DNA from: Propionicimonas sp.
GTDB taxonomy: Bacteria > Actinomycetota > Actinomycetes > Propionibacteriales > Propionibacteriaceae
DNA length: 64,000 nt
NCBI RefSeq assembly: GCF_034927565.1
Contig: NZ_JAYFPT010000012.1
Span: 9,933 to 73,932, forward strand
Direction: 5' to 3'
The notes under the pieces: generated by a model
What the model saw: only the letters and a program-made list of their open reading frames with translations
Databases searched by the model: none
What the model was told of the DNA's origin: nothing
Part shown: positions 1 to 64,000 of the stretch, in pieces
Layout: every line of letters starts with the position of its first letter
Position numbering within the stretch: position 1 is the first letter of the stretch
Translations under genes and position numbers: made by a program

Positions 1-2
1 GC

Positions 3-788
3 TCAGCTCCCGGGGATCCGGGACCTCACAACCCGGCTGGCGACCCGCTCGCACCAGCAGACCCCAGCGCGCTGGGCTCTGCCGGTGCGCCCCACCGCGA
101 TGCCGTCCACCGTCATCCCAGCCTGCCGACCACGGACGTCCTGATGGCGCCCTTCGACCTCACCGTCTGGTTCGGCGAACGGGTGGCCGTGCTCGGCTCG
201 AACGGCTCCGGCAAGTCGCACTTCCTGCGGTTGCTGGCCGCCGGCGGCTCCCGTCCGGACGCTGAGCACGAGCCGGTCGGTGATGTCGCGGCCGAGCCGG
301 TGGTCCACACCGGGCTCGCCAAGCTGGGCAGCCGAGTCCGTCCGGGCTGGTTCGCCCAGACCCACCAGCACCCGCAGCTGGCCGGACGAACCCTGCTGGA
401 GATCCTGCACCGCGGCGATGCCCACCGTCCCGGGATGGGACGGGAGGAAGCCTCCCGCGCGCTGGACCGCTACGGCCTGGTGTACGCCGCCGAGCAGACC
501 TACGACACCCTGTCGGGTGGCCAGCAGGCGAGACTGCAGATCCTGCTGCTGGAACTCTCCGGCGCCACCCTGCTGCTCCTGGACGAGCCGACCGACAACC
601 TCGACCTGCATTCCGCCGAAGCCCTGGAAGAGGCCATCGCCGGCTTCGAGGGGACGGTGATCGCCGTCACCCACGACCGCTGGTTCGCCCGCTGGTTCGA
701 CCGCTTCCTGGTCTTCGGCACCGACGGCCGGGTCACCGAACACGACGAGCCGGTCTGGGACGAGCCCCGGGTCCGCAGCAGCCGGTAG
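3..788 (+). CDS. ABC-F family ATP-binding protein, C-terminal part (5' end outside window)
   Basis: Walker A GSNGSGKS, signature LSGGQ, Walker B LLLLDEPT, H-loop VTHDR; frame stays open to the window start. Confidence 0.85.
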   Translation, partial: SAPGDPGPHNPAGDPLAPADPSALGSAGAPHRDAVHRHPSLPTTDVLMAPFDLTVWFGERVAVLGSNGSGKSHFLRLLAAGGSRPDAEHEPVGDVAAEPVVHTGLAKLGSRVRPGWFAQTHQHPQLAGRTLLEILHRGDAHRPGMGREEASRALDRYGLVYAAEQTYDTLSGGQQARLQILLLELSGATLLLLDEPTDNLDLHSAEALEEAIAGFEGTVIAVTHDRWFARWFDRFLVFGTDGRVTEHDEPVWDEPRVRSSR

Positions 789-794
789 GTAGCC

Positions 795-824
795 CGGCGG
801 CGACCGGTGCTGCCGTCGCCGCCG
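795..824. terminator. Hairpin between convergent genes
   Basis: Perfect 10-bp inverted repeat cggcggcgac/gtcgccgccg with a 10-nt loop. Confidence 0.6.
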
Positions 825-2318
825 CTACGAGCTGACCTTGCAGACCGTCTCCAGGTCGTCGGCCTGAGTCGAGCTGCTGGACTTGCTGGGCTTCGGCTTG
901 GGAGAACTGGACGCGCTGGAACTGCTGCTCGGACTGGCGGACTCCGACGGCGCCGGCGAGGCCTTCTCGGGGTTGTCCTTGGCCTCCGAGGCAGCGATCT
1001 TGTCGGCGACGATCTCGCGGATCTTCGGGAAATCGGGCTTCACCGGCTTGATCAGCGGCGGGGTGAAGTTCACCGACGACATCGGCAGCGAGCGTCCCTT
1101 CAGTGCCAGATCGAGCGCGGTGCCCAGCTGCTCACTGGGGATGTTGCTGGCGATCACCTTCTCGCTGGCTGCGGCGAGGTCGTTGAACTTGGTCAGCACG
1201 GTGCTCGGGTTAAGTTGCTTCACCATCGCGTTGATCACGCACTTCTGCCGGGACATGCGCTCGTAGTCGCTCGAGCCCTCCCGTGACCGGGCGAACCAGA
1301 GCGCGTGGAAACCGTCCAGCAGGACGTTCTTGCCGGGCTCGATGTAGCCGTAGACGCCCTTCGGGCCGCTCTTTGAGCCAATCGGAATCCGTTTGTTGAT
1401 GTCGAGCCGGATGCCGCCGACGGCGTCGATCAGCTTCTCGAAGCCCTTCAGGTCGATCATCGCCCAGTAGTTGATGTCGAGGCCGAGGGTCTCCCCCACC
1501 GCGTCGGCGGTGGCCTCGGCGCCGGGGTACTTCACGCCCGGGAAGAGATCCTTGTGGGTGACCGCCAGCGTGTAGATGCCGTTCAGCAGGCAGGCGTCGG
1601 ACGGGTTCTTGAACTTGCACCAGTAGCCGTCCGGGTAGAGCTTGTGCAGCGGGTTGTCCTTCGGGAAGGGCGCCCACTGCAGGTTGCGCGGCAGGCTGAA
1701 CAGCACGGTGCGGCCGGTCTCGGCGTCGATGCTGGCCACGATCATGGTGTCCGGACGCATCCCCCAGCGGTCGGCCCCGGCGTCACCGCCCATCAGCAGG
1801 ATGTTGTACCGGCCGTGCTCGGCTTCGGCCTGGCCGCCACCGACAAAGACATTGGCGATCAGCGACGCCTGCGCCCCGAACATGCCCGACCCCGCCCACG
1901 CGACCGTGCCGGTACAGGCAGCCAACAGGAAGGCGAGCACCCCGGAGAGCACCCGGCCGCGCGGTGCCATTCCGCGCGGGTTCGCGATCAGCCAGGCGTC
2001 CAGCATCAGCAGCGCCCAGCCGATGCCCAGGACCAGGACCGCCACCTGCAGCACCCGCAATGTGATCGGATTGGCGTACAGGCCGATCAGGAAGTTGCGG
2101 TTCACCAGCAGGACGACCAGGGCCACCAGCAGCAGCGCGATCAGGGCCAGCCAGATCCGCAGAGCGATCCTGCCGAGCCGTCTGTTACCGGCCACCAGCT
2201 GTGCCGAGCCCGGGATCACCAGCGTCATCAGCACCAGCACGACGCCACGGCGAAGCGCGATCCCCTGGCTGCGCGCCTGCGGCCCGGGCAGGGTGGCAGT
2301 GCTCGAAGTTGTCGCCAT
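825..2318 (-). CDS. LCP (LytR-CpsA-Psr) family glycopolymer transferase
   Basis: N-terminal TM helices; ILLMGGD...RPDTMIVASID, SLPRN, FARSR, D..RM.RQ motifs; ATG at 2318 with GGAGAG upstream. Confidence 0.9.
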   Translation of the reverse strand: MATTSSTATLPGPQARSQGIALRRGVVLVLMTLVIPGSAQLVAGNRRLGRIALRIWLALIALLLVALVVLLVNRNFLIGLYANPITLRVLQVAVLVLGIGWALLMLDAWLIANPRGMAPRGRVLSGVLAFLLAACTGTVAWAGSGMFGAQASLIANVFVGGGQAEAEHGRYNILLMGGDAGADRWGMRPDTMIVASIDAETGRTVLFSLPRNLQWAPFPKDNPLHKLYPDGYWCKFKNPSDACLLNGIYTLAVTHKDLFPGVKYPGAEATADAVGETLGLDINYWAMIDLKGFEKLIDAVGGIRLDINKRIPIGSKSGPKGVYGYIEPGKNVLLDGFHALWFARSREGSSDYERMSRQKCVINAMVKQLNPSTVLTKFNDLAAASEKVIASNIPSEQLGTALDLALKGRSLPMSSVNFTPPLIKPVKPDFPKIREIVADKIAASEAKDNPEKASPAPSESASPSSSSSASSSPKPKPSKSSSSTQADDLETVCKVSS

Positions 2319-2560
2319 CAGGTCTGTCTCTCCGGGGAAGGTGGTCGGACGCTCCCCAGTATGACCACCCGCGCCAATCCGGCCCGGGTGACGCGCCGAG
2401 ACGCAGCCACGCGCCGCCTGTACTGTGACTGAACTTCCGTCCTCGGACACTGACTCACAGCTCCGCTGGCCGGGCACCAGCACCGCCACAAGCTGTGATC
2501 GAGGCCCCGACATCGGACCGGAGGCCACAGCCTGGCGCCCAGGTCGGCGTCAGAAGGTGC

Positions 2561-3082
2561 CTAACCGGCCGAGGAGCTCTCCGGATGGCCGGTGGCGGCG
2601 CGGACCCGCTCACCCTTGGCAGCAGCGACCGCCCGTAACTCTGCCTGGAAGGCTGCCATCCGCTGCCGCAGGACGGGATCGGAGGCCGCCAGGATGCGGA
2701 CCGCGAGCAGCCCGGCGTTGCGGGCATTCCCGATCGCCACCGTGGCCACCGGCACCCCGGCGGGCATCTGGACGATCGAGAGCAGCGAGTCCAGCCCGTC
2801 CAGCTGCTTCAGCGGCACCGGGACGCCGATCACCGGCAGCGGGGTCACCGCCGCGAGCATGCCGGGCAGGTGCGCGGCACCGCCGGCACCGGCGATGATC
2901 GCCCTCAGCCCACGCTCGGCGGCCGCCCGGCCGTAGCCGATCATCTCCTCGGGCATCCGGTGGGCGCTGACCACGTCCGCCTCGTAGGGCACATCGAACT
3001 CGGCCAGCGCCGCCGCGGCGGCCTCCATGACCGGCCAGTCCGAGTCGGAGCCCATCACAATGCCCACCAGCGGTTCAGTCAT
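2561..3082 (-). CDS. purE: N5-CAIR mutase
   Basis: [40 protein letters not shown]. Confidence 0.97.
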
Positions 3083-4346
3083 CCGTGGTCCCTTCGCTCT
3101 CGTCGTCTCGTCGGTTCTGGCCATCCCCGCGTCGGCGGGCATCTTCCGCCCCACCGGCACCAGCCAGGGGACTCCCGTCCTCGCGAGCATGGCCGGTCTG
3201 GGAACCAGGGCCCGCCACGCCCATGAACACCTCGGCTGCGGCGCGGGCCCGAGCCCGGGTCTGCGCCAGGTCGTCGCCCAGCGCGGTGACGTGGCCGAGC
3301 TTGCGTCCCGGTGCCCACGATTTCCCGTACAACTGCACGCGCAGCGCCGCGTCGGCGGCCAGCACCTCGGCCAGCCCGCCAGCCAGATCCTCCCGAGCCC
3401 CACCCAGGATATTGGCCATGACAGACCAGGCCACTCTGGGCTCGGGTGAACCGAGCGGCAGGTCGGCGACCGCCCGCAGGTGGTTCTCGAACTGGGAAGT
3501 CCGGGCACCGTCGATACTCCAGTGCCCGGTGTTGTGCGGGCGCATCGCCAACTCGTTGACCACCACCCGGCCGTCCCGGGCCTCCATCAGCTCCACGGCG
3601 AGGATGCCCACCACGTCCAACTCGGCAGCGATCCGCAGCGCGAACCGCTGCCAGGCTGCCACCTCGCCAGCCGGCATGCCGGGTGCCGGCGTGGTCGTGT
3701 CGGTGCAGACCCCCGCGGTCTGGACCGTCTCGCTGACCGGGTAGGCGACCGTCTCTCCACCCGGGCGGCGGGCCACCAGCACCGACAGTTCCCGGACGAA
3801 GTCGACGAACTCCTCCGCGACGATCACCACATCAGGCCCGAGATTCTGGAACGGAAGCCCTGCCTGGCCCGGATCGTCCAGCTTCCAGACCCCCTTGCCG
3901 TCGTAGCCGCCGCGGGACGTCTTGGCGATCACCGGCCAGCCGGTCCGGTCGGCGAAGGCGATCAACTCCGTCGCGCTGCCGACCACCTGGTAGGCGGGGC
4001 ACGGGATGCCCATCGCGGTCAGCCGGTCGCGCATCACCGCCTTGTCCTGGGCGTGCAGCAACGCGTCCGGCCCGGGACGGACGGCCGTCCCTCCCTCGAG
4101 GAGCGCGCGCAGGATGGGGGCCGGAACGTGCTCGTGGTCGAAGGTGATCACGTCGCAGCCCCGCGCGAAGGCCAGCACGGTCGCCAGGTCGGTGTAGTCG
4201 CCGACGGTGACATCGTGGACCACCTGGGCCGCGGAGACCTCGGGCCCCTCGGCCAACAGCCGGATCTGCAGCCCCAGTCCAATCCCGGCAGCGTGCATCA
4301 TCCGGGCGAGCTGACCGCCGCCGATGATGCCGATGGTGGGAGTCAC
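3075..4346 (-). CDS. purK: N5-CAIR synthase
   Basis: [45 protein letters not shown]; GTG start inferred. Confidence 0.95.
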
Positions 4347-4460
4347 GGCGTCAGCGTAACGTGTGCCGGCCAGCCGCTTCGCCGCTGACCGGATCGCCGG
4401 CGGCGAGTGCCCGTCGGCCATCGGCCCCCGCCGGGCCTCGCGATGCGCGAAGATGGAGAC

Positions 4461-5177
4461 ATGACCACGCACATCCTCGCGATGGGCGGCGGCGGGTTCT
4501 CGATGTCGCCCACGGGCGCACCGACCAATCTCGACCGCTACCTGCTGGAGCTGTCGGGCAAACAGGCGCCGCTGGTGTGCTTCGCACCCACTGCCTCGGC
4601 CGACGACCCGCACTATGTCAACCGCTTCCTGCTGGCCTACGGCACCCTCGGGGTGCGCACCATGGTGCTCAGTCTCTGGCAGGGCGGCTCGGCGGCCTCG
4701 GTCGCCCGGCTGGCCGAGGTGGACGTGCTGCTCGTCGGCGGCGGCCACACCGTGAACCTGATGGCGTTGTGGGACGCCCACGGTGTCTCCGGGGCGGTGC
4801 GCGAGCGGGCAGCCCGCGGCGACGTGGTACTCGCCGGAGTGTCGGCCGGCGGCAACTGCTGGTACGAGGGCTGCATCACCGACTCCTTCGGCGACTTCCG
4901 CGCCTGGCGGGGCGGTCTGGGGCTGGTACCCGGCAGCTTCTGCCCCCACTTCGACGGTGAGCCGGGCCGTGCTCCCGCCTACACCGATGCGGTGGCCGCC
5001 GGCGACCTGCCGGGTGGCTGGGCCGCCGACGACGGCGCCGCCGTCCACTACGTCGACGGGGTGCCGGCCGCTTTCGTCGCCGAGTCCCCCCGGCAACGGG
5101 TCTACCGGGTGCTGCCCAGCGATCTCCCGACCGCCAGCGGCGTCCTGGTCGAGCCCCGGGAGATGACCGTCCTGTAG
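4461..5177 (+). CDS. Peptidase E (S51) family protein
   Basis: ILAMGGGGF, PTASAD, VGGG, GVSAG nucleophile elbow, CPHFD. Confidence 0.85.
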   Translation: MTTHILAMGGGGFSMSPTGAPTNLDRYLLELSGKQAPLVCFAPTASADDPHYVNRFLLAYGTLGVRTMVLSLWQGGSAASVARLAEVDVLLVGGGHTVNLMALWDAHGVSGAVRERAARGDVVLAGVSAGGNCWYEGCITDSFGDFRAWRGGLGLVPGSFCPHFDGEPGRAPAYTDAVAAGDLPGGWAADDGAAVHYVDGVPAAFVAESPRQRVYRVLPSDLPTASGVLVEPREMTVL

Positions 5178-5232
5178 GAACGCGCCAGCCGCCGAAGCCG
5201 GGTCGGCGGGAGCCGGATGAGCTGAAGCCCGG

Positions 5233-5646
5233 TCAGCGGAAGATCACGCTGCGCTGCACCACGAAGTTCACCGTCGTGGCAGCCCCCTGCGCGACCACGA
5301 AGCCGACGGCCTGGGCCACCAGGGTGCTGCCAGAGGTGGATTCCAGCCAGGGGAACAGCAGCGCGAACAGCCCCACCTGCAGCCCGAAGGTGGTGCCGTA
5401 CAACACGACGACGGCAGCGAACCGCTGCCGGCTGGGCGCCGCGCCGAAGGTCCAGCGCCGGTTGATCAGGTAGGCGGTGGTGGTGCCGGCGATGAAGGAG
5501 AGCGCCTTGGCGGGGGTGTGCGACAACCCGGCGGCCATCAACGCCAGGAGCAGGCCGAAGTCGACCACCGCGGAGATCCCGCCAGAGATCACGAACCGGG
5601 TCAACTGCCGCCGCAGCGGCACCCGGCTGGTGACCGCACCGGTCAT
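5233..5646 (-). CDS. GtrA family flippase-like membrane protein
   Basis: RFVISGGISAVVDF, AKALSF..G...AYLINRRWTF, NFVVQRSVIF. Confidence 0.9.
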   Translation of the reverse strand: MTGAVTSRVPLRRQLTRFVISGGISAVVDFGLLLALMAAGLSHTPAKALSFIAGTTTAYLINRRWTFGAAPSRQRFAAVVVLYGTTFGLQVGLFALLFPWLESTSGSTLVAQAVGFVVAQGAATTVNFVVQRSVIFR

Positions 5647-6161
5647 TCGTTGTGCTCCGGAGCGTCCGGGGCCTCGGAGGAGAACAGCAGTTCGGTCATC
5701 GCGACGTGCACCCGTTCGACGTCGGGGATGTCGTGGAGGGTGACCGGCTTCTCCGCAGCAGTGGTCAGCACCAGGGTGCCGCAGCCGAGGATCCGGTCGA
5801 GCAGGCTGCGCTCGTAGGCGACGTTGTTGATCCTGGTCAGCGGCAGGTCGTGGCCGGATTTGTTGATGATCCCCTGGCGCGTGATCACCCGCCGGTCGGT
5901 GAAGGTGTAGGTGGTGGTCAGCCAGCGCAGGAAGGGCAGCAGCACCCAGCTGACGAAGACCAGGGCCGCCAGGACACCGATCACCCCGCCCGCCCAGGGT
6001 TGCCAGGACGACGGCGCCACCGCCAGCGCGACACCCACCACGACCGCACCCAGGACGAGGATCAGCGCCGGCAGCACCAGCGCCTTGCCGTGAGTACGCA
6101 AATGCAGCACGACATGCTCGTCGGTACCGAGGAGCTTCTCGGGCAGTCCCATGCCCTCCAT
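5643..6161 (-). CDS. Bacterial PH-domain membrane protein
   Basis: Two TM helices followed by TYTFTDRRVITRQG...I.NV.YERSLLDRILGCGTL; start could be 6152. Confidence 0.8.
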   Translation of the reverse strand: MEGMGLPEKLLGTDEHVVLHLRTHGKALVLPALILVLGAVVVGVALAVAPSSWQPWAGGVIGVLAALVFVSWVLLPFLRWLTTTYTFTDRRVITRQGIINKSGHDLPLTRINNVAYERSLLDRILGCGTLVLTTAAEKPVTLHDIPDVERVHVAMTELLFSSEAPDAPEHNE

Positions 6162-6228
6162 GCTCCCACACCGGTCCACCGCAGTGCTGCTGCCGGTCAC
6201 CGGGTACTGCCCGGCCGACGAGGTGGGG

Positions 6229-6999
6229 CTACCGCAGGTGCCAGACGTCCCCGGCGGCGAAGCTGCGCAGCACACCCCCGGCCCGCACCAGCAACTGGCC
6301 GTCGACATCCACGCCGACGGCCTCGCCCTCAACGGCCTCGGTCTCGGAGACCACCACCCTGACGCGGCGTCCCACGGTGTCGCAGTGGGCGGTGTAGGCC
6401 TCGCGCAGGTCGTCCCCGTCAGCCCAGCGGCGATACCAGCCCGCCAACGCCCCCAACACGTCGCGGACCACCTCTGCCGTGGTGGCCGTGGCTCCGGCCA
6501 GAGCGAGCGAGGTGGCGGTCGGGACGGGAAGTTCGTTCTCGGCGAGCAGGGTGTTGATGCCCATCCCGATGACCGCCGCCGGCGGCGTGCCCTCGACCCG
6601 CTCGGCCAGGATGCCGCACACCTTTCGGCCGTCGATCAGGACGTCGTTGGGCCACTTCAGCCGGGCGTCCACCCCTGCCGCAGCACGCAATCCGTCGGCG
6701 ACCGCCAGCCCCGCGACCGGCGGCAGCCACAACCAGCGCCGCGGCGCAGCAGCGGGCGGGCGCAGCAGCACCGACAGCGCCACCGACCTGCCTGGCGGCG
6801 CTTCCCAGACCCGGCTGAACCGGCCCCGTCCCCGGCTCTGGTGATCGGCCACCAGAACACACCCGGACGGCGCGCCCGCCCGTGCACGAGTGGCCAACTC
6901 GGCGTTGGTGGAACCGATCGTCGCGGTCGTCTCGACCCGGCGCCACAGGCCGTCCCCGAGCTGTCGGGCAAGCCAGGTCGCATCAACCAGTGGATCCAC
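6229..6999 (-). CDS. birA: Biotin--acetyl-CoA-carboxylase ligase
   Basis: STN, QSRGRGRFSRVW, LKWPND, KVCGIL, AGDVWHLR. Confidence 0.93.
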   Translation of the reverse strand: MDPLVDATWLARQLGDGLWRRVETTATIGSTNAELATRARAGAPSGCVLVADHQSRGRGRFSRVWEAPPGRSVALSVLLRPPAAAPRRWLWLPPVAGLAVADGLRAAAGVDARLKWPNDVLIDGRKVCGILAERVEGTPPAAVIGMGINTLLAENELPVPTATSLALAGATATTAEVVRDVLGALAGWYRRWADGDDLREAYTAHCDTVGRRVRVVVSETEAVEGEAVGVDVDGQLLVRAGGVLRSFAAGDVWHLR

Positions 7000-7044
7000 G
7001 GCCGCACCCTACCGGCCCGGTCCCCAAGGGCCTAGGGTGCGCTC

Positions 7045-8619
7045 ATGGAGGTCGACATCCACACCACCGCCGGCAAGCTGGCCGATCTCACCCGCCGCCG
7101 TGACGAGGCGCTCAATCCCAGTTCGGCCGAGGCTGTCGAGAAGGTGCACGCCCAGGGCAAACTGACCGCCCGCGAGCGCATCCTCGCGTTGCTGGACGAA
7201 GACAGCTTCGCCGAGTTCGACCGCTTCTCCCGGCACCGCTCGACGGCCTTCGGGATGGCCGAGAAGCGGCCCTACACCGACGGTGTGATCACCGGGGTGG
7301 GTGCGATCCACGGCCGTCCGGTGTGCGTGTTCAGCCAGGACGTCACCCTGTTCGGCGGGGCGCTGGGCGAGGTCTACGGCGAGAAGATCGTCAAGATCCT
7401 CGACTTCGCAATCTCCACCGGGGTCCCGATCATCGGGATCAACGAGGGCGGCGGGGCGCGCATTCAGGAGGGCGTGGTCTCCCTCGACCTGTACTCCCAG
7501 ATCTTCCGCCGCAACACCCTGGCCTCCGGCGTGGTGCCCCAGATCTCGCTGATCATGGGGGCCGCAGCCGGCGGGCACGTCTACTCCCCCGCGCTGACCG
7601 ACTTCGTGGTGATGGTCGACCAGACCTCACAGATGTTCATCACCGGCCCCGCGGTGATCAAGACGGTGACCGGCGAGGACGTCACCATGGAGGAACTCGG
7701 CGGCGGGCGCACCCACTCCACCCGCTCAGGCACCTCCCACTACCTGGCAGCCGACGAGACCGATGCGATCGAGTACGTCCGCCAGCTGATCAGCTACCTG
7801 CCGCAGAACAACCTGGAAGACCCGCCGGTCTACGACGAGACCGAGGCCGACCTGACCTTCACCGACCACGATCGGGTGCTGGACACGATCATCCCCGACT
7901 CTCCCAACCAGCCCTACGACATGCACGAGGTGATCACCCGGGTGCTGGACGACGACGAGTTCCTCGAGGTGCACCAGCTCTACGCCCCGAACATCATCTG
8001 CGGGTTCGGCCGGGTGGAGGGCCATTCGATCGGGGTGATCGCCAACCAGCCGCTGGTCTACGCCGGTTGCCTGGACATCAAGGCGTCGGAGAAGGCTGCG
8101 CGCTTCGTCCGCACCTGCGACGCCTTCAACATCCCGATCCTCACCTTCGTCGACGTCCCCGGCTTCCTGCCCGGTACCGACCAGGAGTGGGACGGGATCA
8201 TCCGCCGCGGTGCGAAGCTGATCTACGCCTACGCCGAGGCCACCGTCCCGCTGCTGACCGTGATCACCCGCAAGGCCTACGGTGGCGCCTACTGCGTGAT
8301 GGGCTCCAAACCACTGGGGGCGGACGTGAACCTGGCCTGGCCGACCGCCCAGATCGCGGTGATGGGTGCGGAGGGGGCGGTGAACATCCTCTACCGCCGC
8401 GACCTGGCCGAGGCCGACGACCCGGACGGGGAGCGCGCCCGGCTGATCGAGGAGTACGACGACGAACTCGCCAACCCCTACATCGCTGCTGAGCGCGGCT
8501 ATGTGGACAAGGTGATCTACCCGCACGAGACCCGTGCGCAGGTGATCAAGGTGCTGCGGCTGCTGCGCACCAAGCGCCAGCAGTTGCCGCCCAAGAAGCA
8601 CGGGAACATCCCGCTGTGA
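7045..8619 (+). CDS. pccB: Acyl-CoA carboxylase carboxyltransferase (beta) subunit
   Basis: [40 protein letters not shown]. Confidence 0.92.
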
Positions 8620-8843
8620 ACGACGGGGGCGGACAACCGCTGTTCGAGGTGTCCGGGGGCTCGCCGACCGACGCCGAGCTCGCCGCGCTCACCGCCGTGA
8701 TCATCGCCCTGCGGCGGACCAGGCCTGCCCCTCACCAACCTACGAGCAGTACGCTGGCCGGCGGGTGGCGCAGTTACTGGCACACCGTGAGAAACCCGCT
8801 GGTTCCGGGCCACGAGGCCTGGCGCAGCAGCTTCAGGAAGTAG
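8616..8843 (+). CDS. Acyl-CoA carboxylase epsilon subunit
   Basis: [14 protein letters not shown] motif, W-rich C-terminus, GTGA overlap with the beta-subunit stop. Confidence 0.8.
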
Positions 8844-8857
8844 AAAGGACGCCCCGC

Positions 8858-9523
8858 ATGAGCGCTACCGACGAGATCCTCTCCGGCATCGACATGTCCG
8901 ATCTTGCCAGCCGGGTCGGTGCCGACCCCGAGACCACCAGGCAGGCCGTCGAGGCCGCCATCCCGACCCTGCTGGCCAGCCTGCAGGCCAATGTCGCCGA
9001 CTCCTCAGGTGCCGAGAGCCTGTTCGGAGCTCTTTCCAACCACGCCGAGACGCCGGCCAGCCTGGACGACGTCGACACCTCCGACGGCCGCCAGATCCTC
9101 AAGCACATGTTCGCCGACGACCCCCAGCGGGTGCAGGCCCTCGCCGGCCAGAGCGGCGGCCTGCTGGCCAAGCTGCTGCCCTACCTGGCTCCGCTGGTGA
9201 TGAGCTGGCTGGCCAAGCAGGTGCTCGGCGGCAACAGCGGCGGCAATCAGCAGTCCGACGGCGGGCTGCTGGGCGGGCTGCTCGGGGGCCTCTTCGGCGG
9301 TGGCGACCAGCAGCAAGCCGCACCGGCCAGCGGCGGCGGTCTGGGGGACATCCTCGGGCAGGTGCTCGGCGGCGCCCTCGGCGGGACGCAGGCCGCGCCG
9401 AGCGGCGGCACCACCCCCGGGCAGTGGCAGATCCCGACCACCACCACGAAGCAGCAGGGCCAGCAGCAGTCCGGTGGCGACCTCCTCGGCGGTCTGCTCG
9501 GCCAGATCCTGGGTGGGCTCTGA
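8858..9523 (+). CDS. DUF937-like protein with Gly/Leu-rich repeats
   Basis: AAIPTLLASL, D..DG..IL.H.F, LLAKLLP.LAP.VM; GGLLGG repeats; GAAAGGA upstream. Confidence 0.75.
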   Translation: MSATDEILSGIDMSDLASRVGADPETTRQAVEAAIPTLLASLQANVADSSGAESLFGALSNHAETPASLDDVDTSDGRQILKHMFADDPQRVQALAGQSGGLLAKLLPYLAPLVMSWLAKQVLGGNSGGNQQSDGGLLGGLLGGLFGGGDQQQAAPASGGGLGDILGQVLGGALGGTQAAPSGGTTPGQWQIPTTTTKQQGQQQSGGDLLGGLLGQILGGL

Positions 9524-10131
9524 TCGCCCCGCAGCTCGTCCTGGCCTCGCGGTCACCGGCCCGGCTCGCCACATTGAAGGCAGCCGGGCTGGCTCCGCTG
9601 GTGGTGGTCTCCGGGGTCGACGAGGACGCGATCACCGCACCCGACACCACCACCCTGGTGGCCCGGCTGGCCAGCGCCAAGGCGGAGGCTGTGGCCGCCG
9701 GGCTCGATCTCGACGCCGAGCTGCTGATCGTCGGCTGCGATTCGCTGCTGGAGTTCGAGGGTGAAGCGCACGGCAAGCCGGCCGACGCGGCTCAGGCCCG
9801 GGAGCGCTGGCGTCGGATGCGTGGCCGCTCCGGCGTGCTGCTGACCGGCCACCATGTGATCGCGCAGCTGGCCGGCCGCCGGCAGTCCCGGACGGCGGTC
9901 GCCCGCACCATCGTCCACTTCGCCGACCTGGACGACGCCGAGATCGATGCCTATGTGGCGACCGGCGAGCCCGTCGAGGTGGCCGGCGCGTTCACCATCG
10001 ACTCCCTCGGTGGCGCCTACGTCCGCTCCATCGAGGGCGACCCGCACACCGTGGTGGGGATCTCACTGCCACTGCTGCGCGAGCTGTTCGGCGAGCTCGG
10101 CGTCCCCTGGCACAGCCTCTGGCAGGCCTGA
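9520..10131 (+). CDS. maf: Maf-like nucleoside triphosphate pyrophosphatase
   Basis: LVLASRSPAR, GVDED, GCDS, GKP, AGAF, V.GISLP; start codon uncertain (CTG). Confidence 0.9.
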   Translation: MIAPQLVLASRSPARLATLKAAGLAPLVVVSGVDEDAITAPDTTTLVARLASAKAEAVAAGLDLDAELLIVGCDSLLEFEGEAHGKPADAAQARERWRRMRGRSGVLLTGHHVIAQLAGRRQSRTAVARTIVHFADLDDAEIDAYVATGEPVEVAGAFTIDSLGGAYVRSIEGDPHTVVGISLPLLRELFGELGVPWHSLWQA

Positions 10132-10196
10132 GGAAGCGCTGACCTGGTCGGACCGAGGTGCGGGCGTCCGACCCGCCCGGTTAGCCTTGGCTCATC

Positions 10197-11102
10197 ATGA
10201 CGAGCACTCCCCCGACCCCCGCAGCCCGGCAGTCCCGGCTGCCCGCCTGGCTGCGGGCACTGCGTCCCAAACAGTGGGTGAAGAATGTCCTGGTGGTCGC
10301 CGCGCCCCTGGCCGCCGGACGTCTGTTCGAACCTGCCGTGGCACTGGCCACCCTCTGGGCGATGATCGCATTCTGCCTGGTCAGCGCTGCAATCTACGTC
10401 TTCAACGACATTCGGGACGTGGCAGCCGACCGGCAGCATCCCACCAAACGGCTACGACCGATTGCCGCTGGGGAGCTCTCCCCCCGGATCGGCTACCTGC
10501 TGGCGGCCGTCTGTCTGGCCGCGGGCCTGGCACTGGGGACGTGGACCAGCCCCCAGCTGGGTGTGACGCTGGCGATCTACGTCGTGCTGCAGGTGGCGTA
10601 CTCGCTGTTCTTCAAGCACCAGCCGATCATCGACCTGGCGATGGTGGCGGCCGGTTTTCTGTTGCGCGCGATCGCCGGCGGCGTCGCGTCCGGCATTCCG
10701 CTGAGCCAGTGGTTCCTGCTGGTGGCCTCCTTCGGCTCGCTGTTCATGGTGGCGGGCAAGCGCTACTCCGAGCTGCACCAACTGGGGGCCGAGGCGGGCA
10801 CCCGGCTCTCGCTGGAGCGCTACAGCGATTCCTACCTCCGGCTGGTGTGGTCGGTGGCGCTCGGCGTGGTGATCATGTCGTACAGCCTGTGGGCCTTCGA
10901 CGAGGGCCGCGGCCCGCAGCTGTGGAGCGTGCCGTGGACGGCGATCTCGATCGCCCCGTTCACCCTCGCCCTGCTGCGCTATGCGATGCGAATCGACCAG
11001 GGGAGGGCGGGCGAACCGGAGGAGATCGTGATGAGCGACCGTGTCCTGCAGGTGCTGGCGGTGGTCTGGGTGGCACTGGTCGGGCTGGCGGTGTTCGCAT
11101 GA
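10197..11102 (+). CDS. Decaprenyl-phosphate phosphoribosyltransferase (UbiA family)
   Basis: LRPKQWVKN, Y.FND..D...DRQHP.K..RPIAAG, AGKRYSE, LLRY. Confidence 0.88.
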   Translation: MTSTPPTPAARQSRLPAWLRALRPKQWVKNVLVVAAPLAAGRLFEPAVALATLWAMIAFCLVSAAIYVFNDIRDVAADRQHPTKRLRPIAAGELSPRIGYLLAAVCLAAGLALGTWTSPQLGVTLAIYVVLQVAYSLFFKHQPIIDLAMVAAGFLLRAIAGGVASGIPLSQWFLLVASFGSLFMVAGKRYSELHQLGAEAGTRLSLERYSDSYLRLVWSVALGVVIMSYSLWAFDEGRGPQLWSVPWTAISIAPFTLALLRYAMRIDQGRAGEPEEIVMSDRVLQVLAVVWVALVGLAVFA

Positions 11103-11779
11103 GCCGGCCGGTGGCACTGGTGACCGGCGCTTCGCGCGGCATCGGACGGGCGATCGCACGCGAACTCGGCAGCACCCACCACCTCCTGGTCGGTGCCCGG
11201 ACAGCCGGGGCCGCCCGCGAGGTGGCGGATTCGCTGCCGTCCGCCGAGCCCTTCGTCGCCGATCTGACCGACGAGGCCGCGGTGGCTGCTGCCGTGGCCG
11301 GGATCGACCGGCTGGACGTGCTGGTGCACTCGGCCGGGATGCTCTCCCACTGGGGCCCGTTCGAGACCGCCACCACCGACCAGTGGCGGGCCGTCCTGGA
11401 GCTGAACGTGATCGCGCCGGCCACGCTCACCCGGCTGCTGCTGCCGGCGCTGCGGGCCGCGCACGGCCTGGTGGTCTTCCTCAACTCCGGCGCCGGACTC
11501 ACCGGAAACCGCGGCTTCTCGGTCTATGCCGCCAGCAAGTTCGCGCTCACCGGGCTGGCCCAGTCGCTGCGCGAGGACGAACGCGGCGCCGTGCGGGTCA
11601 CCTCGCTGCACCCCGGACGGGTGGCCACCGACATGCAGCTCGAGCTGCGCACCGCCGAGGGCAGGGAGTTCACCCCGGAGGACTATCTGGCCGCCGACGA
11701 CGTCGCCCGGACAGTACGGCTGGCGGTCGACCTGCCCCCGTCCGCCAGCGTCGAGATGCTGCGGATCAACCACTCCTGA
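11099..11779 (+). CDS. Short-chain dehydrogenase/reductase
   Basis: TGASRGIG, HSAG, YAASK, PGRVATDM. Confidence 0.9.
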   Translation: MSRPVALVTGASRGIGRAIARELGSTHHLLVGARTAGAAREVADSLPSAEPFVADLTDEAAVAAAVAGIDRLDVLVHSAGMLSHWGPFETATTDQWRAVLELNVIAPATLTRLLLPALRAAHGLVVFLNSGAGLTGNRGFSVYAASKFALTGLAQSLREDERGAVRVTSLHPGRVATDMQLELRTAEGREFTPEDYLAADDVARTVRLAVDLPPSASVEMLRINHS

Positions 11780-11792
11780 CCCGGCGCCGGCC

Positions 11793-13304
11793 TCACAGGC
11801 CGCGGGCGAGGCGGTAGTAGACCTGGTTCCAGCGCAGTTCCCGCTGGAAGCCGGCCACGGTGGTGGCCTGGTCGATCTCGAGCAGTTCGATACCGGCGAT
11901 GGCGGCGAAGTCACGGACGACGTCGATCCCGACAGCAGTGGTCATCACCGTGTGGTGGGCGGCGCCGGCCGACAGCCAGCAGGTCGCCGAGGTGGCCAGG
12001 TCGGGGGCCGGCTTCCACACCGCCCGTCCGACCGGCAACTTCGGCAGGTCGGGTGGGGTGACGTTCTCCACCACGTTGGCGACCAGCCGGAACCGGTCCC
12101 GCATGTCCGACATCGCCACCACCAGCGCCGGGCCCGGGTCGGCGGTGAACACCAGCCGCACCGGATCCTGTTTGCCGCCGATGCCCAGCGGGTGGATCTC
12201 CAGCCGCGGCTTCTGCGACGTCAGGGCAGGCGACACCTCCAGCATGTGGGCGCCCAGGATGACCTCCTGGCCGGGTACCAGGTTGTAGGTGTAGTCCTCC
12301 ATCAGCGACGCCCCGCCCGGCAGGCCGGAGCCCATCACGTTCGCGATCCGCACCAGCACCGCGGTCTTCCAGTCCCCCTCGGCGCCGAAGCCGTAGCCCT
12401 CGGCCATCAGCCGCTGCACCGCCAGGCCGGGAAGCTGCTTCAACCCGCCGAGATCCTCGAAGGTGTCGGTGAACGCGGCGAACCCGCCCTCGGTCAGGAA
12501 GCTCCGCAGCCCCAGTTCGATCGCCGCGCCGTCGCGCAGTGACTGGTGCCGCTCGCCGCCGGGCAGCAGTTCGGGCACCACGTCGTAGCAGGCCAGGTAC
12601 TCCTGGATCAGCGCGTCGATCTCGGCAGCGGTGGCGGCCTCGACCCGCTCGACCAACTCAGTCACGCCCCAGGTATTCACCTGCACGCCCAGGTTGAGCT
12701 CGGCCTCGGTCTTGTCCCCCTCGGTCACCGCCACGTAGCGCATGTTGTCGCCGAACCGGGCCACCTTCAGCGTCCGTGCCGCCTGCCAGCCGGCCGCCGC
12801 CCGCTGCCAGTCCGCGATCTGCCGGCCCACCTCGGGGTTGGACACGTGGCCCACCACGGTCTTGCGCGCCACCCCGAGCCGGGTCTGGATGTAGCCGAAC
12901 TCCCGATCGCCGTGCGCGGCCTGGTTGAGATTCATGAAGTCCATGTCGATCGTCGACCACGGCAGCTCGACATTGGCCTGGGTGTGCAGGTGCAGCAACG
13001 GCTTGCGCAACCCGTCCAGGCCGGTGATCCACATCTTCGCCGGCGAGAAGGTGTGCATCCACGCGATCACGCCGATCACCCGGTCGTCCGCATTCGCCTC
13101 CAGCGCGAACCGGCGGATCCCCTCGGTGTCGATCAGCACCGGCTTCCACACCACCCGCACCGGTAGACCGGCCAACCCCGCAGCCACGGCCTGCGACTGC
13201 TCGGCCACCTGCCGCAACGTCTCCTCGCCGTAGAGCGACTGACTACCTGTGACGAACCAGACCTCGTAGCCATCGAGCGAGGTGGTCAATGCTGTCTGCG
13301 ACAT
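11793..13304 (-). CDS. araA: L-arabinose isomerase
   Basis: [54 protein letters not shown]. Confidence 0.97.
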
Positions 13305-13417
13305 CGTGCTTCCTTGCCAAAATCGATCTCGTGACGACGAGCGTTGGCTGCCCGTCGCTGGTCGGCGCCCTCATGGGTCCATCCAACTGAGGATGCCGAG
13401 TCCGTGAACCAGCCTAG

Positions 13418-13431
13418 TGTGAACGCTCACA
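13418..13431. promoter_or_regulatory. LacI-family operator upstream of araA
   Basis: tgtgaacgctcaca is one mismatch from the perfect palindrome TGTGAGCGCTCACA; it abuts a TAGGCT -10-like hexamer on the minus strand. Confidence 0.75.
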
Positions 13432-13537
13432 TTTGACGAGCCTCCCCGCCACATCGCAGGTACGGCCCATGGCAGCCGCAGCACGGCCACGCCCGCCAGA
13501 CGGTCACGGGACGGCAGACCTCTTCGGCCTGAGAGCC

Positions 13538-14530
13538 TCAGATCCAGTCGGATTTGCGGAAGATCACGAACAGGCCGGCCCCGAGGACCACGATCAGGAT
13601 GATGCTCATCACCAGGCCGCTGGGTGTGCCGTAACCGGGGTAGGGCAGGTTCTGGCCGAACCAGCCGGTGACAGCCGTGGGGACGGCGACGATCGCCGCC
13701 CAGGCGGCCAGCTTCTTCATGATCTCGTTGAGCCTCTCCTCACGCTGAGCCAGGGTGGTCTCGAACACGCTGCCGAGCAGGTCGCGCAGGTACTCCGTCC
13801 ACTCGGTGGCCCGGATCACATGGTCGTAGAGATCGGCGTAGTAGCCCTCCAAGGTGCGCTCCACCTCCCGGCCGACCTGCACTTCGAACCGTCCCAGGGA
13901 GGTGACCACCTCACGCATCGGCAGGACGATCCGGCGCAACCCGGCCAGGGCGTTCCGCAGCCGGTGCACCTGCTGCTGCAGCTCGTCGGTGCGCGGGGAA
14001 GGAGCGAACAGAGTGTCGTCCAGCTGCTGGATGCGGTCCTCCAGTTCCTGCAGGGCGTCGAAGTAGTCGTCAACCAGGTAGTCGAGCAGGCTGTAGGCCA
14101 GACCACCCGAGCCGGTGCCCGCGGTGATCTCCTCTTCCCAGCGCTCCAGCACCGGCGCGAGGTCGAAGCCGTCGGTCATCCGCACGGTGATCAACGCCCC
14201 GGGCAGCACGAAGGCCGAGACCCGGTCGAGCTGGAGAGCAAGCTCTGCGTCCGTCCCGACCAACAGCCGGGTGGCGTAGCAGGTGATGAAGGTGTGGCCG
14301 GCGTGCCGGGTCGCCTTCGGGCGCTCCCCCGGCTCGATCGCATCCTCCACCGCGAGGGGGTCGAGGCCCAGCTCTGCGGCGAGCTGGTCGAGTTCGGCCC
14401 GGTCCGGGGCGAGCAGGTCGACCCAGATCAGCACCGACGGGTCGGCCCGCCAGGTGTCGAGGTCGGACAGCGGGTAGCCGTCGGCGACCAGCCGACCGTC
14501 CCGCCAGGCGCGGCTGCTGGTGCGACTCAC
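13538..14530 (-). CDS. corA: CorA family Mg2+ transporter
   Basis: WVDL, LAVED...ERPK, YSLLDYLVDDY, N..MKKL..W, PT.VTGWFGQN, two C-terminal TMs; GTG start inferred. Confidence 0.9.
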   Translation of the reverse strand: MSRTSSRAWRDGRLVADGYPLSDLDTWRADPSVLIWVDLLAPDRAELDQLAAELGLDPLAVEDAIEPGERPKATRHAGHTFITCYATRLLVGTDAELALQLDRVSAFVLPGALITVRMTDGFDLAPVLERWEEEITAGTGSGGLAYSLLDYLVDDYFDALQELEDRIQQLDDTLFAPSPRTDELQQQVHRLRNALAGLRRIVLPMREVVTSLGRFEVQVGREVERTLEGYYADLYDHVIRATEWTEYLRDLLGSVFETTLAQREERLNEIMKKLAAWAAIVAVPTAVTGWFGQNLPYPGYGTPSGLVMSIILIVVLGAGLFVIFRKSDWI

Positions 14531-14676
14531 TCCGCCAGCATCCCACTGGCACCGGGCCACCGACACCTGCCCGCCAAAATCCGGGGCTCGCCCCGGCAAA
14601 CGCCCCGGACAGGGGGGTGGCTGGAATCCTCCGGGTTGGAGGAGGCACCTGGGCGATCCAGGGCCTGACGGCCGAG

Positions 14677-15321
14677 TCAGTGGTTGTCGACGGCCAGGAC
14701 GAGGGCGAAGCCGGCCATTGCGGTGCCGGCAACGCCGTCGACCACCCGGGCGCCGCGACGGCTGTCGAGAAACCTGCGGACGCTGTGCGCGCCGAGGATC
14801 ACCACGGTGAACCAGATCATGGCTTCCACGGCGTGGATCCCGGCCAGGGACGTTCCCACCGCCACCGGGTTGAGCCCGGCCGGCAGGAACAGCGGCAGCA
14901 CAGTGAGATAGAAGACTGCCATCTTCGGGTTGAGCAGGTCGGTGAGCAGGCCCCGTCCGAAGGCCTCGAGTACGCCCATCCGCACCGCCGGCGCCTCGAC
15001 CTGGACAGCGGCTCGTTCCCCACGGACCGCCGCGCGCAGATAGCCCCAGGCCACCCACACCAGGTAGCCGACCCCGGCCACCCGCAGAACGTTGAACGCC
15101 ACCTCGCTGGCGACGAACAGCGCCGCCAGCCCGGCAGCGGCGGCGAACCCCCACAGCAGCGCCCCGACGGTGATCCCCAGCGCGGTGGCGAAGGCCACCT
15201 GCCGTCGATCGCGCAGCGCCTGACGCAGCACGAGCACCGTGTCGAGACCGGGCGTGACGGTGACCACCGCGGCCATTACCGCGAACCCCAGAACCGCTTG
15301 CCACAGTGTCACGGCGGCCAT
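14677..15321 (-). CDS. LysE family translocator
   Basis: TPGLDT.LVL, AGLAAL, G..YL...A, LLNPK...FY. Confidence 0.9.
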   Translation of the reverse strand: MAAVTLWQAVLGFAVMAAVVTVTPGLDTVLVLRQALRDRRQVAFATALGITVGALLWGFAAAAGLAALFVASEVAFNVLRVAGVGYLVWVAWGYLRAAVRGERAAVQVEAPAVRMGVLEAFGRGLLTDLLNPKMAVFYLTVLPLFLPAGLNPVAVGTSLAGIHAVEAMIWFTVVILGAHSVRRFLDSRRGARVVDGVAGTAMAGFALVLAVDNH

Positions 15322-15621
15322 GCTACGGGCGTTCGGACAGGCCGAGCGATCAGGCTCGCTGCCCTGGACGCTCCCGGCCACCGAGGACCAGCGGCTGCCC
15401 GGCCAGGCACCCCACGGCTTGGAGCATGCCTGCCTGGCCCTGGCCGTCGTGAGCGACGCTCGGCGGCGCGCATCGCAACTGGAGGAAGGAGGCGATGCCG
15501 GTGCATCGTCCACCGCTGACACCACAGCCGGCGCCCGTCCAGCGACGCGCCACAGACCACTCCGGGATGGGGAGACACGTTCTAGACTCCGAGCATCGGC
15601 GCGCCCGTCCAGGAGGATTCC

Positions 15622-17385
15622 ATGTCGATCGCCAAGGTGTTGGTCGCCAACCGAGGGGAGATCGCGGTCCGGGTGATCCGGGCTGCCCGGGACGCGGGGC
15701 TGGCCTCGGTCGCGGTCTACGCCGATCCCGATGCGGACGGGCTGTTCGTCCGGCTGGCCGACGAGGCGTTCGCGCTGAACGGGCTGACCCCGGCCGACAC
15801 CTACCTCGCGGTCGACAAATTGCTGGCAGTCGCCGCCCGGTCGGGAGCGGACGCCGTCCATCCCGGCTACGGGTTTCTCGCCGAGAACGCCGGTTTCGCG
15901 CACGCGGTGATCGACGCCGGGCTGACCTGGATCGGTCCGCCGCCGGCAGCCATCGAGGCGCTCGGCGACAAGGTCCGGGCCCGGCACCTGGCGCAGCAGG
16001 TGGGCGCCCCGCTCGTCCCTGGCACTGCCGACCCGGTCGGCGGCGCGGCCGAGGTGGTCGCCTTCGCCGAGACCCACGGGCTGCCGATCGCCATCAAGGC
16101 CGCCTACGGCGGCGGCGGGCGAGGCCTGAAGGTTGCTCGCAGCCTGGCCGAGATCCCCGAGTTGTTCGAGTCGGCCACCCGTGAGGCGGTGACCGCGTTC
16201 GGGCGCGGGGAGTGCTTCGTGGAGCGCTACCTCGACCGTCCGCGGCATGTCGAGACCCAGTGCCTGGCCGATACCCAGGGCAACGTCGTGGTGGTCTCCA
16301 CCCGGGACTGCTCGCTGCAGCGACGGCACCAGAAGCTGGTCGAGGAGGCGCCGGCGCCCTTCCTGACCGCGCCGCAGGTGGAGCAGTTGACCAGCGCGTC
16401 GAAGGCGATCCTGCGTGAGGCCGGCTACGTGGGCGCCGGGACCTGCGAGTTCCTGGTCGGCCAGGACGGCACCATCTCCTTCCTGGAGGTCAACACCCGG
16501 CTGCAGGTGGAGCACCCGGTGTCGGAGGAGGTGACCGGTATCGACCTGGTGCGGGAGATGTTCCGGATCGCCGACGGTGAGCCGCTCGGCTATGACGATC
16601 CGCCGGTTCGCGGGCATGCGATCGAGTTCCGGATCAATGCCGAGGATCCGGGCCGGGCTTTCATGCCGGCGCCCGGCACGTTGACCGCCTGGCAGCCGCC
16701 CACCGGCCCCGGGGTGCGAGTGGACGCCGGCTACCTGACGGGCATGGCGGTGCCCGGAGCCTTCGACTCGCTGGTCGCCAAGATCATCGTCACCGGCGCC
16801 GACCGCGGCCAGGCGATCGAGCGCGCCCGGCGGGCGCTGGGCGAGACCGTCCTGGAAGGCATGCCCTCGGTGCTGCCCTTTCACCGGGTGGTGCTGACCG
16901 ACCCGGCGTTCGTGGCGCCCGAGGGCCGGTTCGGCGTCCATACCCGCTGGATCGAGACCGAGTTCGCCGTCCCGATCGAGCCGTACCTGGGGACGCTGGG
17001 CACATCGGAACCGGATGAGAAGGCCACCTACGTGGTCGAGGTCGACGGCCGCCGGGTCGAAGTGCGGCTGCCCAGCGCGCTGAGCGCCCCAGCCGTCCGC
17101 AGCACCGGGCCGAAACGACCCACTCGGCGCAGCACCGGCGACGCCCACGCCCGGCCGCCCTCCAGCAACCAACTCACCGCTCCCATGCAGGGGACGATTG
17201 CCAAGGTCGCGGTGGTCGAGGGCGACGAGGTCGGTGAGGGCGAGTTGGTGGTGGTGCTGGAGGCGATGAAGATGGAACAGCCGATCACCGCCCACCGCTC
17301 CGGCCGGATCATCGCCCTGGCTGCCCAGGTGGGCGCCACCGTCGCCAGCGGCCAGGTGCTCTGCGAGATCGTCGATCCGGCCTGA
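15622..17385 (+). CDS. accA: Acyl-CoA carboxylase alpha subunit (biotin carboxylase + BCCP)
   Basis: [46 protein letters not shown]; GGAGG upstream. Confidence 0.93.
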
Positions 17386-17398
17386 GACCGGCCTTGGT

Positions 17399-17470
17399 GC
17401 ACAATCCGGTTCCTGCCGGCCCACCCGAGGGAATATCCCCCTCAACCACCGCTACGGAACCGGATTCTGC
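17399..17470. repeat. 72-bp inverted-repeat element overlapping the xylB 3' end
   Basis: gcacaatccggttcc / ggaaccggattctgc pair at 14 of 15 positions. Confidence 0.5.
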
Positions 17471-18878
17471 GGACCTGCTCCACGAAGCCCGCCACAGCAG
17501 CCCGGTACTGCTGTCGGATGATCGGACGGGGGTCGGGTTCGAGCGCCGCAAGTAGATCCACCGGCCAAGTGGGACGCGACCCAGTGAGCACCCAGGCAGC
17601 CTGACGAGCGGCACCATCAGCCACGTACTCCCCCGGTTCGGGGACCACGACCGGGACATCGAAGACCTGGGCGGCGATCGCCTGGACGGCGGGATTGGCC
17701 GCGGCGCCGCCGGTGAGCAGCACCCGCCGGGCCTCGACACCGAGTGCCTGAATGGCGTCCAGGCCGGCGGCCAGGCCACACAGCATGCCCTCGATCGCCG
17801 CCCGGGCGAGGTTCTCCCGGGTGGTGTTGGCCAGGGTGAGCCCGGTCAGCGAGGCGGTGGCGTCGGGCAGGTTGGGCGTCCGCTCGCCCTCGAAGTAGGG
17901 GACGAGCACCGCTCCGCCCGCCCCGGGTTCGGCGGCCAGCGCGAGGCGTCCCAGCTCGTCGAAGTCGACCCCGAGGACGTCGGCCATCGAGACGAGCACC
18001 CGGGCGGCATTGAGCGTGCAGACCAGCGGCAGGAAGCCGCCGGTGGCGTCGGCGAAACCCGCCACAATCCCGGACGGGTCCGCCACCGGCGCATCGGTGG
18101 CGGCGAAGACCGTCCCCGAGGTGCCGATCGAGACCACGACATCGCCCGGACGGGCGTCCAGACCCAGCCCGGACGCCGCGTTGTCACCGGCTCCGGGGCC
18201 AACCAGGAAGCCGGGTCCGGTCACTGCCTCGGACGGCCCGAGCACCCGCGGCAGGATCACATCGTGGCCCAACGCCACCGCCACCAGATCGTGGTCGTAG
18301 TCGCCCGTGCCCGGCGACCAGTAGCTGGTGCCGGAGGCGTCCGAGCGGTCGGTGACCAACGCGGAGAGCACCGGTCCGAGCGCGGATTCGCCGGCCGGCC
18401 CGTAGCCGCGCAGCCGCCAGGTCAACCAGTCGTGCGGCAGGGCGACAGCGGCCACCCGGGCGGCGTTCTGCGGCTCGGCATCCCGCAGCCAGCGCAGCTT
18501 GGTGGCGGTGAACGAGGCCACCGGGAGCAGGCCGGTGCGGGCAACAAGCTCGTCCGCACCGACCTCCGCGATCAAGTCACGGGCGGCCTGGGCCGAACGG
18601 GTGTCGTTCCACAGCAGCGCGTCCCGGATCACCCGCCCCTCGGCGTCGAGTACGACCATGCCGTGCTGCTGCCCGCCGATCGCCACCGCGGCGACGTCGC
18701 CCAGCCCGCCGGCTTCGGCCAGCGCCGCTTGCAGCGCCGTCCACCAGTGCGCCGGGTCGACGGCGGTGCCGTCGGGGTGAGAGGCCCGGCCGGTCGCCAG
18801 CAGGGCGCCGGTCTCGGCGTCCCGCACCACCACCTTGCAACTCTGGGTCGACGAGTCGACCCCGATCACCCGGGCCAT
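17442..18878 (-). CDS. xylB: Xylulokinase
   Basis: [44 protein letters not shown]; adjacent to xylA. Confidence 0.93.
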
Positions 18879-18897
18879 CCCCTACTCCTTCCGGAAC

Positions 18898-20085
18898 TCA
18901 GCGGGCGCCGAGCAGGTGCTCGGTGACCAGTTGCTGCAGCCGGACGAAGCCGAAGCCGCGGCCGTTGAACCAGGCCTCGGCGTCGAACTCCTCGAAGGCG
19001 GACGGGTCGGCCAGCAACTCGGCGTAGCCAGCCTCGCCCACGGTGGGCACCGACAACTCGTCCACCTTGGCCTCGGCCAGCGCGGCCTGCACCTCGGGAT
19101 CGGTCCGGAAGGCCGCCGCCCGCTGTTTGAGCAGCAGGTAGTTCTTCATATTGGCGGCCGCCGAAACCCAGACGCCGTCGGCATCCTCGGTGCGGGACGG
19201 CTTGTAGTCGAAGTGCCGGGGACCGGTGTAGGCCTGGCCACCGTCCGGGCCGCCGTTCTCCAGCAGATCCACCAGCGCGAAGGCGTTGTACAGATCGCCG
19301 TGGCCGAAGACCAGGTCCTGGTCGTACTTGATGCCGCGCTGGCCGTTGAGGTCGATGTGGAACAGCTTGCCGGCGTCCAGCGCCTGGGCGATCCCAGCGG
19401 CGAAGTTCAACCCGGCCATCTGTTCGTGACCCACCTCGGGGTTGAGCCCGACCATCTCCGGATGGTCCAGAGTCGCGATGAAGGCCAGGGCGTGGCCGAC
19501 GGTGGGCAGCAGGATGTCGCCGCGGGGCTCGTTCGGCTTCGGCTCGATCGCGAACCGGATGTCGTAGCCCTTGTCGAGCACGTAGCCGGCCAGGACGTTG
19601 ACCGCCTCGCGGTAGCGCTCCAGGGCGGCCCTGATGTCCTTGGCGGCGTCGTACTCGGCGCCCTCGCGGCCACCCCACATCACGAAGGTGGTGGCGCCCA
19701 GTTCGGCGGCCAGGTCGAGGTTGCGCAGCACCTTACGCAGCGCGAATCGCCGCACCGTGCGGTCGTTGGAGGTGAACCCGCCGTCCTTGAAGACCGGATG
19801 GCTGAACAGGTTGGTGGTGATCATCGGCACCGTGATGCCGGTCGCCGCCATGGCGCCCTTCAGCCGGTCGATCTGGGTGCGGCGCTCGGCCTGGGTGGAT
19901 CCGAAGGCGAACAGGTCGTCGTCGTGGAAGGTGAGGCCGTAGGCGCCGAGTTCGGCCAGCTTCTCGACCACGTGGACGACGTCCAGCGGGGCGCGGGTGG
20001 CAGGGCCGAAGGGGTCGTTGCCGGCGTAGCCGACCGTCCACAGCCCGAAGGTGAACTTGTCGGCAGGAGTGGGTGTGGCAGTCAC
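18898..20085 (-). CDS. xylA: Xylose isomerase (class I)
   Basis: [52 protein letters not shown]. Confidence 0.97.
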
Positions 20086-20117
20086 GGGAGGTCCAATCTG
20101 TCTCGGCGGCGAGCGGA

Positions 20118-20140
20118 ATGTTGTCTCCGTAAACTTATAT
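20118..20140. promoter_or_regulatory. Possible ROK (XylR) operator / xylA promoter
   Basis: AT-rich imperfect dyad atgttgtctccgtaaacttat about 35-55 bp upstream of xylA. Confidence 0.3.
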
Positions 20141-20627
20141 CAGCCAACGAGTGGTGTCCATCGGCATCCTGGACTGTGATGAGCAGCCACCGGCGCCGAA
20201 GACATCCGCCCCCGGCCACGTGGGCCACCCATCGGGAGGCGGGCTCGACCGGGTTCCACATCGCAGGCCGCCGGTCGGCCCCTATCACCGGACGCGGGAG
20301 TCCAGTGTCGACGAGGACGGCGCCGCCAAACCGAGCGACGGCGGCCTGGGCAGGTTCGACAGAACCACCCCCGCCACACCCAGGGAAGCGGCAGTTCAGG
20401 TCACCAAGGACAATGCCGCCGAACCGAGCGGTAGAGACTCGATGTGGCTCAGCGAGCGGTGGTCGATTGACCTGCCACCCCGGCACCACCAAGACCGGTC
20501 CTTGCCGCCCCATCCCAACCTGATTATGTTGTAACGCGGTACAAATGTGGTCGGATGACCCTGCCCCTCCAGACCGGTGGAAACCCGGTTACAGTAACGC
20601 CCGACGCCCGCAGAGAGGACGCGACCC

Positions 20628-21809
20628 ATGGTCGGTGGCACCACGGAGAGTATCCGCCAAGCCAACCTCGCCACGATCCTCCAGCTCCTCTACCGCGGTG
20701 GACCGAGTTCCCGGGCCACGCTGAGCAAGCGGACCGGACGCAACCGGTCGACGATCGCCAGCCTGGTCGCCGACCTCGCCGACCTCGGCCTGGTGGTCGA
20801 GCGTGAGCCGGACGCCAGCGGCCTGGTCGGCCGCCCCTCCCCCGTCGTGGAATTGCGCTCCGACGTGGCGGCGATCGCGGTCAATCCCGAAATCGATGTA
20901 CTCAGCATCGGACTGGTCGGCCTGGACGGCACCGTCAAGCGGGTCATCCGGCACGAGTACGACCGCAGCCCGACGGCAGCCGAGGCGATCAGCATCACCG
21001 CCGCGGTGATCGAGGGCATGCAACTGGAGCTGCAGGGCCACCTGATGGCGGGGATCGGCGTCGCGGTGCCCGGCCAGGTACGCACCGCCGACGGCGTCGT
21101 GCGCAACGCCCCGCACCTGAACTGGCACGAGGAAGCCTTCAGCGAGCCGCTGTCGCAGGCCACCGGCCTGCCGGTGTGGGCGGCGAACGACGCCGGCCTG
21201 GGTGCGCTGGCCGAGTACGACTTCGGTGCCGGGCGCAGCCGGAGCCACCTGATCTACCTCAACGGCGGCGCCTCCGGCATTGGCGGCGGGCTGGTCGCCA
21301 ACGGACGGCTACTCGGCGGTGCGGCGGGCTACGGCGGCGAACTCGGCCACGTCCGGGTCTCGGACTCCCCGCTCACCGACTCCGCCGGTATCTCCGGCAC
21401 TCTGGAAGCCCTGGTTACCCGCGCCGAACTGCTGGAGGTGCTCGGTCTGGATCGGGCCGACCCCGACACTCTGGAGGCAGCCCTACTGGCCGACCGCTCG
21501 CCCCGGGTACGCGTGGTGGTGGAGCGGCAACTCGGCCATCTCGGAACCGCGCTGGCGGCGGCGATCAACCTGCTCAACCCCCAGGTGGTCGTGCTGGGCG
21601 GCTTCCTGGCGGCCCTGCTGGCCTACGACCCCGAACGCCTGCACGCCGCGGTCACCGAGGCAGCTCTGCCGCCGTCCGCGGACGGCGTGCAGCTCGCCGC
21701 CGCCGAACTGGGCTCGAACCTGCTCATGATCGGCGCCGCCCAACTGGCCTTCGCGCCACTGCTGGAGGATCCGGCCGCGTTCGTCCGTCCGGGAACCAAC
21801 GAGTCATAA
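20628..21809 (+). CDS. ROK family transcriptional regulator (XylR-like)
   Basis: N-terminal HTH with GRPS; GVAVPG, NDA..GALAE, GIGGG, GELGH; divergent from xylAB. Confidence 0.9.
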   Translation: MVGGTTESIRQANLATILQLLYRGGPSSRATLSKRTGRNRSTIASLVADLADLGLVVEREPDASGLVGRPSPVVELRSDVAAIAVNPEIDVLSIGLVGLDGTVKRVIRHEYDRSPTAAEAISITAAVIEGMQLELQGHLMAGIGVAVPGQVRTADGVVRNAPHLNWHEEAFSEPLSQATGLPVWAANDAGLGALAEYDFGAGRSRSHLIYLNGGASGIGGGLVANGRLLGGAAGYGGELGHVRVSDSPLTDSAGISGTLEALVTRAELLEVLGLDRADPDTLEAALLADRSPRVRVVVERQLGHLGTALAAAINLLNPQVVVLGGFLAALLAYDPERLHAAVTEAALPPSADGVQLAAAELGSNLLMIGAAQLAFAPLLEDPAAFVRPGTNES

Positions 21810-21865
21810 CCGAACACCCGTCGGTCGTGTCTCCGCTCTGATCGAGGCTGCCGACAGGGGTGCGT

Positions 21866-23281
21866 TCAGTGCAACTGCGCGGTTGAGTGTCCGTGCAACC
21901 GGCGAGCGGCCTCGGCCACCGACCCGGACAGCGACGGGTAGACGGTGAACGAGGCGGTGAGCTGGTCGACGGTCAGCTTGTTGCGCACCGCGACCGAGAG
22001 CGGATGGATGAGCTCGCTGGCCGAAGGCGCAACCACCACCCCGCCGACGACGATGCCGGTCGTCGGCAGGCAGAAGACCTTCACGAAGCCGTCCTCGACC
22101 GCCTGCATCTTGGCCCGCGCGTTCGAACGCAGCGGTAGCCGCACCGCCAGCGCCCGCACCTCGCCGGCATCGACCTGGTGCTGGCTGACCCCGACGGTGG
22201 CGATCTCCGGCGCGGTGAAGACGGTGGACGAGACGGTCAGCAGATCCAGCGGCGCCACCGAGTCGCCCAGCGCGTGCCACATCGCAATCCGGCCCTGCAT
22301 GGCCGCCACCGACGCCAGCGGGAACACCCCGGTGCAGTCCCCGGCCGCGTACACCCCACGGGCCGAGGTGCGCGACACCCGGTCGACGCTGAGGTAGCCG
22401 CCGGCGGTGAGCGCCACCCCGGCTTCCTCCAGCCCGATGCCGGCCGTGTTGGGGATCGCCCCGACCGCCATCAGACAGTGCGAGCCGACCACCTCCCGGC
22501 CATCTACAAGCCTGACCACCACCTCGTCGCCCCGCCGGGCCGCGCTGACCGCCCGCGCCCGGTTCAGCACCGTCATGCCGCTGGCCTGAAAGACCTCCTG
22601 CACGACGGCCGCGGCGTCGTCGTCCTGGCCGGGCAGCACCTGCTCGCGGGAGGAGACCAGCGTGACCGGCACGCCGAGGGCCTGGTAGGCGCTGGCGAAC
22701 TCGGCGCCGGTCACCCCCGAGCCCACCACGATCAGATGGTCGGGGACGGTGTCGAGGTCGTAGATCTGAGTCCAGGTGAAGATCCGTTCTCCGTCCGGAC
22801 GGGCAGCGGGCAGTTCCCGCGGGTGGGCTCCGGTGGCCACCAGGATCACATCGGCCGGCAGCCTCTGCTCGCCGTCCACGGTGGAGGCCACCACCTCGCC
22901 GGTGCCAGCCAGAGCCCCGGTCCCGTCGATCACCCGGACGCCCTCGGCCTCCAGCCGGCCGCGGATGTCGTCGGACTGCGCCCGAGCCAGGTCGCGGATC
23001 CGGCGGTGCACCGCGCCCAGGTCGACCCGGACGGTGTCGGCCAGCCGGGCACCGCCGTCTCCCAGCCGCAGTCCGACCTCTTCGGCACTGCGCAGCCTGC
23101 TCATCACCTCGGCGGCAGCGATCAGCGTCTTGGACGGCACCACATCGGTGAGCACCGCCGAGCCGCCCAGCCCGCGGCGCTCGACCAAGGTCACCTCGCC
23201 GCCCAGCTGCCGTCCGACCAAGGCGGCCTCGTAGCCGCCGGGCCCACCGCCGATGATCACCACGTTCGTCACGCCCAGCAT
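21866..23281 (-). CDS. lpdA: NAD(P)H-quinone dehydrogenase (LpdA flavoprotein)
   Basis: IIGGGPGG; GSAVLTDVVPSK has no redox-active CxxxxC; GSGVTGAEFA, LASVAAMQGR, VYPSLSG; start could be 23272. Confidence 0.88.
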   Translation of the reverse strand: MLGVTNVVIIGGGPGGYEAALVGRQLGGEVTLVERRGLGGSAVLTDVVPSKTLIAAAEVMSRLRSAEEVGLRLGDGGARLADTVRVDLGAVHRRIRDLARAQSDDIRGRLEAEGVRVIDGTGALAGTGEVVASTVDGEQRLPADVILVATGAHPRELPAARPDGERIFTWTQIYDLDTVPDHLIVVGSGVTGAEFASAYQALGVPVTLVSSREQVLPGQDDDAAAVVQEVFQASGMTVLNRARAVSAARRGDEVVVRLVDGREVVGSHCLMAVGAIPNTAGIGLEEAGVALTAGGYLSVDRVSRTSARGVYAAGDCTGVFPLASVAAMQGRIAMWHALGDSVAPLDLLTVSSTVFTAPEIATVGVSQHQVDAGEVRALAVRLPLRSNARAKMQAVEDGFVKVFCLPTTGIVVGGVVVAPSASELIHPLSVAVRNKLTVDQLTASFTVYPSLSGSVAEAARRLHGHSTAQLH

Positions 23282-23530
23282 TCTTGCGTCCCGGGCGTGG
23301 ATTGGGGAGGGTGACCCGTCCTCCTCCCGGCGCGCCGGGCCCCGCAAGGGGCGAGGGGACGGTGATCCGACACAGCCCTGCTGTCGGAGCAGGTCGGCCT
23401 GCCAGCCGTGCGCGGTGCCGCGACGAGTGGGGACTCGAAGAGGAACCGTCCCCAACCCGAGTCAGGCGCGGAATGGGGCGGCCGTCACCCCGGGTGCTGC
23501 GACTGCCGCCGACGCAATAGAGTCGCTCCC

Positions 23531-24334
23531 ATGAGTGAGCAGTCTCCTGCCCAGGCCGCACAGTCCGCGGCCACCGCCCTGCTTTCCACCTTCGGTATCG
23601 AGCGCATCGACCTCGCGCTGGTGCTCGGCTCGGGGTGGTCGAGCGCCACCGAGGGAATCGGCGAACCACTCGGCGCCGTGCCGCTGGCCGACCTGCCGGG
23701 CTTCTCCAAGCCGGTGGTTGCCGGTCACGGCGGCGAACTGCGGCTGCTCCGCACCCCGGCCGGCAAGCTGGCCGCGCTGTTCACCGGCCGCACCCACTAC
23801 TACGAGGGGCGCGGCGTCGCCCCGGTCGTGCACGGCGTGCGGACCGCGGCCGCCGCCGGCGCGACCACCGTCGTGCTCACCAACGGCTGCGGCGGGCTGA
23901 ACCCCGACTACGCCCCCGGCCAGCCCGTGCTGATCCGCGACCACCTCAACCTCACCGGGGCGACGCCCCTGGTCGGAGCGACCTTCATCGACCTGACGCA
24001 GGCCTATTCGCCGCGGCTGCGGGCACTGGCCCGCGAGGTCGACCCGTCGCTGGCCGATGGGGTCTACGTCCAGTTCCACGGCCCGCAGTACGAGACTCCG
24101 GCCGAGGTGCGGATGGCCAGGCTGCTCGGCGGGGACCTGGTGGGTATGTCCACCACCCTGGAGACCATCGCCGCCCGCGAAGCCGGCCTGGAGGTGCTGG
24201 GCATCTCGCTGGTCACCAACCTGGGTGCCGGCATCTCGCCGACGCCACTCAACCACGCCGAGGTGATCGAGGCCGGACGGGCCGCCGTCCCGCGGTTGCG
24301 GTCACTGCTGGCCGGACTTCTGGAGAAGCTGTGA
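23531..24334 (+). CDS. punA: Purine-nucleoside phosphorylase
   Basis: VLGSGW, GRTHYYEG, LTNGCGG, DHLN, GPQYETPAE, VGMST, LNHAEV. Confidence 0.93.
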   Translation: MSEQSPAQAAQSAATALLSTFGIERIDLALVLGSGWSSATEGIGEPLGAVPLADLPGFSKPVVAGHGGELRLLRTPAGKLAALFTGRTHYYEGRGVAPVVHGVRTAAAAGATTVVLTNGCGGLNPDYAPGQPVLIRDHLNLTGATPLVGATFIDLTQAYSPRLRALAREVDPSLADGVYVQFHGPQYETPAEVRMARLLGGDLVGMSTTLETIAAREAGLEVLGISLVTNLGAGISPTPLNHAEVIEAGRAAVPRLRSLLAGLLEKL

Positions 24335-25983
24335 ACGCCCTCGACCCCGCGCTGCGGGATGCCGCCGAGACCTGGCGCGCCGACGATCCCGACCCGGCCA
24401 CCACCGCCGAACTGGCCGGGCTGATCACCGCCGCGGACGCAGGCGACGCCGCTGCCCTGGCCGAACTCGCCGACGCCTTCTCCGGCCCGCTGCAGTTCGG
24501 CACCGCCGGGCTGCGCGGCAAGCTGGGCCCGGGGCCCGCCCGGATGAACCGGGTGGTGGTCTCCCGCGCGGCCGCCGGCCTGGCTGGCTACCTGCTCGCC
24601 CGCGGCCACGCCGGCCAGCCGGTGATCATCGGCTACGACGCCCGGCACAACTCCGATGTGTTCGCCACCGACACCGCCGAGATCCTCGCCGCCGCCGGGC
24701 TGCGGCCGCTGCTGTGCCGCCGTCCGCTGCCGACCCCGGTGGTGGCCTTCGGCATCCGGCACTACGGCTGTGTCGCCGGGGTGGTGGTCACCGCCTCGCA
24801 CAACCCGCCGCAGGACAACGGCTACAAGGTCTACCTGGGCGACGGTTCGCAGATCGTGCCGCCGGCCGATGCCGAGATCGCCACCCAGATCGCCGAGGTG
24901 TCCGCCGGTCCGGTCTCCGACCTGCTGCACGACGACCAGTACTCCTGGCTGGGTGAGGACCTGGTGGACGCCTACGTCACCCGGGCCGCCTCGCTGGTGC
25001 CCGCCGCGGCGGCCCGCGAGCTGACCTGGGTGTACACCGCCATGCACGGGGTGGGCACCAGCGTGGTCGACCGGGTGGTGGCTGCCACCGGCTTCCCCGC
25101 CCCGCACCGGGTGGCGGCCCAGGCCGAGCCCGATCCCGACTTCCCCACCGTGCCGTTCCCCAACCCGGAGGAGCCGGGGGCGATCGACCTGGCGCTGGCG
25201 CTGGCCCGCCAGACCGGCGCCGACGTGGCGATCGCCAACGACCCGGACGCCGATCGCTGCGCGGTCGCGGCCGTGGTGGGCGGCGACTGGCGGATGCTCA
25301 CCGGCGACGAGTTGGGCGCCCTGCTCGCCGACGACGCGATGCGCCGTGGAGCGGCCGGGACCTATGCCTGCTCGGTGGTGTCGTCCACCCTGCTGGGCAC
25401 CATGGCGGCCGCGAACGGCCACCCGTTCGCCACCACGCTGACCGGCTTCAAGTGGATCGGACGGGTGCCCGACCTCGCCTTCGGCTACGAGGAGGCGATC
25501 GGCTACTGCACCGACTCGGCCGCCGTGGCCGACAAGGACGGCATCACCACCCTGCTGCGGGTGCTGGCGCTGACCGCCGCGCTGAACGCCGAGGGCCACA
25601 CGATCGCCGACCGGCTGGACGAGATCGCCGCCCGCTACGGCGTCCACCTGACCAGCCAGCTGTCGTTCCGGGTGAGCGATCTCAGCCTGATCTCCGACGC
25701 CATGGCGCGGGTGCGCACCGCCCCGCCGCAGACCCTGGCCGGCGAGCCGGTGCGGGTGGTCGATCTCGCCCTCGGCTCGGAGGCGCTGCCGCCCACCGAC
25801 GGCATGCTCTTCGAGGGCGAATCGGTCCGCGCGGTGGCTCGTCCGTCCGGCACTGAGCCGAAGCTGAAGTGCTACCTGCAGGTCAGGCTGCCGGCCCGTC
25901 CGGACCTGGCCCGGGCCCGGCAGCAGGCGCAGGCGGTGATGGACGGGCTGCGCGCCGAGATGGCCTCCGCCCTGGGCCTGTGA
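24331..25983 (+). CDS. Phospho-sugar mutase (phosphomannomutase family)
   Basis: FGTAGLRG, TASHNP, NDPDADR, YEEAIG, RPSGTEPKLK; GTGA overlap. Confidence 0.92.
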   Translation: MNALDPALRDAAETWRADDPDPATTAELAGLITAADAGDAAALAELADAFSGPLQFGTAGLRGKLGPGPARMNRVVVSRAAAGLAGYLLARGHAGQPVIIGYDARHNSDVFATDTAEILAAAGLRPLLCRRPLPTPVVAFGIRHYGCVAGVVVTASHNPPQDNGYKVYLGDGSQIVPPADAEIATQIAEVSAGPVSDLLHDDQYSWLGEDLVDAYVTRAASLVPAAAARELTWVYTAMHGVGTSVVDRVVAATGFPAPHRVAAQAEPDPDFPTVPFPNPEEPGAIDLALALARQTGADVAIANDPDADRCAVAAVVGGDWRMLTGDELGALLADDAMRRGAAGTYACSVVSSTLLGTMAAANGHPFATTLTGFKWIGRVPDLAFGYEEAIGYCTDSAAVADKDGITTLLRVLALTAALNAEGHTIADRLDEIAARYGVHLTSQLSFRVSDLSLISDAMARVRTAPPQTLAGEPVRVVDLALGSEALPPTDGMLFEGESVRAVARPSGTEPKLKCYLQVRLPARPDLARARQQAQAVMDGLRAEMASALGL

Positions 25984-26786
25984 GCGACGACCGGGCGGCG
26001 TCCCCGCCGATCGTGGTGGGTGCGTCCCCGGTGGTCGAGCCCGGCGACGCCACCGCACCCCCGCTCGAGTGCGACACCACCCCGCCGACGCCCGAGTTCG
26101 ACGCCACCCCGCGGGTGAAGCCCGAGACCTCCCCGCCGGCGCAGCTCGGCAACACCACCGCACCCCCGCTCGAGCCCGTCGGGGCCAGCGGCCGGCCCGC
26201 CTGGTCCGCTGCGCCCCGGCTCGTCCTAGTCGCCGGGGCCTCCGGCAGCGGCAAGTCCCGGCTGGCCCGGCACTCTGCCTGTCTGCAGTTCCGGCTGGAC
26301 GACTTCTACTACGACGCCGACTACCCCGGGCATGTCATGACGGCCTACGGGATCATCGACTGGGACGACCCGGCAGCCTGGAACGCCGCCGCGGCGGTCG
26401 AAGCCCTGCGCACCCTGATCGACCGCGGCGAGGTGGAGGTGCCGGTCTATTCGATCAGCGAGAGCCGGGCCACCGGCCAGCACACCGTCCGGCTGGACGG
26501 ACGGGGGTGCATCGTCGCCGAAGGTATCTTCGCCATCGAACTACGCGCCCACCTGGAGCGGGCGGGCATGGCGGCTGAGGCGATCTACCTCGACCGTCCC
26601 GGCTGGCTGGTCTTCTGGCTGCGGCTGCGCCGCGACCTCGCGCTCAAACGCAAGCCGCCGCTGGTCCTGTTGCGTCGCGGCTGGGCGCTGTGGCGCGCCC
26701 AACCGGGCCTGAAGCGCAAGGCGGTGGCAGCGGGCTTCCGTCCGCTGTCCATGCGGCGCGCGCTGGCCGTGATCGCTGCCGCCTGA
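25980..26786 (+). CDS. Uridine-kinase-like P-loop protein with a Pro/Thr repeat N-terminus
   Basis: GASGSGKS, LDDFY, DWDDP..WN, EGIFA; GTGA overlap. Confidence 0.75.
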   Translation: MSDDRAASPPIVVGASPVVEPGDATAPPLECDTTPPTPEFDATPRVKPETSPPAQLGNTTAPPLEPVGASGRPAWSAAPRLVLVAGASGSGKSRLARHSACLQFRLDDFYYDADYPGHVMTAYGIIDWDDPAAWNAAAAVEALRTLIDRGEVEVPVYSISESRATGQHTVRLDGRGCIVAEGIFAIELRAHLERAGMAAEAIYLDRPGWLVFWLRLRRDLALKRKPPLVLLRRGWALWRAQPGLKRKAVAAGFRPLSMRRALAVIAAA

Positions 26787-26840
26787 CCTGCGTGCGGTAG
26801 TCCCTCTTGGCTCCGTCCGCCGGCGGTCTCCACTCCGCCC

Positions 26841-26972
26841 TTTCCTGTCACCGAACCCCGGCTCGGTTTCGACGAACTGCGCGCCCTGGTGGACGCGGTG
26901 CTGCCCGACGCAATCACGCGCCATCCGATCGCCTTTCGGCACACCATCAGCTGGACGAAGTCGCCGGCCTGA
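26841..26972 (+). pseudogene. Probable C-terminal remnant of a class I SAM methyltransferase
   Basis: FPVTEPRLGFDELRALVDAVLPDAITRHPIAFRHTISWTKSPA*; no start codon; family resemblance is from memory. Confidence 0.4.
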
Positions 26973-26981
26973 CCGGACACG

Positions 26982-27019
26982 CGACTGCCCCGGTTCCCGC
27001 AGGCGTCCCGGGGCAGTCG
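26982..27019. terminator. Hairpin downstream of the DAACS gene
   Basis: Perfect 12-bp inverted repeat cgactgccccgg/ccggggcagtcg. Confidence 0.65.
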
Positions 27020-27032
27020 TCACGGTTGTCGG

Positions 27033-28397
27033 TCAGATCTTCACACCGTCGAAGACCGGCCTGGCGTTGTAGGTGTCCTCGTCCAGGATGCCCTCGCGCT
27101 TGGCGACGATGGTCGGGACCAGCGCCTGCCCGGTGACGTTGAGCGCGGTGCGTCCCATGTCGAGGATGGAGTCCACCGCCAGCAGCAGGCCGACGCCCTC
27201 CAGCGGCAGGCCCACGGTTGACAAGGTGAGGGTCAGCATCACCGTCGCGCCCGTCGTGCCGGCGGTGGCTGCGGAGCCGAGCACCGACACGAAGGCGATC
27301 AGCAGGTAGTGCGTCAGGTTCAACGGAACACCGTAGAACTGCGCGACGAAGATCGCGGCCACGGCCGGGTAGATCGCGGCGCAGCCGTCCATCTTGGTGG
27401 TGGCACCCAGCGGCACGGCGAAGCTGGCGTAGGAGCGCGGAACGCCCAGATTGCGCTCGGTGACCTCCTGGGTCACCGGCAGCACGCCGATCGACGAGCG
27501 GGTGACGAATCCCAGGGTGATGACCGGCCAGACGTTCTTGTAGAACTGTGCGATCGACAGGCCGTGGAACCGCAGGATGGCCGGGTAGACGATCGCCCAG
27601 ACCAGCACCAGGCCGACGTAGACGGCGACCACGAACACCCCCAGCGAAGCCAGTGAGGCCCAGCCGTAGGTGGCGATCGCCTTGCCGATCAGCGCTGCAG
27701 TGCCGATCGGGGCCAGCCGGATCACCCACCACAGCACCTTCTGGACGACGGCCAGCGCGGACTCGGTGAAACCGATGAAGCCGGCGGCCTTGTCACCCAC
27801 CTTGAGCGCCGCGATGCCAAAGGCAATGGCGAGCACGATGATCTGGAGCACATTGAAATCGGCGCTGGCGGTGAAACCGGTCTCCGCCGAGCCTCGCAGC
27901 CCGACCTGGAGGCCGAGGAAGTTGCTCGGGATCAGGCCGGTGAGAAAGGCGGTCCAGGAGCCGACCCGGCCCGGCGCGTCGGCGGCATCGCCGGACACCC
28001 CGGCGGTGAGCCACGGTCCGGAGACCACGCCGATCAGGATCCCGAGCAGCACTGACGCCGCCGCGGTGATGGCGAACCAGATCAGGGTCTGGACGGCGAG
28101 CCGGGCGGCATTGGTCACCTCGCGGAGGCGGGCGATCGAACTGATCACCGCGGTGAAGATCAGCGGGACGACCAGCAGGCGCAGCAGGCCGACGTAGGCA
28201 CTGCCGATCTCGCCGAGCGTCGCGGTGAGCCAGTTGGGCTGGCCATCGACCTGACCGAGCGCAGCGGCGGTGAAACCGAGCGCGACGCCGACGATCAAGC
28301 CGATGACGATCTGGACGCTGAATTTCGACAGCGGATTGGTGGATCTCGGCTTCTGGGTCAGGGCCTCGTCAGCGCTGACCTGCGGGGATGCAGACAT
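27033..28397 (-). CDS. Dicarboxylate/amino acid:cation symporter, probably cystine/cysteine uptake
   Basis: LLVVPLIF, IRLAPIG, TRSSIGVLPV, PLGATTKMDG, DSILDMGRTALNVTG; substrate inferred from the Cys-rich leader. Confidence 0.9.
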   Translation of the reverse strand: MSASPQVSADEALTQKPRSTNPLSKFSVQIVIGLIVGVALGFTAAALGQVDGQPNWLTATLGEIGSAYVGLLRLLVVPLIFTAVISSIARLREVTNAARLAVQTLIWFAITAAASVLLGILIGVVSGPWLTAGVSGDAADAPGRVGSWTAFLTGLIPSNFLGLQVGLRGSAETGFTASADFNVLQIIVLAIAFGIAALKVGDKAAGFIGFTESALAVVQKVLWWVIRLAPIGTAALIGKAIATYGWASLASLGVFVVAVYVGLVLVWAIVYPAILRFHGLSIAQFYKNVWPVITLGFVTRSSIGVLPVTQEVTERNLGVPRSYASFAVPLGATTKMDGCAAIYPAVAAIFVAQFYGVPLNLTHYLLIAFVSVLGSAATAGTTGATVMLTLTLSTVGLPLEGVGLLLAVDSILDMGRTALNVTGQALVPTIVAKREGILDEDTYNARPVFDGVKI

Positions 28398-28489
28398 GTG
28401 TGGGTTTCTTCCGTGGGGAGGGTTGACCAGAAACAGGCCTGAAGCGGCCCTGGTCTGGTCGAGGGAGGTGCCCTTGTGGACGGCGGGCG

Positions 28490-28526
28490 AAAAAAGCGGT
28501 CCGGTGTCTCAGAGTCGACAGGCCGC
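28490..28526 (-). terminator. Intrinsic terminator/attenuator overlapping the leader peptide 3' end
   Basis: Minus strand gcggcc-tgtc-gactctga-gaca-ccggaccgc followed by six T. Confidence 0.65.
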
Positions 28527-28580
28527 GGAACACAGACGGCACAGAGCAGCCCAGGGGCGGGCCACGAGCGTCGCGTTCAT
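28509..28580 (-). CDS. Cys-rich leader peptide MNATLVARPWAALCRLCSAACRL (23 aa)
   Basis: ATG...TGA read directly; three Cys in the C-terminal half; 111 bp upstream of the transporter; absent from the ORF track. Confidence 0.75.
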   Translation of the reverse strand: MNATLVARPWAALCRLCSAACRL

Positions 28581-28715
28581 GGCCGGTATTTCAACACCGA
28601 CCTCACAGTGGGCGCAACCCCGTCCAGCCCATGGACAGCCGGCAAGGCACTTCACCCCGCCCCGCCGCCCTCGCGCGGCGGACAATTCCTCGCCACAGCC
28701 GTCCTACCCCAACCA

Positions 28716-28841
28716 CAAGCTGTGGCTGGGCTTCCGACTTCGGGTGGTGGGTCACAGCCTGCTGGCGAAGCGCCACTGGCCGGGCTCAGGCGCCCCACGC
28801 TGTGACTGGGATTCCGACCTCGGAGTGCGTGCCACAACCTG
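28716..28841. repeat. Two 46-bp imperfect palindromes, 80-bp period (left array)
   Basis: caagctgtggctgggcttccg-actt-cgggtggtgggtcacagcctg (28716-28761); cacgctgtgactgggattccg-acct-cggagtgcgtgccacaacctg (28796-28841). Confidence 0.85.
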
Positions 28842-28871
28842 AACACCGCCGGGCAGACGTGGACGGCACCG

Positions 28872-29795
28872 TCAAACAGCGATGACCGTCCGGCAACGCG
28901 GACAGGGCAGGACCGGGCCGGGCCAACCGCGGCTCTCCAGCAGGAATCCCACCTGCCTGGCGACCTCGCAGAACCGCCCGCGGACGTCGACACTGCCATA
29001 GCGAAGGGTCGGGCTGCCGGACAGCAGGTGGAGATTGTCCCGATTCATGTCGCGAAACGCGGAACCGGCGTCCTGGTGTCCGAGTCGACCATCCAGCTCG
29101 ACCAGAACCCCGTACTCGTCATAGACCACATCAGTTCGCGTCCCCGCCGAGACCGACACGTTGCGGCGACCGACCGGCAATCCGTGGGCACGCTCGACGT
29201 CGCGCCGATAGGCGTACTCCAGCGTGCTCTCGATCCCGTCCAGATCGCCGAGCAGTTCCTCGAAGCGTCGTCGTCCCCGAACTCGGTGCCGATCCCGGAC
29301 GGCTGCCTCGACCTGATCCAGTCGGGCCACGCGGCTACGTGCTGCATCAGCGAGCAGCGCAACCAACTTCTCCGTCGACAGGTACTGGCCGACGTCGATG
29401 ATCGCATCCTCAGGGGGGATCCGGGTCAGCAGCCCGCGGGCCCGCGCCGTCCGTCCGAGGAAGTCCCGGCGCATGGCGACCCCGTTGAGGGACGCTGGCT
29501 GGTTGATCGGAGGTACCCAGACTTCGATCTGGTCGACGCGGCGGTTCAGCCCGTGGAGCAGCAGCGCGGCCTCGCCGCCAATCGCGGCACCGTCGCCTCC
29601 GGCCAGCAGGCCGATCCAGGCCTGCTTCTCGAAGCCGTCGACCAGCGGAGCGGCGTCGAACAGCCCCCGGGTGATTCGCGTCCAGTGGCCTTGCCCGACC
29701 AGCCGAGACTGGGCTCGCGTACCCAGGCCGTGCGCTGTCGCCTGGTCGGATCTGATCACGCCGCGCTGGGCGGCTATGAGTGCACGCAGTTCCAT
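28872..29795 (-). CDS. AbiEi-type N-terminal domain + DUF559/Vsr-like PD-(D/E)XK nuclease domain protein
   Basis: N-terminal AQRGVI..Q....G...G.W.RI.RG.F; C-terminal ES.LE, R.DVVY, VELDG..GH, RD..RDN; start could be 29820. Confidence 0.8.
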   Translation of the reverse strand: MELRALIAAQRGVIRSDQATAHGLGTRAQSRLVGQGHWTRITRGLFDAAPLVDGFEKQAWIGLLAGGDGAAIGGEAALLLHGLNRRVDQIEVWVPPINQPASLNGVAMRRDFLGRTARARGLLTRIPPEDAIIDVGQYLSTEKLVALLADAARSRVARLDQVEAAVRDRHRVRGRRRFEELLGDLDGIESTLEYAYRRDVERAHGLPVGRRNVSVSAGTRTDVVYDEYGVLVELDGRLGHQDAGSAFRDMNRDNLHLLSGSPTLRYGSVDVRGRFCEVARQVGFLLESRGWPGPVLPCPRCRTVIAV

Positions 29796-29871
29796 CGTGA
29801 TGTCTTGTCGGTGATACATGCCGACATTGTTGGTTCGATGACCACCCGGCGTGCCAACGAATTGCTGTGGC

Positions 29872-29898
29872 TGTGGACAACCTCCGTCGTTATCCACA
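29872..29898. promoter_or_regulatory. Inverted pair of DnaA-box sequences
   Basis: tgtggacaa (reverse complement TTGTCCACA) at 29872-29880 and TTATCCACA at 29890-29898. Confidence 0.55.
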
Positions 29899-29919
29899 AC
29901 CAGAATTTGATGGTCACAC

Positions 29920-30161
29920 CCGGCTGCGGTTCACCGTCCGACATCGGGAGTTCGGCCACAGCGTGCGTGGGAGGCCCGCGCGGGCGCAATCCCGTCGTCA
30001 GGTCGGCCGCCACCCAGCGGCACGGTCACGTCGGCCACGCTGTGACTCAGCGTCCAAGGACGGAAGCCCACTCACAGCTTGCGCGGCGAACAGCGGGACC
30101 GGCAGATCCGGCCTGCAGGCTGCGGGGAAGAGACCGTGGACGGAAGCTCAGCCACAGCTTG
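29920..30161. repeat. Three 46-bp imperfect palindromes (right array)
   Basis: Units at 29920-29965, 30036-30081 and 30116-30161; conserved arm cggaagcycasycacagcktg, opposite orientation to the left array. Confidence 0.85.
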
Positions 30162-30192
30162 GGGACGGCGGCGGTGGGATTCGAGCCTGAGA

Positions 30193-31977
30193 TCAGGCGA
30201 TCGGTGCCCATCCGGGGCCGGTCTGGCCCAGGGACTCGTCCAGCTTCGTGAACAGTGGGGTGGGCTTGGCCAGCGGGCGTCCGGGCTCGATCGGACGGGA
30301 GGCCCATACCGCCTGCTGGCCGGCGTAGTCGCCGGTCAGCACCGGGTAGTCGGGTCCGCCCTCCTCGCTGACCGTGCGGATCTCGGGTTGCGCGGACCAC
30401 ACCCCCGAACCCCCGAGGGCCTCGTGCACCTTCTGGGCGGCGTGCGGCAGGAACGGGGTGAGCAGCGTGTTCACGTCCGAGACCACTTGCAGAGCGGTGT
30501 GCAGCACGGTGTCGCGCCGGGCCACATCGTCCTTCAGCTTCCAGGGCTCAGCAGCGGAGATGTACTTGTTGGCCAGCCCGGCCATCCGCATCGCCTCGCC
30601 GATCGCCTGCTTGAACCGCGCGCGCCGCAGCAGCGACCCGACCTCGTCGAAGGCAGCCTTCGAGGAGGCCAGCAGGGCCGCGTCAGCGTCGGTCAGGGTG
30701 CTCGGCGTCGGGATCGCGCCGACGTTCTTGTGCGCCATCGAGACCGAGCGGTTCACCAGGTTGCCCCACTCGTTGGCCAACTCGAAGTTCGTGCGTCGCA
30801 CGAACTCCTCCCAGGTGAAGTCGGTGTCCTGGTTCTCCGGACCGGCGACCGCGATGAAATAGCGCAGCGCGTCCGGCCCGAACTCCTTCAGGAAGTCACC
30901 GACGTAGATCACCTGGCGCCGCGAGGTGGAGAACTTCGCCCCGCTCATGGTCAGGTATTCACTCGAGACCACCTCGGTGGGCAGGTTGAGGGTGCCGAAA
31001 ACCCCTGGCTCGCCGCCGCGGTCGCCGGCGCCGTTGTGGCCCAGCAGCATGGCCGGCCAGATCACCGAGTGGAAGACGATGTTGTCCTTGCCCATGAAGT
31101 AGTACGACTCCGCGCCGGGGTCGGTCCACCACTTCTGCCAGGCGTCCGGATCGCCGGAACGGCGCGCCCATTCCACCGAGGCGGACAGGTAGCCGATCAC
31201 CGCGTCGAACCAGACGTAGATCCGTTTCATCGGCTGGTCGCGCCAGCCGTCCAGCGGGATCGGGACGCCCCAGTCGAGGTCGCGGGTGATCGCCCGCGGC
31301 TTGAGATCCTCCAGCAGGTTCGCCGAGAACTTCAGCACGTTGGGACGCCAGTCCGTCCGGGTCGACAGCCACGTCCCCAGCGATCCGGCCACCGCAGGCA
31401 GGTCGAGGAAGAACTGCTCGGACTCGACGAACTGCGGGGTCTCCCCGTTGATCTTCGAGCGCGGGTTCTTCAACTCGATCGGGTCAAGCTGGTTGCCGCA
31501 GTTGTCGCACTGGTCGCCGCGGGCGCCGTCGTAGCCGCAGTGCGGGCAGGTGCCCTCGATGTAGCGGTCGGGCAGGGTGCGCCCGGTGGACGGCGAGATC
31601 GCCGACATCTGCGGCTTCGAGAACACGTAGCCGTTGCGGTACAGCGACAAGAACATGTCCTGCACCACCCGGTAGTGGTTGCGGGTGGTCGTCCGGGTGA
31701 ACAGGTCGTAGGACAGCCCCAGCCCGGCCAGGTCCTCGACGATCACCCGGTTGTACTTGTCGGCCAGTTCGCGGGCGGTGACGCCCTCGCTGTCGGCCTG
31801 GACGGAGATCGGGGTGCCGTGCTCGTCCGTCCCCGACACCATCAGCACGTCGTTGCCGGCCATCCGCATATAGCGGGAGAACACGTCGGAGGGGACGCCG
31901 AAACCGGACACGTGGCCGATATGCCGCGGGCCGTTGGCGTAGGGCCAGGCCACGGCGGTCAGGATGGAAGAAGTCAC
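30193..31977 (-). CDS. metG: Methionine--tRNA ligase
   Basis: [24 protein letters not shown]...GDQCDNC, YVWFDA, GKDNI.FH, KFSTS. Confidence 0.97.
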
Positions 31978-32038
31978 GGAAACCGATCTTATCGGCCCGC
32001 CAGCGACCTGGTTGCAGCCGGAACCAGCCTCGGCCGGG

Positions 32039-32106
32039 CAGGTGAACAGCAGGTGACGGAGGCGAATGATGCCATATCCCGGCCGTTTCCTCCACGTTTA
32101 CATCCA
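32039..32106. promoter_or_regulatory. Possible PHO-box-like 11-nt direct repeats upstream of pit
   Basis: caggtgaacag|caggtgacgga (minus strand contains GTTCAC) and gtttcctccac|gtttacatcca. Confidence 0.4.
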
Positions 32107-32125
32107 CCGCCGTTTCGGCCCTACG

Positions 32126-33364
32126 ATGGTGGGCGTGCCCGCCGAGTTCGTCCTGTTGGCCCTTGTCGTCCTGACCGCACTGGCCTTCGACTTCACCAAC
32201 GGGTTCCACGACACCGCCAACGCGATGGCGACGTCCATCGCGACCAAGGCGCTCACCCCGAAGGCCGCTGTCAGCCTCAGCGCGATCCTGAATCTGGTGG
32301 GCGCCTTCTTGTCGGTCGAGGTCGCGATCACCGTCACCAATGCCGTGATCCGGATCCAGAACGCGGACGGAACCCCGCGCCCGGAACTGACCGCGGACGG
32401 CGGCTCTCCGCTGCTGCTGATCCTGCTGGCGGGCCTGGCCGGAGGGATCCTGTGGAACATCCTGACCTGGTTGTGGGGGCTGCCGTCCAGTTCCTCCCAC
32501 GCCCTGTTCGGCGGTCTGATCGGTGCCACCATCGCGGGTTTCGGCTTCGACAGCGTCAAGTGGGTCGGCGAGGGCAACCACCTCGACGGTGTGGTGGGCA
32601 AGGTGATCCTGCCCGCCCTGCTGTCACCGACCATCGCCATCGTCGTGGCCTTCATCGGCACCAAGCTGGTGTTCTGGGTCACCGAGGGCGTCAACCGGCA
32701 CTACCAGGAAGCCGGCTTCCGCTGGGGCCAGATCGGGACGGCGTCGCTGCTGTCGCTCTCCCACGGCACCAACGACGCCCAGAAGACGATGGGCGTGATC
32801 ACTCTCGGGCTGCTGGCCTCCGGGCACTGGACCGACACCCACCAGGTACCGCTGTGGGTGAAGCTCGCCTGTGCGCTCGCGATCGCCTCGGGCACCTACC
32901 TGGGCGGCTGGCGGATCATCCGCACCATGGGCAAGGGCCTGGTCGAGATCTCCTCACCGCAGGGCATGGCCGCCGAGAGTGCCTCTGCCGCGGTCATCCT
33001 CACTTCCAGTCAGTTCGGTTTCCCGCTGTCGACCACCCACGTGGCCACCGGCTCCATCCTCGGCTCCGGGCTGGGTCGCAAGGGTGCCGAGGTGCGGTGG
33101 GGTGTGGCCGGACGGATGGGCCTGGCCTGGCTGATCACCCTGCCCGCCGCGGCCCTGGTCGGAGCCGCCATGTGGCTGGTCGGGCATCTGGTCGGCGGTG
33201 CCGCCGGCGGGTTCGTGATCGCCGCGATCATGATTGCCGCCTGGCTGTGGATGTGGCTGCACTCCCGCAAGTCGCACGTCAGCCACCACAACGTCAACGA
33301 CGAGTGGGAGCCTGAGCCGGCGCCCGAACCCGTCCCGGCCTCGACGACGGGGAGCGAACAGTGA
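32126..33364 (+). CDS. pit: PiT family inorganic phosphate transporter
   Basis: FTNGFHDTANA, GLPSSSSHA, HGTNDAQK, PLSTTH. Confidence 0.93.
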   Translation: MVGVPAEFVLLALVVLTALAFDFTNGFHDTANAMATSIATKALTPKAAVSLSAILNLVGAFLSVEVAITVTNAVIRIQNADGTPRPELTADGGSPLLLILLAGLAGGILWNILTWLWGLPSSSSHALFGGLIGATIAGFGFDSVKWVGEGNHLDGVVGKVILPALLSPTIAIVVAFIGTKLVFWVTEGVNRHYQEAGFRWGQIGTASLLSLSHGTNDAQKTMGVITLGLLASGHWTDTHQVPLWVKLACALAIASGTYLGGWRIIRTMGKGLVEISSPQGMAAESASAAVILTSSQFGFPLSTTHVATGSILGSGLGRKGAEVRWGVAGRMGLAWLITLPAAALVGAAMWLVGHLVGGAAGGFVIAAIMIAAWLWMWLHSRKSHVSHHNVNDEWEPEPAPEPVPASTTGSEQ

Positions 33365-33672
33365 ACCAGATCCTGGCCGCCCTCGACGCCGCCTGGCGCA
33401 TCCTGGTCGTCGGCATCGTGCTCGGCGCGATCCTGCCAACCCTGTTCGGCTTCGGAATCCGCGCGCTCGCCTGGGGTACCGGCGGTGATGCCGAGACCCA
33501 CGACGAGGGCGTCATGCCACCGCCGCACCCGGTCGGCCGCTGGATCGCCGGGGCGATCTTCGCCCTGGTCATCGTGGTCGTCCTGCTCGGCCTGGGCTAC
33601 ATCCTCGCCCACGGGCTGGGGATGACCATCACCTTCAACGGCCTGATGCCGGTCTTCACGCCGAAGGCGTAG
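33361..33672 (+). CDS. Small membrane protein coupled to pit
   Basis: Two hydrophobic segments, GA.LP.LF..G; GTGA overlap. Confidence 0.75.
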   Translation: MNQILAALDAAWRILVVGIVLGAILPTLFGFGIRALAWGTGGDAETHDEGVMPPPHPVGRWIAGAIFALVIVVVLLGLGYILAHGLGMTITFNGLMPVFTPKA

Positions 33673-33743
33673 CGAACTCCCGGCGGGCCCAGAAGGACGC
33701 CCGGATCGTGCCCTCGCGCCAAAGGGCGGAGCGTTCCCGCACC

Positions 33744-36455
33744 TCAACGGGTCTGGACGAACACCGCCACCGTCCGCGCCGGGACGACGAAGCCCGCCTG
33801 TTCCACCACCGCCTGCCTGACCACCTCGTCAATGCCCGCGGCCTGGACGGGGTGCAGCGTCATGCCGTCGGTCCCGAACGGCACTGCCTGACGCACCGTC
33901 CCCGGGGTCGGGTTGAACACCACCACCACCCGCTCGAACCCCTGATCCAGCTGGGGAACGGTTCCTCGTGGAGTCACGCTCCGGCTCAGGCGGGAACCGT
34001 CCTGGCTCAGGGTGCCGTCGATCGCCATCACCGCCACACCGGGCAACTGCTGACCGGTGCCGGAGACCGGGAAGCTGACCGCGGCCTCGATCGCGGCGGC
34101 AGTCCGCAGCCGAAACAGCGGAGTGGAGGCCCGCAGCCGTAGCAGGTCCAGCGCCATCGCGTGGGCGAACCGGATGTCCTCCGGTGCCGGTTTCAGCGCC
34201 GGATTGGCCAGCAGTGGGCGCAGGATGTCCCAGTTCGGGCCGTTGTCACGCTCCGGCGGCAGGCCGGCGGCGAAGCCGTTGTCGGTCATCGAGAAGTCGA
34301 GGAAGTTGAACCAGTCGCCGGAGCTGTAGGAGTTACGGTCCAGGCTCTTCGACCGCAGCAGGTCCGTCCCGGCGTGCCACAGCACCGGCGACTGGCCGAG
34401 GGTGGCCAGCGCCAGGCAGACCGTGTTCAGCCGCACCCGGTCGCGCATCGGAGTGTCGACCGGCAGTTTCAGGATGAGCGCGTCGAACAGGGTCTCGTTG
34501 TCGTGGGCGTCGACATAGCTGATCACCTCGTCGGGCTGGTCGGCATAGCCCGCCTGCCGGCCGTGGTAGTCCAACTCGTCCCCGCGCACGTCTCGGCGCA
34601 GCGAGTTGGCCCGGAACCGGTAGCTGCGCAGCGTCCCGGCCAGGCCCAACTGCACCAGGTCGGTGTCCGACGCCAGCCGCTCGCCGGAGCCGGTACGGTT
34701 CCACTCCGGCACGTGGCCGTTGTCGGCCGTCACCAGGCCGGTGCCGAAGCCCTGGATCCGTGGGTCGCCGAAGCCGCTGCCGCGCACAGCGTCCCGCAGC
34801 CGGTCGGAGAAGGTGGCGATCGAGGTACCGCCCAGCTGGCCCTGGCTGGCCTGGACGAAGCGGGCGTTGTCGGCCACCTCGCCGAAATTCCAGCCCTCGC
34901 CGTACAGCGTGATCGCGCGGCCGTCGACCCCGTCGGCCGCCACCGTGAGCGCATCCAACCCGGCCCGGACGGCAAGCAGGTTGTCCCGGCTGTGGTGGGC
35001 CATCAGGTCGAACCGGAAGCCGTCCACCCGGTAGTGCCGGGCCCAGGACACACAGGCGTCCACCATCAGCTTCTGGGCCATCAGATGCTCGGTGGCGACG
35101 TTCGGGCAGCAGGTGGAGGTCTCCACCTCGCCGCAGCCGGTGAGCCGGTGGTAGTAGCCCGGGACGATCCGGTCGAGCACACTGTGGCTGTCCTGCCCGG
35201 CGCTGGCGGTGTGGTTGAACACCATGTCGAGCACCACCCGCAGCCCGATGGCGTGCAGCGAACCCACCATGGTGCGGAACTCGGCGATGCGACCCGGCCC
35301 GTCCGCGCTGGCCAGGGTGGCGGCGTACGACCCCTCGGGAGCGAAGTAGTGCCAGGGGTCATAGCCCCAGTTGTAGGCGCTGGCCGCCTGGGTGATCCGG
35401 GCCTGCTGCTCCGGCGAGTTCGCCGGGAAGGCGCGCAACTCGCGTTTCGCCGGACGCTCCCGCTGGTCGGGACGCTCCTCCACCGAGGCATTGTCGAACA
35501 CCGGCAGCAGCTGGACACAGGTCAGCCCAGCCTGCGCCAGTCGGCGCAGGTGCGCCATGCCGTTGGAGTCGGCGCCGAATGCGGCGAAGCTGCCCCGGAG
35601 TTCCTTGGGGACGGTGGCGTCGCTGACCGAGAAGTCGCGCACATGGAGTTCGTAGATCACCTGGTCGACCGGGTGGGCCAGCGGCGGGCTGGGGGTGCCG
35701 GCCCACAGCGCCGGCGCGAACGCCGGGTCGGTGAGGTCGGCCAGGACCGAGTGGGTGGAGTTGACCGTGAGGGCCACCGAGTACGGGTCGGTGACCTGGT
35801 TGGAGACCACCCGTCCGTACTCTCCGACGAAGACCGTCACCTCGAAGCGGTAGCGGGCACCCCGCCAGGAGACAGCTCCGGTCAGCTCCCACACCCCGTC
35901 CGGACGGCGGGTCATCGGCAACGCCTGGGGCGGTTCGTCGAGGCTGTCGTCTGCACCCCACAGCAGCAACCGCACCCGCTGGGCAGTCGGCGCCCAGACC
36001 CGCAGGGTGGGGACGTCGCGCCGCCAGTCAACGCCCAGCGTGGCGTCGGCGGCAGCGGCGTAGACCTCGTCCAGCACCCCGGGCAGTTGCAGCGCACCGG
36101 CGAGCACCAGCCTGCCGGAGGGCTCGTGGGCGCTGACCGCCAGCTGGCCGCACAGCGCCTCCTCCACCGGCACCCAGTCGGGGACGTGCAGCGCCAGGTG
36201 CCCGCGCAGGTGCGGGACGGTGCGCGCCACCTGATCCGGCAAGCCGTCCGAGAGCGGTCGCAGCACCGCCGTCCCCCACGGCACCGGTTCGGGTTCGCGG
36301 GGGTCGATCGGCTCCGACATCGACCAATGGAGCACCCAGTCGAGTTCCGCGGGATCGACACCGGCCGGCAGGTCATCGGCCGGCCAGGCGATCAGGCCGC
36401 GCCGCAGCCAGTGACCACGGGCCACGGCGAGTTCAGGCAGATCGGCGGCGAACAC
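33744..36455 (-). CDS. Pullulanase-type alpha-1,6-glucosidase (GH13)
   Basis: YELHVRDFS, YNWGYDP, DMVFNHT, DGFRFDLM, YGEGWNF, YVDAHDNET. Confidence 0.92.
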   Translation of the reverse strand: MFAADLPELAVARGHWLRRGLIAWPADDLPAGVDPAELDWVLHWSMSEPIDPREPEPVPWGTAVLRPLSDGLPDQVARTVPHLRGHLALHVPDWVPVEEALCGQLAVSAHEPSGRLVLAGALQLPGVLDEVYAAAADATLGVDWRRDVPTLRVWAPTAQRVRLLLWGADDSLDEPPQALPMTRRPDGVWELTGAVSWRGARYRFEVTVFVGEYGRVVSNQVTDPYSVALTVNSTHSVLADLTDPAFAPALWAGTPSPPLAHPVDQVIYELHVRDFSVSDATVPKELRGSFAAFGADSNGMAHLRRLAQAGLTCVQLLPVFDNASVEERPDQRERPAKRELRAFPANSPEQQARITQAASAYNWGYDPWHYFAPEGSYAATLASADGPGRIAEFRTMVGSLHAIGLRVVLDMVFNHTASAGQDSHSVLDRIVPGYYHRLTGCGEVETSTCCPNVATEHLMAQKLMVDACVSWARHYRVDGFRFDLMAHHSRDNLLAVRAGLDALTVAADGVDGRAITLYGEGWNFGEVADNARFVQASQGQLGGTSIATFSDRLRDAVRGSGFGDPRIQGFGTGLVTADNGHVPEWNRTGSGERLASDTDLVQLGLAGTLRSYRFRANSLRRDVRGDELDYHGRQAGYADQPDEVISYVDAHDNETLFDALILKLPVDTPMRDRVRLNTVCLALATLGQSPVLWHAGTDLLRSKSLDRNSYSSGDWFNFLDFSMTDNGFAAGLPPERDNGPNWDILRPLLANPALKPAPEDIRFAHAMALDLLRLRASTPLFRLRTAAAIEAAVSFPVSGTGQQLPGVAVMAIDGTLSQDGSRLSRSVTPRGTVPQLDQGFERVVVVFNPTPGTVRQAVPFGTDGMTLHPVQAAGIDEVVRQAVVEQAGFVVPARTVAVFVQTR

Positions 36456-36497
36456 CTCGTCGATTCTGCCCCAGACCTGGCCGACCTGCGGGGAGGT

Positions 36498-36875
36498 TCA
36501 GCGGGGACGCGCGGCGTCGGCGACCGACTGCGAGGTGGCGCCCGGCTCGCCCTCGGGGATCGCCCGGACCACCACGGCGGTGCCGTAGCCGCAGATCTCG
36601 GTGAAGGCCTGGCCGATGTCGCCGGTGTCGAACCGGAAGCCGACGATGGCGTTGCCGCCGCGGTTCGCCGCCTCGGTCCACAGCCGCTCCATCACCTGCT
36701 GCCGCGATTCGTAGACCAGCTTGGTGTACTCGGTGACCTCGCCGCCGCCGATCGAGCGCAGGCCGGCGACGAAGTTCGCGCCGATGTTGGCGGCGCGCAC
36801 GGTCATTCCCATCACCTCCCCGAGCACTGCCTCGATCCGGTAGCCGGGGATGTCGTTCGTGGTGACGATCAGCAT
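36498..36875 (-). CDS. YbjQ/UPF0145 family protein
   Basis: VTTNDIPGY, G.V.G, GGEV..Y, GNAIVG.RFD, YGTAV. Confidence 0.88.
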   Translation of the reverse strand: MLIVTTNDIPGYRIEAVLGEVMGMTVRAANIGANFVAGLRSIGGGEVTEYTKLVYESRQQVMERLWTEAANRGGNAIVGFRFDTGDIGQAFTEICGYGTAVVVRAIPEGEPGATSQSVADAARPR

Positions 36876-36989
36876 GAGCTCATCCTAGGGAGACGCCGGT
36901 CACCGAGATCGCCACGGTGGCCGGTCTGATCGAAACCGGTTGTCACAGGCCGATTGCCGCCGGGCCCGGCCAGCACGCCTCGCCGCCGG

Positions 36990-38015
36990 TCAGGAGCGGA
37001 CGGCGGCGGTCCGCGCTGCCCGGTTCGGCTGGCTGACGGCGACCCGGTCCAGAAAGCGGCGGGCGCCTGCACCGACGCCGGGCTGCAGCCAGGCCGGCTC
37101 CACCTTCACCAGCTCCACCTGGGTACCAACCGAGGCAAGCACCACCGGCAGCGTGTAGCCCACCGAGGAGGGAAACCCGACCACCCGCTCGGCGACCGGG
37201 CCACGGCGCAATTCCAGCTCGAGCGGGACCTGGGGACGAACCACCTGCAGCCCGGTGCGCGCCTCGATCAGCGCCAGCTTGCCGGGCGCCTCCCGGCGGT
37301 GGGCGTAGTACCGTCCGGGCGTCCCGCCGGCCAGCGCGCCGATCTGGTCGAGGTAGGAGCCGGCGGCCACCATCCCGGACTCCACCAGGGAAGTCCCGAT
37401 GATGTCGGTGCCGGGGACCACCTGCGGCCGGGCGAATCGCCGCCTGGTCCAGTCGTAGCGGTTGGGAAGCACGACCAGGCCCGGCATCCGCGCGGTGGGC
37501 ATCACGGTGAACACCGTCACCGGACGGTTCGGCGAGGGGGTGAAGATCCGGCGCGCCCGGGTCGCGGACGGGCGGCGCAGCCGTGCCCGCAGTCCGTTCT
37601 CCGGGGCGTCCCAGCGCAGCAGCGGCGACCGCTCGGCCACCCGCGCGGTGAACTCCATGGTCGCGGTGCCGTCGTCCACCACGACCAGGCCGCTGCCGCG
37701 GTAGCCGGGCAGGAGCAGTTGCACCAGGCCGGAGAACGGGTCGCCGACCACCAGCCGGTCGGCCGCGGCCACCTGCCGGCGCAGCACGGGAAGGCTAGCG
37801 AGCAGCGCGCCCGTCCCCTGCCGGGGGTCGTGCCAGCGGACCTCGATCCCCTCCTCGTCGGCGTAGCCCAGCATCGCCACCAACTGCCGGCGACTCGTGG
37901 TGTCGCGCGGTGCGAGGACGGCCACCTGCGTCCGTTCTGCGGAGTCGGTGGCGTGGCACCACTCCAGAACGTGCAGCAGTTGGACGGGGCTCTCGACCAG
38001 CGCGAGAGCTGTCAC
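36990..38015 (-). CDS. Hypothetical protein, candidate ulosonate glycosyltransferase/polymerase
   Basis: ESPVQLL, GDPFSG, VDDGTAT, YYAHRRE, FPSS; last gene of the neuAB-like operon. Confidence 0.6.
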   Translation of the reverse strand: MTALALVESPVQLLHVLEWCHATDSAERTQVAVLAPRDTTSRRQLVAMLGYADEEGIEVRWHDPRQGTGALLASLPVLRRQVAAADRLVVGDPFSGLVQLLLPGYRGSGLVVVDDGTATMEFTARVAERSPLLRWDAPENGLRARLRRPSATRARRIFTPSPNRPVTVFTVMPTARMPGLVVLPNRYDWTRRRFARPQVVPGTDIIGTSLVESGMVAAGSYLDQIGALAGGTPGRYYAHRREAPGKLALIEARTGLQVVRPQVPLELELRRGPVAERVVGFPSSVGYTLPVVLASVGTQVELVKVEPAWLQPGVGAGARRFLDRVAVSQPNRAARTAAVRS

Positions 38016-38938
38016 GCGACCGCTCCGGCCTGGGCCTCGGCCACGACGCCGGCTACCCGGCGCAGCTTGCGCATCGCGGCCAGTTCACCCGGGTAGACCT
38101 GCTTCACACCGTCGCCGAGCGCCTGCTCGATCACCCGGATGTCGCGCACCAGCCGGACCAGCCCGGAGGGCTCCACGGAGGCGGCCTGGTCGGAGCCCCA
38201 CATCGCCCGGTCCAGGGTGATGTGCCGCTCGACCATCACCGCACCGCGCGCCACCGCCGCGACCGTGGTCTGCAGCCCGGTCTCGTGGCCGGAGTAGCCG
38301 ATCGGGACGTTGGGGTAGTCGGCCATCAGGGTGTCGATCATCCGCAGGTTGAGTTCCTCCGGCGGTGCCGGGTAGGTGCTGGTGGCGTGCAGCAACACGG
38401 TGTTGCGGCTGCCGAGCACCTCGACGGCATGCCGGATCTGCTCGGGGGTCGACATGCCGGTGGACAGCACGATCGTCCGTCCGGTGGCCCGCAGCGCGCG
38501 CAGCAGCTGGTCGTCGGTCAGGCTGGCCGAGGCCACCTTGTGGGCGGGTAGGTCGAACTGGGACAGGAAGTCGACGCTCTCGACATCCCACGGCGAGGCG
38601 AACCAGTGGATGCCCTTGTCGCGGGCATAGCTGTCGATCGCCCGGTACTCGGCCTCGCCGAACTCGACCCGGTGGCGGTAGTCGAGGTAGGTCATCCGGC
38701 CCCAGGGGGTGTCGCGTTCGATGTCCCACTGGTCGCGCGGGGTGCATACCTCGGGCGTCCGCTTCTGGAACTTCACCGCGTCGAGGCCGGCCTCGACGGC
38801 ACTGTCGATGAGCTTGAGGGCGTTGTCGAGGTCGCCGTTGTGGTTGATCCCGATCTCGCCGATCAGGTAGACCGGCTGGCCGGGACCGACCAGGCGGTCT
38901 CCGAGCCGACGCAGCCGGGGGTTGAGGTCTGCGGTCAT
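38012..38938 (-). CDS. neuB: N-acetylneuraminate/Kdn synthase family (NeuB-like), no C-terminal SAF domain
   Basis: IGEIGINHNGD, VKFQKR, KVASA, LSTGMS, STYP, GYSGHE, ERHITLDR. Confidence 0.9.
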   Translation of the reverse strand: MTADLNPRLRRLGDRLVGPGQPVYLIGEIGINHNGDLDNALKLIDSAVEAGLDAVKFQKRTPEVCTPRDQWDIERDTPWGRMTYLDYRHRVEFGEAEYRAIDSYARDKGIHWFASPWDVESVDFLSQFDLPAHKVASASLTDDQLLRALRATGRTIVLSTGMSTPEQIRHAVEVLGSRNTVLLHATSTYPAPPEELNLRMIDTLMADYPNVPIGYSGHETGLQTTVAAVARGAVMVERHITLDRAMWGSDQAASVEPSGLVRLVRDIRVIEQALGDGVKQVYPGELAAMRKLRRVAGVVAEAQAGAVA

Positions 38939-40134
38939 GACAGGTCCTTTCCGAGGATCCACGAGGCGATCTCGTGGACGGCGCCGTACCCGCCGGGCAC
39001 GGAGGTGACGGCCCGGGCGGCTGCCCGAACCGGGGGATGGGCGGAGGCGACCGCCACCGGCCAGCCCACCTCGGCGAAGGCGGGCAGGTCGTTGACGTCG
39101 TTGCCGAGGTAGAGGACGCGGGCCGGGTCGATGTCCTGCTCGGCACACCAGGCGCTCAGGGCCTCGCCCTTGGCGGCGATGCCCTGCCGGCAGGCAACGC
39201 CGAGCTTGGCTGCCCGGGCCGAGACCACCGGATTGGTCTCGGTGGAGAGGATCAGGACGGGGATCCCGGCGCGGCGCAGCGCGGCGACGCCCATACCGTC
39301 GCCGCGGTGCACCGCCACCTGCTCGCTGCCGTCGGCATCCAGCCAGACCCGGTCGTCGGTCTGGGTGCCGTCGAAGTCGAGCACCACGGCGTCCACCTCG
39401 GCGCGGGTGGGGCGCCCGGTCGAGGTGTCGAGCAGCGGAGCGAGCAGCCGGGCCCGCTCCAGGTCGCCAGGCTCGTCGATTTCCAGGACCCGCTCGGCGG
39501 GGGTCTCGACCGCCGCGATGACACCGAAGAAGCGTCGCCGCTTGGCCCAGAGGCCTTCCCCGCGCATCGCATAGGCCGCGCCGGTCTCCAGCAGCTCGAC
39601 CGGCCGCTCCTGGCGCCGCGCCCGCCGCTTGTGGTGGTGGTTGACCGCCACCGCACCGTCCGGCTCGGGCCGCCACAGGAAGCCGTGGAAGCGGGCGGCG
39701 GTGAAGGCGGTGTCGACACCGTCCAGCACTGCCTGCGCGAGGTCGTCGAGTTCGGCCGGAGTGGTGAAGGGGCTGGTGCACTGCACCAGCAGCACCACGT
39801 CGACCTGGTCGGCAGCCTTGCCGTAGAGCACCTCCAGGGCGTGGAGTACCGCCTCCTCGCTCCCGGCGGTGTCCCCAGACAGTTCGGGTGGCCGGGTCAC
39901 GACCAGGGCGCCGGCCTGCCGGGCGGCGTCGGCGATCGCCTGGTCGTCGGTGGAGACCACGACCGAGGTGAGCCGGGTGGCCGCCAGGCAGGTGCGGACG
40001 GCACGGACCACCAGCGGCACGCCGCCGACCAGGGCGAGGTTCTTGCCGGGCACTCCCTTGGAGCCGCCGCGCGCCGGGATCACGGCGACCACCTCGGGAG
40101 TGCGATGGGCGGGCTGGACCTGGCCGGTGTTCAC
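38935..40134 (-). CDS. neuA: Acylneuraminate cytidylyltransferase fused to a KdsC-like HAD phosphatase
   Basis: IPARGGSKGVPGKN, QCTSPF, EIDEP.D; C-terminal LDFDGTQTD, DGMG, GNDVND. Confidence 0.88.
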   Translation of the reverse strand: MNTGQVQPAHRTPEVVAVIPARGGSKGVPGKNLALVGGVPLVVRAVRTCLAATRLTSVVVSTDDQAIADAARQAGALVVTRPPELSGDTAGSEEAVLHALEVLYGKAADQVDVVLLVQCTSPFTTPAELDDLAQAVLDGVDTAFTAARFHGFLWRPEPDGAVAVNHHHKRRARRQERPVELLETGAAYAMRGEGLWAKRRRFFGVIAAVETPAERVLEIDEPGDLERARLLAPLLDTSTGRPTRAEVDAVVLDFDGTQTDDRVWLDADGSEQVAVHRGDGMGVAALRRAGIPVLILSTETNPVVSARAAKLGVACRQGIAAKGEALSAWCAEQDIDPARVLYLGNDVNDLPAFAEVGWPVAVASAHPPVRAAARAVTSVPGGYGAVHEIASWILGKDLS

Positions 40135-41417
40135 AGGGCTCCCCACTTGCGTAGCGCGGGTGCCACGACCTCGGCACCGGTTCGGTAGACGCTGCGGGCC
40201 GTGCTGCGGACGGCGCGGCGCAGCAGGCGGACGGGCTCTCCTGGCTGGTCGGGGACGGGGTGGGCGGCGGTGCCGTCCGGAGCCAGGCCGTAGTCGGCCA
40301 GCAGCCAGGGCAGGTAGGCGGGGCTGCGGCGCAGGGTGTAGTAGGGCAGCAGCGGCGGCAGGTCATTGTCCAGCAGGTCGGCGACCCGGGCCCGGAAGGC
40401 CTCCGGTCCGGCACCACCGACGCCGTGCCGGCGCGCCCAGGCGGCGTCGGTGACAGGCGCCCTCCCGTCGTCGATCTCGTCGAAGGAGGCCAGGCAGCCC
40501 GAACCGACGAAGTGCGCGTTCCCGAGCGATTCCCGCACCCCGAAGTCGGTCAGCAGGACGGTGGGGACGCCGGCGTGCATCGCCTCCAGCGCGGCGGTGG
40601 AGGACACCGTGACCAGCAGGTCGGTGGTGACCAGCACCTCGTCCATCGCGCTGATGTCGAGGTGCAGGTTCGGCGGGAGGTCGCCGGCGACCCGGCGCAG
40701 CAGCGCGGGGTAGGGGTACGGCTCGGCGTGGGTGACGCGCTCCCCCGGCATGCTGCGCAGTTTCAGCAGCACCCGCCGCTCGGGGTGCAGCCGGGCGTGC
40801 CGGACCAGCCGGTCGACCAGGTAGGACCGGTCGGCCTGGCTGGCCGGGACGCTGGGCTGGGTGGCGAAGGTGAGGGTGAAGGGGCGCGAGGCGCGCCGCG
40901 CCGCCGGCTCAGGCAGGAAGGGCAGGCTGGTCTCGACCACCGGAGCCGGATCGATACCGAGGCCGGTGTAGACCGTCCGGAACCGCTCGACGTCGGCCGG
41001 GCTGTTGGCCAGCACCACGTCCGTTCCGGCACGGCCTGCCAGCCCCTCCACCAGCTTCTCGTACACCACCCCGAAGTAGCCGCTGACCAGAACCGGGCGC
41101 CGCAGGCCCGCGGGCCAGCCGGCAAGCAGCGCGTGCACGGTCGCGATCACCCCGCCGCCGCCCAGGGCGATCACCAGGACGTCAGGCGGGTGGGCGGCCA
41201 GCCGGTGCGGGAGTTCGGCCATCGACAGCGGCAGCACCGCGTCCGGGTCGACCCCGGCAGCGTGGAACTGCCGCGCGCTGGGCGGATCCGACCGCTGCAG
41301 CAGACAGGGAAGGACGGCCTCGGTCGGCTCCAACTGCCCGGCGGTGAGCATGCCCCACTTCCAGCGGCTGTCGGTGTCGGCCAGGACGGCGACCCGGCGG
41401 GGACGGGTGGGGCTCAT
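40131..41417 (-). CDS. DUF6716-like putative glycosyltransferase
   Basis: ADTDSRWKWG, VSGYFGVVYEK, LLKLRS, TVSSTAALEA, LTDFGV. Confidence 0.7.
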   Translation of the reverse strand: MSPTRPRRVAVLADTDSRWKWGMLTAGQLEPTEAVLPCLLQRSDPPSARQFHAAGVDPDAVLPLSMAELPHRLAAHPPDVLVIALGGGGVIATVHALLAGWPAGLRRPVLVSGYFGVVYEKLVEGLAGRAGTDVVLANSPADVERFRTVYTGLGIDPAPVVETSLPFLPEPAARRASRPFTLTFATQPSVPASQADRSYLVDRLVRHARLHPERRVLLKLRSMPGERVTHAEPYPYPALLRRVAGDLPPNLHLDISAMDEVLVTTDLLVTVSSTAALEAMHAGVPTVLLTDFGVRESLGNAHFVGSGCLASFDEIDDGRAPVTDAAWARRHGVGGAGPEAFRARVADLLDNDLPPLLPYYTLRRSPAYLPWLLADYGLAPDGTAAHPVPDQPGEPVRLLRRAVRSTARSVYRTGAEVVAPALRKWGAL

Positions 41418-41546
41418 GGCTCGACGCTAAGCAGCCCGCCTCACCGTTGGAGCAACTCCAGTGGACGGTTCGGTGAACAACGGCGGGCATCTCGGCGACC
41501 CGCTCCCCGGTTCGGCCAGGCAGTTCCGTTGAACCTCGCGGTAAGA

Positions 41547-41626
41547 GTGTCGCGATTCTGCAGGTCGATGCGCTCTGGGCCGCCAGGGTCACCACCTGCT
41601 GCGATCGACCTGCAGAATTGCGACAC
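41547..41626. repeat. 80-bp inverted doublet (23+34+23), copy 1
   Basis: gtgtcgcgattctgcaggtcgat ... atcgacctgcagaattgcgacac; arms pair at 22 of 23. Confidence 0.8.
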
Positions 41627-41701
41627 CTCACCATGGCAGCCGGCTACCACGAGCGAAGCGGCCACGCGCGCACGCGCCCCGCGTGATTTCGCCGTCCGAA
41701 G

Positions 41702-41716
41702 AATGGTCTGACCAAA
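41702..41716. promoter_or_regulatory. GntR/FadR-type operator upstream of pflB
   Basis: aaTGGTCtGACCAaa palindrome. Confidence 0.6.
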
Positions 41717-41851
41717 TCTGCTACATCAGGTAGTATTGCGAATGCGCTGGTCACACGGTCATTGCGCGATCCCCGGGACACCCCTCACTTCGGGCTCCAT
41801 CGACACCGTGTCAGCTGCGCGCCCCGATGTCGGCACGATCTCAGGAGTCTC

Positions 41852-44122
41852 ATGACGGCCCAGGCCACCACCCCCGCACCGCTGTACCGCGACGATCCGT
41901 GGGAGGGCTTCACACCTGGGCTGTGGCAGCAGCGAATTGACGTCCGCGACTTCATCCTGGCGAACTTCACGCCCTACACCGGCGACGCCGCCTTCCTGGC
42001 CGGACCGACCACGAAGACCCTGACCGTCTGGGAGACCCTGCAGCGCGACTATCTGTCGATCGAGCGCGCCAAGCGGGTCTACGACGTGGAGACCCACATC
42101 CCCGGCGACGTGGACGCGTTCCCGGCCGGTTACATCTGCGACGACGACACCGTGATCGTGGGCCTGCAGACCGACGTGCCCTTGAAGCGGCCGATGATGC
42201 CGGCCGGTGGCTGGCGGATGGTGGAGACCGCGATCCGGGAGGCCGGCCTGGAGCCCGACCCGCAGGTCAAAGAGATCTTCACCAAGCACCGCAAGACCCA
42301 CAATGAGGCGGTCTTCGACATCTACACCCCCAGGATCCGGGCGGCCCGCAGCGCACATCTGGTCACCGGCCTGCCGGACGCCTACGGTCGCGGCCGGATC
42401 ATCGGCGACTACCGCCGGGTGGCGCTGTACGGCGTGGACCGGCTGATCGAGGCCAAGCGCGCCGACCTGGATTCGGTGGTCGATCAGCCGTTCAGCGAGA
42501 ACTGGGCGCGCTACCGCGAGGAGCACGCCGAGCAGATCAAGGCGCTGGGCAAGCTGAAGAATCTGGGTGCGAGCTACGGCTTCGACCTCGGACGCCCGGC
42601 GGCGACCTTCGTCGAGGCCGTGCAGTGGACCTACTTCGCCTACCTGGGCTCGGTGAAGAGCCAGGACGGCGCGGCGATGAGCATCGGACGGCTGTCGGGC
42701 TTCTTCGACATCTACGCCGAGCGCGACCTCGCCGCCGGGTCGCTGACCGAGGAAGCAGCCCAGGAGGTGATCGACGCGCTGGTCACCAAGCTGCGGATCG
42801 TCCGCTTCCTGCGCACCATCGACTACGACCAGATCTTCTCCGGCGACCCCTACTGGGCCACCTGGTCCGACGGCGGCTTTGCCGACGACGGACGCACCCT
42901 GGTCACCAAGACCTCCTTCCGGCTGCTGCAGACGCTGCGCAACCTCGGCCCGGCCCCGGAGCCGAACATCACGATCTACTGGGATCCGGCGCTGCCGGCC
43001 GGTTACAAGGAGTTCTGCGCCGAGATCTCGATCGAGACCTCCGCCCTGCAGTACGAGTCGGACGCCGACATCCGCAGCCACTGGGGCGACGACACCGCGA
43101 TCGCCTGCTGCGTCTCGCCGATGGCGATCGGCAAGCAGATGCAGTTCTTCGGTGCGCGGCTGAACGCCGCCAAGACCCTGCTGTACGCGATCAACGGCGG
43201 CCGGGACGAGATGACCGGCAAGCTGATCGTGCCTGACCACGCTCCGATCACCGGTGACGAGCCGCTGGACTTCGACACCGTGTGGGCGAAGTACGACCGG
43301 ATGCTGACCTGGGCGGTAGAGACCTACGTCGAGGCGCTGAACATCATCCACTACAGCCACGACCGGTACGCCTACGAGGCGATCGAGATGGCCCTGCACG
43401 ACGACCAGATCGTCCGGACGATGGGCTGCGGCATCGCCGGGCTGTCGATCGTGGCCGACTCCCTGGCGGCGATCAGGTACGCCACCGTCACGCCCGTCCG
43501 CGACGACTCGGGCCTGGTGGTCGACTACCTCACCGAGGGCGACTTCCCCAAGTACGGCAACGACGACGACCGGGCCGACGAGCTGGCCCAGTTGGTGGTC
43601 TCGACCGTGATGGACAAGATCCGCTCGCTGAAGCTGTACCGCGACGCCGTCCCCACCCAGTCGGTGCTGACCATCACCTCGAACGTGGTCTACGGCAAGG
43701 CCACCGGCTCGTTCCCCTGCGGGCATGCCGCCGGCACTCCGTTCGCACCGGGCGCCAACCCGGAGAACGGCGCCGACACCCACGGCATGGTGGCGTCGAT
43801 GATGAGCGTCGGGAAGCTCTCCTACGACGATGCGCTGGACGGCATCTCGCTGACCAACACCATCACGCCCCCGGCACTGGGCCGCACCGCCGGCGAGCGG
43901 GTCTCGAACCTGGTCGGGATTCTGGACGCCGGCTTCGGCGAAGGCCTCTACCACGCCAACATCAACGTGCTGAACCGGGAGACCCTCCTCGACGCGATGG
44001 AGCACCCGGAGAACTACCCGCAGCTGACCATCCGGGTCTCCGGCTACGCGGTGAACTTCGTGAAGCTGACCCGCGAGCAGCAGCTGGACGTGCTGTCGCG
44101 GACCTTCCACGAGTCGCTGTGA
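41852..44122 (+). CDS. pflB: Formate C-acetyltransferase (pyruvate formate-lyase)
   Basis: [23 protein letters not shown] active-site cysteines, IRVSGYAV glycyl-radical motif; AGGAG upstream. Confidence 0.96.
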
Positions 44123-45015
44123 CCACAACGCTGGCCGCCACTGCCCCCGGAGCTGGCCTGGGCCAGGGGACGGTTCCCCGGCCCAGGCCAGCCGCGCGGC
44201 CGGGGCAGGGCTCGGCAGTCTCGCTGAGCGGCATCCCGGTGGCCAGCCACCTCAGCCGTTCCGAGCTGCTGCTCGGCCAGCGCACCGGCGAAGTCGGCTC
44301 GGTGCACTCCTGGGAACTGGTGACCGCTGTGGACGGCCCGGGTACCCGGATGACCACCTTCCTGGCGGGCTGTCCGCTGCGCTGCCTGTACTGCCACAAC
44401 CCCGACACCATGACCGCCAACCGCGGGCTGCCGGTGCTGGCCGACGACCTGCTCGCCCGGATCAGCCGCTACCGCGGCGTGTTCGCCGCCACCGGCGGCG
44501 GCATCACCCTGTCCGGCGGCGAGGTGCTGCAGCAGCCGGCCTTCGCCCGGCGGGTGTTGCGCGGCGCGAAGAACCTCGGCGTCCACACCGTGCTCGACAC
44601 GTCAGGCTTCCTCGGCCGCAATGCCGACGACGCCCTGCTGGCCGACGTCGACCTCGTCCTGCTCGACGTCAAAGCCGGTGACGAGACCACCTACCGCCGG
44701 GTGACCGGCCGCAGCCTGGCACCCACCCTGGAGTTCGGACGCCGGCTGGACGCCCTGGGCATCCAGACCTGGATCAGGTTCGTGCTCGTCCCGGGTCTCA
44801 CCGACGACCCCGCCACCATCGAGCCGATCGCCGACTACGCTGCCTCGCTGGCCTGCGTCTCCCGGGTGGAGGTGCTCCCGTTTCACCAGCTGGGCCGGGA
44901 CAAGTGGGCCGAACTGGGTCTGGACTACCAACTGGCCGATACCGAGCCTCCGTCCGCCGCCCTGGTGGCCGCCGTCAAGGAAATCTTCGGCTCCCGAGGG
45001 CTCACCACCTACTGA
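44119..45015 (+). CDS. pflA: PFL-activating radical SAM enzyme
   Basis: [36 protein letters not shown]; GTGA overlap. Confidence 0.94.
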
Positions 45016-45032
45016 GCGCCCCGGGTTCTCCC

Positions 45033-45103
45033 GCAGAAACCGGGTGATTCCGGCGACTCGCGTGGATAATCCCGGCGAGTTGTCAAAACCACCCGGTTTC
45101 TGC
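45033..45103. repeat. 71-bp long hairpin downstream of pflA
   Basis: Perfect gcagaaaccgggtg/cacccggtttctgc arms, extended inward by G-U-compatible pairs. Confidence 0.65.
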
Positions 45104-45115
45104 CGTTGATTACCA

Positions 45116-45243
45116 GAGGTCCCGGCGCAGGCCGGGATAGCGGTCCCCACCCAGTCGTCCCGGCGCAGGCCAGGATCGGCCCGCATCACCTTCTGGGAAG
45201 TCCTCCGGGCTGCAGTCATCCCGGCGCAGGCCGGGATCGATCC
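45116..45243 (+). CRISPR. Type I-E-like mini array (3 repeats, one canonical 32-nt spacer), or a REP cluster
   Basis: 29-nt units at 45154-45182 and 45215-45243 with a 32-nt spacer; degenerate copy at 45116-45144; no cas genes in the window. Confidence 0.4.
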
Positions 45244-45279
45244 TTGCGTGGTGCCCTCCCGGCTGGCAGGGTCGGGCGG

Positions 45280-46350
45280 GTGGAACTCGACCAGGTGCTG
45301 GCGCGGCGGCTGGCCACCCAACGGCTGACCGGGCCACCGGCCGACTCCCCCACCCAGGTGGTCCGGGAGTTGCTGTGCGTGCAGGCCCAGGACGCTCCGC
45401 TGGCGAAGGCGATGCTCGCCTACCGCAGCACCGGCGGCGTCGCCGGGGTCGATGCGGCCCTGGCTGCCGGGCAACTCGTCCGCACCCATGTGCTGCGGCC
45501 GACCTGGCACTACGTCGCTGCGGAGGACCTGCGCTGGCTGCTGGAGCTCACCTCGGCCAGGGTGGAATCCGGCATGGCGGCACGGCACCGGCAGCTCGGG
45601 GTGGACGAGCCGACGATCGCCCGGGCACTCGAGGTGATCACTCGGCGACTGGCCGGCCGCCATTTCACCACCCGCACCGGCCTCGGCGAGGCCCTGGCGG
45701 ACGCCGGCCTGCTGAAAACCGGCGACCCGCTGTTCGGGCAGCGACTCGCCCACCTGTTGCTGGTGGCCGAGTTGCGGGCGGTGACCTGCTCGGCCCCGGC
45801 GGATGCCGTCGAGCACCACTACGCGCTGATCGACGAGGTGCTGCCGGTCACGCCGCCGCGCAGCCGTCAGCACGGTTTGGCCGAACTGGTGGGACGATTC
45901 GTCGCCAGCCACGGCCCGGTCGCGCTGAGCGACCTACAACGCTGGACGCCACTGCCCCTGAAAGAACTCCGCACCACGTTGGCCGGCCTCGCCGACCGGC
46001 TGACCTCGCTCGATGTGGACGGCGCCGAACTCTGGTACTGCCCCGATGAGCCCCAGCGCTCCCGTCCGCGCCGCGCCTGGCTGCTCTCGACTTTCGACGA
46101 GGCCTATCTCAGCTACCGCACAACGGGCTATCCGCGCTCACCCGGGCACCCGGACGGCGACTCGTTCGCGGCCTTCGTCACCGCCGGCGGACCGGTGCTC
46201 TGCGACCTGCGGGACGTCGGCAGATTCACCCGCCGGATGGTGCGGGGACGGCCCGAGGTGACGCTCGTCCTCGACCCCGGTCTCAGTCTCGCCCAGCGTT
46301 CCGCGATCGATGAGGCGGTCGACCTGTTGAAGGCGACCATCAGCGGCTGA
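45280..46350 (+). CDS. AlkZ-like (HTH_42) DNA glycosylase
   Basis: R.L..QRL, LCVQAQD (Q-x-Q motif), RTH.LRPTWHYV, HGP...D...W, LL..FDEAY.SY; GTG start inferred. Confidence 0.82.
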   Translation: MELDQVLARRLATQRLTGPPADSPTQVVRELLCVQAQDAPLAKAMLAYRSTGGVAGVDAALAAGQLVRTHVLRPTWHYVAAEDLRWLLELTSARVESGMAARHRQLGVDEPTIARALEVITRRLAGRHFTTRTGLGEALADAGLLKTGDPLFGQRLAHLLLVAELRAVTCSAPADAVEHHYALIDEVLPVTPPRSRQHGLAELVGRFVASHGPVALSDLQRWTPLPLKELRTTLAGLADRLTSLDVDGAELWYCPDEPQRSRPRRAWLLSTFDEAYLSYRTTGYPRSPGHPDGDSFAAFVTAGGPVLCDLRDVGRFTRRMVRGRPEVTLVLDPGLSLAQRSAIDEAVDLLKATISG

Positions 46351-46352
46351 GT

Positions 46353-46916
46353 TCACGCTGCGCCGAAGTCGAGCTTCCCGGACTCGACCACTGCCGCCGT
46401 TCGCCCCGGCGCGGTCTGGAAGCTCCAGTACAGGTTGGTGTGGGCGACCACCAGATCGGGGCTCGGGGCGCCCCAGGCGGAGAGATCCTCGGTGGTGTGG
46501 GCATCGGCGACCAGCGTGGTGTCATAGCCGCGGACGAAGGCGCCGTGCAGAGTGGACCGGATGCAGGCGTCGGTCTGCGCTCCGGCGACTAGCAGGTGCC
46601 CGACGCCGAGCCGTTCGAGTACCTCGCCCAGGTCGGTCTGCTCGAAGGAGTCGCCGTAGGTCTTGGCGATCCTGGGTTCGACATCCCGCGGGTCGAGTTC
46701 TGGGACGATCTGCCAGGCGTCGCTGCCGATCGGCCGTTCATCGCCCTCGGTGTGGTCCTGCACCCACACGACCGGGACATCGGCCTCCCGGGCGCGCCGC
46801 ACCACGTCCGCGATGCGTGCCACCACCTGGTCGCGCTGCCAGGCCTCGCTGACAACGCCGTTCTGGACATCGATCACCAGCAACGCAGTATTCGGACGGT
46901 TCTGGATCGTGGTCAC
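46353..46916 (-). CDS. Isochorismatase/cysteine hydrolase family protein
   Basis: ALLVIDVQNG, K..GDSF..T.L, GAQTDACI.ST, DAHTT. Confidence 0.88.
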   Translation of the reverse strand: MTTIQNRPNTALLVIDVQNGVVSEAWQRDQVVARIADVVRRAREADVPVVWVQDHTEGDERPIGSDAWQIVPELDPRDVEPRIAKTYGDSFEQTDLGEVLERLGVGHLLVAGAQTDACIRSTLHGAFVRGYDTTLVADAHTTEDLSAWGAPSPDLVVAHTNLYWSFQTAPGRTAAVVESGKLDFGAA

Positions 46917-47159
46917 GAGACAGCCTCTCACTCGACTGCCGGCCATCCTAGGCAGCTCCACCGACAGGACGGTCCACCGGGTGGTCGACGGCCACCAGCC
47001 CTGTCCCGCCATCGGGCGCGAGGCCTGCTACCAACAACTGCCACCCTGTCCGCGAACGATCCCCGGCTGAGGTGCCGCCCCAGCTCTTGCGCCGGAACCA
47101 CTCCCGGGCCGATCGTCGTAGCTGAGCAACGAGGCTCACTTCAGCGAAAGGGGAGTTCG

Positions 47160-48950
47160 ATGGCGCTCGAACTTGCCACCCTCAGGAACGCGGCGCTGGT
47201 CTCCGAGATTGCGTGGCGTCCGGGACAGACCACCAATACGGGGCTGTCACCGCTGCACGCCCGGGCCCGGCTCGGTGCCGTCCCACCCGGCGGCCTGGCC
47301 GGCCTGCAGGCTCGCGAACAGGCGGCGACCGCCCGGCTGGCAGCGGCGCCCTCCCTCGCTGCCGCGACCGCCGCGCCACCCGTGTACGACTGGCGCAATG
47401 TCGCCGGCGGCAACTACGTGACCGCCGTCAAGGACCAGGCCGGGTGCGGCTCCTGCGTGGCCTTCGGTGCTGTCGCCGTGCTGGAGACGATGGTGCGGAT
47501 CGCGGCCAGGCAACCCGGCCTCGGGGTCAACCTCTCCGAGTCCTATGTCTTCAACTGCCTGGGTCCCGGGAACGGCGCCAGCCCCTGTCCGGAGGGTGGT
47601 TGGTGGCCGCTGTGGGCGTTGCCCGCGATGAAGTCCGGGGTGGCGGACGAGGCCACGTTCCCCTACACCGACGGCCCGGGCTGCCATCGCGGTTCGGACT
47701 GGAAGTCGCGGCTGACGACATTCGACGGTTTCACCCGCAAGACCTCGGTGAATGCCATGAAGACCTACCTCTCGACGGTGGGGCCGATGATCGCCTGCTT
47801 CACGATCTACGAGGACTTCTTCTCCTACTACACCGGAGGGGTCTACACGTACCGCGCGAGCACCGCCGGCGACGTGATCGGCGGGCACTGCGTCGCGATC
47901 ATCGGCTACGACGACGCCAAGAAATGCTGGATCGCCAAGAACAGTTGGGGCACCGGCTGGGGTGAGGACGGCTACTTCCGGATCTCCTACGGCAGCGCCG
48001 GGATCGACGCCGAGATGTGGGGGATCAACGGCCAGGTCAGGTCTCCGCTGATTCGCACCACCCTGCGGGCGGTGATGACCGGCTCCGGGAACGTCTACCT
48101 CACCGAACGCAACAAGGCGGGCGGCTGGCAGTCGCCGGTGAAGCGACTCGATACCGGCGCTCCGGGCGACCCCGGCACAGTCACCGCGGTGACGGCAGCC
48201 AGCACGATCAACCGGCTGCACGTCCTCGGGCTGGTCGGCGGCAGGCTGTGGTACACCCGCAAGCGGACCGACGCGGGCTGGGCGGCGTGGGCGCGGCCGA
48301 CCAGCACCCAGCCGTCCGGGGTGGCGAGGTGGGACGCGGTCAGCTGCGCGGCCGCGGGCGACGTGGTGCACGTCACGGGGCTGTCAGGCGGCGCGATCTG
48401 GCACACCCGGCGGACCGCGAAGGGCAACTGGCAGCAGGCCTGGGTGAAGGTGGCCGCCGCCACCACCGCGGCGGGCAGGTTCACCGCCCTGAGTTGCCTC
48501 ACCCGCGGCAGCGAGGCGAACGTGGTGGCGGTGGCCGGCGGCAAACTGTGGCTCATCACCCGCAAGAAGGACGGCAGCTGGAAGGCCCCCGCAGCGATCA
48601 AGCCCGCGGACGGGGTCGTGCCCGGCAGCTTCACCGCGGTCGGCGCCGCAGCCGTGGACGGCCGGCTGAACCTGGTCGCGTTGAGCGGCCGCAAGCCATG
48701 GCTGCTGGCACGCTCTGCGAGCGGCGCCTGGGGCAACTTCCACCAACTCCCGCCGGCTGCTCCGGGGACCAGCTTCACCGCGGTCGCCTGCGCCGACGTG
48801 GGCGCTACCCTACACGTGCTCGCGATCGCAGCCGGCAAGCCGTGGCACACCCGGCGGAGCCCGGACGGGACCTGGCAGGCCAGCTTCGCCAACGCGGGCG
48901 GCCAGTTCACCGGGGAACCGGCCACGATCACCTCGCTGGACGGCGCCTGA
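47160..48950 (+). CDS. Papain-like C1A cysteine protease fused to a six-repeat beta-propeller-like domain
   Basis: YDWRN, VKDQAGCGSCVAF (Cys), GGHCVAIIGY (His), WIAKNSWG (Asn); six ~50-aa W-containing repeats; GGGGAG upstream. Confidence 0.88.
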   Translation: MALELATLRNAALVSEIAWRPGQTTNTGLSPLHARARLGAVPPGGLAGLQAREQAATARLAAAPSLAAATAAPPVYDWRNVAGGNYVTAVKDQAGCGSCVAFGAVAVLETMVRIAARQPGLGVNLSESYVFNCLGPGNGASPCPEGGWWPLWALPAMKSGVADEATFPYTDGPGCHRGSDWKSRLTTFDGFTRKTSVNAMKTYLSTVGPMIACFTIYEDFFSYYTGGVYTYRASTAGDVIGGHCVAIIGYDDAKKCWIAKNSWGTGWGEDGYFRISYGSAGIDAEMWGINGQVRSPLIRTTLRAVMTGSGNVYLTERNKAGGWQSPVKRLDTGAPGDPGTVTAVTAASTINRLHVLGLVGGRLWYTRKRTDAGWAAWARPTSTQPSGVARWDAVSCAAAGDVVHVTGLSGGAIWHTRRTAKGNWQQAWVKVAAATTAAGRFTALSCLTRGSEANVVAVAGGKLWLITRKKDGSWKAPAAIKPADGVVPGSFTAVGAAAVDGRLNLVALSGRKPWLLARSASGAWGNFHQLPPAAPGTSFTAVACADVGATLHVLAIAAGKPWHTRRSPDGTWQASFANAGGQFTGEPATITSLDGA

Positions 48951-49330
48951 TGCCTGCGGCAGACAGCGGCCAGGAGTTCTGGGCGTCCTTCACCCTGCGA
49001 GTCGGTGAGAAGCGCGAGCTGGCCCTCCCCGGCCTAGGAACGGCCGGCTTCCTCTGGTCGGCCAGCCTGGACGGCGATGCCGCTGCCGTCGAACTGGCCT
49101 GGGAACGCGGATTCGGGACGGACGACAGCCCCCGTCCGGTCGGCGCCAGCGCACCAGAACGGTTGCGTATCACCGCAGCCGCCCCCGGTCGTGCGAGGAT
49201 CCATCTCGCCCAGCAGCGTCCCTGGGAGCAGGGACGTCCCCTGGCCGCGCACACCGTGGACGTCGAGGTCCTCCCGCCTCAGATGCCCGCGGAGCCAGCC
49301 TCGCAGCCACACGATCGCGGACCTCGCTAG
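48950..49330 (+). CDS. Chagasin-like (I42) cysteine protease inhibitor
   Basis: Loop motifs GTAGFLW, PVGAS, QRPWE; TGATG overlap with the protease; hidden at the end of a 437-aa track ORF. Confidence 0.8.
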   Translation: MPAADSGQEFWASFTLRVGEKRELALPGLGTAGFLWSASLDGDAAAVELAWERGFGTDDSPRPVGASAPERLRITAAAPGRARIHLAQQRPWEQGRPLAAHTVDVEVLPPQMPAEPASQPHDRGPR

Positions 49331-49339
49331 GCTACCCGG

Positions 49340-49867
49340 GTGGCCTCTGTCCTGATCCGTCCCCCGGTGCCCGATGACGCCGCAGAGTGGTTCGATTTCG
49401 TCGTCGAGCAGCAGGCACGGACCTACCAGGGGATCGTCCGGCCCGACTTCGCCCAGGCTCAGTGCGCCTTCCGCGACAGTTGGGTTCCCGGGCTGGCGCA
49501 GGACTTCGCCGACCCCGGCACCGCGCGACGGCTGATCGCCCGGCAGGAAGGCCAGGTGGTCGGCGTGGCCTCGATCGTGGACGCACCCGACGACTGGGAG
49601 GTCGGGGCGGGCCTGGTCCCCGCACCTGCCTCGCACTGTCTGGACCGGCTGTACCTCCACCCTGACTTCCAGGGACAGGGCCTTGGCTCGACACTGCTGG
49701 CGAACATCGACGACGGCCACGACCTCTACCTGTGGCTGATCGACGGCAACGCCCCGGCCCAGGGGTTCTACCGCCGTCGCGGCTTCGTCGACGAGCCGGA
49801 GCACTTCCCCACCAGCGAGTCCTGGGGCGAGGTGCCCATGCACCGGATGGTCCGCCGGGCAGCCTGA
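49340..49867 (+). CDS. GNAT acetyltransferase
   Basis: LDRLYLHPDFQGQGLGSTLL, N..AQGFY.R.GF. Confidence 0.88.
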   Translation: MASVLIRPPVPDDAAEWFDFVVEQQARTYQGIVRPDFAQAQCAFRDSWVPGLAQDFADPGTARRLIARQEGQVVGVASIVDAPDDWEVGAGLVPAPASHCLDRLYLHPDFQGQGLGSTLLANIDDGHDLYLWLIDGNAPAQGFYRRRGFVDEPEHFPTSESWGEVPMHRMVRRAA

Positions 49868-49919
49868 GGCGACAACGAGCAGCGGCCCGCCGAGGCCTTC
49901 GGCACCGGCGGTGGCATTC

Positions 49920-50393
49920 CTATGCGGCTGCGTCCCTGCCCGGTGCCGCGGCGGTGTGGTCCCATCCCCGCGGGGTGAGGTCGGGCCGGCGGTGCAGGTA
50001 GCCGTTGGACAGCAGCGGGGACGAGATGATCATGTCCGCGCTGGCCACATTGCAGGCCATCGGAATGTTCCAGACCGCACCGATCCGCAGCAGCGCCTTC
50101 ACGTCCGGGTCATGGGGCTGGGCCTCCAGCGGATCCCAGAAGAAGATCAGCAGGTCCAGGGCGCCTTCGGCGATCCGGGCGCCAATCTGCTGGTCGCCGC
50201 CCACCGGGCCGGAGAGGAAGCGGTGGACGGGCAGGCCCAGTTCGTACTCCAGCATCGTCCCGGTCGTTCCGGTCGCGTAGAGATCGTGTTCGGCCAGTGT
50301 GTCGCGGTTGTACCCGGCCCAGCGCAGCAACTCCGTCTTCATGTTGTCATGGGCCACCAGCGCAATCTGGCGTCGGTTCTTGGTCGTCATCAT
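49920..50393 (-). CDS. mgsA: Methylglyoxal synthase
   Basis: [43 protein letters not shown]. Confidence 0.95.
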
Positions 50394-50496
50394 GAAAACC
50401 CCCTCATCACCATCGTGACCGGCAGTCATTGCGGGCACGTTACCCGGAGCCTGCCACTGCGTTACGACCAGGCAAGCGAGCGGCTACCGTTCGAGG

Positions 50497-50832
50497 ATGA
50501 CCGACGAGTTACCGCAGCGTTCCTTCGAGACGGTGGCGGAGCTGTGGGACTGGCTGGCAATCCACCACGACTCCCACCCGGGGCTGTGGGTGGTGCTGGA
50601 GAAGACCGGCAGCCCGAGGCCCTCGATCGGCTTCCACGACCTGCTGGAGGCCGGGATCGCCTTCGGCTGGAGCGAGAGCACGCGACGGGCGAACGACCGC
50701 ACGTCCTACCTGCAGAAGTTCACCCCACGCCGCACCCGCGGCACTGCCTCGGCCCGCAACCTCGCGATCGCCGACCGGCTGGAGTCCGAGAGCCGGATGA
50801 CCCCTGCCGGACGTCGTGCGCTCGGGCGTTGA
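50497..50832 (+). CDS. YdeI/OmpD-associated family protein (short form)
   Basis: F....E..DWL..HH, G.W...K, FGW, .FTPRR..G..S..N, G.MTPAG-like ending. Confidence 0.7.
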   Translation: MTDELPQRSFETVAELWDWLAIHHDSHPGLWVVLEKTGSPRPSIGFHDLLEAGIAFGWSESTRRANDRTSYLQKFTPRRTRGTASARNLAIADRLESESRMTPAGRRALGR

Positions 50833-50963
50833 GCCGGGGGCGGCGCGGCGGGACCGGGCCCGTCAGTGCCGCTTGCCGACAGCCCGCGGCAACCACTCCC
50901 GGCGAAACCGGTCAGCAAGACATCGTGTCGACCGGCACCCCAGGCGGGGCAGCCTGCTCCGGG

Positions 50964-51350
50964 TCAGCCCCGGCGGCCGGCAGCGATGAACCAGGCGACG
51001 CCGGTGGCGACGTGCATCACGGCCAGGGTGATGCCGGTGGTGAGTTCGGCTGCCATGGTCAGTGGTGCAGCCGTGGAGAGGACGGCCGCCACCAGACCGA
51101 CCCAGGCCAGGACGCGCGCCCGCTCGGCATGGCGCCGGGCGACCAGCCAGAGCACGAGGGCGCCGACCGCGAAGGCTGCCAGGGTCGCGACGATCACCTG
51201 GACGAAGCCGACCGGCTGACCGCCGGCGACCAGGCTCGCCCCGGCCGCCTGGCCGATCAGGAGAACGACGATATTGACCAGGACCGCCGCCACGGCGGCG
51301 ATCGGGACGGCGAGGGCCACCGGACGGGTGGGGGTGGTGTCGGTGCTCAT
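50964..51350 (-). CDS. Small four-TM membrane protein (DUF6069-like)
   Basis: Hydrophobic segments, LAVMHVA; divergent from marR. Confidence 0.6.
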   Translation of the reverse strand: MSTDTTPTRPVALAVPIAAVAAVLVNIVVLLIGQAAGASLVAGGQPVGFVQVIVATLAAFAVGALVLWLVARRHAERARVLAWVGLVAAVLSTAAPLTMAAELTTGITLAVMHVATGVAWFIAAGRRG

Positions 51351-51363
51351 TGCTCCTCCAATG

Positions 51364-51430
51364 CTTGAGTGGGTCAAGTATTTCGACCGTAAGACAAATT
51401 GTTGAGATAGTCAATCATTGAGTTGGTCCA
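51364..51430. promoter_or_regulatory. Probable MarR operators (TTGA-N5-TCAA)
   Basis: cttgagtgggtcaag 51364-51378, ttgagatagtcaa 51402-51414, ttgagttggtcca 51418-51430. Confidence 0.65.
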
Positions 51431-51444
51431 GTAACCTGTCGTCC

Positions 51445-51888
51445 ATGAACGACCTGGAGCATCGCGTCACCGAGGCGCGCACCCTGTCGATGCTGCTGTT
51501 CCAGGCCATGGAGCGGGCACGGAACGACTTCGGAGCCCTGGCAGCCAGGCACGGCGTGACGCCGCCGATGGCGCGCGTGCTGCTGTTGCTGGCCGAGCCC
51601 GTCCCGATGCGCGGAGTGGCCCGCGAACTCGGCGTCGACCCGTCCTATGTCACCGGCGTCGCCGACGAACTGGAGCGCGCCGGCCTGGTCGAGCGCACTG
51701 TCGGCCTCGACCGCCGGGTCAAGCTTCTGCGGGCCACCGCCCGGGGCGCCAAGGTCCGCGCACGGCTGGCGGAGTCGATCAGCCGCGAGGCGACCGTGCT
51801 GACCCGGCTCACCGAGGACGAACGGGCCACCCTTCGGCTGCTCGCCCAGCGACTGCTGGCGGAGGCAACCGATCCCGTGGCCGGCTGA
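51445..51888 (+). CDS. MarR family transcriptional regulator
   Basis: GVTPP, VDPSYVT...D.LE..GLV.R, DRRVK, T..G. Confidence 0.9.
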   Translation: MNDLEHRVTEARTLSMLLFQAMERARNDFGALAARHGVTPPMARVLLLLAEPVPMRGVARELGVDPSYVTGVADELERAGLVERTVGLDRRVKLLRATARGAKVRARLAESISREATVLTRLTEDERATLRLLAQRLLAEATDPVAG

Positions 51889-51916
51889 GCCGTTTCGGGC
51901 CCGGCATCTGCCGAGG

Positions 51917-53023
51917 TCAGCTGCGGCGCCAGAGGTAGGGCGTGGTGGTGGAGGCCCTGATCAGCCCGGAGCGTTCCAGGATCGGACGGGAGAACTCCGT
52001 GGAGTCGCTGTGCAGCAGGGTCCTGCCCTGAGCCAGCGCCGAGCGCGCCCGGGCGGCGGTCAACGCCCGGTAGATGCCCTTGCCCCGCCATTCCTCACGC
52101 GTGCAGCCGCCCCACAGCCCGGCGAACTGCGTCCCCGGCACGAATTCCAGCCGACCGGCGCTGACCATCTCGCCGCCCACCTCTGCGACCCACAGTTCCA
52201 ACTGGTCGTCGACCGCGTGGCGTCGCACCAGCGCGTCCGCCCGCTCGCCGGAGACCTCGTCGCGGAAGACCCAGTCCTGCAGAGCGCTCATCGCACGGAT
52301 GTCCGTCTCGTCGTGGATCTGCCGGACGACGACGCCCTCGGGCAGCGGCACCTCCACCGCCAGCGCGGTGGCCTCACCGAGCATGATCGACTCGGTCTCC
52401 TCAGGCTGGAAGCCGTGGGCGATCAGCGCCTCGGGCAGACCCGGCGCGACATCGTGGCCGCGGGTCTTCCACTCGATGGTGGCGATCGACTCGTCGGGTT
52501 CGAACAGGGCGAGCGCCTGCGCCACCAGGCCGCCCACCCCGGCCTGGCCCATCCCGGCAAGATCGCGATAGCTGATGAACCCCTCGCCGCCGGCGTAGGT
52601 CGCCAGCCACAGCGGGCCCAGCCGCCGCACCGCGAGCGCATTGGCCATCTCGGCCTCGGTGCGCAGTTGTTCGTCATAGGCCTGCAGCAAGCTGAGGCGA
52701 ACGCGTTCCTGCTCGCCGTCCTCCAGACCCTCGACGACGTACCTCCGTTCGATCCCGGCCGTCGCCCGCCCCCACTCGCTGGCGGCGACCCGGGCCTGGT
52801 GGGCGGCAAACGCCGTGGCATCGACGAACCGCTCGTCGACCTGCCAGACCAGCGGATCATCGGTGGCTCGAACCTCGAAGGCGAGGCAGCCGGGTTCGGC
52901 GCGGGTCAACGCGCGATGCTGGGGCAGCTGACGTCGGACGACCTCGGCCTCCGCTGAACTCCGGCAGACGAGCTGGCCTCGGAGGCCGACGTGATGAGGC
53001 TCCCGGACAGGGGCGTGGGTCAT
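51917..53023 (-). CDS. ABM/quinol monooxygenase domain fused to a GNAT acetyltransferase
   Basis: TRAEPGCL.F, W.V.ERF, AF.AHQ; then LLQAYDEQLR...LWGGCT..EWRGKGIYRAL, SRPILER.G. Confidence 0.8.
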   Translation of the reverse strand: MTHAPVREPHHVGLRGQLVCRSSAEAEVVRRQLPQHRALTRAEPGCLAFEVRATDDPLVWQVDERFVDATAFAAHQARVAASEWGRATAGIERRYVVEGLEDGEQERVRLSLLQAYDEQLRTEAEMANALAVRRLGPLWLATYAGGEGFISYRDLAGMGQAGVGGLVAQALALFEPDESIATIEWKTRGHDVAPGLPEALIAHGFQPEETESIMLGEATALAVEVPLPEGVVVRQIHDETDIRAMSALQDWVFRDEVSGERADALVRRHAVDDQLELWVAEVGGEMVSAGRLEFVPGTQFAGLWGGCTREEWRGKGIYRALTAARARSALAQGRTLLHSDSTEFSRPILERSGLIRASTTTPYLWRRS

Positions 53024-53451
53024 GACTCTCCTCGAGTTGTCCAGGGATTCACCACGACGACTCCGGTGTGCTGGAAGTCCCTCATGTTCCGGGTCGCGCA
53101 GACAGCGTGGTGGACCCGGCAGATCGCGGCGATCTGGGCGTCCGCCATGCTGATCGGCCGCCCCGCCTTTTCCCGCAGGATGAGGACGTCGGCATAGTGA
53201 TTCGCTGCGTCGTCGTCGAACGCCAGGATCGCCCGGCTGTCGCGATAAGGCCGTAGTGCCCGGTCGACCCCTGCGCTCAGTTCCGCCTTACGCCGGCCGT
53301 CCGGCAGCCGCCGCAACCCGGCCAACAGCTCGGCGAGCGTGATCGCCGTGATGGACACGTCGTCGGTGAGTTCCTTCAGCCACGCGACGACTCGCGGATC
53401 GGGCTCCGGCTTGAGGATCTCCGAGACCACGTTGGTGTCGAGGACGATCAT
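53020..53451 (-). CDS. vapC: PIN-domain toxin
   Basis: IVLDTNVVSE, ITLAEL..G, DAQIAAI, ATRNMRDF, VNPW. Confidence 0.93.
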   Translation of the reverse strand: MIVLDTNVVSEILKPEPDPRVVAWLKELTDDVSITAITLAELLAGLRRLPDGRRKAELSAGVDRALRPYRDSRAILAFDDDAANHYADVLILREKAGRPISMADAQIAAICRVHHAVCATRNMRDFQHTGVVVVNPWTTRGES

Positions 53452-53681
53452 CCGAAGTCCACCGACCGCGCGGGGTCGGTTCGCTCGGGAATGGGAAGGC
53501 CGTCAATCCCGCCGAACTCGCGCGCCGCGTCCAGCAGGGCCAGGCCGATATGGGGCCGGCGGGTGGCCCTGGTCAGAATCTCGCGGGCCTCCGCCTCCAT
53601 CGACCTGCCGTTCTGGGCGGCCTGCGCCACCAACTGCGCCTTCACCGATTCGTCGAGCCCGCGGACCACGATGGATGCCAT
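53448..53681 (-). CDS. FitA-like ribbon-helix-helix antitoxin
   Basis: MASIVVRGLD, A..NGRSMEAE.R.IL; overlaps the vapC start. Confidence 0.88.
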   Translation of the reverse strand: MASIVVRGLDESVKAQLVAQAAQNGRSMEAEAREILTRATRRPHIGLALLDAAREFGGIDGLPIPERTDPARSVDFG

Positions 53682-53697
53682 CAGCCACCCCTCCCTC

Positions 53698-53717
53698 TGC
53701 TATCACCCATGATAGCG
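53698..53717. promoter_or_regulatory. Probable antitoxin operator
   Basis: TGCTATCA-ccca-TGATAGCg directly upstream of the antitoxin gene. Confidence 0.7.
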
Positions 53718-53719
53718 CC

Positions 53720-54373
53720 TTACGCCAGCAGTTGACCTGCGCTGAGTTCGAGGATGCGCTCGCCGAGGACTCGCCAGGTGTAGAGGTGGCCCTCGCGGCG
53801 CAGTTCGAGCAGCGACAATGTCGGACGGGTGACCACCACATCAGCCAGCCCCGCTTCGGCCACCCCAGCCAGCAGTGCAGCCTCGTCGACCTCGCCAGCG
53901 AAGTAGGCCAGTGAGACGTGTGGGTGGAACGCGGCCCAGTCACCGGGGGTGAGCAGTTCGTCGACTGCCTGCACCTGCTCATCCTTGAGCGCGGTCAGCC
54001 AGTCCGGCGCCGGCCCGGTGAGGCTGACCCCCTCCCGTCCGAGGAAGAAGGTGTCGAAGACCAGCGGCGGGCTGCCGTCCGCCCGGCTCGCGGCGTCGAC
54101 GAGGATCCGTTCGGACAGCGACTCCACGGCCTCCGGCGGGACCTCCGCGGCGAAGCCGACCCCGGTCATGGTCAGGTGCAGCCAGGCCTGGGGCACCGGA
54201 CCCACGTTCCCCAGCGCACCAAGGACGCCCACGTAGCGCTGCGCGGCCTCCGCCACCGCCAACTCAGCACCGAAGGTGAGGTGGAAGGTGAGGTAGCGAG
54301 TCTCCGGATTCCAGCCCGTCCGCCACCACCAGTGAGTCGCCGTCCGCTCGAAGTCGCCCCGGTACACCTGCAT
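53720..54373 (-). CDS. 2H phosphoesterase (2'-5' RNA ligase-like) protein
   Basis: Two Hx[T/S] motifs: WLHLTM and PHVSLAY. Confidence 0.78.
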   Translation of the reverse strand: MQVYRGDFERTATHWWWRTGWNPETRYLTFHLTFGAELAVAEAAQRYVGVLGALGNVGPVPQAWLHLTMTGVGFAAEVPPEAVESLSERILVDAASRADGSPPLVFDTFFLGREGVSLTGPAPDWLTALKDEQVQAVDELLTPGDWAAFHPHVSLAYFAGEVDEAALLAGVAEAGLADVVVTRPTLSLLELRREGHLYTWRVLGERILELSAGQLLA

Positions 54374-54444
54374 TCAGCCAACGCTATCGGCGGCAGATCG
54401 CGCGACCTGCCGCCAGCCCTTCCGGAGCTCGATTCCCCGCCACC

Positions 54445-54660
54445 CCACGGATGGATGAGCGGCACCCCCATGGCGGCTAGGTCCGCCACACTACGGGTGG
54501 CGAGGGTCAGTCCATGAACCATGGCGGTGGCGGCGATGGAAGCGTCCTGAACCGGCCGGGGAGCGGGGACGTGCAGCCGAGCGGCCTGGCGTGCCACCGC
54601 AGGACTGACCGGCAGCGCTGGCAGCACACGCCCCAAACCTCGTAGCCAGGGCGTCGACAC
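54445..54660 (-). pseudogene. Truncated second vapC (C-terminal half only)
   Basis: QDASIAATAMVHGLTLATRSVADL...HPW; no N-terminal DTN motif and no normal stop. Confidence 0.7.
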
Positions 54661-54669
54661 TGAATGCGC

Positions 54670-55209
54670 TCAGGCCAGGGCTGCCTGCAGTTCCCGGTCG
54701 CTGAGCGGACGGTCGGCGTACACCAGCCGGATCGCGGTCGGGTCGGGGTTGCCCGCGTCCGGGCCGCGATGCCGCAGCGCCAGCCCCACCTTCTCCGCCA
54801 CCCGCGCCGAGGCCAGGTTGTGCTCCAGGAGGTAGGCGATCACGAGCAGGTCCGGTCGGACCAGGTGTGCCTGCTCGATGGCCTGCCCGGCCAGCCAGGT
54901 GGCGATCCCGCGGCCATGCGCTTCGTACGCCAACCGGTAGCCGAGGTTCCAGAAGGCACCGCCACGCACCTCGCAGCCACCGCAGCCCAGCACCTCGCCA
55001 GTGCCGCGATCGCGGACGATCCAGGTGGACAACTCGTCCCGCTCCCAGCCCGCGATCCGGGCGCGGATCATCTGCTCGGTGACGCCGATCTCGGCGTGCC
55101 GCCCGGACGGAAGATGCGTCCAGACCCGGGGATCGCTGTAGATCCGGTGGACGGCGGCGACGTCGTCGAGCGTCAGCAGGTCCAGCCGGAGGTCACCCAC
55201 CTCAGTCAT
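54670..55209 (-). CDS. GNAT acetyltransferase (RimJ/RimL-like)
   Basis: NLGYRL...AHGRGIAT, N.ASARVAEKVG. Confidence 0.85.
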   Translation of the reverse strand: MTEVGDLRLDLLTLDDVAAVHRIYSDPRVWTHLPSGRHAEIGVTEQMIRARIAGWERDELSTWIVRDRGTGEVLGCGGCEVRGGAFWNLGYRLAYEAHGRGIATWLAGQAIEQAHLVRPDLLVIAYLLEHNLASARVAEKVGLALRHRGPDAGNPDPTAIRLVYADRPLSDRELQAALA

Positions 55210-55849
55210 CGCTGATCGTCATGGGTACGCAATCCGGCGAAGGGTCACAGGGCGGCTGCCCCTCGGGATCGGCGCCCCTGGCGTCGTTGACAGCATCGGC
55301 CTCCCCCGGCGTGGATCGCGTCAGGCTGTACATGTACATGTCCTTGCGCTGGTCGCCAACCGCCTGCCAGGACCGCAACAGGCCTTCCCGCTGGTAACCG
55401 CAGCTCTCGGCAGTACGCCAGGAGCCCCGGTTCCACGGCTCCACGGAGAGTTCGATGCGCGCCACGTCGTCGAACGAGAGCGCCCAGGCCGACAGCAGCC
55501 GCAATGCCGCAGTGGCATAGCCCTTCCCCCGGAATTGCTGAGCGATCCAGTAGCCCGTGCTGACCCTTCCCTGATCGAGATTGCGCAGCCACAGCCCGAT
55601 CTGGCCAACGGCCTGATCGGTGGCTGCTTCCGCCACGGCGAAGGAGTAGCCCACACCGGTCGCCAGCCGATCGTGCTGGCGCGCGATATAGGCGACCGCG
55701 TCCGCTCGCGTACCGCTGTTCGGCACCGTCGTGATGAGCGGGATCAGCGGGTCTGCCGCGACCGAACAGACCAGGTCGGCATCGCCGTCCCCGAAGGCGC
55801 GAAGGACAACCGGGTCGCGCCGGAGTTGCGGCATCACGGTTGGCCACAT
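55202..55849 (-). CDS. GNAT acetyltransferase (RimJ/RimL-like)
   Basis: GYW....RGKGYATAAL, EPWN.GS...AE..G...EG.LRSW; start uncertain. Confidence 0.85.
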   Translation of the reverse strand: MWPTVMPQLRRDPVVLRAFGDGDADLVCSVAADPLIPLITTVPNSGTRADAVAYIARQHDRLATGVGYSFAVAEAATDQAVGQIGLWLRNLDQGRVSTGYWIAQQFRGKGYATAALRLLSAWALSFDDVARIELSVEPWNRGSWRTAESCGYQREGLLRSWQAVGDQRKDMYMYSLTRSTPGEADAVNDARGADPEGQPPCDPSPDCVPMTISDD

Positions 55850-55965
55850 CGCTCTAGTACACGCGCATCCCACTCACTCAGCAAGCCCGCAACCCCGGCT
55901 TCGGCTGTTCGAGCCTGGCGCACCCTCGCCGTCATGGGCTCCGGCCTCGGCGACCTGCGCGGCGG

Positions 55966-56448
55966 TCAACCTCGATGCGCTGGGCGAACTCCGGGCTCGC
56001 CCGCGCCCGAAGCCGACGTGCGCGGGACCGCTGACGACGCTGCCTGGTCGACCGGCAGCAGGCCGCGCTCGGCGAACACCTTCTTCGCGACGAAGGTCGC
56101 ATTCAGGGCACGTGGGAAGCCGCAGTAGACGGCGGCGTGCAGCAGCGCCTCGACGATCTGCGCCGGGGTGAGCCCGACGTTGAGCGCGGCGTTGATGTGG
56201 ACATCGAGTTGCGGTTCGCAGCCGCCGAGCGCGGTGAGCATACCGAGGGTGACCAGTTGCCGGTCGCGGGGCTCCAGGCCGGGACGGGCGTAGATCTCGC
56301 CGAAGGCCCAGGCCACGGTCTGGTGCGCGAGCTCCGGGGAGATGTCGCCGAGGGCGTCGATCACATTGCGGCCGGCCTGGCCGTCGATCGCGTCCAACAC
56401 CGTCCTGCCGTGGTCGAAGCGCTGCTGTCGTTCGGTGGTTTCAGTCAT
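55966..56448 (-). CDS. Carboxymuconolactone decarboxylase family protein
   Basis: FGEIYARPGL..RDRQLVT, H...ALNVG, Y.GFP..LNA. Confidence 0.88.
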   Translation of the reverse strand: MTETTERQQRFDHGRTVLDAIDGQAGRNVIDALGDISPELAHQTVAWAFGEIYARPGLEPRDRQLVTLGMLTALGGCEPQLDVHINAALNVGLTPAQIVEALLHAAVYCGFPRALNATFVAKKVFAERGLLPVDQAASSAVPRTSASGAGEPGVRPAHRG

Positions 56449-56854
56449 GGTCCGTCCTGTTCGGTTGTTGGGCCTGGATCGCCGCGAGGTCGTCTCGGTA
56501 GGAGCTGATCTTGGCGGTGAGCGCCCGGTCGTGGGCGCGGAGCCGGGCGATCTGCTCACGCAGCACCACCTGGTGCGCTTCGAGCATCCGCAGGCGAGGC
56601 CCGGTGGTGACCGGACCCTGCTCGCGCAGCGCGGCGTACTCGCGCATCCGCGCGATCGGCATGCCGGTCGCGCGCAGCCGCAGCAGGAAGCTGACCCACG
56701 CCAGGTCCGCGGCCGAGTAGCGGCGCTGGTTGCCCGCGTTCCGGGCCACCGGACGGATCAGCCCGGCCCGCTCGTAGTAACGCAGCGTGTGCGCGGTGAC
56801 CCCGGTCGCGGCGGCCATCTGCGCAACGGTGAGGCCTGGTTTGTCCTGTGCCAT
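56441..56854 (-). CDS. MerR family transcriptional regulator
   Basis: TAHTLRYYE..GLI, GNQRRYS, LRATGMPI. Confidence 0.92.
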   Translation of the reverse strand: MAQDKPGLTVAQMAAATGVTAHTLRYYERAGLIRPVARNAGNQRRYSAADLAWVSFLLRLRATGMPIARMREYAALREQGPVTTGPRLRMLEAHQVVLREQIARLRAHDRALTAKISSYRDDLAAIQAQQPNRTDHD

Positions 56855-56861
56855 ACCCAGC

Positions 56862-56892
56862 AGGCTAGGAGTTGGAGCGCGCTCGAAGTCAA
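56862..56892 (-). promoter_or_regulatory. MerR-type promoter, leaderless
   Basis: TTGACT-19 bp-TAGCCT; GAGCGCGCTC dyad in the spacer; ATG 7 nt after the -10. Confidence 0.8.
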
Positions 56893-57036
56893 CCTCCGGT
56901 GTCGCACCCCGCCGCAACCGCAGGGACGTCATCGCTGCGCTCACGACCAAACCTCGGCAGCCTCATGCCGGCATGAGTCGATCGATGACCTGCTCACCCT
57001 GCGCGCCATCGACCAGGCAGGGGGTGGTCCAACCGC

Positions 57037-57606
57037 CTACGAGCCAGGTCCGCCCTCCTCCACCCGGAGACGCGGCCACCTCGCGGTCCACCGTTTCCTT
57101 GCGATCCGCTCTCGGAACACCTCGATCCTCGATGCCTCCCGAAACGGTGGAGTAGGTCGCGCCACCAGTTCCAGCAGATCACCGGCACCGCAGCAGTAGA
57201 GGAACTGCAAGGCACCCTCCACCGATCGAACTCCGACACAGGTCGCGGTCTCCACCCAGTGCGCGATTCCGTCACTCGTTGAGCTGTAGGGGTTGAAACC
57301 ATCGAGTTCGTGCATCCGAGCCTGGTTCCTGACTTCCCAGTTCGCGAAGGGAAAGCGGTCGTTGGCACCGTCCTCCAGGTCCCAGTCCCGCTGAGCCGAC
57401 CTGTTCAGCGCATCGAAGTACACCAGATCGACGTCGGAGTCGTGCCGAGGTTTCAGACCCGAGAGATGATCCCAGACCGCATTTCGCAAGAAGCCGGCAC
57501 CAATCCACCAATCCGGAAGGCCGAGCTGTTCGGCCGCAGCCAGAACGCGCATCATCCACTCGTCACCTCGAACAAGGTCCTCGACATCGTCCTCAGTCAC
57601 CGTCAC
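57037..57606 (-). CDS. DUF925-like nucleotidyltransferase family protein
   Basis: LPDWWIGAGF.RN.VWD, D.D.VYFD, W.VRNQARMH, ETATCVGVR. Confidence 0.82.
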   Translation of the reverse strand: MTVTEDDVEDLVRGDEWMMRVLAAAEQLGLPDWWIGAGFLRNAVWDHLSGLKPRHDSDVDLVYFDALNRSAQRDWDLEDGANDRFPFANWEVRNQARMHELDGFNPYSSTSDGIAHWVETATCVGVRSVEGALQFLYCCGAGDLLELVARPTPPFREASRIEVFRERIARKRWTARWPRLRVEEGGPGS

Positions 57607-57694
57607 GCCCTCCTTCCCCGACGCTCATTGCCGGCACCCAGCGCAACGAGGACGGGCGGGGTTCAATCAGCCTGCCAACAGCCGCGGACTGCCC

Positions 57695-58768
57695 TCACAC
57701 ATTGAACCGGAACTCCACCACGTCGCCGTCCTGCATGACGTAGTCCTTGCCCTCCATCCGAACCTTGCCGGCAGCCCGGGCGGCGGCCATCGAACCGGCC
57801 TCGATCAGGTCGTGGTAGCTGACAATCTCGGCTTTGATGAAGCCCTTCTGGAAGTCGGTGTGGATCACCCCGGCGGCCTGTGGTGCCGTCCAGCCCTGGT
57901 GAATCGTCCAGCCGCGGGACTCCTTCGGGCCAGCGGTCAGGTAGCTCTGCAGTCCGAGGGTGTCGTAGCCCACCCGGGCCAGGGTGTCCAGGCCGGGCTC
58001 GGGAATGCCCATCTCGACCAGGAACTCACGGGCCTCGTCGGGCTCCATCTCAATCAGTTCGGATTCGATCTTGGCGTCCAGGAAGATCGCCTCGGCCGGG
58101 GCGACCAGGTCTCGCATGCCGGCGATCAGCGCCTCGTCGGTCAGTTCGTCGGAGTCACAGTTGAAGACGTACAGGTACGGCTTGGCGGTGAGCAGGAAGA
58201 GCTCCTTCAGCGGTTCCAGGTCGAGCCCGGCGGCATGGACGCCCTGGCCGGAGTTCAGCACCTGCTGCGCCTGCTGAACGGCAGCGAGAACCGGCTGGCG
58301 CTCCTTGCGCAGCCGGGCCTCCTTCTCCAGCCGGGGCAGCGCCTTCTCGATGGTCTGCAGGTCGGCCAGGATCAACTCGGTGCGGATCGTCTCGATGTCG
58401 TTGCCGGGGTTGACATCGCCGTCGACATGGGTGACGTCGGGGTCGCGGAACACCCGGGTGACCTGGCAGATCGCGTCCGCCTCGCGGATGTTGGCCAGGA
58501 AGGCGTTGCCCATCCCCTCCCCCGCGGAGGCGCCCTTCACGATGCCGGCGATGTCGACGAAGCTGACGGTTGCCGGGACGATCCGCTCGGAGGAGAACAT
58601 CTCCGCCAGTACCGCCAGCCGCGGATCGGGGACGCCAACCACGCCGACATTCGGCTCAATGGTGGCGAACGGGTAATTCGCCGCAAGCACGTTGTTGCGG
58701 GTCAGCGCGTTGAACAGAGTGGACTTGCCCGCGTTCGGCAGGCCGACGATTCCGATGGTGAGAGCCAC
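57695..58768 (-). CDS. ychF: Redox-regulated ATPase YchF
   Basis: GIVGLPNAGKSTLFNALT, NYPFATIEPN, DIAG, AAGVIHTDF, EGKDY. Confidence 0.97.
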   Translation of the reverse strand: MALTIGIVGLPNAGKSTLFNALTRNNVLAANYPFATIEPNVGVVGVPDPRLAVLAEMFSSERIVPATVSFVDIAGIVKGASAGEGMGNAFLANIREADAICQVTRVFRDPDVTHVDGDVNPGNDIETIRTELILADLQTIEKALPRLEKEARLRKERQPVLAAVQQAQQVLNSGQGVHAAGLDLEPLKELFLLTAKPYLYVFNCDSDELTDEALIAGMRDLVAPAEAIFLDAKIESELIEMEPDEAREFLVEMGIPEPGLDTLARVGYDTLGLQSYLTAGPKESRGWTIHQGWTAPQAAGVIHTDFQKGFIKAEIVSYHDLIEAGSMAAARAAGKVRMEGKDYVMQDGDVVEFRFNV

Positions 58769-58830
58769 GTCGGCCTAGCCTATCGGCCCGTACGCTCGCG
58801 TCTGGCACCGATCCCGGCCATGCTTGGCCG

Positions 58831-59730
58831 ATGGACACAGTGATCTTCGACATCGGCGGCGTGCTCATCGAATGGGAGCCGGAGCGAGCCTTCGAACAGG
58901 TGATGCCGGCCGAGCAGGTACCGGCCTTCATGGCGCGGATCGGTTTCGCCGACTGGAACCACGGCAACGACGCCCGCGCCAGCATCATCGACGCCGAGGA
59001 CGATCTCGTCCGGAGGTTCCCCGGCGACGAGGTGGGCATCCGTGCCTACCGGCAGAACTTCCTGCACACGGTGACCCGGATGGTCCCCGGGACGCCGGCC
59101 GTCCTCGCCGAACTGCTCGGGCGAGGCATCACCGTCGGTGCCCTCACGAACTGGGCGGCCGACAGCTTCGCGCTCACCCGCGAACGCTTCGGTGTTCTGG
59201 GACGCTGCGCCGACATCGTGGTCTCCGGTGAGGAGGGTGTGATAAAGCCCGATCCCGCGATCTTCCGGCTGGCCTGCGAACGCCTGGGCGCCGCCCCGGA
59301 GCAGGCGGTGTTCATCGACGACTCCGCACGCAATGTCGCCGCCGCTGCCGAGGTCGGGCTCACCGGGCTGCACTTCACCTCTGCCGAGCAACTGCGTGCC
59401 GACCTGGTCGACCTCGGGCTGCTCGGCGAACGAGCGACGGTCAACCAGCCGGTCTATCACTGGGCGCTACGGTCCCGCTGGGAGTCCGCCCTCGCCGAGG
59501 GCGAGTACCCCTGGTCAAGCCGCGAGACCGGCTACCTCGCCGAGGGCTTCGTCCACTGCTCGTTCGCGCACCAACTGGACGGCACCCGCGAGCGGTTCTA
59601 CGCCGACCTGCCGAATGCCGACCTGACGCTGTTGCGGATCGACCCCGACCCCGACCTGCCGATCCTGGTGGAGGACGGCTACCCGCACCTGTTCGCACCA
59701 CTGCCACTGACCGCCACCGTCGTGGGTTGA
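58831..59730 (+). CDS. HAD-family phosphatase fused to DUF952
   Basis: FDIGGVL, LTNW, KPDP, FIDDS..N; C-terminal YH..., EGFVHCS, YPHLFAPL. Confidence 0.82.
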   Translation: MDTVIFDIGGVLIEWEPERAFEQVMPAEQVPAFMARIGFADWNHGNDARASIIDAEDDLVRRFPGDEVGIRAYRQNFLHTVTRMVPGTPAVLAELLGRGITVGALTNWAADSFALTRERFGVLGRCADIVVSGEEGVIKPDPAIFRLACERLGAAPEQAVFIDDSARNVAAAAEVGLTGLHFTSAEQLRADLVDLGLLGERATVNQPVYHWALRSRWESALAEGEYPWSSRETGYLAEGFVHCSFAHQLDGTRERFYADLPNADLTLLRIDPDPDLPILVEDGYPHLFAPLPLTATVVG

Positions 59731-59735
59731 TCGCC

Positions 59736-59815
59736 GTGTCGCGATTCTGCACCTCGATACAGTTCGGGCGCCAAAAACCGCCCCGCGGTGGAATCGACGT
59801 GCGGAATTGCGACAG
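59736..59815. repeat. 80-bp inverted doublet (23+34+23), copy 2
   Basis: gtgtcgcgattctgcacctcgat ... atcgacgtgcggaattgcgacag; same arms and spacing as 41547-41626. Confidence 0.8.
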
Positions 59816-59827
59816 ACCCCAGAGGCC

Positions 59828-61081
59828 CTACCCCTCGGTACCGCTGTAGAACGCAGCGAGCGCCCTGGCCAGGTAGCCGGGATCGGCCGTCCCGCACATT
59901 TCTCGGGCCGAGTGCATGCTGAGCAGCGGGATGCCGACGTCCACCGAGGTGATGCCCAGCCGGGTCGCGGTCAGTGGGCCGATGGTCGAGCCGCAGGGCA
60001 CCGCGTTGTTGGAGACGAACGGCTGGGTGGGCACCCCGGCGGCCCGGCAGACCTGCAGCCACAGCGCCGACGAGGGCCCCTCGGAGGTGTAGCGCTGGTT
60101 GGCGTTCACCTTCAGCAGTGGACCGGCATTCAGGCTGGGACGGTGGTCAGGATCGTGCAACTGCGGGTAGTTCGGGTGGACGGCGTGCCCGGCGTCCGCC
60201 GACACCACGAAGGAGCGGGCCAGCGCCCGCTCGTAACGGTCGGCGTCCCAGCCGAGTGAGCCTGCGATCCGCCGCAGCACGGTTTCCAGCAGCGGGCCCT
60301 GGGCACCGCTGCGCGAGCCGCTGCCGATCTCCTCGTGGTCGAAGCAGGCCAGCACCTGGATGTGGTCGGCGGGCTCGGATGCCAGTAGGCCAGCCAGTCC
60401 GGCGTGCACGCTGGAGAGGTTGTCCAGCCGGGCCGAGGCGAAGAACTCCCCCGCCACCCCGATCACCGCTGGCGCCTCGGTGACCGCGGAGAACAGGTCG
60501 TGGCCGTCGATCTCGTCGCGGTGGATGCCGAGCAGCCCGGCGACCGCGGCCAGGATGTCACCGGCGCCCAGCGCGAACACCGGCTTGAGGTGAACCTGCT
60601 TGTCGAGGTGCAGTTGATCGTTGACGCTGCGGTCCAGATGGGGGGCGATCTGCGGGATCCGCAGCCAGGCCGGGGTCGACACCAGGCGGACCGCACCGTC
60701 ACGGGTGATCACCCGGCCGGCCAGCCCGAACTCGCGGTCGAGCCAGGAGTTCAGCAACGGGCCGCCGTAGACCTCCATCGCCGCCTGCGACCAGCCGTAG
60801 GCGTACGCGGACGGATCGGGCTTCAGCTTGAAGCCCGGCGAGTCGGTGTGGGCGCCGACGATATGGAATCCGGACGGCCCGGCATCGGGCACCCGCCAGG
60901 CGACCACCGCGCCGTCCCTGACCAGATAGTGCGCACCACCCGCCCGCCAGGGTTCGTCTTCGCGCTGCTCGGTGAACCCCGCCTCGCCCAGCCGCCGGGC
61001 AACCTCGGCGGCGGCGTGGTAGGAGGACGGGGAGGCGGTGACGAAGGCTGCGAGATCGGCAAGGTGCTGGGACGGGTTCAT
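59828..61081 (-). CDS. apeB: M18 family aminopeptidase
   Basis: SPSSYHA, AHTDSP, RLDNL, FDHEEIGS, ADAGHAVHPN, MHSARE. Confidence 0.92.
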   Translation of the reverse strand: MNPSQHLADLAAFVTASPSSYHAAAEVARRLGEAGFTEQREDEPWRAGGAHYLVRDGAVVAWRVPDAGPSGFHIVGAHTDSPGFKLKPDPSAYAYGWSQAAMEVYGGPLLNSWLDREFGLAGRVITRDGAVRLVSTPAWLRIPQIAPHLDRSVNDQLHLDKQVHLKPVFALGAGDILAAVAGLLGIHRDEIDGHDLFSAVTEAPAVIGVAGEFFASARLDNLSSVHAGLAGLLASEPADHIQVLACFDHEEIGSGSRSGAQGPLLETVLRRIAGSLGWDADRYERALARSFVVSADAGHAVHPNYPQLHDPDHRPSLNAGPLLKVNANQRYTSEGPSSALWLQVCRAAGVPTQPFVSNNAVPCGSTIGPLTATRLGITSVDVGIPLLSMHSAREMCGTADPGYLARALAAFYSGTEG

Positions 61082-61200
61082 GAGGACGAGTCTGCCCCCG
61101 GCGGCCTGTCATCCGCCATCTGAAGCCGGACCCTCCCCCAGACCACCGCCACCCCACAAACCTGACCCACACCCCGGCACGGCGGTGCTGTCAGCATTAC

Positions 61201-61222
61201 TGTCAGTGGCCTCAGCCAGAAT
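61201..61222 (+). promoter_or_regulatory. PafBC/RecA-NDp-like DNA-damage promoter, leaderless
   Basis: TGTCAGTG-8 nt-CAGAAT, with ATG 7 nt downstream. Confidence 0.55.
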
Positions 61223-61229
61223 GTCTGGC

Positions 61230-62480
61230 ATGGACGATGTCGGGATGTTGATCGCCGGCCTGCTGGTCGGGATCGTCGTCGGCGCGGCTGCGGCCTGGCT
61301 GGTCGCCCGCGCCGAACTCGCTCGGGCGCAGGCCGGTACCGCGGGCGCGCTCGCCGAACGCGACGCGGCACGGGAACGGGCAGCCGAGATCGTGGCCGAC
61401 CGCGAGAACCAGCTTGCCCACTTCCGCGCGCTCTCGGCCGAACTGCTGCAGGGCCAGACCGCCCAGGTCGAACAGTCGGCCGAGCAGCGGCTGCGGGCCA
61501 CCGAGTCGCTGATGGCACCGATGCGCGAAACCCTGGAGGCCTTCCGTCAGCAACTGGGCGAGGTCGAGAAGGAGCGGGCGGCGCTCGCTACCGACCTGCG
61601 CAACCAGGTGACCGCCGTGAAACAGACCGGCGACCAGCTCCGCACCGAGACCGCGGCACTGGTGAGCGCGCTGCGCAAGCCCCAGGTGCGGGGCAACTGG
61701 GGCGAGCAGCAGTTGCGCCGGGTGGTCGAGCTGGCAGGCATGCTCGAGCACTGCGATTTCGCCGAGCAGCAGACCACGCGCAACGATTCCGGGGCGACCG
61801 TCCGTCCCGATCTGATGGTGATGCTGGCAGGCGGTAAGCGCATCTACGTCGACTCCAAGGTTCCGCTGGCGGCCTTCCTCGACGCCTGCGAGGCTGGCGA
61901 CGAGCCCACCCAGGCGCAGCATCTGCGGCGTTTCGCCCGGCATGTGCAGACCCACGTCGACCAACTCTCCCGGAAGGACTACTTCACCGCCGAGACCGCC
62001 AGCCCCGAGTTTGTGGTGCTGTTCCTGCCCAGTGAGGCGCTGGCCGCCGAGGCTTTCAGCCAGCTGCCTGACCTGCACGAGTACGCAGCCGCCCGCGGCA
62101 TCGTGCTCGCCAGTCCGACCTCGCTGATCGCCATGCTGAAGACGATCGCCTACGCCTGGCGGCAGGAGGCGGTCTCGGAATCCGCGCGCGAGGTGTTCCG
62201 GCTCGGACGGGAGCTGTACGACCGGCTCGGAACGCTGGGCAAGCACTTCAACCAGATCGGCAAGTCACTGACCGGAGCGGTCGCTTCCTACAACGCGGCG
62301 GTGGGCTCGATCGAGCACAGCGTGTTCCCGTCCGCCCGGCGGCTGCGGGAACTGAAGGTGGTCGACTCCGACCTGCTCGAGGTGCGGGCCAGCGATGCCT
62401 CGGTGCGCCAGCTGGGGGCACCCGAGCTGATCGAGGACGCCGCCGCCGTCCCGACCGTGCTCGGACGCGAGTCCGCCTGA
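61230..62480 (+). CDS. rmuC: DNA recombination protein RmuC
   Basis: N-terminal TM, coiled coil, RGNWGEQQL, RPD, DSKVP, FLPSE, SPTSL. Confidence 0.93.
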   Translation: MDDVGMLIAGLLVGIVVGAAAAWLVARAELARAQAGTAGALAERDAARERAAEIVADRENQLAHFRALSAELLQGQTAQVEQSAEQRLRATESLMAPMRETLEAFRQQLGEVEKERAALATDLRNQVTAVKQTGDQLRTETAALVSALRKPQVRGNWGEQQLRRVVELAGMLEHCDFAEQQTTRNDSGATVRPDLMVMLAGGKRIYVDSKVPLAAFLDACEAGDEPTQAQHLRRFARHVQTHVDQLSRKDYFTAETASPEFVVLFLPSEALAAEAFSQLPDLHEYAAARGIVLASPTSLIAMLKTIAYAWRQEAVSESAREVFRLGRELYDRLGTLGKHFNQIGKSLTGAVASYNAAVGSIEHSVFPSARRLRELKVVDSDLLEVRASDASVRQLGAPELIEDAAAVPTVLGRESA

Positions 62481-62518
62481 CATGCGGGCCGGGCCGTCTT
62501 GGTGCGGCCGGTGACAGA

Positions 62519-63790
62519 ATGCACGCTGTGAGTGCCGACACCCAGCTCGTGAACGCGAGCGCGATCGACGAGGCAGCGCACCGGCTCGACGGTGTCGCGG
62601 TCAGGACGCCACTGCAACTCGACGAGCGGCTCAGCGACCTGACCGGTGCCTATATCTGGCTCAAGCGGGAGGATCTGCAGCCCGTCCGCTCCTACAAGAT
62701 CCGCGGCGCCTACAACCTGATCGCCCAGCTCCCCGGCGCCGAGCGCGCCGCCGGGGTGATCTGCGCCAGCGCGGGCAACCACGGCCAGGGGGTCGCATTT
62801 GCCTGCGCGAAACTCGGCATCCGGGGCCGGGTGTACGTCCCGTCCACCACTCCTCGGCAGAAGCGGGAGCGGATGATCGCTCTCGGCGACGGGCTGATCG
62901 AACTGGTCGTGACCGGCGACAACTACGACGAGGCGGCGGCCGCCGCCTCAGCAGAAGCCGCCGCCAGCGGAGCGACCCTCGTCCCGGCCTTTGACGATCC
63001 CCGCACGATCGTCGGCCAGGGCACCCTCGCCCGCGAGATCAACGAGCAGTTCGGCTACTCCCCTGACGTCCTGGTACTGCCGGTCGGTGGCGGCGGGATG
63101 CTCGCCGGCTGCCTGACCTGGCTGACCGAGCGCAGCCCTTCGACCAGGGTCGTCGGTGTGGAACCGGCAGGCTCCCCCACCATGGCCACTGCCCTGGACG
63201 CCGGACGCCCGTGCGACCTGCCGACCCTGGACACCTTCGCCGACGGCGCCGCCGTCCGCCGGGCCGGCGATCTCACCTATGCGATCGCGGCCCGGCACCG
63301 CCCGGCGATGCTCACCGTCCCCGAGGGACGGATCTGCAGCGAGATGTTGCGGCTCTACCAGACCGAGGGGATCATCGCCGAGCCGGCCGGCGCCCTGGCC
63401 ACCGCCAGCCTGGGGCTGTTCCAGCCCGAGCCCGGGCAGGTGGTCGTGTGCGTGGTCTCCGGGGGTAACAACGATGTGTCACGCTACGCCGAGATCGTCG
63501 AACGCGCCTTGGTCTACGAGGGACGCAAGCACTACTTCCTGGTGAACTTCCCGCAGGAGCCGGGGGCGTTGCGCCGCTTTCTCGACGAGGTGCTGGGCCC
63601 CGACGACGACATCACGTTGTTCGAGTACGTCAAGCGTTCCAACCGGGAGACCGGACCAGCGCTGGTCGGCATCGAACTCGGGGATCCGGGCACGCTGCCC
63701 GCACTGCTTGCCCGGATGGCGGCCAGCCCGATGGGAGTCGAGGTGATCGATCCCGGCAGCCCGTCCTACCGGTTCCTGGTCTCAGGCTGA
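62519..63790 (+). CDS. ilvA: Threonine ammonia-lyase (short IlvA)
   Basis: LKREDLQPVRSYKIRGA, SAGNHGQG, PVGGGG, EPAGA, SGGNND, FPQEPGAL. Confidence 0.95.
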   Translation: MHAVSADTQLVNASAIDEAAHRLDGVAVRTPLQLDERLSDLTGAYIWLKREDLQPVRSYKIRGAYNLIAQLPGAERAAGVICASAGNHGQGVAFACAKLGIRGRVYVPSTTPRQKRERMIALGDGLIELVVTGDNYDEAAAAASAEAAASGATLVPAFDDPRTIVGQGTLAREINEQFGYSPDVLVLPVGGGGMLAGCLTWLTERSPSTRVVGVEPAGSPTMATALDAGRPCDLPTLDTFADGAAVRRAGDLTYAIAARHRPAMLTVPEGRICSEMLRLYQTEGIIAEPAGALATASLGLFQPEPGQVVVCVVSGGNNDVSRYAEIVERALVYEGRKHYFLVNFPQEPGALRRFLDEVLGPDDDITLFEYVKRSNRETGPALVGIELGDPGTLPALLARMAASPMGVEVIDPGSPSYRFLVSG

Positions 63791-64000
63791 GGCGGCCCGC
63801 AGATCCTTGCGGAGTTCGGGAGGCAGTGCGAAGACCAGATTCTCCTCGGTGAGGCGCTCCTCGACCGCGGCCGGGAAGCCCCTCTCCTCCAACAGGGTCA
63901 GCACACCCTGCACGAGTTCATCGGGAACCGACGCACCCGAGGTCACCCCCACGCTGTCGACCCCCTCCAGCCATTCGGACCGGACCTCGGAGGCATTGTC
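63782..64000 (-). CDS. ispH: 4-hydroxy-3-methylbut-2-enyl diphosphate reductase, C-terminal part
   Basis: Manual translation ...EWLEGVDSVGVTSGASVPDELV...FALPPELRKDLRAASA*; not in the ORF track. Confidence 0.88.
   Translation of the reverse strand, partial: DNASEVRSEWLEGVDSVGVTSGASVPDELVQGVLTLLEERGFPAAVEERLTEENLVFALPPELRKDLRAASA

What the first reader, a model, noticed from the sequence alone, without database searches (positions are those of the whole stretch)
28716..30161. Stand-alone AbiEi/DUF559-like nuclease gene embedded in arrays of 46-bp palindromes: candidate REPIN-like system driven by a non-RAYT enzyme
Seen: five copies of a 46-bp imperfect palindrome (21-bp arm, 4 nt, 21-bp arm; conserved arm CGGAAKCYCASYCACAGCKTG) at 28716, 28796, 29920, 30036 and 30116. 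Two lie left and three right of a single gene, the arrays are inverted relative to each other, and the period is 80 bp on both sides. The gene sits between two facing arms, where a 34-bp spacer would otherwise be. There is no AbiEii toxin, transposase or integrase nearby. Known: in Proteobacteria, REP/REPIN arrays flank RAYT HUH transposases that propagate them. Inference: this is the same architecture with a DNA-binding + PD-(D/E)XK protein replacing RAYT, so the protein may recognise and spread or maintain these repeats rather than act as an antitoxin.
Basis: partly seen in the sequence, partly recalled or inferred. Interest (0 to 1): 0.82.

Follow-up and report, generated by a model that had tools for sequence, protein, structure and literature searches.

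The report
AbiEi-nuclease gene bracketed by cognate palindromes
A chromosomal gene that fuses an AbiEi-type DNA-binding antitoxin to a Vsr-like nuclease is bracketed by its own 46-bp palindromes. Most relatives share this layout, each with a different palindrome, so the repeats look like the protein's private binding sites rather than a spreading REP-like family.

Summary
Five 46-nt imperfect palindromes flank one gene on the minus strand (28872-29819), and there is no other copy in the 64 kb window.

The protein is a complete AbiEi module (wHTH plus C-terminal domain) fused to a Vsr/DUF559-type nuclease. There is no AbiEii, transposase or integrase nearby.

New evidence from related loci:
- In 36 of 66 homologous loci, a locus-specific palindrome lies both upstream of the gene and at its stop codon.
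- The median palindrome is 46 bp, with 20-bp arms and a 4-bp spacer. This is the geometry of the experimentally defined AbiEi operator (23-3-23).
- At orthologous sites the palindromes differ with the cassette allele, and all half-sites change together.
- The closest relatives have an empty site, about 25 nt with no palindrome, so the repeats belong to the cassette.
- No dispersed copies were found, no homolog occurs in 72,556 plasmids, and synteny at metG is long-standing. The REPIN-like spreading idea is therefore not supported.

Best reading: the palindromes are cognate AbiEi-type operator sites that enclose a tightly controlled, toxin-antitoxin- or defence-like nuclease cassette in an accessory hot spot.

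A mobile-cassette reading remains possible, at roughly one in five.

This is a new variant of a known kind. I found no description of it in the literature I searched.

The parts
28716..28761 (.). Palindrome copy 1. It lies downstream of the gene and is the outermost copy; the conserved arm CGGAAGCCCAGCCACAGCTTG is on the minus strand.
28796..28841 (.). Palindrome copy 2. It lies downstream of the gene, ending 31 nt from the stop codon; the conserved arm is on the minus strand.
28872..29819 (-). Gene for a 315-aa AbiEi-Vsr/DUF559 fusion protein. The start is ATG at 29819 (MYHRQ..., matching the family consensus MHxRQ); the stop codon is 28872-28874.
   Evidence: AF2 model pLDDT 88, pTM 0.81
29250..29819 (-). 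Coding region for the AbiEi module (wHTH plus AbiEi C-terminal domain, residues about 1-190).
   Evidence: Pfam AbiEi_4 E=8e-7; PADLOC AbiEi HMM over residues 9-181, E=1e-14; Foldseek hits to 6y8q and 1zel
28875..29237 (-). Coding region for the Vsr/DUF559-type PD-(D/E)XK nuclease domain plus a C-terminal CxxC (residues about 195-315).
   Evidence: Foldseek 3hrl TMt 0.80, 3r3p TMt 0.75, 1cw0; invariant D230, E241, D243, H248, R256, D257, R260, D261, N262
29871..29899 (-). Promoter-proximal inverted pair of TT(G/A)TCCACA(G) boxes. On the gene strand it reads TTGTGGATAA-N9-TTGTCCACAG, with the proximal box 58 nt before the start codon.
   Evidence: The motif is present in 48 of 70 homolog upstream regions against 3.5% of control windows, with its position peaking at -57.
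29920..29965 (.). Palindrome copy 3. It lies upstream of the gene, is the innermost copy and is the most degenerate.
30036..30081 (.). Palindrome copy 4, upstream of the gene.
30116..30161 (.). Palindrome copy 5. It lies upstream and is the outermost copy, 31 nt from the metG stop codon.
26768..30181 (.). Segment absent from the nearest relative (L112), where about 25 nt join metG to the convergent 241-aa gene. It holds a methyltransferase remnant, the SDF transporter gene, and the nuclease cassette with all five palindromes.

Best explanation
The gene encodes a single-chain AbiEi-nuclease. A full AbiEi-type DNA-binding module (wHTH plus AbiEi C-terminal domain) is fused to a Vsr/DUF559 PD-(D/E)XK nuclease that keeps its catalytic residues.

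The 46-bp palindromes are its cognate AbiEi-type operator sites: two half-sites of about 21 bp, 4 bp apart, each presumably bound by one wHTH. They sit on both flanks of the gene, here amplified to 3 + 2 copies. Together with two conserved TT(G/A)TCCACAG boxes at the promoter, they make a self-contained cassette. In that cassette the protein is tethered to its own locus and represses it, possibly by looping. The GC-rich palindromes probably also insulate the gene from transcription coming in or going out.

The cassette is an accessory, fast-evolving, toxin-antitoxin- or defence-like module sitting in a hot spot 3' of metG. It is inherited mostly vertically and is occasionally lost or rearranged. 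It is not a repeat-spreading system.

Shown: the architecture, the domain folds, the family-wide flanking pairs, the conserved geometry, co-variation with the cassette allele, empty sites, and the absence of dispersal. Inferred: binding, repression or looping, and what the nuclease cuts.
For: (1) Domains. AbiEi_4 Pfam hit. PADLOC AbiEi model over residues 9-181. Foldseek to AbiEi 6y8q and Rv2827c 1zel for the N-terminal ~190 residues, and to DUF559 3hrl, I-Bth0305I 3r3p and Vsr 1cw0 for the C-terminus. Invariant nuclease-motif residues.

(2) Family-wide pairs. 36 of 66 non-redundant homolog loci have matching upstream and downstream repeats above the 99th percentile of a cross-locus control.

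(3) Geometry. Median 46 bp, 20-bp arms and 4-bp spacer in 29 loci, despite complete sequence turnover. This matches the AbiEi operator bound in vitro, two 23-bp inverted repeats 3 bp apart (PMC3985639), and the tandem sets of four repeats in Rv2827c (PMC7319586).

(4) Co-variation at orthologous sites.
- L025/L026: a GG>AC change is mirrored in the other arm and in both copies.
- L062/L048: flanks are 91-95% identical, the wHTH about 40% and the nuclease 63-73%, yet the palindromes are entirely different and are matched within each locus.
- L019/L021: both are at metG and carry different palindromes.

(5) The palindromes belong to the cassette. Empty sites in L112/L113 and L115 carry no palindrome. 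L003 shows the gene moved with its pair.

(6) Conserved boxes. CAAGCTGTGR and TCCGTCCTCGG are conserved among orthologs whose cassette DNA is only about 66-74% identical.

(7) Toxin-antitoxin-like context. L114 carries RHH/PIN and RHH/PemK modules at the same site.
Against: - No binding or cleavage data exist.
- The family-wide invariant TT(G/A)TCCACAG boxes could be the true operator. The palindromes would then need another reader.
- The correlation between palindrome similarity and similarity in the wHTH recognition-helix region is weak (partial rho 0.10).
- Canonical AbiE systems are not known to have sites downstream of the gene.
- About 45% of loci, mostly those below 36% identity, show no detectable pair.
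- The orientation of the downstream copy is mixed (22 direct, 13 inverted). A pure operator model does not predict this, though it is not excluded for near-symmetric sites.
- The role of a conserved active nuclease is unexplained.
Confidence: 0.55

Rival explanations
1. Mobile or selfish cassette. The palindromes are the cis-acting ends. The nuclease dimer cuts at or beside them, and the unit [palindrome-gene-palindrome] is excised, inserted or homed into empty alleles. One route would be staggered cuts across a palindrome, which would leave the palindrome duplicated.
For: - Clean presence/absence polymorphism at the same site: window 26768-30181 against about 25 nt in L112.
- The palindromes delimit the unit and travel with it (L003 against the window).
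- The flanking copies are direct repeats in 22 of 35 scored loci, as an insertion-generated duplication would be.
- Gene order is shuffled and [gene-MTase] is inverted between L004 and L105, with junctions at the arrays.
- The nearest characterised structural relative of the nuclease domain is a homing endonuclease with a ~60-bp footprint on a pseudopalindromic target (PMC3239194).
- Different alleles occupy the same host site.
Against: - No homolog in 72,556 plasmids, and only one weak hit in 50,697 phage records.
- P0115 sits in a single context in 25 contigs.
- Orthologs stay at metG down to 50-59% protein identity.
- Empty sites carry no palindrome at all, so there is no evident target for a palindrome-specific nuclease.
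- No cassette-skipping joints in four metagenomes that hold the L057 element.
- Thirteen loci have exactly inverted rather than direct copies, for example L026 with 52 of 52.
- No target-site duplications were seen outside the palindromes.
Confidence: 0.2
2. The palindromes act only as nucleic-acid hairpins: transcription terminators, insulators or mRNA-stabilising stem-loops on either side of a toxic gene. The encoded protein does not recognise them. Copies stay alike through gene conversion.
For: - The downstream copy starts between -17 and +50 nt of the stop codon in most loci.
- The upstream copy often follows directly on the stop codon of a co-directional neighbour.
- Many copies are GC-rich, near-perfect hairpins.
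Against: - In L062/L048 the upstream copy lies in a divergent intergenic region, where no terminator is needed.
- The window copies fold poorly (z -0.8 to -2.8 for several), yet they keep one 21-nt arm conserved at the sequence level.
- The conserved 46-bp, 4-nt-spacer geometry and the sequence-specific boxes go beyond what a terminator requires.
- Unit orientation relative to transcription varies.
- No T-tract terminators were found by the scan at the palindromes.
Confidence: 0.12
3. REPIN-like system. The protein replaces RAYT and spreads or maintains a genome-wide population of these palindromes.
For: - The flanking, mutually inverted arrays around a single nuclease-type gene resemble the REP-RAYT-REP layout.
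- One short metagenomic contig type carries a repeat-like match (30040-30084, 6 mismatches) with unrelated flanks.
Against: - Zero copies outside the locus in 64 kb.
- No convincing extra copy within 5 kb either side of the related loci.
- The arm pattern gives only 14 single, taxonomically scattered hits in 596 Gb of genomes, none next to a homolog. I judge this to be chance level, by my own estimate of the number expected for a pattern of this information content in that much sequence.
- The copies are old and diverged (63-78% identity), unlike an active REPIN population.
- The enzyme has no HUH fold.
Confidence: 0.03

Closest known systems
AbiE type IV toxin-antitoxin/abortive-infection systems (AbiEi-AbiEii of Streptococcus agalactiae; Rv2827c-Rv2826c of M. 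tuberculosis)
   Same: - The N-terminal ~190 residues have the two-domain AbiEi fold.
- AbiEi proteins bind pairs of 23-bp inverted repeats 3 bp (or 13 bp) apart, sometimes in tandem sets of four, and autorepress (PMC3985639, PMC7319586).
- The palindromes here have that geometry: 21-4-21 in the window and a family median of 20-4-20.
   Different: - There is no AbiEii/DUF1814 nucleotidyltransferase partner. A Vsr-like nuclease is fused in cis instead.
- Operator-like sites lie on both sides of the gene, and in arrays outside the promoter.
- An extra invariant TT(G/A)TCCACAG promoter box is present.
REP/REPIN-RAYT systems of Proteobacteria
   Same: A single gene for a DNA-cleaving enzyme is bracketed by short imperfect palindromes in mutually inverted arrays.
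   Different: - RAYT is an HUH Y1 transposase; this protein is wHTH plus PD-(D/E)XK.
- REPs are dispersed in tens to hundreds of copies per genome. These repeats are confined to the gene's flanks.
- Each locus has its own sequence.
EDxHD/Vsr-like homing endonucleases (I-Bth0305I)
   Same: - A Vsr-fold catalytic domain follows a separate DNA-binding region (Foldseek 3r3p TMt 0.75).
- I-Bth0305I is a homodimer with a ~60-bp footprint on a pseudopalindromic target (PMC3239194).
   Different: - I-Bth0305I lives in a group I intron in a phage recA gene. This gene is free-standing, chromosomal and absent from phage and plasmid collections.
- The DNA-binding part here is AbiEi.
- No homing target is visible in the empty sites.
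DUF559 / Vsr clade of PD-(D/E)XK nucleases (NGO0050 3HRL, E. coli Vsr 1CW0)
   Same: The fold and the conserved (V)ELDG..H...D..RD motif pattern. The match to the DUF559 signature rests on my own knowledge of that family.
   Different: - Vsr is a stand-alone mismatch-repair nickase tied to Dcm methylation.
- Most DUF559 proteins are uncharacterised.
- None is reported with cognate flanking palindromes in the literature I searched.

Membership tests
AbiE type IV TA system | AbiEi antitoxin: N-terminal wHTH plus AbiEi C-terminal domain | tested here: met
   Pfam AbiEi_4 (32 of 34 family members). PADLOC AbiEi over residues 9-181, E=1e-14. Foldseek 6y8q_D TMt 0.61 and 1zel.
AbiE type IV TA system | Adjacent AbiEii/DUF1814 nucleotidyltransferase toxin gene | tested here: not met
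   The neighbours are SDF, metG, PHO4, PGM, PNP and similar genes. The same holds in related loci.
AbiE type IV TA system | Paired inverted repeats of about 23 bp at the promoter, bound by AbiEi for autorepression | tested here: inconclusive
   The geometry matches (21-4-21; family median 20-4-20; against PMC3985639 and PMC7319586). Binding cannot be tested with these tools, and the sites also lie downstream of the gene.
REP/RAYT (REPIN) system | HUH Y1 (RAYT) transposase | tested here: not met
   No such Pfam or fold match. The folds are AbiEi and Vsr-like.
REP/RAYT (REPIN) system | Palindromic repeats flanking the enzyme gene in inverted orientation | tested here: met
REP/RAYT (REPIN) system | Many dispersed copies of the repeat across the genome | tested here: not met
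   No copy lies outside the locus in the 64 kb window or within 5 kb either side of the related loci. The GTDB-wide pattern scan gave only scattered single hits. Caveat: the complete source genome was not available.
Vsr/DUF559 clade of PD-(D/E)XK nucleases | Vsr-like restriction-endonuclease fold | tested here: met
   Foldseek 3hrl TMt 0.80, 3r3p TMt 0.74-0.75, 1cw0, from a model with pLDDT 88. PF04480 is on record for P0067 and P0096 and matches 1 of 34 members.
Vsr/DUF559 clade of PD-(D/E)XK nucleases | Conserved acidic and His catalytic residues | tested here: met
   D230, E241, D243 and H248 are invariant in 34 sequences down to 46% identity. Assigning them to the catalytic motif rests on my knowledge of the DUF559 signature, not on a residue-level structural superposition.
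EDxHD homing endonucleases | Residence in a self-splicing intron or intein (or a phage free-standing HEG), with a cleavable cognate empty allele | tested here: not met
   The gene is free-standing and chromosomal. There is one weak phage hit only. Empty alleles hold about 25 nt with no palindrome. Cleavage itself is not testable here.
Insertion sequence / transposon | Near-identical copies in several genomic contexts, and presence on plasmids | tested here: not met
   P0115 sits in one context in 25 contigs. No plasmid hit. There is a single copy in the window.
Insertion sequence / transposon | Terminal repeats that bound the inserted unit, and target-site duplication | tested here: inconclusive
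   The repeats do bound the unit. No short duplication was seen outside them. The repeats are direct in 22 loci and inverted in 13.

The most novel reading that the evidence does not exclude
The palindromes may be more than operators. They could be the working substrate of the fused nuclease.

(a) The dimer could nick at the outer borders of a palindrome. This would give ~45-nt cohesive ends that let the cassette cut and paste, or home, with duplication of the palindrome. It would be a transposase-free mobile gene.

(b) The flanking sites could act as a DNA 'antitoxin' that sequesters the nuclease. Loss of the locus would then free the nuclease to kill the cell, a protein-DNA addiction module.

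Either would be a mechanism not described for AbiE or for Vsr-like enzymes.
Probability: 0.17. Interest if true: 0.85.

Novelty: new variant of a known kind. Interest (0 to 1): 0.62.

Why it matters
AbiEi-DUF559 fusions form a large and very diverse actinobacterial family: 3,242 clusters at 50% identity with E<=1e-3, and 208 with E<=1e-30. They are routinely annotated as 'AbiEi antitoxin' or 'very short patch repair endonuclease', and no function is known.

More than half of the loci examined carry a private pair of 46-bp palindromes with AbiEi-operator geometry. That gives the family a concrete, testable DNA partner.

It also offers dozens of naturally matched protein/site pairs for studying how wHTH specificity evolves.

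It raises the question of what a site-tethered nuclease does: defence, addiction or mobility.

Finally, it shows that a RAYT-like layout of repeats around a gene does not by itself imply a REPIN-type spreading system.

Tried and rejected
- Rfam scan of the window: no match. tRNA scan: none.
- NCBIfam: no family.
- PDB sequence searches: only weak wHTH hits.
- GTDB-wide scan for the arm: 14 scattered singletons, none near a homolog. The source genome is evidently not among the representatives, so genome-wide copy number could not be measured.
- Metagenome contigs laid on the locus: the strain is present in groundwater runs, but nothing indicates multi-copy repeats. One repeat-only contig type is unexplained.
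- Metatranscriptomes from the same study: only two metG fragments, nothing on the cassette.
- Search for cassette-less joints for the L057 element in four wastewater runs: none. The raw-read run had only 12 reads.
- Host-terminator-duplication idea: rejected at the metG site, because the empty sites have no palindrome.
- Recent horizontal transfer of the SDF gene as an explanation for the gene-order changes: not needed. SDF region DNA identity is 87% against 78-85% for the flanking housekeeping genes.
- Correlation of palindrome similarity with recognition-helix similarity: significant but weak, and confounded by phylogeny.
- Sigma-70 promoter and T-tract terminator scans: nothing useful at the repeats.
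- Literature searches for DUF559, AbiEi_4, and Vsr-like nucleases with flanking palindromes: no prior description found.
Full report
OBSERVATION

The five 46-nt units are real and lie at the stated coordinates: 28716, 28796, 29920, 30036 and 30116. It gives 6 matches, against 0.07 expected, and none of 100 shuffles reaches 6.

The conserved arm is on the minus strand in the two left units and on the plus strand in the right units, so the two arrays are mutually inverted. Spacings are 80 on the left and 116 then 80 on the right.

The palindromes are imperfect. The outer CA(A/G)GCTGTG / CACAGC(T/G)TG boxes pair and the inner CCG-N4-CGG pairs, but the middle does not. One arm is much better conserved than the other. 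Rfam and tRNA scans are empty.

A 99%-identical strain (L001) keeps all five units.

THE GENE

The ORF on the minus strand starts most plausibly at 29819 (MYHRQ...), giving 315 aa. This start fits the family consensus and the fixed distance to a conserved promoter box.

Pfam sees only AbiEi_4. A PADLOC AbiEi model covers residues 9-181.

An AlphaFold model (pLDDT 88, pTM 0.81) matches three kinds of structure:
- The whole two-domain AbiEi antitoxin (6y8q) and Rv2827c (1zel), over the first ~190 residues.
- The DUF559 protein 3hrl (TMt 0.80) and the I-Bth0305I catalytic domain 3r3p (TMt 0.75), over the C-terminus.
- Vsr 1cw0, also over the C-terminus.

D230, E241, D243, H248 and an FRD..RDN.H block are invariant across 34 homologs. 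From my knowledge of the DUF559 signature, these residues match it.

So the protein is a full AbiEi module fused to a Vsr-type nuclease, not a bare wHTH plus nuclease.

Neighbours within about 9 kb are ROK, Pyr_redox, PNP_UDP, PGM, SDF, metG, PHO4 and a pullulanase. There is no AbiEii, transposase or integrase.

RELATIVES

The family is large. There are 1,947 hits among the scored candidates, and 3,242 clusters at 50% identity, nearly all with the same ~310-aa architecture. Named hits are Propionicimonas, Propionibacteriaceae and other Actinomycetes. None is found on 72,556 plasmids, and there is one weak hit among 50,697 phage records.

I fetched 80 metagenomic loci plus contexts for nine named homologs.

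In 66 non-redundant loci with enough flank, I took the best ungapped match between the region upstream of the gene and the region at or after its stop codon. That match exceeds the 99th percentile of a cross-locus control in 36 loci. Visual inspection shows weaker pairs in several more.

- The repeat sequence is different in almost every locus.
- The upstream copy ends 37-170 nt before the start codon.
- The downstream copy begins within -17 to +50 nt of the stop codon.
- Apart from scattered matches at the lax 62-67% identity threshold, mostly for short or low-complexity seeds, no further copy occurs within 5 kb either side.

Arrays of 2-3 units per side occur only in the window's own clade and in L023.

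In 29 clearly palindromic cases the median geometry is 46 bp: 20-bp arms and a 4-bp spacer.

COMPARISON WITH KNOWN AbiEi OPERATORS

S. agalactiae AbiEi binds two 23-bp inverted repeats separated by 3 bp. The perfect part is an outer 11-mer, N27, then an 11-mer (PMC3985639). Rv2827c binds four such repeats in tandem pairs, with graded affinities (PMC7319586).

The window units (21-4-21, outer 10-bp boxes 26 nt apart, one strong and one weak arm, several units in tandem) reproduce this design. The family keeps the geometry while the sequence turns over completely. This is my main reason to read the palindromes as cognate AbiEi-type binding sites.

CO-VARIATION

Three pairs of loci sit at orthologous host sites.
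- L025/L026. The flank protein is 88% identical and the cassette proteins 64%. The arms differ by GG>AC, mirrored by CC>GT in the opposite arm, in both the upstream and downstream copies. That is four half-sites changing together.
- L062/L048. Flanks are 91-95% identical. Overall the proteins are 58% identical, with the wHTH region about 40% and the nuclease 63-73%. The palindromes are unrelated between the two loci, yet each is matched upstream and downstream within its own locus.
- L019/L021. Both lie at metG, the proteins are 50% identical, and the palindromes differ.

Across all loci, palindrome similarity tracks protein identity only weakly (Spearman 0.21). Its partial correlation with the recognition-helix region is 0.10. 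I count that test as inconclusive.

THE PALINDROMES BELONG TO THE CASSETTE

The window's orthologs (59-77% identity) sit next to metG in L003, L004, L019, L105, L108 and L109. L110 keeps the same downstream neighbour, but its contig ends before any metG.

Genomes with the most similar metG lack the gene:
- L112/L113 (91% identical metG)
- L114 (89%)
- Propionicicella superfundia L115 (84%)

In L112 about 25 nt join metG to the convergent gene, where the window has 3.4 kb (26768-30181). No palindrome is present there. So the repeats are not duplicated host terminators.

L114 carries RHH/PIN and RHH/PemK modules at the same spot. The site is therefore an accessory, toxin-antitoxin-type hot spot.

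Cassette DNA is 66-74% identical between relatives whose flanking genes are 75-85% identical, so the cassette evolves fast.

Gene order around it is shuffled:
- Window: metG-cassette-SDF.
- L003: metG-SDF-cassette.
- L004 against L105: [cassette-MTase] is inverted.

The junctions lie at the arrays.

AGAINST SPREADING OR MOBILITY

- No dispersed copies were found.
- P0115 sits in one context in 25 contigs.
- There are no plasmid homologs.
- No cassette-less joints occur in four metagenomes.
- The empty sites offer no palindromic target.

FOR SOME DNA-LEVEL ACTIVITY

- The catalytic residues are conserved.
- The flank copies are direct repeats in 22 loci and inverted in 13.
- There is presence/absence polymorphism at the site.
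- Rearrangements occur at the arrays.

A SECOND CIS ELEMENT

TT(G/A)TCCACAG lies 57 +/- 2 nt before the start codon. It is often accompanied by a second box about 30 nt further upstream, either direct or inverted. The motif is present in 48 of 70 loci, against 3.5% of control windows. In the window the boxes are at 29871-29880 and 29890-29899.

The motif does not change while the wHTH recognition helix and the palindromes do. From my own knowledge, it coincides with the actinobacterial DnaA-box consensus. It may be a conserved operator core, a promoter element or a host-factor site. This remains open, and it is the main caveat to the operator reading of the palindromes.

VERDICT

The protein-palindrome partnership is real and family-wide. 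The REPIN analogy fails on dispersal.

Most likely (0.55), the palindromes are cognate AbiEi-type sites enclosing an autoregulated, insulated nuclease cassette of toxin-antitoxin or defence type.

- A mobile or substrate role for the palindromes: about 0.2.
- Hairpin-only function: about 0.12.
- REPIN-like system: about 0.03.

I found no prior description in the searchable literature.

Noticed in passing
window 29871-29880 and 29890-29899; homolog loci at -57 and about -85 from the start codon: An invariant TT(G/A)TCCACAG box, identical to the actinobacterial DnaA-box consensus as I know it, sits at a fixed distance upstream of the gene. It is present in 48 of 70 family loci against 3.5% of control windows. 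It does not vary while the palindromes and the recognition helix do. What binds it is unknown.
   Followed up: partly
L114:6837-7504 and 10310-10850; window 26768-30181: The 3' side of metG is an accessory-gene hot spot. One relative carries RHH/PIN and RHH/PemK toxin-antitoxin modules there, others carry nothing (about 25 nt), and the window carries the nuclease cassette plus an SDF transporter and a methyltransferase remnant.
   Followed up: partly
window 26822-26974: Remnant of a class I SAM methyltransferase gene that is intact in L004 and L105 (224 aa). Only about 54 codons are still recognisable here.
   Followed up: partly
L003, L004, L105 against window 26.8-30.2 kb: The order and orientation of the cassette, the SDF gene and the methyltransferase differ between related genomes. 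This includes an inversion of [cassette-MTase] between L004 and L105. The breakpoints lie next to the palindrome arrays.
   Followed up: partly
window 27033-28397 (SDF transporter) against L003:3718-5082: The SDF protein is 95.6% identical between the two genomes, while neighbouring proteins are 69-85% identical. Region DNA identity is 87% against 78-85% for the flanking housekeeping genes. Either the constraint is unusually strong or the gene was exchanged more recently.
   Followed up: no
metagenome runs X2, X5, X13; match to window 30040-30084: Short contigs carry a palindrome-like match (6 mismatches in 45) with unrelated flanks (ATGGTGAGTGGGGTGG... / ...AAGCATTCCGATGC). This may be an orphan copy or part of another organism's cassette.
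   Followed up: no
L062 against L048 (orthologous loci): Divergence is mosaic by domain. The upstream palindrome, the promoter and the AbiEi half cannot be aligned at the DNA level. The nuclease half and the flanks are 80-87% identical, which suggests either exchange of the DNA-binding module or very fast evolution of it.
   Followed up: partly
window protein residues C284, C306, C309 (nt about 28893-28970): An invariant Cys plus a C-terminal CPRC motif is conserved across the family. This may be a small zinc-binding element appended to the nuclease domain.
   Followed up: no
window 53454-53681 and 54445-54669: tblastn matches to the RHH antitoxin (38% identity) and the PIN toxin (46%) of L114. 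These are two separate stretches about 0.8 kb apart, and they suggest further toxin-antitoxin-type genes elsewhere in the window.
   Followed up: no
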